Below, piece after piece: positions 1 to 64,000 of a stretch of 64,000 nucleotides of DNA (position 1 is the stretch's first letter; the number at the start of each line of letters is the position of its first letter). The notes beneath the pieces are model-generated. The model saw only the letters and a program-made list of their open reading frames with translations. It was not told the origin of the DNA and did no database searches. Source of the DNA: Marsupella aquatica (lineage: Eukaryota; Plantae; Marchantiophyta). The translations under genes were made by a program, and so were the position numbers. The stretch covers positions 4,910,071 to 4,974,070 of the forward strand of contig OZ316893.1 in assembly GCA_973895155.1 (NCBI GenBank). The letters are read 5' to 3'.

Positions 1-859
1 GTTGTTGATAATCTGCACCCAGCTCACACCTGCAGTCGTTCAAGAAACTTCTACAGTACAGAATCATGTGGGTGTCTTGTTTCATCAAAAAGTCGTTCAT
101 CTCCGGATGAACCGGGCGGGACTGAGTGGAATGATGAACATGCCAACTGGCTGGGCGATTGAGAGAAAGTAGAAATATCTCAGTAATTTCGGTCACATTC
201 GAAAGGGCGGTCAGTCTCAGAAATTCGCTCCACCTGCTAGGAATTTGAGTTCTCATGTCTGGTATTAACAAGTATCACTGATGCGAGGGGAACAGTACCT
301 AATCTTCTGTCAGCCTCCCATAATAAGTCTTGTTGTCATCTCACGATAACCAGAGACTTTACCTACAGATTTTGCTGAGACAGCGGAGTACTCCACCAGC
401 TTTGCTCACAGACTTAACTTGCCTGAAGAGTTTGCTGTTCCTTGGAAAGGGGGAGACGGCAGAGTACTTCACGAGCAACTCTTTGAGCCACGTCGATCAG
501 TGTATTATTGTTGGAGAGGACTTTCCAGTCCGCTCGAAAGAATCCGTTATTGTCGTTTTACTACTTTAGTTTGTTGGAAACTCGATTGAAAGCATCACTC
601 CCGCGAGCTATCTAAGACTGCAATTGACGTGCAGGATCGAAACCGCTAGAGAAGAATATCATCAGTAGAACGGTTCTCTTGAATTAAGTTGTAGCACAGC
701 AGCCTTCACGTTAGCAGCATCAGCCGACGATGAGTAGCGAGGCAGGATGAACTGGAGGAGCGATGAAGTCGAATTAATCTTAACTGATTTGCTCCTCAAT
801 CTTCCTTGGACATATCTCCGTAGTCGATAATCATCACTTTCAGATAGTCGACCACAGGC

Positions 860-2720
860 TTATTGGCCAAACGTTAAGCAGGCGGAACATGAACGCATGG
901 TTGCGTCGGTCCTCTTCGAAATGTTCGAAACGTCAGCCAGCACATCCTCCTGCGTTCGACTTCGACAATTCTTTGTGTTCTTCGATCGAGCTGACCAGCT
1001 CCTCTTAAGAATCCTGTTAGAGGCTCTAAGATCTTCAGTGTGTAACGGATCGGCCATCCTGATGTATTGTCTGGGCTCGCAAAGATCCTGTAGATTACCA
1101 AACAAATCTCATCAGAACTCGCCAAAGCTACTCCTCTATCCACAAGATCCAAGCGTCCCATGGCTTCCAGAGTTCACAATCTGAAATGGGAGAAGCGGAA
1201 TTGGAAGACCCGTGATCACGTGAGAGATAACAGGATTGTAACCAAAGAATTGCCCTTACCGAATGAAGATCAAAGAAAGCTTTGTAGCCTCCGTGCAGTA
1301 TGTACATGTGGGGAAAGGCTAGTGCAGGATAGACTTCAATGTGTCGCTGTCTGTCCAAATTCCTCATATGCCGAAATCTGCGCATTGCAGTTGTACTGAG
1401 TTACATTTCACCACGAACAAAAACAAGAAGAGTTGCGTGATCTCAAAGACGCAATGTAGTAACCAAATTTCAGGAAGTAAGAAGTTACTCGCAACGACAA
1501 CTGAACTGAGAACTGTGGTAGCCAGTTCATTGCCTAATGCGAGATTAAACTCACAGTTTCGGGGCTCTTGCGGATGAAAACTCGCAGTGGAGAATTATGA
1601 CCATGTCTTTTCCCTTCTCCAAGTTTCTGGCGTAGAACTCCTCTATGCAATTGGGTCCATTAAGATTTACAGCACCCTGGGGCAACATCAACAGGGACAG
1701 AACACTGTCATCAGTCTAATTCATGCATGCAATAAGCGTGCTTAGCGAGAAATGAGAAACCGGTCCAGCAAAGTTCTCTTCGTTACACAAGCAAACTTGA
1801 AGCAGAAAGCATCTGGGATAATCAGTAGAGACCACTAGGCTAGTGGACGTGCATTTGGGGGCAGAATACTAGCCAAGGAGGGCGACAGGAACTCTCAATG
1901 CATACGAACCAACCTGGAACAGGACACCTGAAGGATATTCGTTCCCTTTCAAATATGTAGCTTAAGACACAATCGCAGGTGTCTGACGGATGGAAATTAC
2001 ACTACAGAGACTTAAATCAGATAAGAGCCTCATGATAAACGATTTGGATCTTATTCCGTGCTTCTAGGCGAAGTGCAAGAAGGACTCGGTTGTGCTTCCG
2101 GTATAATAGAATTCACGATATTGCAGAACAGAGGCCGAGAATGGAACTGACATTTATGTGTCCACCGCAATATTCGAACTTATGCCGAGTGTCGATGATG
2201 ACAATACTCTCCTTGGGAATGTCACGCTCCCCTGTCAAGATGGACTTCAGCTGCAATGCGGGAAGAACTGTCAGAAGGAAGCGACAATTGAAGGAATCTG
2301 TATGAGACAAGAGTGTAATTCCTTGCTACGTTTGTCAAGCTTCGCAATTACGGGTGAAGAGAAACTCACAAGATCGGGGGAGACACTAGGAAGTTCGCAA
2401 TGCTCCACTAGTGGGAACAGGCCCTTCGCGACGTCTTCGAGCAACTTGAATGGCGATGGCTGCTCTTCCACGCACAAGGCAGGGGACCTCTGCAATGCTT
2501 TGGGAGTCTTGTTGACGGCTGGACTGGAGATCGTTGCCTGGTAATGGAACGAAGATAGTTCCGAAATGGACGATGGTGATGGATGGTCTTCCACGCGTGG
2601 AGCAGAGGACCTCTGCACTGCTTTGGGAGTCTTGTTCACACCTGGACTACATATCATCGGCTGATAGTGGAATGAAGAAAATTCTGGAATGGAAGAACCA
2701 GAGGTCTTTGGCCTTGCGAC
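860..2720 (-). CDS. CDC25: CDC25 (M-phase inducer) dual-specificity phosphatase, canonical type; 3' exons only, 5' exons (probably reaching about 4100-4450) unresolved
   Basis: GT-AG exons 2720-2370, 2250-2152, 1676-1555, 1377-1260 and 1087-860 join in frame. They give LPSVSPDL|LKSILTG..IIDTRHKFEYCGGHIN|GAVNL..IILHCEFSSARAPKL|FRHMRNLDRQRH..YPALAFPHMYILHGGYKAFF..|DLCEPRQYIRM, the CDC25 rhodanese-fold motifs including the HCX5R active site. Confidence 0.9.
2450..2695 (-). repeat. Coding tandem duplication (2 x 123 bp, 41 aa) in the CDC25 regulatory region
   Basis: SSFHYQPMICSPGVNKTPKAVQRSSAP.. is repeated as SSFHYQATISSPAVNKTPKALQRSPA..; ctttgggagtcttgt occurs at 2498 and 2621. Confidence 0.85.
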
Positions 2721-4214
2721 CTGCATTGTGTAGCGTCGACACCTCAGTCACTTATCGGTGGTCGAAGATGGGGTACCACCACCAAGAACTGATTCGCGTC
2801 AAGAAGCCATGCCCTGTAGTCAGTGACGATGCCCTATCGACTGCACCAAAGGAATCCCTTCCTGCATCCGTCTAAGACCAGCATTGCAAAGGCTGCAGAT
2901 CATATCACGCTCGAGAGATCCATCTTGCTCAAAACCTGCATTCGGGTAAGGAGGGCTGTGAGCTAGAGGCAGAAATCTCCAATAGACCAGCTAGGATAGC
3001 GTACATTCATTGGTGTGAGCGAACTCAATTGAGGTGCAATGAGACAATGCAACACAGTGCTAAATTACATCAACAACATAGGGCGTCCCAACAATGCACG
3101 CAACGAGTCTCTCAATTCGGTGCTTTACAGGTAGCACTTCGGCATTGGTCACGGGCGACGCCTCCACTTTCGACGAACGTTCACTCGCTTGGCATACATC
3201 AGAGCAGAGCCGCGGATAGATGTTGTTCTTGAATCTTCTAGTTCTTGACCTTCTAAGCCACTACCTCAGTAATAATTGACTGCGACCGCAACACGGACAT
3301 GAGAGAATTTGAAGCACAATCGCGTGGGATTGCCTTCGTTTCCACGTCGAACATACCACATTGGCAACCTCCAAAGGGTATCACCAGCGCTATTCGCACA
3401 CAGTTCCCCTTCCGAACACTGATAAGCTTCTCCCAGCAGCCAAGATCCAAATCAACGTGTCGCAACAAAAGCTTTCTCTAGGATCCCACTACCCGGCCCA
3501 TGTATGACACAAACGCATTGTCCAACCCATCTATCGGTAACGGAGTGCTTCACCGCTCTGCCCCAACAAAATGCCTGTCAAAGAGGCCTCCGGATCGGCT
3601 GGGCCCAGGCCAGAGCAACCAAATGCTCCGAAACAAAAGCGAACATTCATCCACACCACAATTATAAAATCTACTTCAATCCGTACCTGCTCAAAGTGCA
3701 ACGGGGTTCGCACCCGGAAAACATCCGTCCAATCCAATCCAAAGATGTGCTCGCAAAGAGAAAGAAACGCTTTCTCGATCATACTTACATTTCCGTAACC
3801 TTGCTTGCCGATCGATCGTAGCTGCAATGCGTCCGAGCAACCGAAACGAAGACACATCAGCTGACGAAGCCAACCCCAGCGGCAGGCAATGAGGAATCTA
3901 AAGCCTGGTGCATACGCAGCAAGTCCTCCTCTACGTGAGAATCTAAAGCCTCGTACGAAACGAGTCCAAGCCAAGCGAAGGCGGAGAGCCTTGTGGACTC
4001 TTCTCTTTCACACAAATGGGAGAATTCTTCCAGCATCGAAAGCGCCTCCGAACAAAAGCCAATCCAAGAAGGCAAGAATGGCAAATCCAAGGAAAGCCGA
4101 AGCTGTGGGAGACAAGACAGCCTTATGCGCTTCGCAGCTGCTTGCTTTCTGTTCTTACATCAATGGGAGAATCCGAGATGAGGGCACAACGCCTACCGAA
4201 AGCCCATTCTGCCC

Positions 4215-4257
4215 GTAGCAGTAGTAGTAGTAGTCGTAGAAGTAGTAGTAGAGTAGT
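4215..4257. repeat. Imperfect (AGT)n microsatellite
   Basis: gtagcagtagtagtagtagtcgtagaagtagtagtagagtagt. Confidence 0.8.
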
Positions 4258-7089
4258 TCCTTCTTTAGTTCTCTGGCTTCTCTGCTCTCATGACCAGACG
4301 GATTTCTAGTCGATTATAAGTTCTGCACCGACAGGAGCGGAACGGCAGCGGAGGAAGGGCGTTTGCAGGGGAGGAGGAGGCAGCGCCCGACGCCCCGACA
4401 GTACCGGAGCGCCCGGTTGACGGGATCGATGGCTCGCGAAAGGCTCGCCGGAGAGTAACAGAGACCAGTAGAATGATGAGAAAGAGAGCAGTTCCCGGTT
4501 GGCACACTTTCTGGGAGCGGGGTGGTGGGAGCGTATAGGATTTTTGAATTTCAAGTACGGATGTGGATACTCCGTCAATCTCGCATTTTTCTTACAATAC
4601 GGAACAGTACCGTATTATTAGTTCACCCCGGAATTAATTAATGGGATATACGGACGCGTCCTGTCGCCGACTGACCCGCGGGTTTAGACGTTGAGACTTG
4701 AGAGGCGATCTTGGTGACTAGCCAAACAGACAAACTGTGAGTCAATGGGGGGATTTGGAAGATTAAATTAAGTAAACTGTCTTTGTGTCTGATATGAGAG
4801 ATCATGTCATAAGCAGGCTTTTATGAGCTGAATCCTCATAAATTTGCCTGGACGGAGCAAATATTCTTGCTTATTGGTTTATTACGAACTTAGCTTTAAT
4901 TAAATAACATTCTCCGCCCTTGGTTTGAGTCTACCTGGATGACCCATTGAAGGTGATTCGACTTTCTTGGATCTGCCTGTCCGCTTCCAAATACACTGCC
5001 CTTGGGACCATCAGGTTAGCGCATGCACTAAGCCAAAAGCTAATATTTGTTTCTTTCTTTTCATGCTGGAGAATGCCATAAACAATTTCTTTGAAATTTG
5101 CTTGGTTATCTGCAAAGTATACTTTAATAAATTAGGGTTTCACATGAAAATAGTTGAAATACTCCTAAAATATGAAAAAAACCAAAAACAACAACCAAGG
5201 GTGCACTACAAAACATACTCAAGTTCTTGCACGATAGACTGGTATTGTAGGGAAGAGGCCACCTAACAAGCCCAGGCTCCAGTATTCCCGGAACCAGTGT
5301 ATTTTATAAGGATTTTACTTTTTGGCCAGAGGCTAATGTAAAGTGTGCAAAAGAGATCCTCAAAAGATTTTATTCAATTATTTTCCTTACAGTCAGATTT
5401 CTCTAGATTTAAGGTTGATTGTTAGATACTGGCTAATGGGGCATGTGATTAGATGGAACACTGACTAGTCATACAAAAAAATAGCAGCAAATTTTTTCCA
5501 AAAGTGGCAAAATGGGAGGTGGAATTTGGCATTTTACCCAAAAAAAAAAATTGCTGCCTCGATCCAATTTTATGTCCTAGGAGTGGTTACTTCATTGTGG
5601 CACTGAGCCCACTACACCTAAACTCTACATGTTGCTTTGCTTTGGCCTTCTTTGGCCTAGTGGTCCAACCCATCGGTGAGTTTACTTTAAAATAATTAAA
5701 AATTGTTAAATACCCTCAAACAAACAAAAACAATTTACTTGACCTCCAACATCCATCTGAAGCTCCCGTTACAGTAAATGTGACACATAATAGACTCTTT
5801 GTGTTGCATCCAAGGGTTTCGACAGCTAGGTCACAATGGGTAGTAGACAGAGGGGACCAACATTTTATCCCCTCCATTTTCATGTGGAGGCTGTTTCAAC
5901 TGCAAACCCCTAATGTACATGTCGCCATTTTTAGATCATTCTATACAAAAGCTAAACTACAGAAATGAAGGAAGGGTTTGAAAATCAAAATAATACATCT
6001 ACTGTAGTGTTATCCAACCAAAATGCATTCAACATCGTTATTTATAGTGAAAGAGGCCTGCATGAAAATGAAAATGAGCTCTCGTTTGCAAGCCTACATA
6101 ATAATAATGACCATAAAAAGCTCCTGAATTGGGTGTGAGAAGTTACCGTGCACAAGACCTCACTTCTCACCCAGGTATGGAATGTTCGCCCAACTTGCAG
6201 ATCTTTCGATGTCAGTAATTGTTCCCTTGCTTTACCTGTTGTTGTCCAGCAATTTCGGTGTGGGTGGCATGTGGCAAGTTGTGGCTGTCACCTGTAATGC
6301 TCGCTGAGTAAAATATCCCGTCCAAGCCACACACAGATACACACACAAAGAACATGATTTCTTGAGGATTTATGAACACCAACTGACCCTCCACATAGAA
6401 AATATCTGGCAATTTTAATTCAAGCAGTAACGGAAAAGTATGCGGAGTGGATCTTGACAGTGTTCAGTTTTGCCACATCATCCCCCGTCCTCGTTCTAAC
6501 AGCGTACGACTAGAGTGCCTTAGCCCTGGTTAGATTAGCGATTACCCCAATCCACCCACCCGCTATCTTGAGCCGTATGAAAGTGCCGCTGTCCTCTAGA
6601 ATATTTAACCTTACAATCGTGTGAATCCCACCAGCATCCAAACATCTATATCGTTTACTCTCTCTAAGTGCACACTTGTGCGAAGAAGCATCTAACTAAT
6701 TGGCGGTGTGATAAGTGCAAACCCAAAACATTGTGCAGGATAAGAGTGCACCCTCCATCAGTGAGCTGTCCCATGACTTGCAGCCCAAGTTCCCAAGTTA
6801 TACGTCCGTGCTCTAATGCAGTGTTCTTCCCAGTAAGTGCAATTTTGACTCTGCTAGAACAGGACATGCACAGTAAATGCAATTTAAAGGGGCTGTGTGC
6901 TTCAAGCGTTTGCACTTCTAAAATTGTGGGTTAGCGAAAATATCTCAGGCCTCTTTGCACTTTTAAAAAAGAGTGCAAATTTCGTGTAATATAAAAGTGA
7001 AGAACAGGACGCCAGTTTTGCAGTAATGGAGTTTGCACTTATAGAGAGCTAACTGTACATCGGTAAGAAAGTCTTTGACCGTAACCAAT

Positions 7090-7657
7090 AACGGCATCCT
7101 GCATTCCTGCCGTTTGCCTTCTTCCCATAATTTAGTAGGCAGCTGCACATAACATGATTACCAGTATCCGATCCAACGGCTGGAAGTGTCCCTCCTGCCA
7201 CATGTCTCCACGAAATTGGATCTTGTAGCACGGAGGGCCAATTAAATACGCCGTGGCTTCGGTGGTCCGGACGTGCTTCGTGAGTGTGCAAAATGGCCGT
7301 TGGATTGATGAATATCGGGTCCTCGCGGGGCGACACCCGTATCTAACGGGCCGGTACTGTGCAGACTGAAACGTTTGTCCTACTGCCACTTTGTCGTTCA
7401 CTCGATCGCTCAATCACTTTCGCTTGTATTATGTTTTGTACACTTTCACTTGTGTTATATTTTGTATCGATCGATTATTAGCTATTTTTACCTTCATTTT
7501 TAGTACGGTCAACAGACACTAGTACTGTGTTTGGATTCGTTATCCTGGGTTTTCCATTTCATGTCATGATGGACTATCTTTTTGTTCTTTTTGTTGAACG
7601 GAATCTTGTCAGATTTTCGTGACAAGACAAGTAAATTCCAAATCCAGACCCAACGGT
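7090..7657. promoter_or_regulatory. Cluster of MSA-like (YCYAACGG) motifs about 3 kb upstream of CDC25; may instead be part of a repeat
   Basis: TCCAACGG 7172, TCCAACGGCCA on the minus strand 7294-7304, TCTAACGG 7342, CCCAACGGT 7649. Confidence 0.3.
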
Positions 7658-8114
7658 AGAAAAAGGGGAGAATGACTTTATTATTATCAATTAGTTCAAT
7701 AATTGTTACTCTATAAAAGATGTCGTTTAGTAAAATGATATAGTGATGCCAAAAATGTTGTCAATAAGATGTGGTTAGGTCAAAGGTGTTATTATTTCGA
7801 AGATGTAGGGAAATAAAAAAGATGATGTTAAGTAAAAAAGCGTAGTTATGTCAAAGATGTCAAGTGAAAAGATGTCATGGCGGCAAAAATGTTGTTAAGA
7901 AAAAAGATATCAATAAGTAAAGGGATGTTGTTAATAACAGATGTTGTGAAATAACAAAAGTTATTAAATAGAACATGTTTATTAGTAGAAGATGTTGTTG
8001 ATGTAACATCTGTCGTTAACCAAAAGATGCCCCAAAGAAAAGACGTTGTTAGCAAAAAATGTTGTTGAGGTGAAAGGAGTTGTCAAGTAAAGGGTGTTAT
8101 TGTGCAAATGGTGA

Positions 8115-8475
8115 TGTTGTTGCACACCCCCAACCCATGTGTCTCTTTAAGTGCATAACTGAGTGGCAAGACATAACAACAACCAAGGGCTCGGCAGGGA
8201 GTTTGAACCAAGGCAAGGGGCTGAGTTAGGGCCAGGGATGGCTCACTTGACACTATCCAAGTTGGGAGCACCTGGACCCGAGGTGGTCCCTCCCTGCTAG
8301 TCGTGAGGGCACTCAGAGAATAGTTTTGTGTGAGGGAGGGAGGTGGCGCGAGGGGCAAGGGTGAGTTGGGAGGGAAGTTGAGGAGTTGCCTCGCTTCGCC
8401 TTGAGGCAGCGCGCTAGGGAGGAGGGAGGAGAGTTGCAAGGGGAGTCGGGAGGAGTGAAGGGGTGGGGTTGTCAC
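8115..8475. mobile_element. Possible degenerate solo LTR
   Basis: Starts TGTTG..CACCCCCAACCC and ends GGGTGGGGTTGTCACA (imperfect inverted termini TG..CA). No clear TSD. Confidence 0.3.
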
Positions 8476-9039
8476 AGTGCAAGGAGGCGGATGTCGAAGG
8501 CAATTGGAGTGGAGGCAGTCCAGGTTTGGTCACCGCAGCCTACATCCAAGGGACGACATGTTTTTTGGTTGCAAAGCCTTGATTTTTTTTGCGGTTTTTA
8601 ATTTCGTTCAGCCAGAACTGCCCGCCAATTTTGAATGACAACCACACCATAAATTGGTGCAAGAGTGTATTATAGTTTTCATAATGTAATGTTGTGCTAG
8701 TTAAGTAAAGCTTGGGATTGAAGACAAATCCTGAGACGCAATGGGAGGACCAACATGCCAAATGGGAGACTGAGCATCAAAGATACCTCACCCTTCCTTG
8801 TTTTCCATGCATGCAGAGGATGAATTTAAATTCCTTTAATTAGATTATCATATTCTCTCTATCATCTAACCTATTGTGTTTAATTATTCTATTTCAATTA
8901 AATTAGTACCATTCTTACATTATGCAATATGGTAGTACCTGCCATACTCTAATTATTAATATAGAGTATCATATTCATTATATATTTTTATACACCTTGT
9001 GTAGCTCTTTTCTACCCATTTGCCGTTGAAATTTTTGGT

Positions 9040-9500
9040 GCTTTCCAATTTACCTTTGACCAGTTTTTATGGGTCTTTGCAGTTTTTTGTATTGAGCGGA
9101 GGCCTTTCCCCACTGTTTCTGTCCTCACCATCATTTTTTCGGCAGCGGGTGTATGTGGCTCTTCAGCGGGCCCAGGCTTTCACCCTCCTTCGTAGAGCTG
9201 AGGCAGTTGGTTTTAGGGCTTCCCGGCAGATTCCGCTTTGTGACCCTCCTATGCGGTTTACTCCAGAGCTCTACCAGGCTTTTCAGTTCTCCGCTCAATA
9301 GGGTGTTAGCTTTCATGGCTCCTTTGTTGGTTCCTTTTTTGGCCCTTGTTTCTTCGTTGGCTTTTGGTTGGGGTCCCCTTGGCTTGTTTTTCTTGGGGCC
9401 CTTTCCCCTCTTCTCCTTCTCTTATTGGGTTGCTTTGCCTTTGGGATCATGTCTCCTGGTTAGGCGTGTTTTGCCCTTGGGCACCGTGATATATATTGTG
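9040..9500 (+). mobile_element. 5'-truncated non-LTR retrotransposon remnant (RLE/CRE-like 3' end), copy 1
   Basis: Translates FFRQRVYVALQRAQAFTLLRRA, resembling the C-terminus of RLE-clade ORFs (QRxSVALQR). Homologous to 11740-12140. Confidence 0.5.
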
Positions 9501-11739
9501 TGTGTATCAGAAACCTCCTTAATCCTTGTGCATGAGCACCTCCCTTTTTTGTGTCCTATTGGATTCTTGTTTGGAAAACACTTGATTTACTTTTTGGTGC
9601 ACACTGAATTTAATTAATATAGCCATTAACTTTTTTTGCACACTGCAAATTTGAGTGATGATCACTGTAAAAAGTGGCAAAAGATGTTATTTAGTCTTTA
9701 ATGGTAGTTGACAAGGGTAGTAATATAAGGAATGCTTACATTCCAGAGAATTAGGAAGGATGTTTTTGTAAGTTTACTTTCTTCAGGGTATTGAATAAAT
9801 TTTCCAAGAAAAAGATGTGATAGGGAGAAAGCTTAGCCAGGAGCACAATCAAATGTCAAGTTTATTTCCCTTCACAAAGTCACCAAACTGTCTACATACA
9901 AATATGCACTACAAGGGTGTACAAGCAGTGAGCAGCAAACTCATCATCTGACTAGAGAAAGAGCTACAAATTGCCTTGTAAGCACATTGGAATCCCACAA
10001 CGCTCCTAAAGGCCATGCCCAATCTTTCTAGAATGAAGTCTCAGACTGGAATTCCTTCCAGACGGTTATCCATGAAACAAAAGGCTTCCAATATTAATAA
10101 GGGGTTGTTCAAATAGCAGATTAGTAAATCTTTGTGATGGGGCACATGATCAATGAAGAGCCCATTCTTAGACACTAAACCCGGTTATCAAACCCTGCAT
10201 CATTCGCTTTGCAGATGGTGGGGAAACAGATTGAAAACACCGGAAATATGGATCACTCAGTTAACAGCATAAATATATTTTAAAGGAGGATGAGTGTTCT
10301 TAAGTAGGAAGGCACTCTACACCCCACAGAGACACGTGTACATTGCTCATCAAAGATCGAGCAAAGATACAACCAGAATAAAAATACCAATGAGGAGTTT
10401 ACATGGGGAAGCTCCTTTCTAATGTATATTCTTCTTAAAAGCAGCCTCACGAGCTACATGCCGTTTAGGGTTTTTAGGGACCACATTCGCCACATTCCTT
10501 CGTATGGGACCCTAGTCATCAGATCCTACGGTTCTACTTGAACCCAGAACATCTGACAGGTTAAATGTGCTGGAAGCACCTTATCTTGAGACCCTCCTGA
10601 CACACCACCCACACCAACTTGGTCCTATGGGAGCCAAAACAATGCATTCCTGCATGCAAGGCTTTTCATTAAAACAAAAACAAATTGATTTCCAAAGTAT
10701 GGACAATTTCGCAAAGTGACTGTAGTAGTAAGTTGCAGCAATAAGAAGTGTCCCATGATAATTATTCAGTCGTTCGCAATTGGCATTGTGCCATTTCTTC
10801 TCAGGTCCCATGATAATTATTCAATCCTTCATCCTTGTTCACAACGAGCCCAATGCCCGTACTTTGCACAGTTAGCAAGGTGAGGCACGGATGGCAAGGC
10901 GAGGAGCAGAGGGCTTGTGGGGAGGTGTTTCGCCCAATCAACTGGTGCGACAGGCCTTCATTTCTTCTTGCCCTGATGACACTTTGTAAAACAGACAGTT
11001 GCCCAGAGTCGGCTAGATCTGGTATTATGGGGTTTGATTGCCCAGAGGATTGAGAATTTCTCAAAGTGACAATAGTAGTAAGGTGCAGCAATACTGAGTG
11101 TCATTTCTTCTCATCCAATCCTCCCTCTTCATGCACTATTGCTCGGGAGATGGTCCGCTCCCCAATCCACTCACAAACGGCTGCTCGTCTCCCCCCCCAC
11201 TACAAGCAAAATAATATTATCCTGAGCGGTTGAGCATCATGTTTTTAAAACTCGTTCACAGACAAAGGTTATGGAGACGTTATGTCTCACACCCAGAAGA
11301 CAAACGTTAGTAATAAATTTATGCCTACAGTATCTACAGAACTCTATGTAGTTTCCATAAACTGATGACGGATCGCAATCAGTGTGCATGCATTTGATGT
11401 CCCATACAAAGAATCCAAACGCACAGTAAACGGATCGTGGTAAGTGAGATCCCATGCTAACTTTAGTGACGTTACTGGTCTCTATATACTTATTCAATTC
11501 TCTAAAAGTTTAAAATACCGTTTCTCCAGCTCCCCTTTTTAATTGTCCCCACGTAGGCTCCCATCATGTGCTTGCTTTATTTATTTTTGTCTCGACAGCA
11601 ATTTATATCATAATCATCTACTTTCCGCTGCAATGGCAGGTATCACTTTCCGCTGCAATGCCAGGATATCATGATAAGGATTTTTTTTGAAAATGATACC
11701 AAGTGGGATTTGTTTTGTTTGTTTTACTGGCTTGTTTTG

Positions 11740-12140
11740 GAGGTAAAATGACACTCTTACAGCCTTCTTTAAACAGAGGGTGTATGTGGCTTTGCAGAGG
11801 ACCTAGGCTTTCACTCTTCTTTGTAGGGCCCGGGTGATTGGTATTAGAGTCTCTAGACAGATTCCACTTTGTGACTCTCCCATGGGATTCACTTGGGAAC
11901 TCTACCAAGCCTTTCAGTTTTTGGCCTAGTAGAGTGTTAGTCTTCTCTATTACTTTGCTTGTTCCTTGTTTCTGTCTTCGTTCCTTTGTCTTTGTGGGGG
12001 GACACCTTGACTGGTTTGACCTCATGATTGGTCTTCTGGTGGCCTCTTCCCCTTCTTTCAAACTTTTATTGGGCTGCTTTGCCCTTGGGACCCTGGCTCC
12101 TGGTTTGGCATTTTTGGCTCTTGGCACTATGATATATATT
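11740..12140 (+). mobile_element. Second, more decayed copy of the same non-LTR retrotransposon 3' end
   Basis: gggtgtatgtggct..aggctttcac, agattcc.ctttgtgac and ctctacca.gc.tttcagtt are shared with 9148-9290. Both copies end in ggcac..tgatatatatt. Confidence 0.55.
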
Positions 12141-12841
12141 TTAGGGGCTCATTTGCCTATATATGGTGGGCATGTGCAGTCTTTTATTCAAGGCGGCTAC
12201 CTTATTCCCTAGTTTCTGTTCTCAATGCCTTCTTTAGACAGCACTTGTTTGTTGTAATACGAGGGCTCAAAGTTCACTCTTCTTTGGATCGGAGGGCCAA
12301 GGCTGTTAATTTTAGGTTCTCTAGACAATTACTCTGACTTAGTTTGTAATCCTCCTTTGCTCTTTAGTCTAGGACTTCAGTATATTATTCATTACGGCTT
12401 AAGTTCCTTTGTAGTAGCAAGGGACTCAAGCTTTTTCACTCTATGGTCTTCTTGAGGGTTTCCCCTAGGTTTCTTCCATTTATTGGGTCTCCTGCCTACT
12501 CTGATTCTCCCCTTGAATTGGTCTATGCTTTACTTTTCCCTTAGTTAGATGGTAGAACAAATCACTGCAAGATAATACAATTGATGAGAACACCTTGCTA
12601 GCTTATTCCAGGAAAATACACTCAAGCACATGAGGTCCTGCAGGCTGGTTTGAATACAGCACTAGCCTGGTGCTTACCTTTGACTTGATTGCTTCTATTG
12701 ATGAGCATGGGAAGGTGGTGCAGTCTAGATGACTACCTCATCTGTTTAATGTTGTGTGGAGGCCTGTCTTCCCACCCTTTGTTCCCTTTATGGTCCAGTC
12801 TGGCCTTTAATAAAAAATCACTGTTAATAATGATTTGGAAA

Positions 12842-13125
12842 CTCGGGGTTTTCATTTTCACAAAAATAACATATCACATGCGACAAACGATGAGGTCATT
12901 TTATTGGTTCTAAGAGAAGACTTAAAAAATTTCTCAAAAAAATTAAGATATTTCAAATCCAATTCTAAAACTTATAAGTATATTATAGTTTTTAATGTTT
13001 GGGGGAATACTCCAGAAATATTCCAATTTTATAGGGGTTAACATATATATATTACATTTTAAGGGGTCTGAGGCCTAAAACTGTTGCAGGTGATGGGGAG
13101 GCCTCCATATAGTGAGACCCCCGAG
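12842..13125 (+). mobile_element. 284 bp MITE of the CTCGGGGG-TIR (P-like) family
   Basis: Left end ctcggggttttcatt. Right end ggtgatggggaggcctccatatagtgagacccccgag is nearly identical to 57694-57730. Flanks tttggaaa / tttggagt (6/8 TSD match). Confidence 0.85.
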
Positions 13126-16100
13126 TTTGGAGTAACCAACAGCTTTTGAAGGGGGCACTTGTGTATTTTAAATATTTTTAATTTATTTTAAAGATGTATT
13201 CCAAGGGAACAAGCAAAATACCTCGCAAAAAACAATGCCATCTGTCTGAGAGGAGAAGACAGGAAAGACCAAAAGAAATTAAGGGGGTAAAAGAAGGAGC
13301 CCACACGGGAGCCCACCGAGAGAAGAGAAACAGGAAGAGAACTAAGCAGCCTCAAATGATAAGCAACCAGGGAAATGGACGCTGAAGGATCTGGTTCCAA
13401 TTATTGCCAAATACAAAACAAGAAGTCCAAAGCGGATTGGAGTCAGAAGGGGATTAAAATGCAATCCAGAAGGGCTATGAATAGGTAGTCAAAGTAGATT
13501 AATAAAGAGTTGGATTGCCAAATTCAACTGGTATACAGATTGAAGGCAGCATCATTAGAGTGCTAACACATCATAAGATAGAAGGATATCCAGAGAAACC
13601 CAACTTGCGCCGTGCTCACCACCATATCATAGTCACTACCAACGAATGGCCAGCCCAGTGGAGAATGGAGAGAGCACATGACAACTGAGACGCACCAAGG
13701 AGAGCAATCATGCCATGAATACAGCCAACTGAGAATCTCTGTTAAGATAGGAAAGAAGATTCAATACGTATCATTACTATCCAAAATTAAAAAAATGCAA
13801 GGGAAGCCAAAATCGGGACAAATTCATTTGATTGAAAGGCCAAACCAGACTTCAGGACGAGGGATTTGTGCATACTGAAGTTGCAAGTTTTGATAACTTC
13901 AATTTCTCCAATTGTCACAATCTGAGTCATCTTTAATGAATAGCTATTATCAAATGATCACTGTGAAACCCAGACGGACCACCAGGTTGGACACATAGCT
14001 CCCGTGGACCAAATTCATGGCAAGGCAACTAGACCCTAAACCACAAACCCTAATATTTCATATTAACACAATGAAAATTAATCTAATAGAACTATCCCTA
14101 CATTCATGATGAAGAACTCTACCAAAAATGCCTAAAATACACTGTCATTTGGATGGAAGTGTAGCTTACCTACTCCTCTAGCACATCCTCAAACTAGAAA
14201 AGATAATTTTATGAAGATCAAGTTATTACAATTAAACTCAAATATTGGAAAATATGGTCATGGGGGTTGCGAAAGACCAAGTTGTGGTCTATCGGAGAAT
14301 ACAAAATCACATACCCTGATAACATCAAATTTACAAATAAAATAAAAGTTACAAATGAGACAGATTTGAGTATAATTATGTATTTAAGTGACTTGTCTCT
14401 CAATGGCTTGGCCTTGCACTCATGAAGAGCATATGTACATTTGTGTGTAGTTGGCATGGGCTCCAGGAAGCCATTAAGAATAGATACTCCTCTAACAAAT
14501 GGGTGCTGTTTCAGATATCGTGCAGGTTTTCCTCTCCTCGTTATTAATGGCTTTGAGATTGACAGTTAAAGTGGGACCATTCCCTACATAATTCACTGTC
14601 CTCACCTTCGATGTTGAACAGCCACTATTTAGGCTCCAGGAGGAGTACTGTAGTTCAGCTGGCTGCCCTGATCAGACGGTGAACAGTCTTTTGAAACGAT
14701 TTTTTTAGACAATGGAGTTGGCAGTGTAGCCTCCCATGGGAACAACATGCTTAGGTTGCAACTCATTTTGGGAGCAATAAAGCCCAACTACTTTGCTAAC
14801 AAGCATTCAAGCGGCACTTGTATGCTGGGATTCATTTATTTTCTGGAACGGCTGTCTTAAATAATTGTATGCTGAATTTACGTATTCGAGATAAAAGTTA
14901 CTTTTCCATGAAGAGCGAAAGTTGTCGGCTCTGTGACTGGTGAAATTCTCAGGATTCTTCTTGGGTATTTTTCATCCATCCTTGTACAGTAAGATGGTTT
15001 CTTGAGATTACTGTTAACGGAGGATTTGTACATACAAGCGATGATATACCGTCAAAAAAATCTCATCTTGGTGATTCTTCATGACCAAAACAAAATCACA
15101 CAGAAAATTGGTTGGAGTGGTGCAGTCGTGTAATCTATTAACTCTTTCGATGAGGATAGATTACTTAATGAGAAAATCTAACTCTCGAAGTTCACATTGA
15201 CGAGCATACTATATCGCACTACTTGACTCTATTCTCATTCCAATTGTTATGAGAGAGTAGATCAGCAGAGTGGAGCGTTGTCAAAGCATTTGCAAAAGAC
15301 AAACTCAACCTTTGTCAATTGGGCATCAAATTCACCATATTTCGAGCTTGATCTCAGTTTTTCTTTTTGGATGGTTTGATGCTCACAAGCTTAAACGGGA
15401 TTTCAGTGTTGTGCATTAACTAACAAGTTCATGCCGTCTTCAAGGAGGCAGGAACAGATAAACAGGACAATGGTAATTTGATCTTCTTGGAACCTCTCAA
15501 CTGCTCATCTCCGAGAAAAGGAAAGAATGGAGAGTACAAAGGTGATTTAGGCTTTACACAAATTCGTAACTACTTGTTAATGAACTAGATTGGAATGCTT
15601 GAAAGTAAATGGTGATTTCCGCTCCGTGCTAAAATTTGATTATAATTTCTCCATGGACGTATGTGGACTAAAAGATAGGAAGTGTAACATGCCTGATGGG
15701 GAGCGACCGTTCTCCAATGCAATGAAGCCATCTTTATCATTCTGAAGCATAGAAGAATACAGTTCTTGGGCAATGGGATCCCTATCAAAATTCTCAATAG
15801 TCTCTCCCAATTTTTGTCTACAGGCTGATGATGCCAACTTTCTCGGAGCCACATGCCTGTTAGTGACTACTTGACTGATCCACGAACCCCTTTGACTAAT
15901 TGATACTTTTGGAAACAAGTCCGAGTAGTATTTGGGCGATTTCAAGAGTTCACAGATGAGAATTAGTAGAGGGCTGACTGTTTCCTAAAGCATCGGTTCA
16001 TTCAGAAACCACTGTAAGTAGTCGGTGTTCTGCAGGGAGCACAGTAATACGTCTTGTCGTTGATGGTGATTTTCACGAACATTCAAACCAGGTCAGATGT

Positions 16101-17890
16101 TTTCTCAACAATGCCTATGATCACCGTTCTGTGGAGGACTCACACTGCTTCGTGTATATTGAAGGTTGATTACTGCTTTCGCAGAAAAAATTATTTAGAA
16201 TGCAGATTGTTTCTGGAGGTCGGGAAAAAATGCTGTAGGGTTCGCTAGGAGCTTCGAAATGACTGCTATCGTACAGCTTCAGGTGCTGTCCGGTTCTCAT
16301 TGGAATTGTGTTTAAGACTCTTCAGGGTACAGACATATCCACTGATTCAAGTCCAGTTTTCCCGGTAAATGACCATGTCCGAGATGTTATTCACAAGGTA
16401 GTCAGTACACTGCCATGGCTAAGCTCGCAATGAACCCTTTTATGTCTTGATTCTCACATTGCGTAGAGGAGAAAGAAATTTGGCTCGTGACAATTCTCAT
16501 ATCCCTGACGACTGTTCTCACATACAGGGAATCCAACATGCCTTATATATAGGTGGCTTCAAGGTTTCAATCCCAACTGCAGAAATTCCAGGGGTTATGG
16601 CAAAGTGGCTTCTTTCCCACAGTTAAAAAACGAATTAGCTTACCGGGTTTCCCTGCTCACATCTCAGAATTTGCAATCAAATTTGGGCTGCAATGAAGAA
16701 ACTACCCTTGGCTTTGGCCTTTGGCCCATACCTCAGTGTCTCCAGAAGTGTGGAAAATTGGAGAAAGCAGGATCCAGACTCTCCTGCAGAAATGTAACGT
16801 GGGTTTCCCAAAAAGGTGGAGAATGGGAGTCCCCAAGTTTAGAATGCCACTATTTTCTCTTGCGCTAAAGCCATTGCACCTCAGAATGCGACTGGAAGCT
16901 AATTCATCAATGGCAATGCAGTAAGGAACTCAGACAGCCAAGAGATATCTCGTCGGGTTGGATAAACCATATCAGAAACTCTCCCCCGAAACTCTAGCTA
17001 TTGTCATCCTCCATAACATGAAAAGCCCTCAGCACTTCGGTGAAAATTTCAAAATAGCAACAGACCTAATGCAGACATCGCCAACTAGGAAGCAAGGTGG
17101 ACAACAATGGCACGCACGACATAGTCTTGCTACTTCGGGGCCACGTACTACATCTGCATTCAATGCTAACCTAAACCCTCAGACAACGCTGCATGATAGC
17201 CTAGAGCTGCCTAAGTGTCATATGGCACTTCCTATCTAGGTTATTTGTCATCGAAGGGCTGAAAAAGATCAGACCAAGATAATGTAAAAAGAAGCGATCC
17301 AGAAAAATCTTCAACGCATGGATTTAAGCGTGAATCCACTTTGAACCCATCCCTGAATCGAAGGAGTTTGACGATTCAAATGTGTGTGGGTACCTGCTGG
17401 GGGCCAACTTTAGTAAGATACGAACTAACTCTCCTTCCTGCCAAGCAAAACAGAGTCTACGGGTTCCTTTGACGAGAGCACCACGTTCTAGAATCTCCAG
17501 ATTCAAAGAGCAACAAAGCACACGGGTGTGACAATCGACAATCGCATCAGTTCTCCAAGGTGAAGCCTAAAGATAATCACAGCAGTCAATTGCAAATTAC
17601 CCATAATATACACTTCTTATCATTTGCCTTCACCATCAAAGCACTCCAAGTGAGTAGGAGGTGTTTTCAATCAAAGGCAGGCTCAAAAGCACATGTCATT
17701 ATCCTCAACGTCCTCAGTCTACGGTTCACAAAACACGTTGACCAGAATGGAGGCATCAAAGAGAAACGGATACAATGCACACTAATACTCGGTAACATAT
17801 ACTAGGTACGACACCCTTGCATACCGTGATAATCCTAGTTTTTTCCTTTCAATCAATGAATGCAGCCACATTTTGATGTGTGATTACCAG

Positions 17891-17958
17891 CAGGGCTAAT
17901 ACAACAGGGGCCTGGCATATCTAACAGGGCTAATACAACAGGGGCCTGGCATATCTAA
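17891..17958. repeat. 34 bp tandem duplication
   Basis: cagggctaatacaacaggggcctggcatatctaa occurs twice. Confidence 0.85.
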
Positions 17959-20379
17959 GGATCACTACACCGTACATTTCGTTGCCAGAACATGCTAGTT
18001 CATACTCGCGATGACAATGAACCTCATATCTAACTACTGACACTAACATACAGTACAGAGTCTGCTACTACATCATCTCATGCTTCCAGGACACCAAATC
18101 CCTGGACGGTCGGAGGGCATGAACGGCAGTCCCAATCGGCAGAACATCACCACGTGCGGAGAGCACGAACAAGCTTCTCACAGGCGTGGTGAAGGGAACT
18201 TGGGAGGGTCATCCTAGGGGAGAAAGGTCACCGTCATACTTGGCCTTAGTGACGAGGTTCAGCAGAGGAGAGGACCAAGGATAGACAAAGACAGACTTTG
18301 CATATCCATGACCAAAAGAGCACGAGCTTCCTTCCCCACACACACTTGCTCGACGGGAATTGCGAGGATATGTCACATTTGCACACCGTCGGCAATCTAC
18401 CTGCCTATTTATTGTACAGACTACAGAGCGGCAGAACCGAGGAGACCTCAAACGGCCATCACTCGTCGCACACAACGATTGTCTGGAAGAGGATACGTGG
18501 CAATGCACGAACAACAATGACCTTGTCTCCTATTTGGAGAAAAGGAGGAGTATTCCTGGTGTCTACAAAGCAAATGCAGACTGCTCGTGCAAAACACGAT
18601 GCTTCTCGATTCCTCCCCATGGCCTACTGACGGAGTCACGGACCCAAGGATTGCAATCTGCACAATTGCGTCCAAGTTCTTTTGGATACTGTTTTATTTT
18701 GTTTTAAATATTTTTAATTAATGAATAAGTAAATATCTGAGTTTTTATATATCCGTTTTTAAGTAATTTTCCACTAAATATGTTTTAATTCCTTGGAATC
18801 TAAATATGTTTTAATTGAAGATAATGTTATCTTTTTTTTTGGTATTTATATAAATGACATATTTTTTATATGACAAGTTTACCAAGGTAACTAGAGAAAC
18901 TATATATGGAAATCATTTTTGTAGATACAAAAATAATCATGACAATATTGTAAATTCAAAGATCTCATAGTGGCAATGTATGTAAAAGCTGATTTATAAA
19001 AATATTAGATTTTAATAATTTTCCATTTTCCATTTTATGAATTGAATTGAATTAAGTCCAGAAACTCCATGGATAAACCAAACCTGTAGCATTCCTATTT
19101 ACCATTTGTTAAAAAAATACAATGTCAATAATGAATCATCACTTGTATCCAAATACTTCACTAACTCTGTAAGCACTTTTGTATACTTTGTAGGTGGCCA
19201 GAGGCTTTTGATTGAGAGCTTGGCTCAATTCTCCCACTACTCTTTCCCCTCCACATAGTTACTTTAACTATTTTTTAGAGTTTAATAAAAAAGATAAATT
19301 TGGGGGTGCCTTTGGTCCTTGCGGTTTGCAAGGGCTATTTCACCCACTTGCCAATTTTACCTAAACAATAATGAAACCACGTTTAGTTTCTCACGGGAGT
19401 TTGTAGTTGGGAGACATGTAGAATACACATGGGTGTTGAGGTCCACGTGCATTTTTCCCTTAGACTCTCGGTTGAGTTAGAGTTGTGGGCATGATTGCTA
19501 GAGTCGGGGCCAAACTGCTCTTGACGTTTGGGACAAGCTTTGGGACAAACTAGCTATTTGGGCCATGGACATGTTTTCGAGGCAGAGCGGTCAACCATTG
19601 ATGGATAGAAAGTGGGGAAGCTTGCCTGGGCAGTACTCTCTAGAGGGCTTGTTTTGGACAAACAGTGGGTGCCGGTCTGGGAGGTTATATCCATTGACCT
19701 ACTTACTAACGGTTGTTGAGCTTAAGGCAATACAATGGTCATGAGATTCAAGATGGGTTACTTATCAATAGAGTTGGTTACTTGTGTAGACAGTAGGGCC
19801 ATTGAGCAACAGTCGTGTTGAGGAGCGAGTGCGGCTTTGTATGGGAGGTACCGTTGGTGGTGATATATAGAGGCACCGAGTTGCTCGCCCGTGGAGTTCC
19901 GTGGAGGCATTCAAGCACCAAGGGTACTTAGGCACAAGTTGTTGGGTTTGGAGAGGGCACTCGGTGACTAGGTCCACCACTAGAGCCCTAACTAAAGGAC
20001 TATGTGCCTTTTAGGTGCAATGGGTCCCCAACTTTTGGAGCTATAAAATGATTCCAAATTCTCCTTTAGCCACACTCAAGATCTTTAGTTAATTGGATGA
20101 TAGATTAGTTTTGGTAAGAACAATCAAACTTCCCATGCAAGGTCATGTAAAACCACTTGAGACACTATCTTTAGGATGGTTAAATGTTTGATAGATTAGC
20201 TTTGAATAAAAACTACTCAAACTGGCCCCAAGGTCATGTAAAGTCACCTAAGACACTTTCAGTTTAATGGCAAAGACCTTAATGAAGCTAAGAAGTTAAT
20301 TGCAATGTCGCTCATAATAAATATCATGTAGAAAAACTCCCCAGTCCATAGGCCTACTAGAAACAAGTTTTACATGGAT

Positions 20380-20530
20380 TCTTCAGTTGGCCGGGGACTA
20401 GCATAGAAGTGAGAGGTCCAGGTTCAATCCCCATCCACATGCAAGGGCAGTGGTGTGTGTGTGTGTGGTGAACTTCCTGGTTTTTCCTCAGCCCCTGGCT
20501 TGACGTTGGGGCTCTGGTTCAAACCTCTCT
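20380..20530 (+). mobile_element. Possible tRNA-derived SINE remnant
   Basis: A-box-like tcagttggccgg followed by B-box-like ggttcaatcc (about 20421) and a (GT)n run. No full cloverleaf. Confidence 0.35.
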
Positions 20531-21109
20531 CCCTCCTGGTCTGGGTCTCTCCCCCTTCTGGGTTACCCTAGAGTGGTGCATGCTCCTAGTTGATCTTCTA
20601 TCCTTCTTTTGGATGGGTCAGTTTTGGGTTTCAATGCAAAAACATTAGATGGGTAAGTCATGGGTTTCAAGGCAAAGAAAAGTTTTAGAGGGATATAATG
20701 CAAATCCTTTCGGTGAACGGACCTCTAAAGTCAGCTCGTGGAACAAGCTTTGGGAGGGTTTAGTGAGGGTTGAGGGTTTAGTACAGGAATCTATTATTAT
20801 AGGAAAGGGTTCAATGGCGAAGAAGTGATGACAGTTTAGAACATTCATTGAAGGAAACGGGAACGCTGTGGGTTTAGACTGATTCACCAACATTAGTCCT
20901 TCCCTCTCTCGATCTTTCCTCGAGTTTCTCTGAAGCGAGAACAGGCCTGCTGAAATTTTGAGTTGTCTGGGCGGTGCTACTGTACTGGAACAGGAATAAA
21001 GTCTGACACTGCGAAACTCTATGCTCACAGAATCTGGTAGCTGCTGGAGTTTCCGACAGATATTTGATCTCGTCGAAGGACATTTAGAAGGGCAGGAGGA
21101 GGGGGCATC

Positions 21110-22029
21110 ATGTTTGCGACAGCCGTGCGGCTTCTGGCAAAGAAAGGCAAGGGGAAGAAATCCTACAAGCCCGCCGATATGAATATCGGCATGGAAGGGC
21201 AGCAATGGTCCGGAACTCTACGAGAAATTGTGAAGGAAAAGGGCCCTCTTACGGTGGCATCGTTTTGGGAACACGCAGCGGTGCGTGTACACCCTGGTTG
21301 CAATAAAACAATCTCTCTGAAGAAGTAGAAGATCTTATTGTCAGGGGTTTTTTGTTTTCCTTTCTTAGAGTAGCTGGTTTTCAAGCCATCTGTCTCGTAA
21401 GAAGCATAATTCTTTCTCCTATGTAAGTGCTCATCATAGGTGAGGGCCGCATGCCAACCTGAAAGTGCCGTCATGTTTCTATAAGCAGTGATTGTGTAGA
21501 CGATATGGTATTTAGGGTTCCAAATGAGCATAAACTTTTCCGCGTTCCCTTCCCTCGTCTCCTTCCCTGGTTCCCTTCTTGTTCCTCTCTGCTTCAATTG
21601 AATTCTCTCTTGGTAGTATATCGAATCCATTTGCGCTCTCATCACGCCTTTCAGCTCTTGCATAATGTTAGGGTTCTTCATGATACATCTGTGAATCGTT
21701 TAAGTCGCTTCGGAAATGCTGACAGGTGTGGTGAATGACTCATTCAGAGTACAGGGCTTAGAAGCAAGAGGCACATGAAAATCATATTGAAGTGGATGAG
21801 GGGACAGAATCACGTCAAGCTAGTCTGCAACCACATAGGGGACCGGCGGACTGCGTCAGAGAAGGAGTTTCTTTATAGCTATGTTGTCCCCAGGAGTGAG
21901 AGACTTGCTGCCAATGAAGGAGAAGATACTATCTCTGCCGAGGGAGAGCGTGTCCCCTCTTCTTTCGATACTCCTCCCACTCCTGCTAGTGCTACTCCTG
22001 ATGTCGAAGATCAAGCCCGTCGTCTTTGA
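21110..22029 (+). CDS. Small basic conserved plant protein, probably mitochondrion-targeted (recalled similarity to the At1g73940-like family, possibly mitoribosomal)
   Basis: Exons 21110-21280 and 21748-22029 with a GT-AG intron join in frame: MFATAVRLLAKK..EIVKEKGPLTVASFWEHAA|STGLRSKRHMKIILKWMR..VKLVCNHIG..EFLY. Confidence 0.8.
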
Positions 22030-23894
22030 ACAGCACGCAACTGCATTGAAGAAGATCCGCCTAAGCGTCTCATCGTCCGGGTACTTATGCTGACCTATGG
22101 AAGTTCATTCACATCAGCAAGTCCTTGATTGAAACTCATTCAACTTACAGCACTGAGAGAACTGGGCCTGTAAGTTGACTAGTGAATTACAAGAATAGTT
22201 CACTTCTTACTTGAGCACCATGACACGGGCAAATTTCCTCTTCTGCCCATCTCCCAAGGTTTATAGGATTTCATATAGCTGAGAATGCCACTGCTTCGGT
22301 TGCCAGCTCACAAGGAAACGAATTCGACATTCTGAATATCTGAGTCAGAATTGGAAAATTTGAGACAGCAGATAAGTCTGTAAATGCATTACTTTGGGCA
22401 CTGCTTCTATTGAATACGAATGAAGGTGTGCGTATTTTTGGGCATCATGATCTGATGTATGAATGAGATTGAAATGAGAATCGATACGCTGTGCGATGCT
22501 CTGCTTCTTTTCAGTGAATTTCGCATCAGTAGGTCTCTCAGTGGTTTTATGCTTCCCGTAGAGTCCAAATGGCTCCCCGTTAATGATCGCATGTCTCACG
22601 TGGATAAAGAATTCTGCTCTTTTGCCCGACGGGCTGCATTCCGTTGGGGTGGATGTACAATGGGACAATATCTCCGCGTTCTCATCCTCGCCATCCAGTT
22701 GTCTGTGGCGAAAAACTTAATAAAGAAATGTGGTGGACCTGAGTTTGAAAGTTGGATAAGTTTGGTGCCCTTCATCATATCGAGTAGAAGCCCTAACTTG
22801 CCGACCCAAAGACGACTTTCAAGCACTACATTAAATATGCTTCGAACTCTGGTTTGGGAGGCTATGAAATATGACTGTGAAGTTCTCCATTTCTGCAGAG
22901 CTGCATTGTCATTTGGGTTAGTGTTCTACAGTTTTATCGACTGCTTTTGGTAAGTTGCTGATGTAGGTTTTGCCACAGAGTTTGCGAACGAGTCAAATTC
23001 GAGCTTCATGGTCTGAAGAACAAGTTTGGAGCTGGTGCAAAGAAAACCCTGTGTGATTCACCGGTCGCTTGAACCCTTTCTTACCGCCCAAAAGTCGTTC
23101 AATTGAACAATGCACCCCTTGAGATCTTCTTACTCCCTTGTTTTATTTGTATTCAGCTGCGGTTGTAAGATCCGCTGTGTTGGTCACTGCAACGTAATTC
23201 TAACATACTCGCCAGTGGTCTGTGTTGCTGAATATACTCATGAAAGGCGTGGACATTGATAGCAGCCACGGAGTGGTCACTAGTAAAATAAGGTTGATAT
23301 ACTAATTCATTTTGATACCAACAGACATTACTTCGGCTTTTAAAACGCCGTGTATATCACACGGGCAACTGCATTGGATTGGAGTGGTCTTCAGAAAAAT
23401 CTGATTGATATAAGAACCAGTCTCTATCAGGTAAGATCTGAAGTAGGACTCCTAGCTGCTCCTAAGTCATAGCTGGTGAACTGCCCCATTGCCAGTTTCG
23501 TTATGGGCTGTCGTATATAGCTTCACCTTGTTGACCGTGTTTACGCAGCACGGTCACAGCAAAACTGATGAATATTTCGATCTCTTGTTACCGTATCAGG
23601 GTTGCCAGTTACTTACACAAATCAACCAACTCATTAGGATTCCTGTACAAGCATTCAAGCTACAACTTAGAAGACAGACACCATGTTTTCTTAAGAGAAA
23701 AAGAAGCTCCTGATCATTTCGGAGCGACCCTGAGGCTCTCAATGTAATGTAGACCCCATTTGCTAAACTGAAAGTAATAAAGTTCAACTACAAGCGGTGT
23801 GAGAATACCCGGAAATTTTTACGCTTTCTACAAATGGAAACTGTCGATAAATTAACAAGATCTTGCAAGCGCCTGACGGGTTTGCAGAAAGGGA

Positions 23895-24683
23895 GGTTGA
23901 TTTACACGGACCAGTGTTCTCTCCCTCCATCAACCGAATCAGCCCATCAACCTTGTCTGAAACATAGCAGAAGCTGCAAGTTTGAGTTCCGGGAGCTTGT
24001 ACTGTCAAGTCTTGTTCCGCAGAGCTTGGGCAAGGAATTTACTGCCAACACGTCCGTCGTCGATATTCATCCGTGGGCCATAAGTATTAAAGATCCAAGC
24101 AATTCGGATTTCAATGCCATGGTGAAGGTGTTAGTCAAACACGAGGGTCTCCGCCACTCGCTCGCCTTCATCATAGCAGCTTCGATTGGATTCACATATC
24201 CCCAGTAGTACTGTCTGGGAGTGCTCCAGAGGATCACCGTACACCTCCGAAGTTGATGTCCATAAAATCCTCGGCCCCACTCATTCAACCCAAGCATATT
24301 CAACATGCCCATGACATTGGTCTTGATGGTCTTGACAGGATTGTGCTTGTAGAAAATGGGGGAAGCGGGGCACTCCAAATGGAATATCCGGTCAACCTCA
24401 ACGAGTAGGGCTTGAGTGACATGATGCCAAATGAGCTCAATTTGGGTGCCCAATCCAGCGTTTCAGATTCCCCTTGGATCCGGTGAAGAAACTGTCCGCC
24501 ACAAACACCTCAATTGACCCAGCTTCCATCAGGCGATCCACCAGGTGCGAGCCGATAAACCAGCTCCCCCTGTAACGAAAATTCGCAGCTTGGCCGTCGT
24601 GCATTGGGAGGACCGGAGTGGAGGTGGGGTCGGAGGAGCCTTGTTGTAGTAGAGCTATGTCCATCGGCACTTCCACTCATCAT
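23895..24683 (-). pseudogene. UXS: Processed pseudogene of cytosolic UDP-glucuronate decarboxylase (UDP-xylose synthase)
   Basis: Intronless, frameshifted blocks: [83 protein letters not shown] and TVQAPGTQTCSFCYVSDKVDGLIRLMEGENTGP. Truncated at the 3' end. Confidence 0.9.
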
Positions 24684-25739
24684 GGTGCTTTGTGTCGAAG
24701 GGAATCACAGGATCTGAAACAGAGCCTGCGGATTGTTGCAACATCTTTCCTCCCACAAAACGGATACAGATTGCAGCAACCCAGTATAGGTCATCTACTC
24801 TCTGCTCTGCTTCACTCTCGAGAGGCAGACACCAAATACTTGGTAAATCAGAACCCCCTTTCACGCCATCCCTGTCAAACTTACATCTAAAGCTTGAATT
24901 TTAGATTCCTAAAGAACGTTCTTCTGGAGGAGACGAAGGATTCTAAACTTCCTTCGTAGCGGTTCTGCAGGAGGTTACGGCAAGCGTCACAAGCCGAACT
25001 TGGTCTGTTGGAGATGAAGTTGAGTACATGTCGTGCCCGCAAATTGTACAAGGCTTCAGGTGCCTTTCCCTCTTGAGTTGTCTGGCAGTGCTCAATTCAG
25101 CGAAACATGAAAACAGAAGACATTGAACGAGAATTGCGTGAGGAGTAAAGTGAAGCAGCACACTTGGCGCAGCTTCACAGAAAAGCACCCACAGGTGCTT
25201 AAACTGTAACCTGAATTCACGTTTCGTGTGGGCAAGAAGGTACTGATCCAGCACAGCACAATTGTCATGTCCCCACATCATAGACGCACCGAGACTGGGA
25301 GCACATGATTCATCACGACCTTCAATGGAGACTTCTTGGTCGTCCTAGATTTCGAGGTCTTCGTCATCACCCTTTCTAAAACTCTGGACCCTTAATTAAC
25401 CCCTCAAACTATATCTAAAGGGGATCTGATGGTCAGAAATTAGTCTATGAAAATTAGATAAGGAGCATTCCTAGCATCTTCTCCTTCACACAAGACATTG
25501 GCACAATGGGAAAAAAAGAAAAAACCTTAAAAATTATGCCGACACTGGGTAGTAAAACGATCAAATCCTCAACCCTTAGTAAGGAAGAAATCGCATGTGG
25601 CAGCACTCTTTATTTATGGTGGCGTTACAAGACTTCGTATGTTGCACTTGTGAGTTTTTCTCCACCAAAGCCTACAGTCATTGCAAGGTTGCTCTTACCT
25701 CAAACTAACTGAGTACTCGTTCCTTGATCAAAACTACGG

Positions 25740-26170
25740 GTGAGTACATTCAAGCCTGCCATGCCATGCTGTGTCGATTCCTTGAACAAAAATATAGTTG
25801 AGTACATTCAAGCCTGCTGCGCCATGCTGTGTGGGTTCGTTCTCCTGTACAAATGAGGAGAACCGAACTGAAGTGAGGTGAAGAATATGGTGAAGAATCT
25901 GTGCATCATTCTGATTACTCAATCTCCTGTACAAATTAGGAGAACCGAACCGAAGTGAGGTGAAGAATATGGTGAAGAATCTATGCATCACTCTGACTAC
26001 TCAATCTCCTGTACAAATTAGAAGAACCGAGGAAGTGAGGTAACCGAAGTGAGGTGAAGGTATGGTGAAGAATCTATGCATCACTCTGACTACAATCTCC
26101 TGTACAACTTAGGAGAACCGACGAAGTGAGGTGAAGAATCTGTGCGCGCATCACTCTGACTACTCAATCT
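25740..26170. repeat. Tandem repeat (about 82-91 bp x 4, plus a short duplication) just 3' of KNOX
   Basis: ctcctgtacaa..agaaccga..gaagtgaggtgaagaat starts at 25842, 25924, 26006 and 26097. Confidence 0.9.
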
Positions 26171-26457
26171 TCGTCCAAGGACAGTGTCGTTTAACTTTAT
26201 AACCGAAGAGTTTGTGGACAGCTGCAAAGAGAGCCCGAGCGAAGCTGTAGAGATATATGTACTCAGTAACTATTAGTTTGTGAAGTCTAGCACGTGGGCG
26301 TGGACCGACAGCTTACTAGGATGACATAGCTTTTTTATACACACGTTGATCGAAGCTTAGAATGTTGCTGAATCGAATTGTACTGTAGCTCTTTCACCTG
26401 AAGTGCACGTCTCAGAATCTCGTGATCGATCATTTGATATGGATAATCACCTGATAC

Positions 26458-29400
26458 TCAGTTTTTCCGTTTATTCTTAAGCTCATTTGATGAAGGCAAG
26501 GGGTTGCTGTGCCAGTTGCGCTTGCGTTGGTTAATGAACCAGTTGTTTACCTGCTTCAATTCGAGTCCTGTTTCTTGGATCAGACGTTCCTTCTCATCTT
26601 CCTGCAACCATCCCCAGCATTTCAGCAAAAGTAACCGCCACCAACAAGGTGAAACGAAAACTTCAAGCCCCTATCCCTGAAACGGACTGGAACCTCAGGT
26701 AAGTTTCCACAGTTCGGGCAGTTCCATTAGCTGGGATGATAGAACAAGTTGCACAATAGCATTGAGGTCGACGACAGAATCTCAGATTGATCTACACGGA
26801 CAAAAATTAACAACCCTTGGTGCTAAAGGAGGTATCATACGACGTTGTATATGAACATTTAACTAGCGGACTCAAATTGACAGGACTATACAAATACTGT
26901 GCAGGTCTAGCATGCAGTCATTATACAGTATTGGCAAGATAGTTCGGAAGAGAAAGTAGGACAATTTATGATAATTAATTAACAATAATAACGAGGTATA
27001 TCATACAGAAGAATTATGCAAACACCAACGGGTATAATACTCTATATTTCAAGCTCAAAAGTACTGCGTTCAACATCCACATCAATCAGTGGAACGACGA
27101 ATAAAAACGACAATTGATCGGAACTTAGCAAAGTCTCATCTCATATAAGAAATTCAAGAGCCGGGACACTGTACGTTGTCATCAAAATCGCTCTGTATAC
27201 AGTGACCCAAATCCCTTGGCACCACGAGCTCAAAATAAAGATGTGAGCATTATTGGATTGAAATATCGATCCACTCTGACACCAATCTATGACTTTTGGT
27301 GATAAGATATCCACAGAACCATCCATCCAAATTATTTATTGCCTGAGGATTTTCTCTTCTATTGGACATCAGAATGGAAGATCTAGCATTCCAGTGTCCT
27401 ACATGACGCAACGGGGTTGACCAACACAGTCGGCATTACTCGAAAACAACTCCAAGCACGGAAAAGGTGTTCTGTTTCGTGCTTCTTTTGGGCGTGGGGT
27501 ATTTGGGTGGCATGATGAACACTGTATGGATAATTAATTATGCTCAACTCGCAGCAAGTAGGCTCTAAGCAACCCACCAAGCCGAGCCCTCAGCTCGGCC
27601 CTCAGATATAACGGCTCACACGGCTTGGCTATGAAAGAATAAATGGAAGAAAATCCCATTCAAGTCAAGAAAGCTTGCAGGAATGACGTTCAGGTGATGC
27701 GAGTCACTAGCTCGTTTCATGGAAATGTTAGAGCTGGAATTTAGCTCTGACACCGCAAGGCCGTTTGTAGATACACGATCCCTGACACTAAGTTAACTAG
27801 GAGGTCCACGTTTGATGTCACTAGAGCTGAGACTATAGTTTAATTTCCAGTATATCTCTAGCTTTGTACCGCTGCCCCATTTTTGAATTGCTCTTCAATC
27901 AAGGAAACGTTTGACAGTGGTCCAATGGTCCATCTCTATGGGATAGTCTGTGCCAATCATTCATTCAGTCAAGCATAGATTCGTTCAGCTTCAAGGCGGT
28001 TTCAGCAAGTCAATGCAAAGAATATTTCTCCTAACGGATGATAAACTGTAAGCGCGATGCGGGATTTCAAGAGTTCTGACAATTCACCCCAAAATCTGAC
28101 TCGATCTTCTGGAGGATCAGACAATGTTTTTAAAGACTAGCAATTCTGACCTTTGACAGAATTGGAGCTTGACTGCAGAAGTCAGGACCTGTTGCATCAG
28201 TGATCATGCCCTTCCACACATCTTTCCCCGTCAAAAATGGCAGCTATAAGCGAAATTACGAGATCAATACCCGGATCAATATCTCCCAAATAGCTGTCCG
28301 TTGACAATCCTAATACTTAAGGGGGGGAAATGGCTCAAACTTGGGAGGACCATTTGGCTACCAACCCAGCGCGCCTGTAAAAGGGTTTAAGAACTCAGAT
28401 AGATTCTCTCTCACGAAGGATTTCGTGAGGATCCTGCCAGGTAGAAAGAACAGTCTCTACTTACGTGAAATGCTTCACGTACTATTATAGTTTTGGACAC
28501 TGGAGGCATGACGATTTCTGCAGCGTTCTTGGGCAAAGGTGAGAAGAAATCACTAGATGATAATCGTCAAAATGTGGCACTTCCTGACCTGACAGTGGTA
28601 TGGTACCGCCAGATAGTCAGGGATTCCTTCGATACAGCGACTGGCGAACTATTCTATCGGGGTATAATTCTGTCTTGGTACGTTCCTCGCAGTAATTTCC
28701 ATGTTGTAATATATAACAGTGCGTTTCCCCTGAAAAGCATAAATTCGATAACTCAATGGACTGTATTTGAAAGTAATGAAAGTCTGGATATACATACCGT
28801 GGGATAAGGCCACTTTGAGTGAGCATTCCACCAGGTTTTCAGCACAGTAGTTGTTCCTTCAGGTAATTTACCTGCCCTTCGTTTTCGAAGAATCTCGTCC
28901 CTCACGTCTACGATCTTCTCCCTATACCCTTGCTGAGTCAAACCAGTAAAGATGGATCCGAATCAGACTGGTACTCCGCCCGTGATTATGAGATAACAGA
29001 GAACAGCTTTACAATAATCTCATGAACGAAAAAATAAACACCGCTGTGGATTTCTGAAATCAAAGACAGCTGAAATGAAATACCAGATCCAACGAACATC
29101 ATGAAGAATTTGAGTACTCCGCGAAGGATTGGTGGAGACTTATCATCAACTTTGGTTTCACATCGTGTTTATATCATGCTGAAAGGTTGAGAGATTGGTC
29201 TTTAGGGCTTTGGAATTCATCGAGGCTAGCTGCCACGGCTCGGGATTGAAACATGCCGGATATTGTTTTTGTTCTTAAAGATCTTGAAAGCTTGAACGCA
29301 TTCTAAATCTAATTTTGAAGAATTACGTGAGTGAGTCGAGCTGTAATCTCTAGAGTCCTGATAGATCTTTGGCAGCTTGACTTAAATCTGTTCCAACACT

Positions 29401-31930
29401 GAGTCGACTTGGACCTTGCACTGTTGAGCCAGTTTCTGAAGTAAGTTCTGATTTGAACATCAAGTTTACTCGAAGAAGTTGTCAGTGACAAGTTTGAAAG
29501 ATTCAATTGAGATTCCGAAGTGATGTCGAAAAGGAAATTTCACTTTGAAGACAACTAGACCCTTGCCGTACGTCGTCAATCCATATTGGAAACTGTAGAA
29601 CTTGGCGAACATTGCAAGAGGCATTGTAAGTCCTTTCCAGAGAGCCGCTCACGCAGTGGAAAAGATTCAGAAGATATTTGAAGGGGGATTGTGCGGTTTG
29701 AGCATAGCACAAACAACAAACGTCCCACTGCGGGACAATTCATCTCGAATGCGACCTTGATATTCACATCGTCATGTCTAGCCTGGACCTCTCTTCCAGA
29801 AGAACACACATATCTGTAGCCTCAGTGTGGGAAGAAGTTTAGTGTCCAAACTTGCCTCATTCAGCTCAAGCTTCAGGTCCTGACGAACGCGTTCCATTAG
29901 AGAGCGCTCGGTTTCAGTGGGGACAAGCGGCCCGAAGCCGCCCGTACTGTCTATCACGTCCAGCCCAGTTTCATATCCCTTTCCATCACTTTCTGCGGCC
30001 TGTTCGTCGTCGTCATCAGACATTGTAGCGCCGTTTCCTGACCCCGGAGAAACTCCTATTCCAAGTGAGACCAAGACACTGAATTGCTGAGCGATTTTCA
30101 TTGTCATTAGTGCCCCTGTAGCTCCGAAGAGAATTCAAGAATAGAACTACGACGAAGCAAGATGCAAGCAAGATGCAAGCAAGATGCGTCATAACGTCTT
30201 TTCCACATTGTCAAATCAATGTTTATACTGTGCTATATTATAATCATTGGTACCACAAAGCCATGTCGCTTCTCACCAGTTAGGGTGTAGAATTGCTGCT
30301 CCAGTTCCCAGCAACCGACCATAGCTTCAGTCGCGTGCACTCTTACATGGTTCTGCAGCTGCTCCTGCATATTCAAGAGAATCGTGGCGTAGTTTCTCTA
30401 CAGACATGGAGACAAACGACTTAGTTAGCTAAATGCAAATCCCATACATTTCCATGCTAAATGGAAGCGCCAGGCGCGACCACTTGTCAAACTGTAGATC
30501 CAGCACAGAATGTTCATTCGGGTGTTCAAGTCGGATTTCTGAATTTTAAAGCTCTCCGAACTATCCTTCCGACGATCTTGGCCTTAAATCGCTTACAGTT
30601 CATATTTTTTACTTTTTTAAAAACAGGAAACTTAGGCCATGTATCCGGCCGACGACATCTCAGTAAATATCTGATGCCACAACCCCAGGAATTATTACAA
30701 TAACATATGAACTTCAGTCGTAATAATACCATGAAGTCATCGAGCTCATCTTTATCGTCAACATCTTCTCCCTCCTCAGGAACGAAGACGGAGTATTTGT
30801 CTATCACAAGCTGAGATTGATCCAGCTGTTCTTCGATGTTCGGTAGTTGGTCAACTGGGGTGGCTGTTTTGAGGCATCCAACGTGTGCTTGGACCATCTG
30901 AGCAAACAGAGGGTGTGTGAGCAGCTTTGCCTTCAGTCTCGCTTCGTGCCACTTCTTTATTCTGTCCACTGGAGGCAAGGACATGCTCTCGTCTCGCTCC
31001 TGTGGATGCTCGCCTCCTGCATTCGAAGCATTTTGGGAGCGTGCCTCGTTGCCTGTACCGCTCTCCATGTGAAGGCCTAGAATCACTCTCTGATGTTCGC
31101 TACCTACGAAACGACAGCGCATCAACTACCAAATCTTATTTCGCATTAGTAGACTCCCGGATGTTCGGGAGAGAAACAACAATCCTATTTGAAGCACGCC
31201 TCTCGGGAAGTTTTTAAATTCATTTTTTTACGCCTCGATTGGACGATGTCAATTTACCGATACAAATCTCAGCTCAAGGTTGGAAAACCTCTCGAGTTTG
31301 ATGATTGAAAGTTTTTTCACGAATTGGGTGGATCGATGCCCCTGATGAATTTCGTTGCCCACCTGGAATCTCCACGCTAGTGTCGTCTGGATGAGTTGAG
31401 CCCATCGGAACAGCAGATAACCAATCAATGTAAGGGTGGTTTGATAGAGAAGGTGAAGTCGTCTGCATGTTTCTACACATGCAATGCGCACCACTGACTC
31501 CACAAGACGAACACCATTTTCCAGACACCCGTTTCTGACCTTCGGAGACGGAAACCTGTGTCTGCTGCCTCATTAAAGCATTGCTTAGCCACGAAGGTGT
31601 GCCGACCTTGGGAAGCAGGTCATGTTTCTCTTCGTCGTCTTCGCGGAGCTGCTTGGAACTTTTGGCAGCATTCCTAGTACTATCATCAGCGATGCAGTCA
31701 GTCGCCTCGACGTCGAGACGTCGTATCCCTCTATGGTCGTCCATATCTCTCCTTCGACTCGGAGGCATCTCACAAAGGGCGAGGTCAGGCAACTGGTGCT
31801 CAGGTGTCTTCTCCAGCATGTGCCCCAGGTTGTCTGGGTCTGCTGCCATTCTTTGCGAGTATCTTGAGCTCTCCCACAGCTCTGAAAACTGCTGCAAGGA
31901 GCCGTCGTTTGCTAGATTATTGTATGCCAT
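26458..31930 (-). CDS. KNOX2: Class II KNOX (TALE homeodomain) transcription factor
   Basis: Exons 31930-31363, 31103-30730, 30397-30277, 30055-29856, 28932-28798 and 26601-26458. KNOX1/2 domains ([43 protein letters not shown]), class [25 protein letters not shown], and homeodomain [34 protein letters not shown]. Confidence 0.95.
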
Positions 31931-32329
31931 CGAAGTTCTTGCAACACACCTCAGAACATGGGTTTCAGCTTGCTTTCTGGGTACTTAGGAACAACTTCAA
32001 GCCCCAGATCTAGGTCATCCCTTCGGTAGGAACGTCCTGCGCACACAGACGAAGCTGGTTTGTCAGAAGAAGAATTCCTGTCCATACACCCTACGTCACG
32101 AATTTTGCAGACAATAAAACTGCAAGTCCGAAAGAGGGCCTTCTTGTCTGGGGTAGGTTGCAGGCAATGGACACCAACTTCTCATTGCACTCTGTTCAGC
32201 CTGCGCGCACATTTCTACTGGGTTGGGATTGACTGTTCCAAAATCCGAGAGAATTCCGGATCATGATTTACGTTGCTCATCCTGCACATTCTCGGGATGA
32301 TTGTTCGAGAAGCCGAAAGAGGGTCGGGG

Positions 32330-33640
32330 TCGTGATTGAGAGAGACACATTGATAAGCAATATCTCCGACGGTCCTACAAAGTCACTGCTTCCGGTATAC
32401 TCTCTCGATCACCTTCGGCATTCAGGTAACGTGAATGAATGCTTCATACTTCTCAGGAGGCGGAAAGAGTTCTGGACCGTGACTGACAGCAACATATTGA
32501 TAAGCATCTCTCATGGAGTCGTTCATCACTCATTATACCGTCCGAATTAATCAAGTACTGTATAATGTACTGTAAATCGATGTTTCGGGTATGCTCTCTC
32601 GATCGCCTTCGGCATTCAGGCAAAGTGAAGGAAGGTTTTATACTTGAGCCTCCGGTGTGAAGTGTTCATCCACTATTTGAAGTGTGACACGAAAGATGAA
32701 TGATTGCGACGATATCTGAGGAGGCGGAAAGAGTTCTGGACCTTGATTGACAGTGACAAATTGATAAGAATCTCTAATGGTACGTGTTCGTCACCACTCA
32801 TTCCACAATTAATTAAAATGAAGAGCTGCACATATACTGTAAATCACTGTTTCGGGTATACTCTCTCGATCGCCTTCGGCATTCAGGGAACGTGAAGGAA
32901 GGTTGTATACTTCAGTCTACGGTGTAAAGGGCTCATTTATGGACCTTTGACTGACAGTTACAAATTGATAAGCATATCTAAGGCTGTTCGTTACTCATTC
33001 TACCAGAAAAAAGAGTGAAATTCCGTAAATATACTATAAATCACTGTTTTGGGTATACTCTCTCGATCAGCTTCGGCATTCAGGAACGGGAATGAAATTC
33101 ATGTTTCTACTTCAGACTGTGGTGTAAAGTGTTCGTCCACTACTTGAAGTGTAACACTTCGGAGGCGCAAAGAGTTCTGGACCTTCATTGACTGTGGCAA
33201 ATTAATAAGCACTTCTAATGGTGGTCATCACTCATTCTACAAAAAAGTCAAGCCAAAAACTGTAATTACTCTGTAAAGCACTGTTTCTGGTGTATTCTCA
33301 CGATCACCTTCGGCATTCAGTCACTCATTCCACAAACAAATCAAGTCAGGTACTGTAAATAGACTGCAAATCACTGACCTTCGGCATTCAGTAGAGGATA
33401 AAGGAGGTCTGCAAACAAATCAAGTCAAGTAGTGTAAATAGACTGTAAATCACTGTCTCGGGTATGCTCTCTCGACACCTTCGGCATTCAGGAAACGTGA
33501 AGGAAGTCTTACACTTGTAATTGGTCATCCACTTACTAATTGCAGTGTAACGCGCAAGATGAATGACTGCCAGGACATCGTAAGAAGCGGAAAGAGTTCT
33601 GGACAGTGATTGACAGTGACACATTGATACGCATCTGTAA
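32330..33640. repeat. Irregular tandem array (about 150-260 bp units, 6-7 copies) upstream of KNOX
   Basis: ctctcgatc.ccttcggcattcag at about 32402, 32596, 32863, 33059, 33296 and 33470 (partial at about 33378). gaggcggaaagagttctggac is also repeated. Confidence 0.9.
32480..33616 (+). promoter_or_regulatory. Repeated TALE (KNOX/BELL, PBX/MEIS-type) decamer sites
   Basis: TGACTGACAG at 32480 and 32948; TGATTGACAG at 32744 and 33607; degenerate copies at 32333 and 33185. Confidence 0.55.
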
Positions 33641-33859
33641 TGGTGTCATTGTACCGGTCATAAAAGTAAAGCGGGAGATGAATGACCGCGAGGATGACTG
33701 CCGTCGCTTTCAGCTGAGTTGGCCCCGCTGGCGGGTTCAGTTAAACGTCCCGGCAACGGAGCGTGACGTTGACACCTGTCCGGACAACAGTGATTGCAAC
33801 CAGGGTAACTTTTAAAAGGTACTGGTTTGTACCTTTTAGCCGGTGATGAACGTCATGTC

Positions 33860-34036
33860 GTGTGTGACCGAGAGAAGATGCGAAGAATCTTTTTATCAAT
33901 TTTGTGTGGATTGATTTGTGACCAATTTATATTTAAGAATAACCAATGTCTTGTGTGAACGAGAGAAGATGCGAAGAATCTTTTTATCAATTTGTTGTGG
34001 ATTGATTTGTGACCAATTTATATTTAAGGATAACCA
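33860..34036. repeat. About 91 bp tandem duplication
   Basis: gagagaagatgcgaagaatctttttatcaat..gtggattgatttgtgaccaatttatatttaag at 33870 and 33961. Confidence 0.9.
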
Positions 34037-37000
34037 TCAGATTCCTCTGGCTGAAGTGGGCAAGACAAAGATGTGGCACATGTTATTCTTTGAGGGGTAA
34101 TTTGACAAAATTTTGCAATGTTCATTGCAATAAAAGATGTTTGAATTTATAATAGTGTCACTGTTTTTGTTGTATTTATAAAAATGACACACTTTCCTTA
34201 TATAGCTCCCCTGTTAACTTCAGGGAACTTGTCATCCATATACAAAATAGTGACATTTTATATAAATACAAAAACATTTATCAATATAAAAAACAACCAT
34301 GGTAATATTGTCATTAGAACATCTTTATGACAAAGTAATTAAAAGCATCTTTAGTAACAAAGTAATTACGGACCCCACTAGAGGTCCCTTCCAAAATTCC
34401 TGACTCCACAGCATGCCACATCATCATGGCGCGCTGCAAATAGGAACGGATTGGTTTCTACAATGAAATTATGCCAACATTCGTGTTTGCGGCAAGATTT
34501 TGGTAAAATTGAGGACACCATGCCGTAAACCTTGATGTAAAAATTTATCAAAAATAACTGTTTTATTTACCGTGAGTAGGCTTTCAACTCAGTTTTATTT
34601 ACCCCGCTTAACCAACTGTCCACCCTTTTTTTTGAATTGTAATTCAATTGTAATTAAAGTAATGAAGCAACACTTTAATTACAATGGCAGTTAAGAATCC
34701 TGAGCATGGCAGTTAAGAATCCATGGTAGTTAAGAATCCTGTTTCTGCAGCGCCAGAAGGTCATTTCTGTCTAGCACTCCTTCTCTAGCAATCTGTATTC
34801 CGGCATTGTCGTTTCCTTGTGTCGTGCTCATGGACAGAAGAATTATATGACGAACAAATTCAGCTTGTGAAGTAGGCAATTACTGAGAAGGAAATACCAA
34901 ACATTGCTCCACAACTTGATGCAGCTTAGTGAGCGTTGCCCTACTTTTCTTGGAGTGGAGATCCGAATCGGTAACAAACGAAAGAACATAACAATTTCAT
35001 AAGGACAAAACGAGCACACTAACTGCACCATCGCTCTTGTGGGTTCTTATAGATCCAATCTATTACACAGGCTCGTATTTCAGGAGTTCATAAAGGAGGC
35101 AACTTGAAATCAAAGACCAGTCTGCATGTAGGACTTCAAATTGTATCTTCATATCTGGTTTTTGAAAGGGAAGAGCTGACCAAGTGCTCCATTGCACCAA
35201 ACAGAGCTCGGCTTGATTTGGCAGTAAAAAATACTATCTAGCAATTGATAGACCAGGGCTCTACAAGTTTCTACGAGCACAGTCGATGCCTTTTCATGAT
35301 CAAATTGAAAATATTAGAAGTGAAGCTGACTTGAGAGATCACTTGATAAGGACGCGGATCATTATTGGAGCGAACAGAAGTAGCGACTCTGTCAAATGCA
35401 TCGACCCTCAAGAGGCGCGTTTGCAAGAGGCTGTGATAAAAAGGATTGTGTTTAAAGAGACATTCAGATATGGATAAAGGATTTTGATGAAATCATCTGG
35501 GAGTTCCAGGGTGAGAGGTCAATGTGGTTATTGTGAGGAAGAAGGAACGGAAATTAAGAGATGAGGAACTCGGGGCGGAGGAGTAGGTTTGGCTACTGAA
35601 AGGCGAAAAAGATTGAAAGATTTAGGTGACGATTAGAGCTGTTTGGGAGACAGTAGCGGGAATGCATTTGTTAAAGTTCAGGAGAGAAACGGTCTAATGT
35701 GACTTCTGTGATGAGAAGAATTGGATTGAAAACTGATAGATAATGTGAATGGGTCGTAAGGAATCGGGAAGTGTAATGGAGAAGATAGGGGTCCACAAAC
35801 TAATTAAAAGCTTAAATGAAACGAACATGCTGAAATGAAAACATTTTGAGTGATGAGATGATTCCTACTGTCTTGAGGCCTGATTGGCCAGACGTCCAGG
35901 TAAGTTTCTGACTGATGGCAGGTGGTGCCACTCCTGTCATTCAATCCAACAAACAGCATTCCTGGCCTGAATGACGTGATACCTTTATGTGAAGCTTTAT
36001 TTTGGTGGATCATCTTCAAGGCCATTGCAAACTAAAGCCCTCCCCAAATCAAACATGAAGCATTGTTTTGCAGCAGGGTAATTATCAAATGTAGCCAAAG
36101 TAGAGGTCCTAGCTCTCACATCCTCATCCGTCCTTTGCAAAATGGTTATCACATCCCACCCGTCCTGGATGGATTCAAGTGGCTCTCAAAATCGATCTCC
36201 ATCAATCCTCGAGTTTGAATGGTGGCCCTCATGTCTCCATCGATCAGTCATTGCTTCATTGGAAGAAAGCTCTGACTCTCATCTTCTCATGATCAGTCCT
36301 CCAAATCCACATCTAAACTATTCCATCAGAAGTTCCAACGAAGATTTCGAAATCCGTTTGTTGGGCATGGCCCTAGAACCTCGATCCAGGTGCACATCAC
36401 CTGTAGTACGAATGGTGCATCATGTCAAAAGTTTAATTTGACGTCACAGGCCCTGATTCTTTGAGTTATTTGTTAGGCGCACTCGTATGATACAGATTCA
36501 TTAGACAGTACTACGCCTTCCAGGTGCACATCTCAATCATATCTTCAAACAGAGTAGAGAATGGCCGTAAATTGAACTAAGTTGACAACAAATAGCAGAA
36601 ACCATTTATCCAGCCTACTGGTAGGGTGGTGCATTTTTTAACCCGGTCTGGGGTCTTCATGTTAATGAGTGCAAAAACGGAATTGGACCAAGAACTTTCT
36701 GGCCTGTGCATGTGATTCAACTGTGTCCTTGGCTTCCTTTCAGTGGGTTTCGTTTATTGTTGTTTCTATTCAAACATCGTGCTTCAATTTCGTTTATAGC
36801 AGACTGAATAGAACTTGCACATAAAATAGAGAAGCAAATTGTATTCTCTCGGGACTATCGGTCGGAACGAAGCTTGAAAAGATAATTATGCAAGAGCATT
36901 CGATCCTTTAGTTGCATTAGAATTGAGTGCCTTGTGGTGAGGACTGTAAACCGAGGAAGCATTTCAACCAAACTATAAATGAGGACTGACTGTCAGCCGA

Positions 37001-40000
37001 GGACGCATTTCACAGAAACCATAAACGAGGGCTGAGGACTGAGAAACTACTAAAAAAACAGATGCATTTTAGAATCTAGACTGAAAAATTGATCTGTGTG
37101 CCATATCCTCCCATTTGGCGCAGAAGTTTACTCCCACCTAGTGCTTAGCTTGGTCGCAAGTTTAGGGTCCCACGAGACTTGATCAACCCTTCCGCTTCCG
37201 TATGGTGCCGAGATCCGCCGTCAAGTGAATCCTGTGTCTTCCATCGTGAAAGTGCAAGATGGCAGATTTGAATTCGACGTGCTCTGTAAATGCATAAGCT
37301 CGCAGAGAAGCATCTCAAGCATAGTAAAGGTATAACCATGCGGAGATTAGAAGGAGATCAAGACTAGGTAGGCACAGCAATGCAATGCGTTTTAGTAACG
37401 AAAGAAATTGAATCTGAGAGGGCCAATTTCTTGCGCTACAAAATCTCCTGTAACAAAGTCATACTTGAATCAATCTAGCTACGTCCTTGCTCCTTCCGAA
37501 CGCCAATGACACCTTCTCCCATTTGCCAGCTGCGGCATAGGTGTTTGGAAAGACGCACATTTGTAGGCATTACTGGGTTTCGAACTCGATACACATTACC
37601 GTAAGTTCTCCGAACCCCAAGCAAGGCTACTACATTTGGTTTAATTAATTAGCGCTCGTTTGATTCTTCTATTCGTTCTCACCCACAGTAGGTTGGAGCT
37701 GTGTGAAGCAGTCTTAAAAGAGCAAACGTCCTGGTGGACTTTCCCAGTGGCAACAACCGGGATCGGAGTTTAGAAGCATTTTTTTTTAAGGGGAAATCTG
37801 TGAAACCCCACAGAAAGGAGCTTAGAAACATTGATTCTAAGAGATCAGGGCACATTTTCGCATTATTCTAGACGAAGATGAGAAGAGTCCATTTGCAGTT
37901 ATTCAAGCCGTGCACTGGGAAAGGACCCGTGAAGCCGTGGAGAATTATTTGTGTGGATTTCGCGATTGTCAAATCTTCCAATGCGTTTGAGGGTTTTAGC
38001 ATATCAGCATTGTGTCATGCTTTCATTGATTCATGACTGGACCGTGTTAGTCCCTCTGCTCTTGGCTTGCCCACATTGAGCTACACTTAGCCGAGCGCGT
38101 TTCATCTAGTCTCTCGCAAGCATTAGTGTACAACCTTTCAGTACAGATTCGTTCGACTGTTTCTTTTCTGTCCCTGAAATATTCAGGCATGTTCTACATC
38201 TTTGAAGGACGGTCTTTACAGTGTCTTTCGTTTTACCTTTTCACCTGAAGTTTTAATTTTGCTTCAGGGAGTCAATTCCACTGCTACTTAATCCTTCCTA
38301 TAGATCCGATTGAACGGTGACTTCATGCCTTTGTAGAGCAATGAATCGCTACTCACTTTAGTCGTCTTCTTGCCACTGAACTGCCAAGCTTGCAGCAGGG
38401 AATCGGAAAAATCCCTGCAGATGGGATTGCATCATACCATATCTCTCTCAAAAGAAGTGTCGTTACCTGTCGTGTATCTCTTGTCAAAGTCTCCAACATG
38501 ATGTATCAATCTTTGAACTTAAATCATGCCCTTCTTTGGTGGGAACGGACCTGTGTCCCTGCACACTGCTGCCCAGCAAAAACCAATCGTTATTTGGTCT
38601 AGATGTAGACTTTGTGCTCACTAGGAACTGTCTTGTCAAAGAAGTAATCAAAATTGAAATCCCACTATTTTCCGAGCAAAAGTTTCGAAGTTGTTGAAGT
38701 TGCCCTCAAAATCTTTATTTTGGAAATCTCTCTGGAAAGTTCGAGTGTGTCTTGAAATTTTTCACTGTCAAGCAATTCCAACAATAATCGCATGAAGTCG
38801 TGTTCACAATAACTGCTAGAAATTGCCAAGGAACCCTATACATGCTGGCATGTTGATATTTGTACAGTACGTATTTCAGCCAATTCACTTTCCAACAAAA
38901 GCCATCTACGTGGGTGAGGATATTCTCATCAGAAGCAATATTCACATCAAATGTTCACTATTGGTCTTCCTGGATTTTCCCCTGGTTTTCTCCCTTTATT
39001 AGATTTATTAGAGGATTCAATAAAGTCTACAAAGCTGTCTTTTGGATGGAATTGAGAATGATTTTTCAAGGCAAAAATAAGGTCTACAAAGGGTTCAGTA
39101 CTGCAAACGAAATCACTTTCTCGGCCAAAAGGTGAGTTACCAAAGTGAATAAAAAGAGGGATCTGAAAGCTCATGTTGAGATGTGGCTACACCCACCATA
39201 TCTGCACCCAACAAGCAACTGAATTGTACAACAGTCATCCGTATGCGCATTGAGATTTAATGGGATTGAGGTGTGCTTATTGATAAGTGTTCAAGTACAC
39301 TTATTGAGAGTTTGCACATATAAAGTTGTCAGTTAGCAACATTCAAAAAAGGTGCAAAATGTGAATGTTTTTGCTAAATAAGTCCGAAAATAACTTTTAT
39401 CATTAAGCTCACAATCCGGTTGAATTTCACTTACTGATAAGTGCATGGGGTTTTTAAGTAGAGGTGACTGAATTTAGTGCTGGGATCCTCACCTGGGCCG
39501 GATCTATCCTTGATCTAGGATCAGTCTGTTCATTGCACTAAGGTTGGGACAGACCTAGCATTTCTCTAAGGGGAAAATGCATATCATAATTTGTGTTAGA
39601 GAAAGCTAGCTTCCTCGTGGTGCCCACCTTTCAAAAAACCCTGGGTTAAATCAACACCGCGTTAATGCGCTCCAAGTTTAGCGGCACCCCATACGCTGCC
39701 CGTCACGAAATCCAATGCCGCCTGCCCGTTCCCCGACGCGGCCTAGGTTTATGTTCTACCATTTCTCCTTCGACTGCCTAAACTGCGTTTCTGTCCGTCG
39801 TCCGTCCGTTTTGAAATCGGGCGGGAGCGCGAACCGACTCCCCGACCCTGCCAACGCTACCCTCCCCTGCCCCGTCTCGACAGTCGACTGCTATCGAACC
39901 CTACGATCCCACTCAAGCACGCTGCGCCTGCACACGACCATTGTTTAGGTTCTATCACATTTCGCCTTCGACCAATTTCGAAACTCCAGCCCAACAACTC

Positions 40001-40178
40001 ACTCGGACATCCTGCTCAAGTAAGCAACTCATTCAGATGATCGCTGCTGCATGTCAGACGAGTACTTTGTCTCTGGTGTTACCAATTAAATGGATTGTTT
40101 CAATGTCGCTCCCAACTCTTGCTTCAGATTCACAGTTTATGTACTACTCAGCGTTGCTTTGGTACTGTCATGCAGGGA

Positions 40179-43100
40179 ATGGCACCATCTCGGCAATGTG
40201 CCGTAGGGCCTAGGAAGGGGAAGCCTCCTGTTCCACCAGAGTCAGAATGGGAGAAGTTCCCAATAGCCAAGATGAACGAACATTGGATGCGAGCTAAAAA
40301 TCCATCCCACAAAAGAACATTAGGGTCAGGTTTTCTTTGCAAAATCATGACGGATGACTCATGTCAACACTTCGTGAAGAAGCAGGCTTTTCTGGATCAC
40401 ATGCGATCAGTACATCGCATGAATCCAGAACCGTGTCCGGTTGGTCGTCCCAAAATGGCAGCATGGCAGAGGTTCGACCATTTTGCGTTCATTCCACACA
40501 CGAGTACTAGTTCATGTTCTGGTATGGATTGATTTCATTACTCCTGGTTTATGTTTTGCTATTTAGAGAATTCTTTGGTTTGTGTGTGCCTAAAGGAATC
40601 CACTGAGTACGGCAGCCATGATTCACAACAAAGAGTCGACTTCGGGTTCCTACCCTACACGAGTGTGGAAACTCAAGCGATAGCGAATGTCGTGGTTGCT
40701 ACGATGGGCGAATAACCTCAAGTTAGCTCATGAAGGGGATGAGGATGAGACAACATGGGTTTTGAGTAAGGCCACAGAGTGGTACAATGCGTGGAGAAAA
40801 TCTAAGCGCTTCACCAGCTTGCTCAACGCTGTGAAATCAAACGTTGAAGATTTCTGGAAAAAGCATAGACACCAAATTGATCCAGAGGAGATGCGAACTA
40901 GGGTATGTGCAATGTAGTTGATGTTTTGTCGGTATGAGGTAAGTTCATTGTAGTTTATGTTCTGTCGGTGCCAGGTATGTGCAATGTAGTTGATGTTCTG
41001 TCGGTATGAGGTAAATTCATTGAGTTTATGTTCAGTCGGTACCGGGAATGTGAAATGTAGTTATGTTTTGTCGAGAAGGGTATGTGAATTTTACTTTATG
41101 TTGTATTGCTATATTAATGCGGTAGTGATGTTTGACATATGAAATGCATCATTGTCATAGGCAATGCTTCCAGAAGATGTGGCCGAATGGAGCAGTGACG
41201 ATGGGATGCCCCAACTGGATCTTTCCCGCTCTGATTTGGACGCTAACAACATTGTATATAAGAAGCGTGTCCTTGTTGAGAAGGACCCACCTCCGAACAC
41301 TAGAGCAAAGGGTAAGGGTAAGGGTAAGGCCCCATGTAAGAAGCCTGCTAAGAATTCTGAAACACAAGGATAGAGACAGGGCTTGAGGTCTAGGGCCAAG
41401 GCCACACCGGGAAGGAACACCTCCATCGACAGCCAGGTTAGGCACATTCATATGCTATCTATTCAATGTTCCAAGCAAATTCATGTTCTTTCCTTTGTAT
41501 TATGGAATGCGACTCTTTGTACTTGTGTGCAGGAAAAAACTGTAGGTCCTAACAGATCGTCTACACGGAAGAGAAGGCCAAGAACAGCCAAGAACCAACT
41601 CAAAAGAAGCTAAAAAACATCAACAACACTCTCCATGTACATCACATTGTCTTTGCCTTTATTCCAAGACCTCCTATCCTATCGCAATTTTGTATGATGT
41701 GTTTCCCTATGCCATTCATACTAGGCATGTCTCTTGGTTTATGTTCTGCTTCTGGTATATGTTTCGCTTCTGGTTCATGTTCTGCGCCTGGTTTATGTTC
41801 CGCTCTGGTTCATGTTCTGCTTCTGGTTTATGTTCCGCTCTGGTTCATGTTCTACTTGTGGCTTTTGGTTTATGTTCTACTGAAGATGTTTGTCACGGGT
41901 TCCAGACAGATGACAACACAGATGATGAAGCTGAAAAAGAAAGGGGTGGAGACAGGAAAGACATTGATGGGGCCACAAAAGATGGGGCAGAGGACGCCAC
42001 TAGTGAGCATGCTTCACAAGAACAGGGCGGAGAGGATGATGATGATGGGGCCACAGAAGATGGGGCAGAGGATGCCACTGCTGAGCATGCTTCACAAGAA
42101 CAGGCTGGAGAGGATGATGATGATGGGGCCACAGAAGACAAGGAAAATTCTGATGGGGAGACAGAAGATGGGGAGACAGAAGATGGGGCCCAAGATGACA
42201 AGGCAGAGTATGATCCTGCCACACAAGATGGGGAGACAGAAGATGGGGCCCAACATGATGGGGAGATAGAAGATGGGGCTGAAGATGATGGGGCCACAGA
42301 AGACAGGCCCGAGGATGATGGTGTCCCAGGAGATGGGCCCTAGAAGATGGGGCCCAACAAGAAGCTTCACAACAAGATAGCCAAGAAGCGACGGAAGAGA
42401 GTAAATTTGCAGAGGAATAGGAAGGAGATGGAGGAGAACCTACAGATGAAACTCATCTGAAGGCATATGAGAAACTTGTCGGAAATTAAGGTGAGGCTAC
42501 AGTCTGTGTTCTTTCCTGTTCTATGCCATTTGTTGTTGTTATATTCCCTAATTCATTGAATGTCATGCCTGATGTTCTTGCAGGGAAGGGAAAGCAACAG
42601 CACATTAGCAGGAAAAAGGTGCCTGGTCACAAAAAACAGGCAAAGAAGACAAAGAAGGTGTCTTTCCTCAATGAAGGACACACCAGTGCACCCCTACCTG
42701 GTCTAGAATCATGGACTAAGATGAGATGGACCCAAGAATTGGGCAACATCATAACACATCACGTTGAAAACCTGACCAAAATTCGGGCCAAAATTATTCC
42801 TCCCTATTCAGACTTAGTTGTGGATGGGGTTAGTATTCCATTCATCGACACCTATAATGTTGGAGGCAAATACAATAGGAACACCTGGTTGCCTTTACAT
42901 GCTGCGAGGCGCAAGACCTTCAGCAGCATTCAAATTTGGCACTGGGTTTATCACATAAGGTAATCACCCTTTGCTCGTAACAATCTGCTCAACACTTGAT
43001 TCATGTTTTGCATATGTCCTAGCCGTATGTGTAATGGTTTATGTTTTGTGGTGCAGGAAAATTGTTGTGCCTTTTCGACCTATTCATGCAGATCATCCAT

Positions 43101-43312
43101 GGCCGGGGTACCTTTTTGTGTGGGTGGGCCCGGATGGCATCCCAACTCTACCAAGGCATGTCGACTGCCTACTTGCAAATCGCCGTACCCTCATCAATCT
43201 TCAAATTCAGAAAGCCTCGGGACATACTTGTCCAAGCATTGGGCCTCTAGATAACGTTTGCAAGTTCCCTCTCCTGAAATGTGATCCAGTGTCCAAGGTA
43301 GTCTTCGTGTAA
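40179..43312 (+). pseudogene. MULE accessory gene, convergent with the transposase: C2H2-like finger, acidic repeats, unknown C-terminal domain; broken by stops
   Basis: Spliced ORF pieces 40179-40470 (CKIMTDDSCQHF..FLDHMRSVH), 40600-40900, 41160-41436, 41905-42490, 42583-42959 and 43057-43312. In-frame stops at 41371 and 42341. Confidence 0.6.
41950..42355 (+). repeat. Coding low-complexity repeats (D/E-rich, GATGGGGC/GATGGGGAG units)
   Basis: DGATEDGAEDATxEHASQEQ is duplicated; DGETE is repeated. Confidence 0.85.
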
Positions 43313-43597
43313 GCGTTTCCTATGTAAAGTGAACTGCCTGTTGGCAACTCTCAATACAATGAATTTTCCATATAATGGTGTAATGGTTGATTGTCCCCTC
43401 CCACAGTTTGACACAATGGTGTTTCACCCTTTTTATGCTATGGGTTATGAATGGTAGCCTAAATTGTGTGTTTGCCGACGCACTTGTCATGCCAAGACCA
43501 ATAATAAAGTCAACCTATCTTGAACAATAGCTGTATCCTGAGTTATGTTTTGACACGCACTGATATGCGACCGACATCTCCATCCGCGTGCAAGTAA

Positions 43598-44230
43598 TGG
43601 TTTATGTTCTGTCATCAACATGTACATCGTAGTTGATGTTCTATCATCAACATACTTGGGTTTCTGTTCTGTCATCAACATGTACATCATAGTTGATGTT
43701 ATGTCATCAAAATGAACATCATAGTTTATGTTCTGTCATCAACATGTGCATAGTAGTTTATGTTCTGTCATGAACATACTTGGGTTTCTGTTCTGTCATC
43801 AACATGTACATCGTAGTTGATGTTCTATCATCAACATACTTGGGTTTTTGTTCTGTCATGAACATACTTGGGTTTCTGTTCTGTCATCAACATGTACATC
43901 GTAGTTGATGTTCTATCATCAACATACTTGGGTTTTTGTTCTGTCATCAACATGTACATCGTAGTTGATGTTCTGTCATCAAAATGAACATCATAGTTTA
44001 TGTTCTGTCATCAACATGTGCATAGTAGTTTATGTTCTGTCATGAACATACTTGGGTTTCTGTTCTGTCATCAACATGTACATCATAGTTGATGTTCTGT
44101 CATCAAAATGAACATCGTAGTTTATGTTCTGTCATCAACATGTGCATAGTAGTTTGTGTTCTGTCATGAACACACTTGGGTTTATGTTCTGGCATGGATT
44201 ATGGACATAGTAGTTTATGTTCTGTCATGA
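43598..44230. repeat. Minisatellite of alternating 28 and 32 bp units between the two convergent MULE genes
   Basis: About 20 units such as gttctgtcatcaacatgtacatcgtagttgat and gttctatcatcaacatacttgggtttct, with higher-order repetition. Confidence 0.92.
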
Positions 44231-46849
44231 GTTTTGTGTACTTTTGACCAAGTTATGGTTCATGTTTTGCATTCACTCGCATATTATGTGTATCACAAGA
44301 CTCATTGTCAATGTTTTGCCGCACACATATACAAGGGTTACAACAAAGGGGTATTTTCTGTTATTATTCATCATTTTCCAAGAGAGGTACAACATTCAGA
44401 TCGATATTGACATTCATGTCAATATCTCTACCACCCCCTCCAAGATGAATAACACGGTTTGGAACTACTGGCAAGGACGAATTAGCAGTCCTTCGCCGCC
44501 GCTTGCCTTCCTGATATTGTAGTCCTATCCTACATAGATGTTGTCTGTTAGATTCCCTAGTTACTTTACGCTTTGAAGGCAGTGCACATGGCAGCGGGCG
44601 TTCATCACATTGTATAGATGGTGCGTGAGTTCCCTGCCCTCTCTTGCCCCCATGGTAAATATCTATAACCCCCAAGTGACGCTTAGATTTCAGCCCTATA
44701 GGCCTTACAAATACATCTGCAGGACCTATATTGGCCTTCCCTGAAAGCACTTTCATTTGTTGTTGAGCTTTGAGTTTGGTGAGTGTGACTTGTGATGCCA
44801 AGAATGCTTGTTCTGTGAGGTAGTCATCTCCTTCAACAATAGCCAATTGCTGATCAAAAAGGTGGATTAAGTTCGCCCTCATATTTGGCTCTCTATTCTG
44901 AACAGCTATAGTAGAGTGTTGTAAAATCTGAATCATTGACAATTACAGTAAGATGCTGCTAACAAACATTGGCAGAACATATTAAACAAAGGTGCAGAAC
45001 ATAAACTTAAACTTACGCCGTCAACGTGAACATGTGTAGAACATAAACCTCAACAAACGCCGTCAACATGAACATGTGTAGAACATATAAACCGCAACAA
45101 ACGCCGTCAACATGAACATGTGTAGAACATAAACTTAAATAAACTCTGTAAACTTAAAGCCAGAGAGATTTGCAAAACATGAACCTGTTCAGGTTGTTGG
45201 TTGATGTCTGTGTCCTCATGGACTCCGGTTGGTTGTCCTCCTTCCGACTCTGTTTCTTCGTGTTGAAGCAGTTCCAAATGGTCAATGCCACCCATCTGAG
45301 TACCAAACCTGGACCCTAATTGTTGTACTAGAACACCTCCATCGAAGCCTCTAAATAAGAGAGCCTTAATCTGATGTTTACACATATTTCCCTCATCTGC
45401 CCATTTACAATCACAGGAAGGAAAGTTCGAGAATATATTTCGAACAATGTGCTCCTTCCCATCAGGCTTGGCACTTCTTACTATTGCCTGGTTGGGCAGG
45501 CTCGGATCAGGAAAATAGACTTTGTGGAATTTCATGGCATGCATGGCCTTGTGGAGGCTATTGAGGACAACCTCTTCCTTTTTGCAATTGATGACTCTCC
45601 CCCTTGCTTTGCACCGAAGCTGGTACCAAAAGAAAGGAAGCATAACCTGGAACAAAGAAGTGACAACCCTGTCTAGATGCAGAGCTCCAATGGACCCAAT
45701 ATTCCTCTTGATCATCTTCTTCAATGTTAAATGCCAAGCTTCAATTGCACCATTTGTATTCTGGTTGGCTCGAGGCATGTCTCGAACAGCCCTCATCCAC
45801 TTTGCTATGATTCCACAAATGCATAAAAACAATAATTAGGTGTCATCATGAGAAAACTGCCAAGAAATATGCTTGACTCATCGCAAGGAAAAATGAGTAG
45901 GAGGTCGGGCAGAACATGAACCTGTTCTGTGCATCCAAGTGTCTTCAAAATAAGCTAGGAATCGTTGTTCCATGTGGTACTTTGCTTGGAAGGATCGCCA
46001 CTTAACTTGCATGTCTTCCTCAGTATTGGCATACATGAGATCCCCCAATACATCGATTCATATCCAGAAGCTTGGTTCTATTTGGTACAGTCTTGATCAA
46101 ATTCTCCTTCCAAGCTCTGTATACACAAACACGTAAGTGGGTTGGGCAGAACATGAACTTCATAGGTCGAGTTACAAATGTGGTAACATTACTTGCAACA
46201 CAAAATGTTTGACATGTGGAAGAACATACCGTCGAACATGCCAACTGCAAAAATAAATGGGGATATCGGGAAAGACAACTTTCAATGCGCTGACTTCAGC
46301 CTGAGCACAGTCAATAATGAAGCAGCCTCGGGGGTCTCACTCCGCGAAAACAGCACATCATGTGCGAGAAAGTATAGGGTCCATTTATTAGATTATAGGA
46401 AAGACTTAAGAAGATTTGTGTAAGAACAATAGGGTCCAATTTATTCATAAACACACTTTAAAGAATGATAGGATTTTTTGGGGGGGTCCACTTCCATGGA
46501 ATGGGTTGAGGAAAGATAGGGTAATATGCTACAAGTAAAAAGAGTATACACGTGTCACTATGGGATTGGGCCACGTGGCACTCATTTCAAATTAGGGGCT
46601 ACTCAATCGGGTAGTCCACATATTTGAGGTGGCAAGAATTTTGGATGGGGTATATACGTGAGTGGGGCCGGGTTCTCGGCCGGGTTTCAAGGATAACGCC
46701 ACATGTCTAGGGTTTTGGGGCCCGGGACCATTTTGAATATGTCCCATGTTAGGGCGGTTGTTTCCCACCACTCTTTGTTGGCCAAGCCCAGTTCATTCCT
46801 TGCCTTGACGTTGTCCAATATAGCATACTCATCCTGGAACATGAAAAGT

Positions 46850-48620
46850 TATTTTGTCCTATGCAGGAGATAAAAAAGTTCCCTATGCAATGGGGCAAGG
46901 GGATACCCCTATGCAGGAGATAAAAAAGTTCCCTATGCAATGGGGCAAGGGGAGGGGTATCCAATGCAATGGGGCAAGGGGATGGGTATCCAATGCGAGG
47001 GGTATCCAATGCAGTGGGGGCAAGGGGAAGGGCTCGCGAAGGGCAAGGGGTCGACGAGAAGGGGCTGGCGCAGGTCAAAGGGCTGGCGAAGGGCGAAGGG
47101 CTGGGGAAGGGCTCGCAAATGGCTGGAAGGGCTCGCGAAGGGTTGGGGTTTAGACGATCAAATCCTAGGGGGCAAAGGGCGGCTGCGGCTCTCGATCTGA
47201 TGTGAGTCGCTGTCTTGATCGATAGAGGCTCACAATAGAGGCTCGCGAGCTTGGTGGACTGCACTTCATGCTGCTCGTTTGATTTGATGCTACTCGTCTG
47301 ATTTGATTTTGTCTTCACTCTCGATGCTGCTTGTCTGATTTGATTTTGTCTTCACTTTCGATGCTGCTCGTCTGATTTGATCTCGCTGTCTGATCTTGCG
47401 AGCTGGGCTTGGGAGCTGGAGGCTGGGAGCGATCGATAGAGGCTCGCGAGCTTGGTGGCTGCTGGCTTGGTGGCTGGAGCTTGGTGGCTGGAGCTTGGTG
47501 GAAGCTCGCTGTCTGATCTCGCGAGCTGGAGGCTGGGAGCGATCGATAGAGGCTCCCGAGCTTGGTGGCTGCTGGCTTGGTGGACCATATAGCAATGTCG
47601 GTAATTTTTTTTAAACTCCAAAGGGAGTGTTGCCTGCGCTGCTAACGGGAGTGTGGTCCAAAGCAAGTGTTGCACAGCACCATGAGCTATTGCAAGGGAG
47701 TCAAGGGAGCCAAGGATGGTGAGTGCTGAGTGTTCCACTCCTGCACTGCTGCCGGGAGCTATTGCTTTGTGAGGATTGCGAGGGAGGTGAAAGCTGTGCT
47801 GTGAGGGAGGCGAGTGAGGCGCTACGAGGGAGGCGCTACGAGGGAGGCAAAAGCTACGCTGTAAGGGAGGCGCTACGAGGGAGGCGACAGAGGTGAGTGC
47901 TGCACTATGATCAAGGGAACTCAAGTGCTGCGCTGTGAAGGAGGTGAGTGCTGCGCTGTGAGGGAGGCAAGCTAGGGTCAGAGTGCTCCGCTGTGAGGGT
48001 TGCAAGTGCTGCGCTGCTTGCTCAAACGGAGTGCTGCTCTATCAACTCTGGTATGGGAGTGCTCTTCATTTCTTGCTTTGACAATCAGGCTTTCTATGGA
48101 TTGAAGTCATGTTCCAAATTGTAGGCTTAGTCAAGAGGAAGTAAGTTGCTTGCTTTGTTTTTGCTTCTCACTTTTTGCTGATTGAGATGAAGTGCTTTCA
48201 ATCAGTTGCAGTTGGGCTGCGAGGTGGGCTACAAGGTGGGCTGCGATCGGGTTGGGAGGTGGGCTGCGATCGGGTTGGGAGTTGGGCTGCAATCTAGTTA
48301 CTAGGCTGCGACCTGAGCTGGGCTGCATTGTGTTGCAATCTGTGAGTTGCATTGCCTGCAATCCGGTCCGGAGCTGAGCTACATTGCTGCTGCAATCAAG
48401 TGCTCTTGGACTGCTGTTGCGGTTGAGGCTGTTGGAGGATTGTTGCTGCGATTGAGGCTGGTGCTGAACTGCTATGATTCAGAGCTATTGGTGAGAGACT
48501 GAGCTTCCCTTGTTGAGCTACGTTGCTATGTTGAGCTACATTACTTGACCTGGTACTTTGCGCTGCGAGGTGGGTTGCGATCAAGTTCAGAGTTGTGCTG
48601 CAATCTGGTTGAGCTGGGCG
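46850..48620. repeat. GC-rich mosaic of short tandem repeats in the left arm of the P-like element
   Basis: cctatgcaggagataaaaaagttccctatgcaatggggcaagggg x2, atcgatagaggctc x3, gagggaggc units and gggctgcga units. Confidence 0.8.
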
Positions 48621-49282
48621 GGTTTCTATGGCAACTGTGTCCCAAAATTGCATGCTTACTAGTCTGGACCAGGCTCTGGACACTACATCGAAACTTGTTT
48701 TGCTTAGCTATCAATTTTGTAAGGACTAGGTCACACATCTCTGTGCGAAAGTGTGTTCATGTTGGGAAATTTTGACCAGAACTTGCTGCTGGATAGTTCT
48801 TATTGAATGATTCAGTTCACCCTCAAGTAGTTGCAGGAGTACAGGCAAAGCAAGGGGCTGTTGAGGAGCACCTATCTTTATGCTGCTGCAACCTCTGCTA
48901 AAATGTTGAGTTGAGGTATAGTACGGGACCTATGCTGGTATTAAATTTTAGGTCTGTCATTTCCATCCATGACTTCAACCATTTCTAGTCGTGCAGAAGT
49001 TTATTTAGCTTCAAATGTTGTAGGGGAATTCTAATGTAGTCCATGAAGTTAATTTTGACATGTGGGCAATGTTGCTTCTATTCACCAGAGTTGATGTTGA
49101 GCTGCTGGGCGGATCAAACTCTTTTTGAAGTGTGGTGCCCGGAGACGTTGTGAGATTCTTTAGGTCTGTCGAACGCAGAGGCAGTTGAGGTGTTGCCCCA
49201 TTCTGATTACTTGTAGACATTGTTACTTGTAGACATTGTTACTTGTAGACATTGTTAATTCATCATTACAAAAAACACTATC

Positions 49283-49666
49283 ATGGCTATATTGAAGAAT
49301 TATGAGAAGCTCCTTTTGCAGCATCGAGACGAATGCTACTGGTGTGAATCTTGTGTCAAGTGCAGGGTTGGCAATGGCAATTTTGAATGGTTCCATTGCT
49401 TTTGCTTGAAAATGCACGGAAGACTTGTTACTAGGACATACATGGCAAAGAACGGCAAAGTTGTCACACACCGCTGGAAGTGCTCTTGTATAAGGCCAAC
49501 CATTTGGCCTCAAAATGAGTGTCTTTTACGCAAGATTGTCATCCCAGACACGCTTGACATTGTAGTCCTTGATAGTATTCCACATATAACTGAGCTTGAT
49601 ATTGTAGCCCCAGATAGTATTCCAGATCAAGCTAAGGTTAGAGCCCATGGATGCTTGACATTGTAG
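49283..49666 (+). CDS. Cys/His-rich ORF of unknown function inside the P-like element
   Basis: 127 aa ORF with CYWCESCVKC, HCFC and WKCSC. No recognised family. Confidence 0.35.
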   Translation: MAILKNYEKLLLQHRDECYWCESCVKCRVGNGNFEWFHCFCLKMHGRLVTRTYMAKNGKVVTHRWKCSCIRPTIWPQNECLLRKIVIPDTLDIVVLDSIPHITELDIVAPDSIPDQAKVRAHGCLTL

Positions 49667-50051
49667 TCCTTGATAGTACATGGATGCGTTGTTCATATAT
49701 GACTAGGCCTTTGTTTGCAAGGCTGCAATTGTACTATCCATGATATATGAGAATATTTTTCATTCCCATTATGTGGCAAGTTTCGCAAGCTGGCATTGTA
49801 TTTATGTATGTCTTGGTTTGGTCTGTGTTCAGGTTGCACTGTGTAGTTGACTTCATCTGGGAGGGAGGTTTGCAGATCGTTGGAGCAGGTGCTATGATTA
49901 ACCTTATCTTTGTCTATGGATTGCCGACTATCATACATATCCCCCTCATATGTGATGTGCTTTGTGATGATTGCAGTTGTAACCATGCCGACAAGGATTC
50001 AAACATGAAGCAACATAGTCCTCTGACAAAGGAGCCTCTTTAGAAGAGGTA

Positions 50052-50654
50052 TTGTGTATTCTGTTGTTCTCTGAGCAAGAGATTCTACAAACTAGCCCTC
50101 ATGTTTGTGCAATTTGTGAGCATGGTGGGAAGTTGGTAATTTGTGATGGGCCATGTCACAGGCAATTTCATTATGTGGTTGGAGATGAAGCCCCTAATGA
50201 CTCTTGCCCCTGTGTAGTCCTTCCCCTCCATCATGGAGGGAAGCCATGGTTTTGCCCAAATTGTAACCAGGACCAGGCCATGTGTTATGGGTGCCGCACT
50301 GTGGGACTGTCACCTACAATTGTGCGAAAATGCTCTGATCGTTTTTGTGTACGATTTTATTGCTTTGGGTGTTTGGTAGCCGATGCAAAGTCCTGCCCAT
50401 TGCATACATGTGTGACATGTTATCAGAGTCTTGAGGGTCAGATGGTCAAGAACATGGTACAATGTCTACGATGTCCAAATGCCTGGCATACAGATTGTCT
50501 CCAGATGATCAAAAGCAAAGGGTTTGCTCATGATAGGGACATTTGGGAACATGAAGCACATGGACAACAGTGACAAATGTTTTATTGCCCCCGTCATCCT
50601 ATTGATCCACACCTCAAGACTCCAATCAGGGACCACATTTCATGGCTCCAATGA
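50052..50654 (+). pseudogene. EDM2/NSD-type atypical PHD-finger cluster carried by the P-like element (one in-frame stop)
   Basis: CAICEHGGKLVICDGPCHRQFH..WFCPNC..CYGC..C..RFCVRFY..CPLHTCVTC..CLRCPNAWHTDCL. After TGA 50571 the frame continues QMFYCPRHPIDPHLKTPIRDHI, matching the recalled EDM2 PHD-module tail (YCxxHxIDxxLxTPxRDH). Confidence 0.8.
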
Positions 50655-53600
50655 TCTGAATAATGAACGAACCTATTACTTAGGTTTCAACGTCGTAGTG
50701 GGGTATGAGCAAGGCAAATACTTAAGCTGCATCATGGGTGGTAGTACCCAATTTTATTAGTGTTGACATTTTGTCATAATTAAGGTCACTAATAGTGCTG
50801 CATTTTGATGAGCAGAAGCACTAAACCTTGGGAACTGTTAGAAAACCAGGCGAAAAGGATATTTTGTCCAAAGATATTTTATCCAACTTTAACGGTATAT
50901 CATGATTTTCACTGAATACATTTGCATGTATGATGGATTGCATTATAAAGTGTTTTGGCCTATTAGCACTTCTTTTGTTAAAAGTATGCTGACAGTATGT
51001 ATATTACATGAGAATGTGTATGTTGTCGTTGCATCTCTTGAAGATCCTAATGTGTTTGCATTGTGTGTATTTCAAATGTATTTGTGCAGGTCTTTTTGTT
51101 ATCGACTCCAAAAGCAATTGTGCTATGCATGTTCTAGATTTGTATTGCAATGGCAGCCCCTAAACCCAACTCTGTGAAATTGATACGCAAAGTTGGGGAT
51201 GACAAGGCTGATTTACCAATCTGTGTTTTGTCATTCAAAGAAGGACACACCCTACATGATTTTAGGGCTCGTATTGGCTCTACTCTAGACTTTGACTTTG
51301 ATTTTTGGGATGAGAGACTTCCTGGTCGAGTGAAACCTGTACATGAGAAATTAATTGATCTGTCTGAGCTGGATGGAAGAGTTATTGTTGTACAACAAGA
51401 ACTTGGAGATGGTGGGAGCCCGGGTGGGAGGATCCCACCAATACCCTGTCATCCTTGCACTCCTGCATCATTGGGTCCGAATACTGGGACACCACAATTG
51501 GGGCCAACAGCACCAGCACCCTCCCCTGTAAGGGCTTCTTTTGAGTCACAATTGATGGGAGATGTTCCATCAAAGCTATGGAAAGATGAGTGGATGAGGT
51601 TAGAGAAATGGGCACATAAGAAGGGTTATGGTGATCACAATTGGAGAATTCGTACCTGGGATGAGGGGACAGATGTTCGAGGGCATCTGGAGTGTCTTGA
51701 ATGTAGGGAAACTTATGGCAATGTAGACAACTCTCAGAACCCTAAATCCATCTCCAATTGCTTTAGTAATTTTAAGACCAAACACTTGGTCTTCAATAAG
51801 CACAAGGATAACTATTGTCGGAGAAGGGGCATTCCTTCTACTTTGGTTCAGGTAGCAGACATCTCTGAGAAGCCAGAATATGATCATGCAGACGCCATCA
51901 AAGTAGGCGTTGAGATAGTTCAGCGATTGAATGCGGAGCTTGGGGATGATGGCAAACTATTCTCTATTGTTCCTGATCCCAGTACTCCTGAGTGTGCAAA
52001 CAGGTCTTTCCTGTTTAAGGTTCGCTGTACTGTCTGTGGAATGCTTCACACTGACTTGTGCCCCAAGAAGCTTACCTTGGAGCCCAATTTGAGGACACAC
52101 TTAGTGAGTCAAGATCACTTGGATGCATTGGAGACGAGGCATGACACAAAAATGCTTGCCTTGAGGTCTGGGAAGAGGGGCAGGCCAAAGAGGACTGATT
52201 CTAGGGACCTACATCCTGGTCAGAGCAGGATTTTGAAGTTCTTTAAAGATGATGGGTCCCGAACAGGCAGCAGTTCAGGTTCAGGTTCAGGTGTGTGTGA
52301 ATCTGTTGATCTTGGTCTGAGTTTGCTTTGCTGGGGATTATGGGTAGAGAGAGGTGTGCCTCGAGTGTTATGGAAGGGTATATCTTATGATATTTCCGGC
52401 ATTTTGGATGATCAGTCTGGGGGCATTGCGAGCCAAGTTGTTGCTTGGATGTTTTCCATCCAAGAAGAGACTGTGTTGTGAGTATAGCAGGCTGTTTTAG
52501 ACACAAGGATTGCTTGAGGTTATCACAGAATGGAGGAGGATTTGAAAATCTAACTTGTAGTGAATGTGATTCTATAACACTAGAAGATGATTTTCGTGGA
52601 CGGGTGCACAGGGAAGCGGAAGCAGTAGTCCACAGAGGGAGCCGAACCACTGCTGGTGGTATACGATTGGATTATTTGACCAACCCAGAGTTAAGAGATC
52701 AAGTGCACAAGCTGAACTCTGTGCGACGAAGAGAGCGTTGGTTGTTAGCTTTGCAAGCTCAGAAAGTATGTGCCTTGAGCACCAGGAAAAGAAAACTAGA
52801 GGAGTTGTTAGGAGTTGCAGCAGACAGGAAGGATTTGAGATTGTTTCTTAGGAGTATTTTGAATGGACACAGGAATGGTGCATTTGGTGGTAAGGAGGTT
52901 TTGTGGGATTTCTTGAAGGATGTAGCTCGCAATTTAGGCAGGAAGCCAAAAGGTAATTGGTACAATAATAGGACTCGAGCTATTGCTCAGGCTATGTTCC
53001 AATTTGGGGGCCGTCAAGTTGCTCATTGTTTTGCACGAAACTTGACAGCCCCTAGCCTTGTGACCCTAAAACGTGATAGAGCAAAACTCACACCTTTTCG
53101 AACTGGGTTACGGAAGGAAACCTTTCAGAAGATCGCTAGAGTGTTGTCTGCTGCAAAGCACTCATTGGGCATTGAGGGGGATGTGCCTGTTATCTTTGCT
53201 GAGGATGAAACAAGGATCAAAGAACACCCTAGGTAATTGGAACTGGACATTTTTCCAATTGTTTTTTTAATGACTTTACAAGTAGCACTTGGCTGGAATT
53301 GCTCTGATATTGAAAATTTGCATGTCTGTGTTTCAGGTGGGAGGCAAAGTATGATACTCTCATTGGTTTCTGTGGACCTTCAGAGCAGCATGTATGCTCC
53401 TATGGTTTGGAAATTCTAGTTGGTGAAGGTGATGAGGGGTATGATAAAATTGTAAGTACATTTGAACAATGCCCCAAGTGCATGTATGCTCGAGTTGTGA
53501 TTGTGAATCCTCTGCATGAGTCCTTACCTAAATTGGCTGTGTGTGCACTTCCAACTTGTAATAAGTTCACAAATTCTTGGGTACGAGAGCATTGGGTCCA

Positions 53601-53738
53601 GTTAAAGGCTTTTGGGGATGAATATTGTAGAGCTATGGTAGGCTCTTTGCTTGGACATGCTAGTGATGGTGATGCACGTCGCCGGAAGTTGATGCTGGAA
53701 GATTACAGAGGGCAGAATGGATCATACCCAAGGTACGG

Positions 53739-54883
53739 TGTCGTGATTTTCTCTTAAGTTATAAAAAATTGTTTTAATATGCTATAGATTATATAAGTAA
53801 TTTAGTAGTTAGATTATTAAATTTAGATTTTATTAAAACTCTTTAGCTATATTAACGGACTATGGTAGTTCCACCAATGCATATGAGTAGTTCCACCAAC
53901 TACAATAATATTCACCAACACATAGTAGTTCTACCAACGCACAGTAAGTCCATCAGCGCATAGTAGTTTTACTAACGCACAATAGTTTTACCAACGCACA
54001 GTAGGTCCACCAACGCATAGTAGTTCCACCAACTCATGGTAGTTTCACCTACTAAAAGTAGTTTCACCAACTATGAACAGTACTAGCACACTCTTTGGTA
54101 TTAGATGTTTGACACTTGGCCTTCATCCAAGTGTTTGGGATTGATCCATGCCCTCTTGGTGTGCACTATAAATAAAGTGGTGAGGGGCACTCTCCCCTCA
54201 TTCCGCAGTGTTTATCATTCAAGGTTGTGAAGCTCTTTTGTGCCTTGAACATAGTAGTGGGGCGTTCTTTGGCCCGGATAGCAAAGGAATGAGTGGTAGA
54301 CTTATAGATGGGACCTTAGGGAATAAGGTTTCTTTGGGAATATAGGGGTGGGGCGTTCTTTGGCCCGGATAGCAAAGGAATAGGAGAGCCATCATGAAGA
54401 GAGTTATCCCTGATCTTCCCCTTCGTAATCTATTTTTGATTAGAGTCCATCTTTTAGACAAACCATCTATGAGGCAACATCTAACCTATCATTTTGGAGC
54501 TCAGTTTGCAACTGCTGTTATGGTTTCTAACGAGCCAATAATATACCCAGTGGTGTCGTACCGAGAGGAGTGGGAGTGCATCATCTTTGTCCTTTATTGA
54601 AGTCATGGATCTGAATAGGAGTCCGGATAATATTCCTGTTTCATTTTCTCTTGGAGATATTAGAATCATATGTCGTAAGAAAACTAATTTTCGTGATGTG
54701 TTGGTCCGCAAGTATGGTGAAGTAGGGTTTAAAAGTATTTTAATTTCACCTGAACCTTTCTTAATACCCACTACCCTTGTTACTAGAATTATTATTTTGA
54801 TTTTAGTGTAGAACTTATGAGCATGCAAGGTTAACTTCAAAAGAGCCAACATGCTCTTGCCAGAAAATACGGTCACCCGAACA
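53739..54883 (+). mobile_element. Solo LTR (1145 bp) inserted in the P-like transposase
   Basis: TGTCGTGA..TCACCCGAACA termini, 4 bp TSD ACGG, TATAAATA at about 54167 and internal tagttccaccaac repeats. Excision gives the in-frame YPRYGVGWEGW. Confidence 0.88.
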
Positions 54884-55148
54884 ACGGAGTTGGGTGGGAA
54901 GGGTGGGCTTACTCTGCTTCAATTCTACCAAATGGGGATTTGTATGGCTTTGGTGACCAAGACCAACCTCATAATGGGAAAAAGATGATAAACCCCTTAG
55001 ACAAAGTGTCTTCTTTACTGGTGCTAGGAGATCAACATGCATCTTTATCTTATGTAGCTAATGTCTACAATCATTATCCAATTCATGAACATGGCATGGC
55101 TTGGGATGATGTGAATAGGACTGACCGGCAGAATTGGGTAGGTCCACA

Positions 55149-55393
55149 CTCGGGGGGGTCACTTCCATGAAAGTGGCATATCATGTGCGACGAAGTATAG
55201 GGCCATTTAAATGGTTTTGGCGGAAGACTTATTAAGTCTTCTATGGAAATATAGGGTTGTTTAATTGCAAAATGCATACGTGTCATCACATGATTGGTGT
55301 CGTACAACTTTCTAGAAAGTGACTTAGGGGGGTCATAAATGACCCAAACCGTCGCACGTGATGGATGACCCTTCATATAGTGACCCCCCCGAG
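55149..55393 (+). mobile_element. 245 bp MITE of the same CTCGGGGG-TIR family inserted in the family transposase
   Basis: TIR CTCGGGGGGGTCACT / AGTGACCCCCCCGAG, exact 8 bp TSD GGTCCACA. Excision gives the in-frame NWVGPQRIAARR. Confidence 0.93.
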
Positions 55394-58300
55394 GGTCCAC
55401 AACGAATAGCAGCAAGAAGAGTGCAGCAATGTCTGAAAGATATGTATGAGAGGAGAGATATACGACATGAACGAAGTTTAGGAACTCAGTTGTACTTGGA
55501 GATTTGTGCAGATTACTTAGATATTTTCTTTTCTCCAATTCATGACTTGAGGTCCCGTATTGTGTTAGCATCCAAGGTTTCGTTCTTTCTACGTTTGTGG
55601 AGATTGTGGTTGAGGTTTGGTGACCATTCAGTGGGTGGGAACTTTGCAGCACACACTGAGAAAGACATGATGTCTATTCAGGCCTTTCATGATGTTAACA
55701 TGTCATGTCATTTCATTGTGCTGTTAATTTGTGCCTTTCGAGATAAGTTCCCACATCTAGGTGTTCCCTTTCACTTGTTAGGTTTGGATTGTTGTGAGAT
55801 TTTCTTCAGCAAGGTAGGAGGCATGAGTGGCCATGAGCAAAATTATGATTTTGGCTCTCTGTTGGATAGTGCTGTTGGACTGAACCGGCTTGCTGCCCTG
55901 GAATATGGACCAGAAGGCTTGAAGATAGGTTGTTCACATAAGAAGCGAGATCATGTATGGGGGAAGATTCATCCTATAGGGGGAGGGGAGGAAGCACCAA
56001 ATCTACTTGACTATTCTTTCATTGAGACTAATGAATTAGTGGTTGCAGCCCTTAAAGAAGGTTTTGTTGCTGCTAAGGATCTTATGCATCAATTGCAGAT
56101 GTCTCCACGAAGTTCCTTACCAACAGCTAGAAAGAGATGGTGGACATGTCCTTGGGTTGTGGAAAGTGAGACCTGGCCACTAGAGGTGGTTCTGAAGGAA
56201 GCAGTTGTTTGCAATGATTCTGAGGAGCAAGTAGAGCACCAACCACCAGACATAGGCCCTCGCCCAACTAGAGAATTTCATGAATTGGAAGATCCTGAGG
56301 ATGATCTGAATAGAATAGATGCATGGTTAACAGAACCAGATCCCATTGTTATTCCTGACATGCATTCAGATGATGTACACAAAGATGATATACAGTTTGA
56401 TGTCGACCCCATAGATGAGCTTGAGACATTAGGCCATGAAGTTCGGCATGTGTTTGGATCAGTTGTCCATGTTGTAACTAATGTGCAGAATCATACCAAG
56501 GTAGTGCCTACTATTACTTATGAAGGCAAGGTGATTTACAAATCCACTCTGGTAAGCCAGCTGGTAGGCAATCCACATTTGTCAAAAGATAGGCTGACAA
56601 GGGTGAAACAAGTGCTATACTATAGTACTGGCAAGAGAAAAGTGCAAGAAGCCAATCCTAACTCATGTTTTGTTGATGTTGGCACTGATTGTGCAATTGC
56701 ATTTGAGTCTGATGATAATCCTGCTCCAAGTACTAGATCTGGAAAAAAAAGGGAGGAAAGAATAAGGCTGCGATGGAGGCAATCTCAACAGGTAATAAAT
56801 ATTTTTGGTTGGGTCGGATTGTCCAAATGAGACAAAAGTATGGTAGTAGGTGGGGCAATTGTCGGACACCAATTGATTTAATGGATAGGCCCACTCCACT
56901 TGCAGGGCAATCAGGTAGCATTTGTGAACTGTTGTTAAATTGGTATAGTCCTATTGGTAAGAGCAAAAGTGAATTCAGATATGATACCACTGATTTGAAA
57001 TGGATGGATATTGAAATGGTCATTGCTAGTGTTAGCTTAACCATGAAAGAAGGGGTTATGGATCGTATCTATGTCTTGGATCCAATAGATAGACATGCAT
57101 TGGATCAGTATCTTCAAACAATGGTATGAATGTTATGCTATTGTTTACTTTTTGAGAGTATATATATTTTATTTTGTTTATATTAGTGGGTGTAGTGGGA
57201 TAGGATAGGGGGTGACGGATTGGCAACTTGAGATCCTTTCTCAATTAGGGGTTCAATTCCCCTCCGTCACATGTTACATCTCTCAGCAGAAGTTTTCAAT
57301 GGAGTATGGATGGAGTATGTGATTGGTTTCAAATTGATTGTTGATGGAATGGATTATTCATGTTGTGACCTTAAGGCCATCCCACTTATGTACACAATAT
57401 TGGGATGACCTTTAGGTACACAATATAAATGATGCATTGAAATGATGAAAGTTTGAGGTCGAAAAAGGCGCAAGAACTGTTGCAGGGCGTGCCATGTTTG
57501 ACATACGACTTCACAAGGTACTGGCATAGACTTATCTTTTCTTTCTAGGCATTTTTTATTGATATGTGACACTTTACTTCACAAATTATAGGGGCAATAT
57601 AAATTGGATTTTAGACTCTTAGAAGAAAGAAAGGGGGAGGAAACAAAAATTTCAACTTAATAAGTATGGGGGTCTAGGCATGAAAACGTCGCAGGTGATG
57701 GGGGGTCCTCCATATAGTGAGACCCCCGAGGAAGCAGCTAGGACTCCAATCAGGTTTGTGCTCCAAGGCTGTATCCTTCATTGCCTTCAAAAAAGTAGCG
57801 ATGTGCTCAGCTGATTCAGACTGCTGGATGCACCATGCTATGGGTAATCCCATCTGGTGTTGATCAAAAGCAACGAGCGTGAAGAAAGGGAACTACAACC
57901 GCACTGGGGTTAGAAAGGCAGAACATGAACTAGAAGACAAATAATGAACTCAAGTACATTGTGTAGTGACATGGCAGAACATGAACTACAAGACATCAAA
58001 TGAAATAGGTCACATGGCAGAACATGAACTATAATACTAGAAACAAAATATATGAAGAGCAGAACATGAACTATAATAGAAGGGATAGACACAACAAAAC
58101 ATATGAAGATGGCAGAACATGAACTTCAACAAAGATACAAAATGAAGTCGCATGGTCAAATAGGTGTGATGGGCAGAACATGAACCATAATTGAAGGAAC
58201 AGACACAAGAAAACATATGAAGATGGCAAAACATGAACTAGAAGACATGGAATGCAATGAAATGGAGATCTTGAGGAGATGAAATGCTAATTACATACCC

Positions 58301-59376
58301 CATATTTATTAGTTGCAAAGGTACTATCTAACGCCAAAACTGATCCATGAGATAGGGTGATCATCTGCGCTCTTTGCCAAGGTGACTGCAATGAAAGTAT
58401 GAATTCCTGCTCTGGTGGGCCCGCCATGTACTCCTGTGAAAGAAGCACTCTCTCAGGATACATCCCCATCCATTTGCGCATCGATGCCTGGTCATTATCA
58501 GACCATAGCTAGGTCTCCTTGTCAACTTTTTGTTTGAGGTTTCGAAGATCTTGTTTAGAAACCAGGTTGTCTCTCCCATCGAAAGTTAGTGACACACCAG
58601 GATCAGTGGTATTGTGTCCACGATCATGACCATCTCTTTCAAACTGCGATTGACAATGGAGGTCATAAATATCAAGGACGGACCATCCTGCCCTCAATAA
58701 GTCCTCAAGGTGCTTCCGGATCTCTTTGGTCAACCATGGAGCAATGCTGCATTTTGGTCCCCAAGAGGGCGGCCCCAATTGTGGATCCCAATCGCCATGC
58801 ACAATGTCCCCTCTTTGATTACAATGCTTTCTGCAATTCGAACACAGACAGAACATAAACCATTGCATACAAAATAAGATGGTAGACAGTAAAAACAACT
58901 ATGTGCACAAAATTAGGCAAAACCTAAACTGCATCACATAAATTCATGTCAACGTGGACCTTGCAACAGACTTGGAGTATGCATAATTAGACAGAATGCA
59001 TCCTTGCATGTTTATGTAGGAGAGTTGAACAGCATCAGGGTTGGCTTTCATCCTCTTCGCAATGAAATGACACTGACATCCTCGCTTGGCATGGTTGTTG
59101 AATGCATTCTTCCGTAATCTAGGTCTACTCCCAACTCCTGATGTTGGTTTTGTTCCAGGCAGTGGAGGAATAGCTACGCTACGCATGTCTTCCTCTTGTG
59201 GGCCATAGGAACACCAGAAGATGGCATATTCTATCCAATAAGTGTTATTTGAATTAGATTTTCTTGAGGTTCTAATATGAAATGAGCTCTCAAATTTTGG
59301 ATCCTTTCTGCCTTCGCCATCTTTGAAATCAGTGAGACGGTTCCATGGAATGAGAGCTTGGTCATATGAGGCTTTA

Positions 59377-59661
59377 CACCGTGCCAGGAAACAGGAAAAT
59401 GATTTCCTGTTATCAACAAAAATGAGATTTAAAAAATTTCTCATTAAAACTCAAAATTTTCAAAATATTTTTAAAAACGATCATTTTGGGCTAGCGCCAG
59501 GCGCTACTATTACTAGCTTGGGGCGCTAGTAAAAAAATGTCAAAAATACAAACAAAACAAAAAAAATTCCAAACAAAAAAATTCCAAACAAAAAAATTTC
59601 GAAAAATTCTCATCCATTTTCCTGTTTACTGTTTCCTGTTTCCTGTTTCCTGGCACGGTGG
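59377..59661. mobile_element. About 285 bp MITE (Tourist/PIF-Harbinger-like) in the first MULE transposase exon
   Basis: 22 bp TIR CACCGTGCCAGGAAACAGGAAA, flanked by TTA on both sides (one extra G at the right end), with an A-rich interior. Confidence 0.75.
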
Positions 59662-62600
59662 TTATACCCAGTCATATGGGCTCCAAACAATCTGTAGCGA
59701 CAAAAATTTCCCAGGCGGTGGAATCTGTACGTACTCCTGTGTTTCATGACTCATTGGATTACACAAAGGCTCCCAACAATTATCCTGCCAGGGCGTTGGT
59801 AGAACATAAACTACAAGACGAATATTTCTGGTACAGAACTCGCACCGCGCGATCGGGTGCATTTGCATTGCAAGGGCAATTGAAATTGAACTGCGACATG
59901 TTTGCAAAGTAGTACCACGAACGCAAAGACAAAGAGCATGTGAACTGACAAATACCAGAAACATTTAGGGGGAAAGCCAACCGGTGGAAATGAACAACGG
60001 CATAACATAATATCAGGTGGCAATGGCAGAATCACACGCACCCTTTGCTTGCAATGACGATCACGTTGAAAGTAGTGGCATCACAATCCTGACACTTCAG
60101 AATGAAAATCAATCTGCCATCATTCTACCGTGAGCTCGTGTGCAGGCGGTCCGAAAACGCGCTTGAGTGGACCCTTGAGTGGGATCGCAGGGCTCGACAG
60201 CAGTCGACTGTCGAGACGGGGCAGGGGAGGGTAGCGTTGGCAGGGTCGGGGAGTCGGTTCGCGCTCCCGCCCGATTTCAAAACGGACGGACGACGGACGG
60301 AAATGCAGTTTAGGCAGTTGAAGGAGAAATGGTAGAACATAAACCTAGGCCGCGTCGGGGAACGGGCAGGCGGCATTGGATTTCGTGACGGGCAGCGTAC
60401 GGGGTGCCGCTAAACTTGGAGCGCATTAACGCGGTGTTGATTTAACCCAGGGTTTCAAAAAGACAAAAGAGAGTCTGAATTGAGTGCAGGGATGTACACT
60501 TTAAGGTGGGAGTCACGACAATTGCACACTTAACAAAGAGATGTAAACCACACACTCTTATTGATAAGTTAGGACTAGAACTGCACATCAAAAGCCAGTA
60601 GCATATAGTGTACTGTGCTATGTGGCAAGTCCACACCCATTGAATTCACTTCCCACATCATGAAAATTTATTATTCTATTATATCACTGGAGCTATTTTT
60701 TATGTATCTAGCAGCAGCAATTTTGACTTGCAAAATGGCCAGGACACCCATGGAAAAGTGTCCAATTCTACAGGTTGGATGTGCAAATACTGGGACACAT
60801 TTATAAGGGTCAGCTAACAGTGCACATCAAACATGACATATTATGTTGTGTACAATATTGTTTTATACCCATGATAAACATAGTTATTTGCTTTAAATCT
60901 ATATTATTACATTTTGATGCGCGATTCCAGGTAGGACATTTATAATTGTCAAATTCTATGGGTTTGCATTTATCATCCTAATGCACACTGGAATACTAGA
61001 TGCTTCTTCCCGGGAGTGTGTCCTTAAATAATAGACGTTCCAGGTGGCACGCGATATGCGTGGTATAATTTTTCATTCGCATAATACCGCTCAACGTGGC
61101 GCCCAAACCACCATGGAGTCACCTGCCCGCTGCCCGTCCACCCGGGGGAAGGGCAGCTACACGTTTACATCCCGGGCTGCCCGGAGAGTCAGTAGTGAAA
61201 GGACATGGGCCAGACCGTACTTCCCGGTCTGCCCAGGTCACTGTACGTTCTTTCTGCCCCGATCACGGTACGGTCGCTTTACCAAACAACAAGCATGCTG
61301 CTTTTTCAATCAAAAATTGGCGGTTGAGATTACCCTAACGAACCAGATGGCCTTTCGGACGCCGTCGATCGCTTCTCCATGGTCTGGACCAATGGGACGC
61401 ACCCACTGCAGATAAAATCACGGGCGGCTCGCCGCGTCGTGGAATTTCATGTTGACTTTATCTATTCAATTATTTTCAAAGTTTCCTTTTCTGTGACTCT
61501 AGTCTGTTTATTGTTCGATTATTTCTAATTATTTTACTTCATTGCTTGGCATCCAAGTTGATGTTTGGATGGACTCTAGTGGTCCCTGGCTAAGAGCACG
61601 CCCCTGGTGGGCCTAGGTAGTCCATTGTAACACGCAAATAAAGTTGTTAAATAAATTACCAAAGATAGAACAAGCATAGTCTAACAAAAGTGACTTCCAC
61701 CAACCTGTACAGTATATTATAAAGTTGTTCTTTTTCTATCCGCTGGATTATAAAATTGGCTTTTCTGAAATCTGAAAATATATGTTTTAAACACACTCTT
61801 GATCGTGGTCTCAGTTTAAGCACCCCAGACTCCCCCACTCTGTTTATATCTTGGAGAGCTCTAGTAAAACACTTTCATTTTGTGGCATGACCAACCCAAG
61901 TACACGTTTGGCTCTTTACCGTTGTGGTCTTGTTTTCTAGCTTCTTTTTTCATTTTCCTTTTTGTTTCAGGATTTCGCTTGCCTCTTTTTTGGCATTTGT
62001 CCTCTTTGGACTTCTTTTGTTTGCTCTTTATTGTACTTTGTTTGGCCCTGTCTGTGTAATGAGTTTTCCTTAGTATACTTTATTAGATTATTTTTCAAAT
62101 CCTCAATGCAATGTTGGTGAGTTTCCAGAGTCAATGACATTTTGAGTGAATTCACAGGGTGAGCTGTTACTCACAGCTAGAAGACAAAGCCAAACACTCA
62201 ACTGATGTTCCTGATATGCCAATTTCTAAGTCACCAGGTAATCTTCGATTTCATGAGGCGGAATAAACAGGCAGGTGAAGTGACTAACACACCTCAACAG
62301 CTACTAAGCAATGAATCTACCTCACCCTATCTGTTTAGAGTAATTTCTGGGCTCTCCCTAAGTGGCAGTCTTGTTGGGCCTCTTGCAACTTACGGAAAAT
62401 TATATTATCTTCTACCTTGGGATCCTGTCTTGCTGTTTGGCTCTTTTTTGTTAACAGTGTGATATATACATTTGTGATCCAGCTTGGATGGACCAAGGGG
62501 TTGTTTGAATGAGAAACTAGGATGGACTTTCTCCAAATGTCAAAATAAACTGGGATAACACCTTTTACACATTCAACTAAAATCTAATCTATAAATGGTC

Positions 62601-62724
62601 TTCTGACGTTTGCAGCCCGTTTCAGTTAGTTTCCTCGGCGAGCATCAATTGCAGGTGCTCAAACCAAACTTTTCTTGTCCAATCTCAATTTCTGTAAGAC
62701 CAAATTTTACTGAATTGCTGTCAT

Positions 62725-62975
62725 GCAAAGTACTCAGGGAGTCCTTTGTTACAAAAAGACAAAATGAGTAAAGTCTGGGGCAATAAAACAGCAAGTACTC
62801 AGGGCATCCTTTGTTACAGAATGGCATTGTGAGTAAAGTATGCGACCAAAAAATCAACAACAAACTCAGGGGATCCTTTGTTACAGAATGGCATCATGAG
62901 TACAGACTGCAGCAGTAAAACCACAACATACTCAAGAAGTACTTTATTACATAATGGCATCGTGATTAAAGTGTC
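62725..62975. repeat. Degenerate tandem repeat, about 66 bp x 4
   Basis: actcaggg..tcctttgttaca units at about 62732, 62797, 62864 and 62930, most followed by aatggcat. Confidence 0.8.
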
Positions 62976-64000
62976 TGGCAAGGAAAGTGTTTTGGGAGCA
63001 TTAAGGGCAATAATAGTCCCTCAATAAGGTCCTGTGGCGCATTAAGGGAAATAATAGTCACTCAGAAGTCAGAACTCAAACGTTTTTGGGACACTATATC
63101 CCATAATGCCTTCCAAACAGGCCTTCACTGCATACTTAAAGGCCTAAGAGATTTTTTTCCTTACTTTTGTAAAAGTTGTGGAGAATATTCCTAAAGAGAT
63201 ATCCAGATTTTCCAGGGGCTATGCCCTGAAAGATACAAACTGAAAAATAGCAAAGTGCATTTTTACGGAATGGCATCATGTGAATAAAGTGCGTTTTAGC
63301 GTTTAAAGCAACAAGGAAACTGCTCAGGCCCAAACTACCTCCAAAAGTGAAAAGTACTTCCACAAATTCTCCTAATCCCAGTCCTTTGTTCTTTTTGGTG
63401 CAAATTGACTTCTGACTTTTCGGAGCATCCTTCTTTGATTTCTGGTTGGGATAGAAAATTCTATATCATTAAAAACAAATCCTGGTACGATATGCTGCTG
63501 TCAGCCTCGCGCCTCCCGCTGGTGCAAAATCCTTTTTCATTCATCCATTTTGGGCAGATTTTCTCGGCAGCTTTGCCGGGTAGCTGGAATGATAATTTGG
63601 AGGCCAACCCCCCCCCCCCCCTTTTTTTTTAAAAATTCCATGGGAAGTTTTGAAGATAAATTTAAAGCATGCTGAGGTGACTAAGTGTGTACTCAGGAGC
63701 ACTCCTTAGGGTTTAGTGTATAGGCTTGCCAGCCCCTCGCTAGACACAGCCCCTCGCAAGACACTGTAGGCCTGGCTTGCCCGTGTCCCCCCACAGAAAT
63801 GTACCAGATTGCCACGGGTCTCCTCCTCACATTCATGTGTGTCTGGCTGTGGTGCCTGGTAATTGCACATCGCAAGCCATAAGTATAAACAACAACACAA
63901 TGATATTAAGAAATGCTTTGGCTTATCATGGTGTGGAAACCACATTCAACCTGTTTTCAACGCTTGCCAGGTAGCACTATACACTACATGCGGCTGGTAT

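Follow-up and report, generated by a model that had tools for sequence, protein, structure and literature searches.

A stand-alone EDM2-related PHD gene inside a DNA transposon of the liverwort Marsupella aquatica

We find that a decayed, probably P-like DNA transposon of Marsupella aquatica carries, beside its transposase, a free-standing gene for an EDM2/NSD-type triple-PHD protein. The element lies in a stretch of 64,000 nucleotides (contig OZ316893.1, positions 4,910,071 to 4,974,070), hereafter the window, to whose first letter all positions refer. We are confident of the ends of the element, the homology of the PHD gene, its presence in related copies, its membership of an old, separate clade and the signs of constraint on its protein. 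That the P-like family carries a conserved, EDM2-related PHD gene of ~220 residues whose product is a chromatin adaptor for the transposase is our leading, though still tentative, reading.

The element and its PHD gene

The transposon occupies positions 46327–57730 (+; 11,404 bp). Its 15-bp terminal inverted repeats (TIRs), CTCGGGGGTCTCACT at 46327–46341 (+) and the right-hand one at 57716–57730 (−), and the 8-bp target site duplication (TSD) GAAGCAGC, at 46319–46326 and again at 57731–57738, were read in the sequence. The empty site was found in contigs of public sequencing runs (X1 and X3), where position 46318 is joined to 57731 and eight letters fit either flank. The insertion splits the transposase of a host MULE (39636–60455, −; 282-bp TIRs, 98% complementary), in which Pfam detects SWIM (E 2e-4) and MULE (E 6e-4) domains, both weakly. 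A first-pass annotation made from the letters alone had recognised this insertion into another transposable element, and rightly so, but had also taken it as fitting an insertion steered to heterochromatin; as a single case in a repeat-rich window, it says almost nothing on that point.

Two further insertions are nested in the element itself. One, a TG...CA insertion of 1145 bp at 53739–54883, solo-LTR-like and with a 4-bp duplication, is skipped by contigs of X1 and X5 and is foreign to the P-like family. The other, a 245-bp MITE at 55149–55393 within the transposase gene, has an 8-bp TSD (GGTCCACA) and TIRs related to those of the large element, belongs to the same lineage, and is skipped by contigs of all four runs. 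Another MITE of 284 bp, at 12842–13125, has ends related to the P-like TIRs and a degenerate 8-bp duplication, and over its final 63 bp it shares 87% identity with the right end of the P-like element. The left subterminal region of the element (46800–48450) consists of short tandem repeats and varies among copies, since its contig cover is far below that of the coding part. About 8.5 kb from the left end of the MULE lies an exon of a KNOX homeobox gene (30529–31125, −; KNOX1 domain, E 5e-14), flanked by the arms of an inverted repeat (18870–18972 and 34128–34235; 72–78% complementary, 15 kb apart) that are possibly old transposon ends.

The PHD gene (49985–50654, +; about 222 codons in a single coding exon) is broken in this copy. 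It lies within the TIRs, on the same strand as the transposase and 495 bp upstream of the transposase ATG at 51150. The frame at 50019–50654 (+) is Cys/His-rich, can be read without an intron along its whole length, and ends in a TGA stop (50652–50654) directly after an EDM2-like tail. The start is most likely the ATG at 49985, because the homologues open with a basic stretch about 35–45 residues before PHD1. Against Pfam, the frame matches PHDvar_NSD above the cut-off (E 6e-8), and PHD-1st_NSD (E 1.5e-5) and PHD (E 7e-4) below it. The module is also matched by NSD2 (658–795; E 4e-6) and by NSD3, while EDM2 proteins match the profile of the PHD family with an E of 7.5e-24. Capsicum EDM2 aligns with the window protein collinearly from PHD1 to the tail, with 31% identity over 228 columns (pairwise E 5e-24). 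Five EDM2-type rows share 26 Cys/His columns, 25 of which persist in all seven family rows (the window protein and six others). The predicted structure is of modest confidence (pLDDT 60), and its best fold matches, all weak, are tandem PHDs: NSD3 (E 0.04), Ehd3 and NSD2 (both Z 4.1). The annotation had described an intronless Cys/His module laid out as the EDM2 cluster down to the tail, inside the TIRs and about 500 bp 5' of the transposase on its strand, and had made its case depend on homology to the EDM2/NSD PHDs; placement, layout and homology are all borne out.

The window protein thus shares with the plant EDM2 family, Arabidopsis EDM2 included, a triple atypical PHD module collinear up to the C-terminal tail. 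Judged by its sequence, however, it is not an EDM2. It consists of a basic N-terminus and three PHD-type fingers only, without the RFD, the acidic stretch before PHD1 or the C-terminal region. It also lacks a 20-residue segment of PHD2 and has one His replaced by Cys. The family proteins (213–245 aa, around 220) have PHD matches only, whereas EDM2s have 1000–1300 residues; one named EDM2, P0011, has 1302 and contains PF12047 (RFD). Further, the window gene lies in a transposon, and the stand-alone proteins form a clade of their own on a long branch.

Upstream of the PHD gene lies a short open frame (49283–49663, +), also Cys/His-rich, covered by contigs of the runs and showing the pattern EWFH-x2-C...W-x-C. 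It had no match in Pfam, only an E of 0.18 to the Yng1 PHD, nothing in the Atlas at 0.9 and 0 matches among viral contigs. It might represent another cargo gene, or a PHD that has decayed.

A probably P-like transposase and a separate PHD protein

The transposase gene (51150–57129, +) was delimited by collinear tblastn of the 1520-aa homologue P0196 and contains one intron near 53233–53336. It is damaged by frame breaks near 52421 and 56742, in addition to the two nested insertions. Members of the P superfamily have short TIRs with a TSD of 7–8 bp, a combination shared with hAT elements, and a DDE core whose second D is followed by D-x2-H. Here the ends consist of a 15-bp TIR and an 8-bp TSD with an empty site, and the related MITE has an 8-bp TSD too. 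In the coding sequence the motifs AEDET (53198), HASDGD (53656), DQPHNGKK (within 54955–54984) and DCCEIFFS (55787) follow each other in the order D, D, D-x2-H, E, their catalytic roles (those of AEDET, HASDGD, DQPH and DCCEIFFS) being given by pattern only. PF21787, the P-type RNase H, is detected in one of 17 transposase homologues (E 9e-8), in a region 37% identical to P0196. The transposase matched none of the PDB sequences, a structural comparison of its low-confidence model (pLDDT 42.7) gave no meaningful match, and no THAP domain was found by Pfam in the N-terminal frames, which do contain Cys/His clusters. The P-like label of the first annotation is therefore kept as probable, on the TSD, the motif order and the PF21787 homologue.

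Of 55 homologues of the transposase, 29 are named as proteins of Riccia, a liverwort that also provides the nearest named ones; Adiantum and an arthropod are represented as well. No stand-alone PHD match is named Riccia among the 22 candidates, so the transposase lineage, which extends beyond all hosts named for the PHD gene, may transpose without it. A beta-rich C-terminal domain (56794–57126, +) is conserved in seven aligned homologues; by eye it looks BAH-like, but neither PDB nor Pfam supports this. Genome contigs gave a single match to the transposase (L003:329-1677, 42% identity), a fragment from a 2.1-kb contig assigned to an archaeal MAG; it is most likely a binning contaminant.

The PHD product is evidently a separate protein, because its stop is conserved and searches in both directions found no fusion: none of 55 transposase homologues contains the PHD module, and none of 165 PHD matches contains the transposase. 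Both lines speak against a PHD-transposase fusion, the search among long proteins being weak evidence in itself, and support a stand-alone accessory gene, as first proposed.

Related copies and relatives of the PHD gene

Three lesions break the gene in the window: the ATG at 49985 is out of frame with the module, and stops occur at 50016–50018 (TAG) and 50571–50573 (TGA). In contigs of related copies the first letter of each stop is C throughout the aligned depth (in four of four runs for the TAG and in the three runs that cover the site for the TGA), which restores sense codons; both stops are therefore peculiar to this copy. This copy of the element is dead.

The PHD stretch is contained in six of the ten runs listed, from 3 organism labels and 4 studies, none of them holding at least half of its words; in all four runs that were aligned (again 3 labels, 4 studies) the gene is covered by contigs. 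A single X1 contig extends over 50094–50647 at a depth of 1636, against 2007 for the transposase contig and 35 and 342 for the contigs of the empty MULE site. The PHD gene thus tracks the transposase, not the flank, in contig depth, a quantity distinct from copy number. In X5 contigs tile from the PHD gene at least as far as 50680, and a single one covers 50719–55656.

X3 and X5 also contain a second subfamily, which is separated from the majority by 7 synonymous and 9 replacement changes within 173 bp. The corresponding omega is 0.33–0.44, with p between 0.04 and 0.11 depending on how transitions are weighted. With 16 changes in all, a close-range omega below 1 is only suggestive of constraint on the PHD protein. 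In comparisons with L001 and L002, dS ranges from 1.65 to saturated, and dN is 0.35–0.54. Contrary to what a neutral module confined to this copy would give, the gene recurs in all four runs, and its dN lies well below dS.

Protein searches returned seven stand-alone relatives of 213–239 aa (45–80% identity) among 22 candidates, and further ones came from the best 150 of 609 profile matches; 21 proteins were assigned to the family by eye, P0006 and P0009 being near-identical and P0028 being the protein of locus L002; P0002 and P0003 are examples of naturally intact members. The conserved C-terminal tail (HISW) and the stop are kept in 12 of the 21 and missing from nine, some of which may be contig ends. 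In a quick tree of the 62 rows (out of 143) that had enough coverage, all 13 family rows fall on one branch. A more careful tree of 25 rows gives the family clade a support of 99/97 and a branch length of 1.8, and places it outside all 15 EDM2-type rows; the outgroups are long-branched, and no EDM2 lineage can be named as donor. On these trees, the stand-alone family is an old, diverged clade on a long branch from the host EDM2s. In a separate, EDM2-like clade (P0010, P0024, P0025, P0031, P0058 and P0063, one of them named Riccia) the PHD module lies at or near the C-terminus.

Within the first 30 residues, the pattern M-x(0-3)-[ATS]-R occurs in 15 of the 21 family proteins, compared with 13 of 143 other PHD matches and one of 55 transposase matches; seven of the 21 start with M[AT]R. 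This M-[ATS]-R or A-R-x-K-like motif is similar to the first residues of histone H3, but may be merely part of a nuclear signal. Several long EDM2-family proteins also begin with MAR[TVA], unlike seed-plant EDM2.

Possible roles and related systems

According to the reading that we prefer, the PHD module would have been captured anciently from an EDM2-family host gene, whose other domains were then lost. The protein would be imported into the nucleus by means of its basic N-terminus, bind H3 tails as EDM2 does, and contact the transposase, tethering it to nucleosomes through histone H3 tails. This contact would confer element specificity on a reader without a DNA-binding domain, and its outcome could be either access to silenced donor ends or the choice of target chromatin. 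Since the protein contains neither an effector nor a DNA-binding part, it would need a partner in order to benefit its own element, and the transposase is the obvious one. There is precedent for readers that guide mobile elements (PMC6673714; bioRxiv 2021.11.30.470311), though the known ones are mostly fused to the integrase and are not separate proteins. Against this reading, NSD-type PHDs serve also as protein-protein surfaces (PMC4838375). In the window family the acidic stretch that precedes PHD1 in EDM2 is replaced, so the mark that is read may differ, or there may be none.

Somewhat less probable, in our estimation, is the lead idea of the first annotation, that the protein counteracts silencing, either by competing with host silencing readers on H3K9me chromatin or by recruiting machinery of the ASI1/AIPP1 type, so that full-length transposase mRNA is made. 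EDM2 binds H3K9me-marked H3 (H3K9me2, in the AAE complex), works with ASI1 and AIPP1, and promotes full-length transcripts through heterochromatin (PMC9910501, PMC6208443 and PMC7529245); VANC, the separate anti-silencing gene of MuDR elements, probably originated as a captured host chromatin protein (PMC13547354). The element is CpG-depleted and so has been methylated, and all the evidence for conservation fits this explanation equally well. Only the PHD module was kept, however, the RFD and about 850 C-terminal residues being gone, and a protein without a DNA-binding part would have no element-specific effect; moreover, EDM2 acts on transposons in both directions (PMC3632883 and PMC7529245). 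Because the protein has no RFD, acidic stretch or C-terminal region, transcript protection of the EDM2 kind should not be assumed. Our preference for the adaptor over anti-silencing is a matter of reasoning, not of data.

A broader version of these ideas, which we consider rather unlikely, would make a widespread non-seed-plant P-like lineage a two-gene system. It would anciently have taken the reader module of host heterochromatin read-through and would use it in trans, for docking the transposase on silenced chromatin or for keeping transcripts whole. In this version the conserved A-R-x-K-like N-tail, which some long EDM2-family proteins share, would gate the reader by mimicking a histone.

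It seems improbable that the stand-alone PHDs are a small host gene family of which this transposon family alone carries one member as a passenger. Residence of the gene in a transposon was observed in the window family and its close relatives only: at two distant loci that were fetched (1867 and 1495 bp; 2 of 63 pattern matches, from one metagenome scan) tblastn against the window found no transposase, both loci being short. Other short EDM2-like proteins do occur among the matches, and the deep dN/dS, in comparison with L001 and L002, would then reflect host selection. Against this, both fetched loci are broken and nine of the 21 proteins lack the C-terminus (again with possible contig ends among them), a decay typical of mobile copies, and the diverged subfamily occurs in the same runs with its omega below 1. 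In addition, the PHD gene and the transposase are CpG-depleted to the same degree (observed/expected 0.23 and 0.24–0.33), unlike the host KNOX exon (0.90), and this fits a long residence in methylated DNA.

A Pack-type event in which this copy or the family recently took up part of an EDM2 exon that then evolved neutrally is largely refuted and very improbable: the three breaks in this copy would suit it, but instead of a neutral fragment close to its host donor we find an intronless gene with its own conserved start and stop, separated by a long branch from every EDM2 sampled, with relatives at 45–80% identity, other copies free of the stops and an omega below 1. Viral contigs gave 0 matches for the PHD protein and 0 for the transposase.

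Comparable arrangements are known. VANC of VANDAL/MuDR elements, derived from MAIN-like proteins, is likewise carried by a plant DNA transposon as a separate accessory gene, kept across copies and probably a repurposed host chromatin protein; it is an unrelated protein, however, and is a sequence-specific anti-silencer of demonstrated function, whereas the window gene encodes a predicted histone reader in a P-like element (PMC13547354). Retroelements have captured chromodomains, MBD and PHD (PMC6673714), and 823 fusions of readers or enzymes with transposon domains are reported across eukaryotes (bioRxiv 2021.11.30.470311). In chromoviral chromodomains, CopiaMBD and CR1-type PHDs the captured reader is proposed to guide insertion or to evade silencing, as might be the case here, but these are mostly fused and in retroelements, while the window gene is free-standing, triple, EDM2-type and in a DNA transposon (both sources). 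The TET/JBP DNA transposons of fungi also have an epigenetic cargo gene inside the TIRs beside the transposase; there the cargo is an enzyme and the superfamilies are others, and 'PHD' occurs 0 times in that text (PMC12730594). RAG1/RAG2 similarly pairs a transposase-type enzyme with a separate H3-reading PHD partner, although transposase and PHD are of other types and the partnership in the window element is only hypothesised (PMC5175335).

The capture of readers by transposons is therefore well described, and the first annotation's suggestion of an undescribed system has to be narrowed, transposon-borne chromatin readers being known as a class. In the full-text literature that we searched, whose scope leaves out most subscription papers, Repbase and the supplementary fusion table of bioRxiv 2021.11.30.470311, we found no DNA transposon described as carrying an EDM2-type PHD gene, and a free-standing one in a P-like element appears, within that literature, to be a new combination. 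If the protein does read histones for its element, a DNA transposon would be using a heterochromatin-reading module of its host as a free-standing gene, and such reuse would reach beyond seed plants and beyond the MuDR/VANC system. For studies of structure and binding, the window family offers the EDM2 PHD module in a compact, naturally occurring form, and it provides a testable way into the question of how cut-and-paste elements face H3K9-methylated chromatin.
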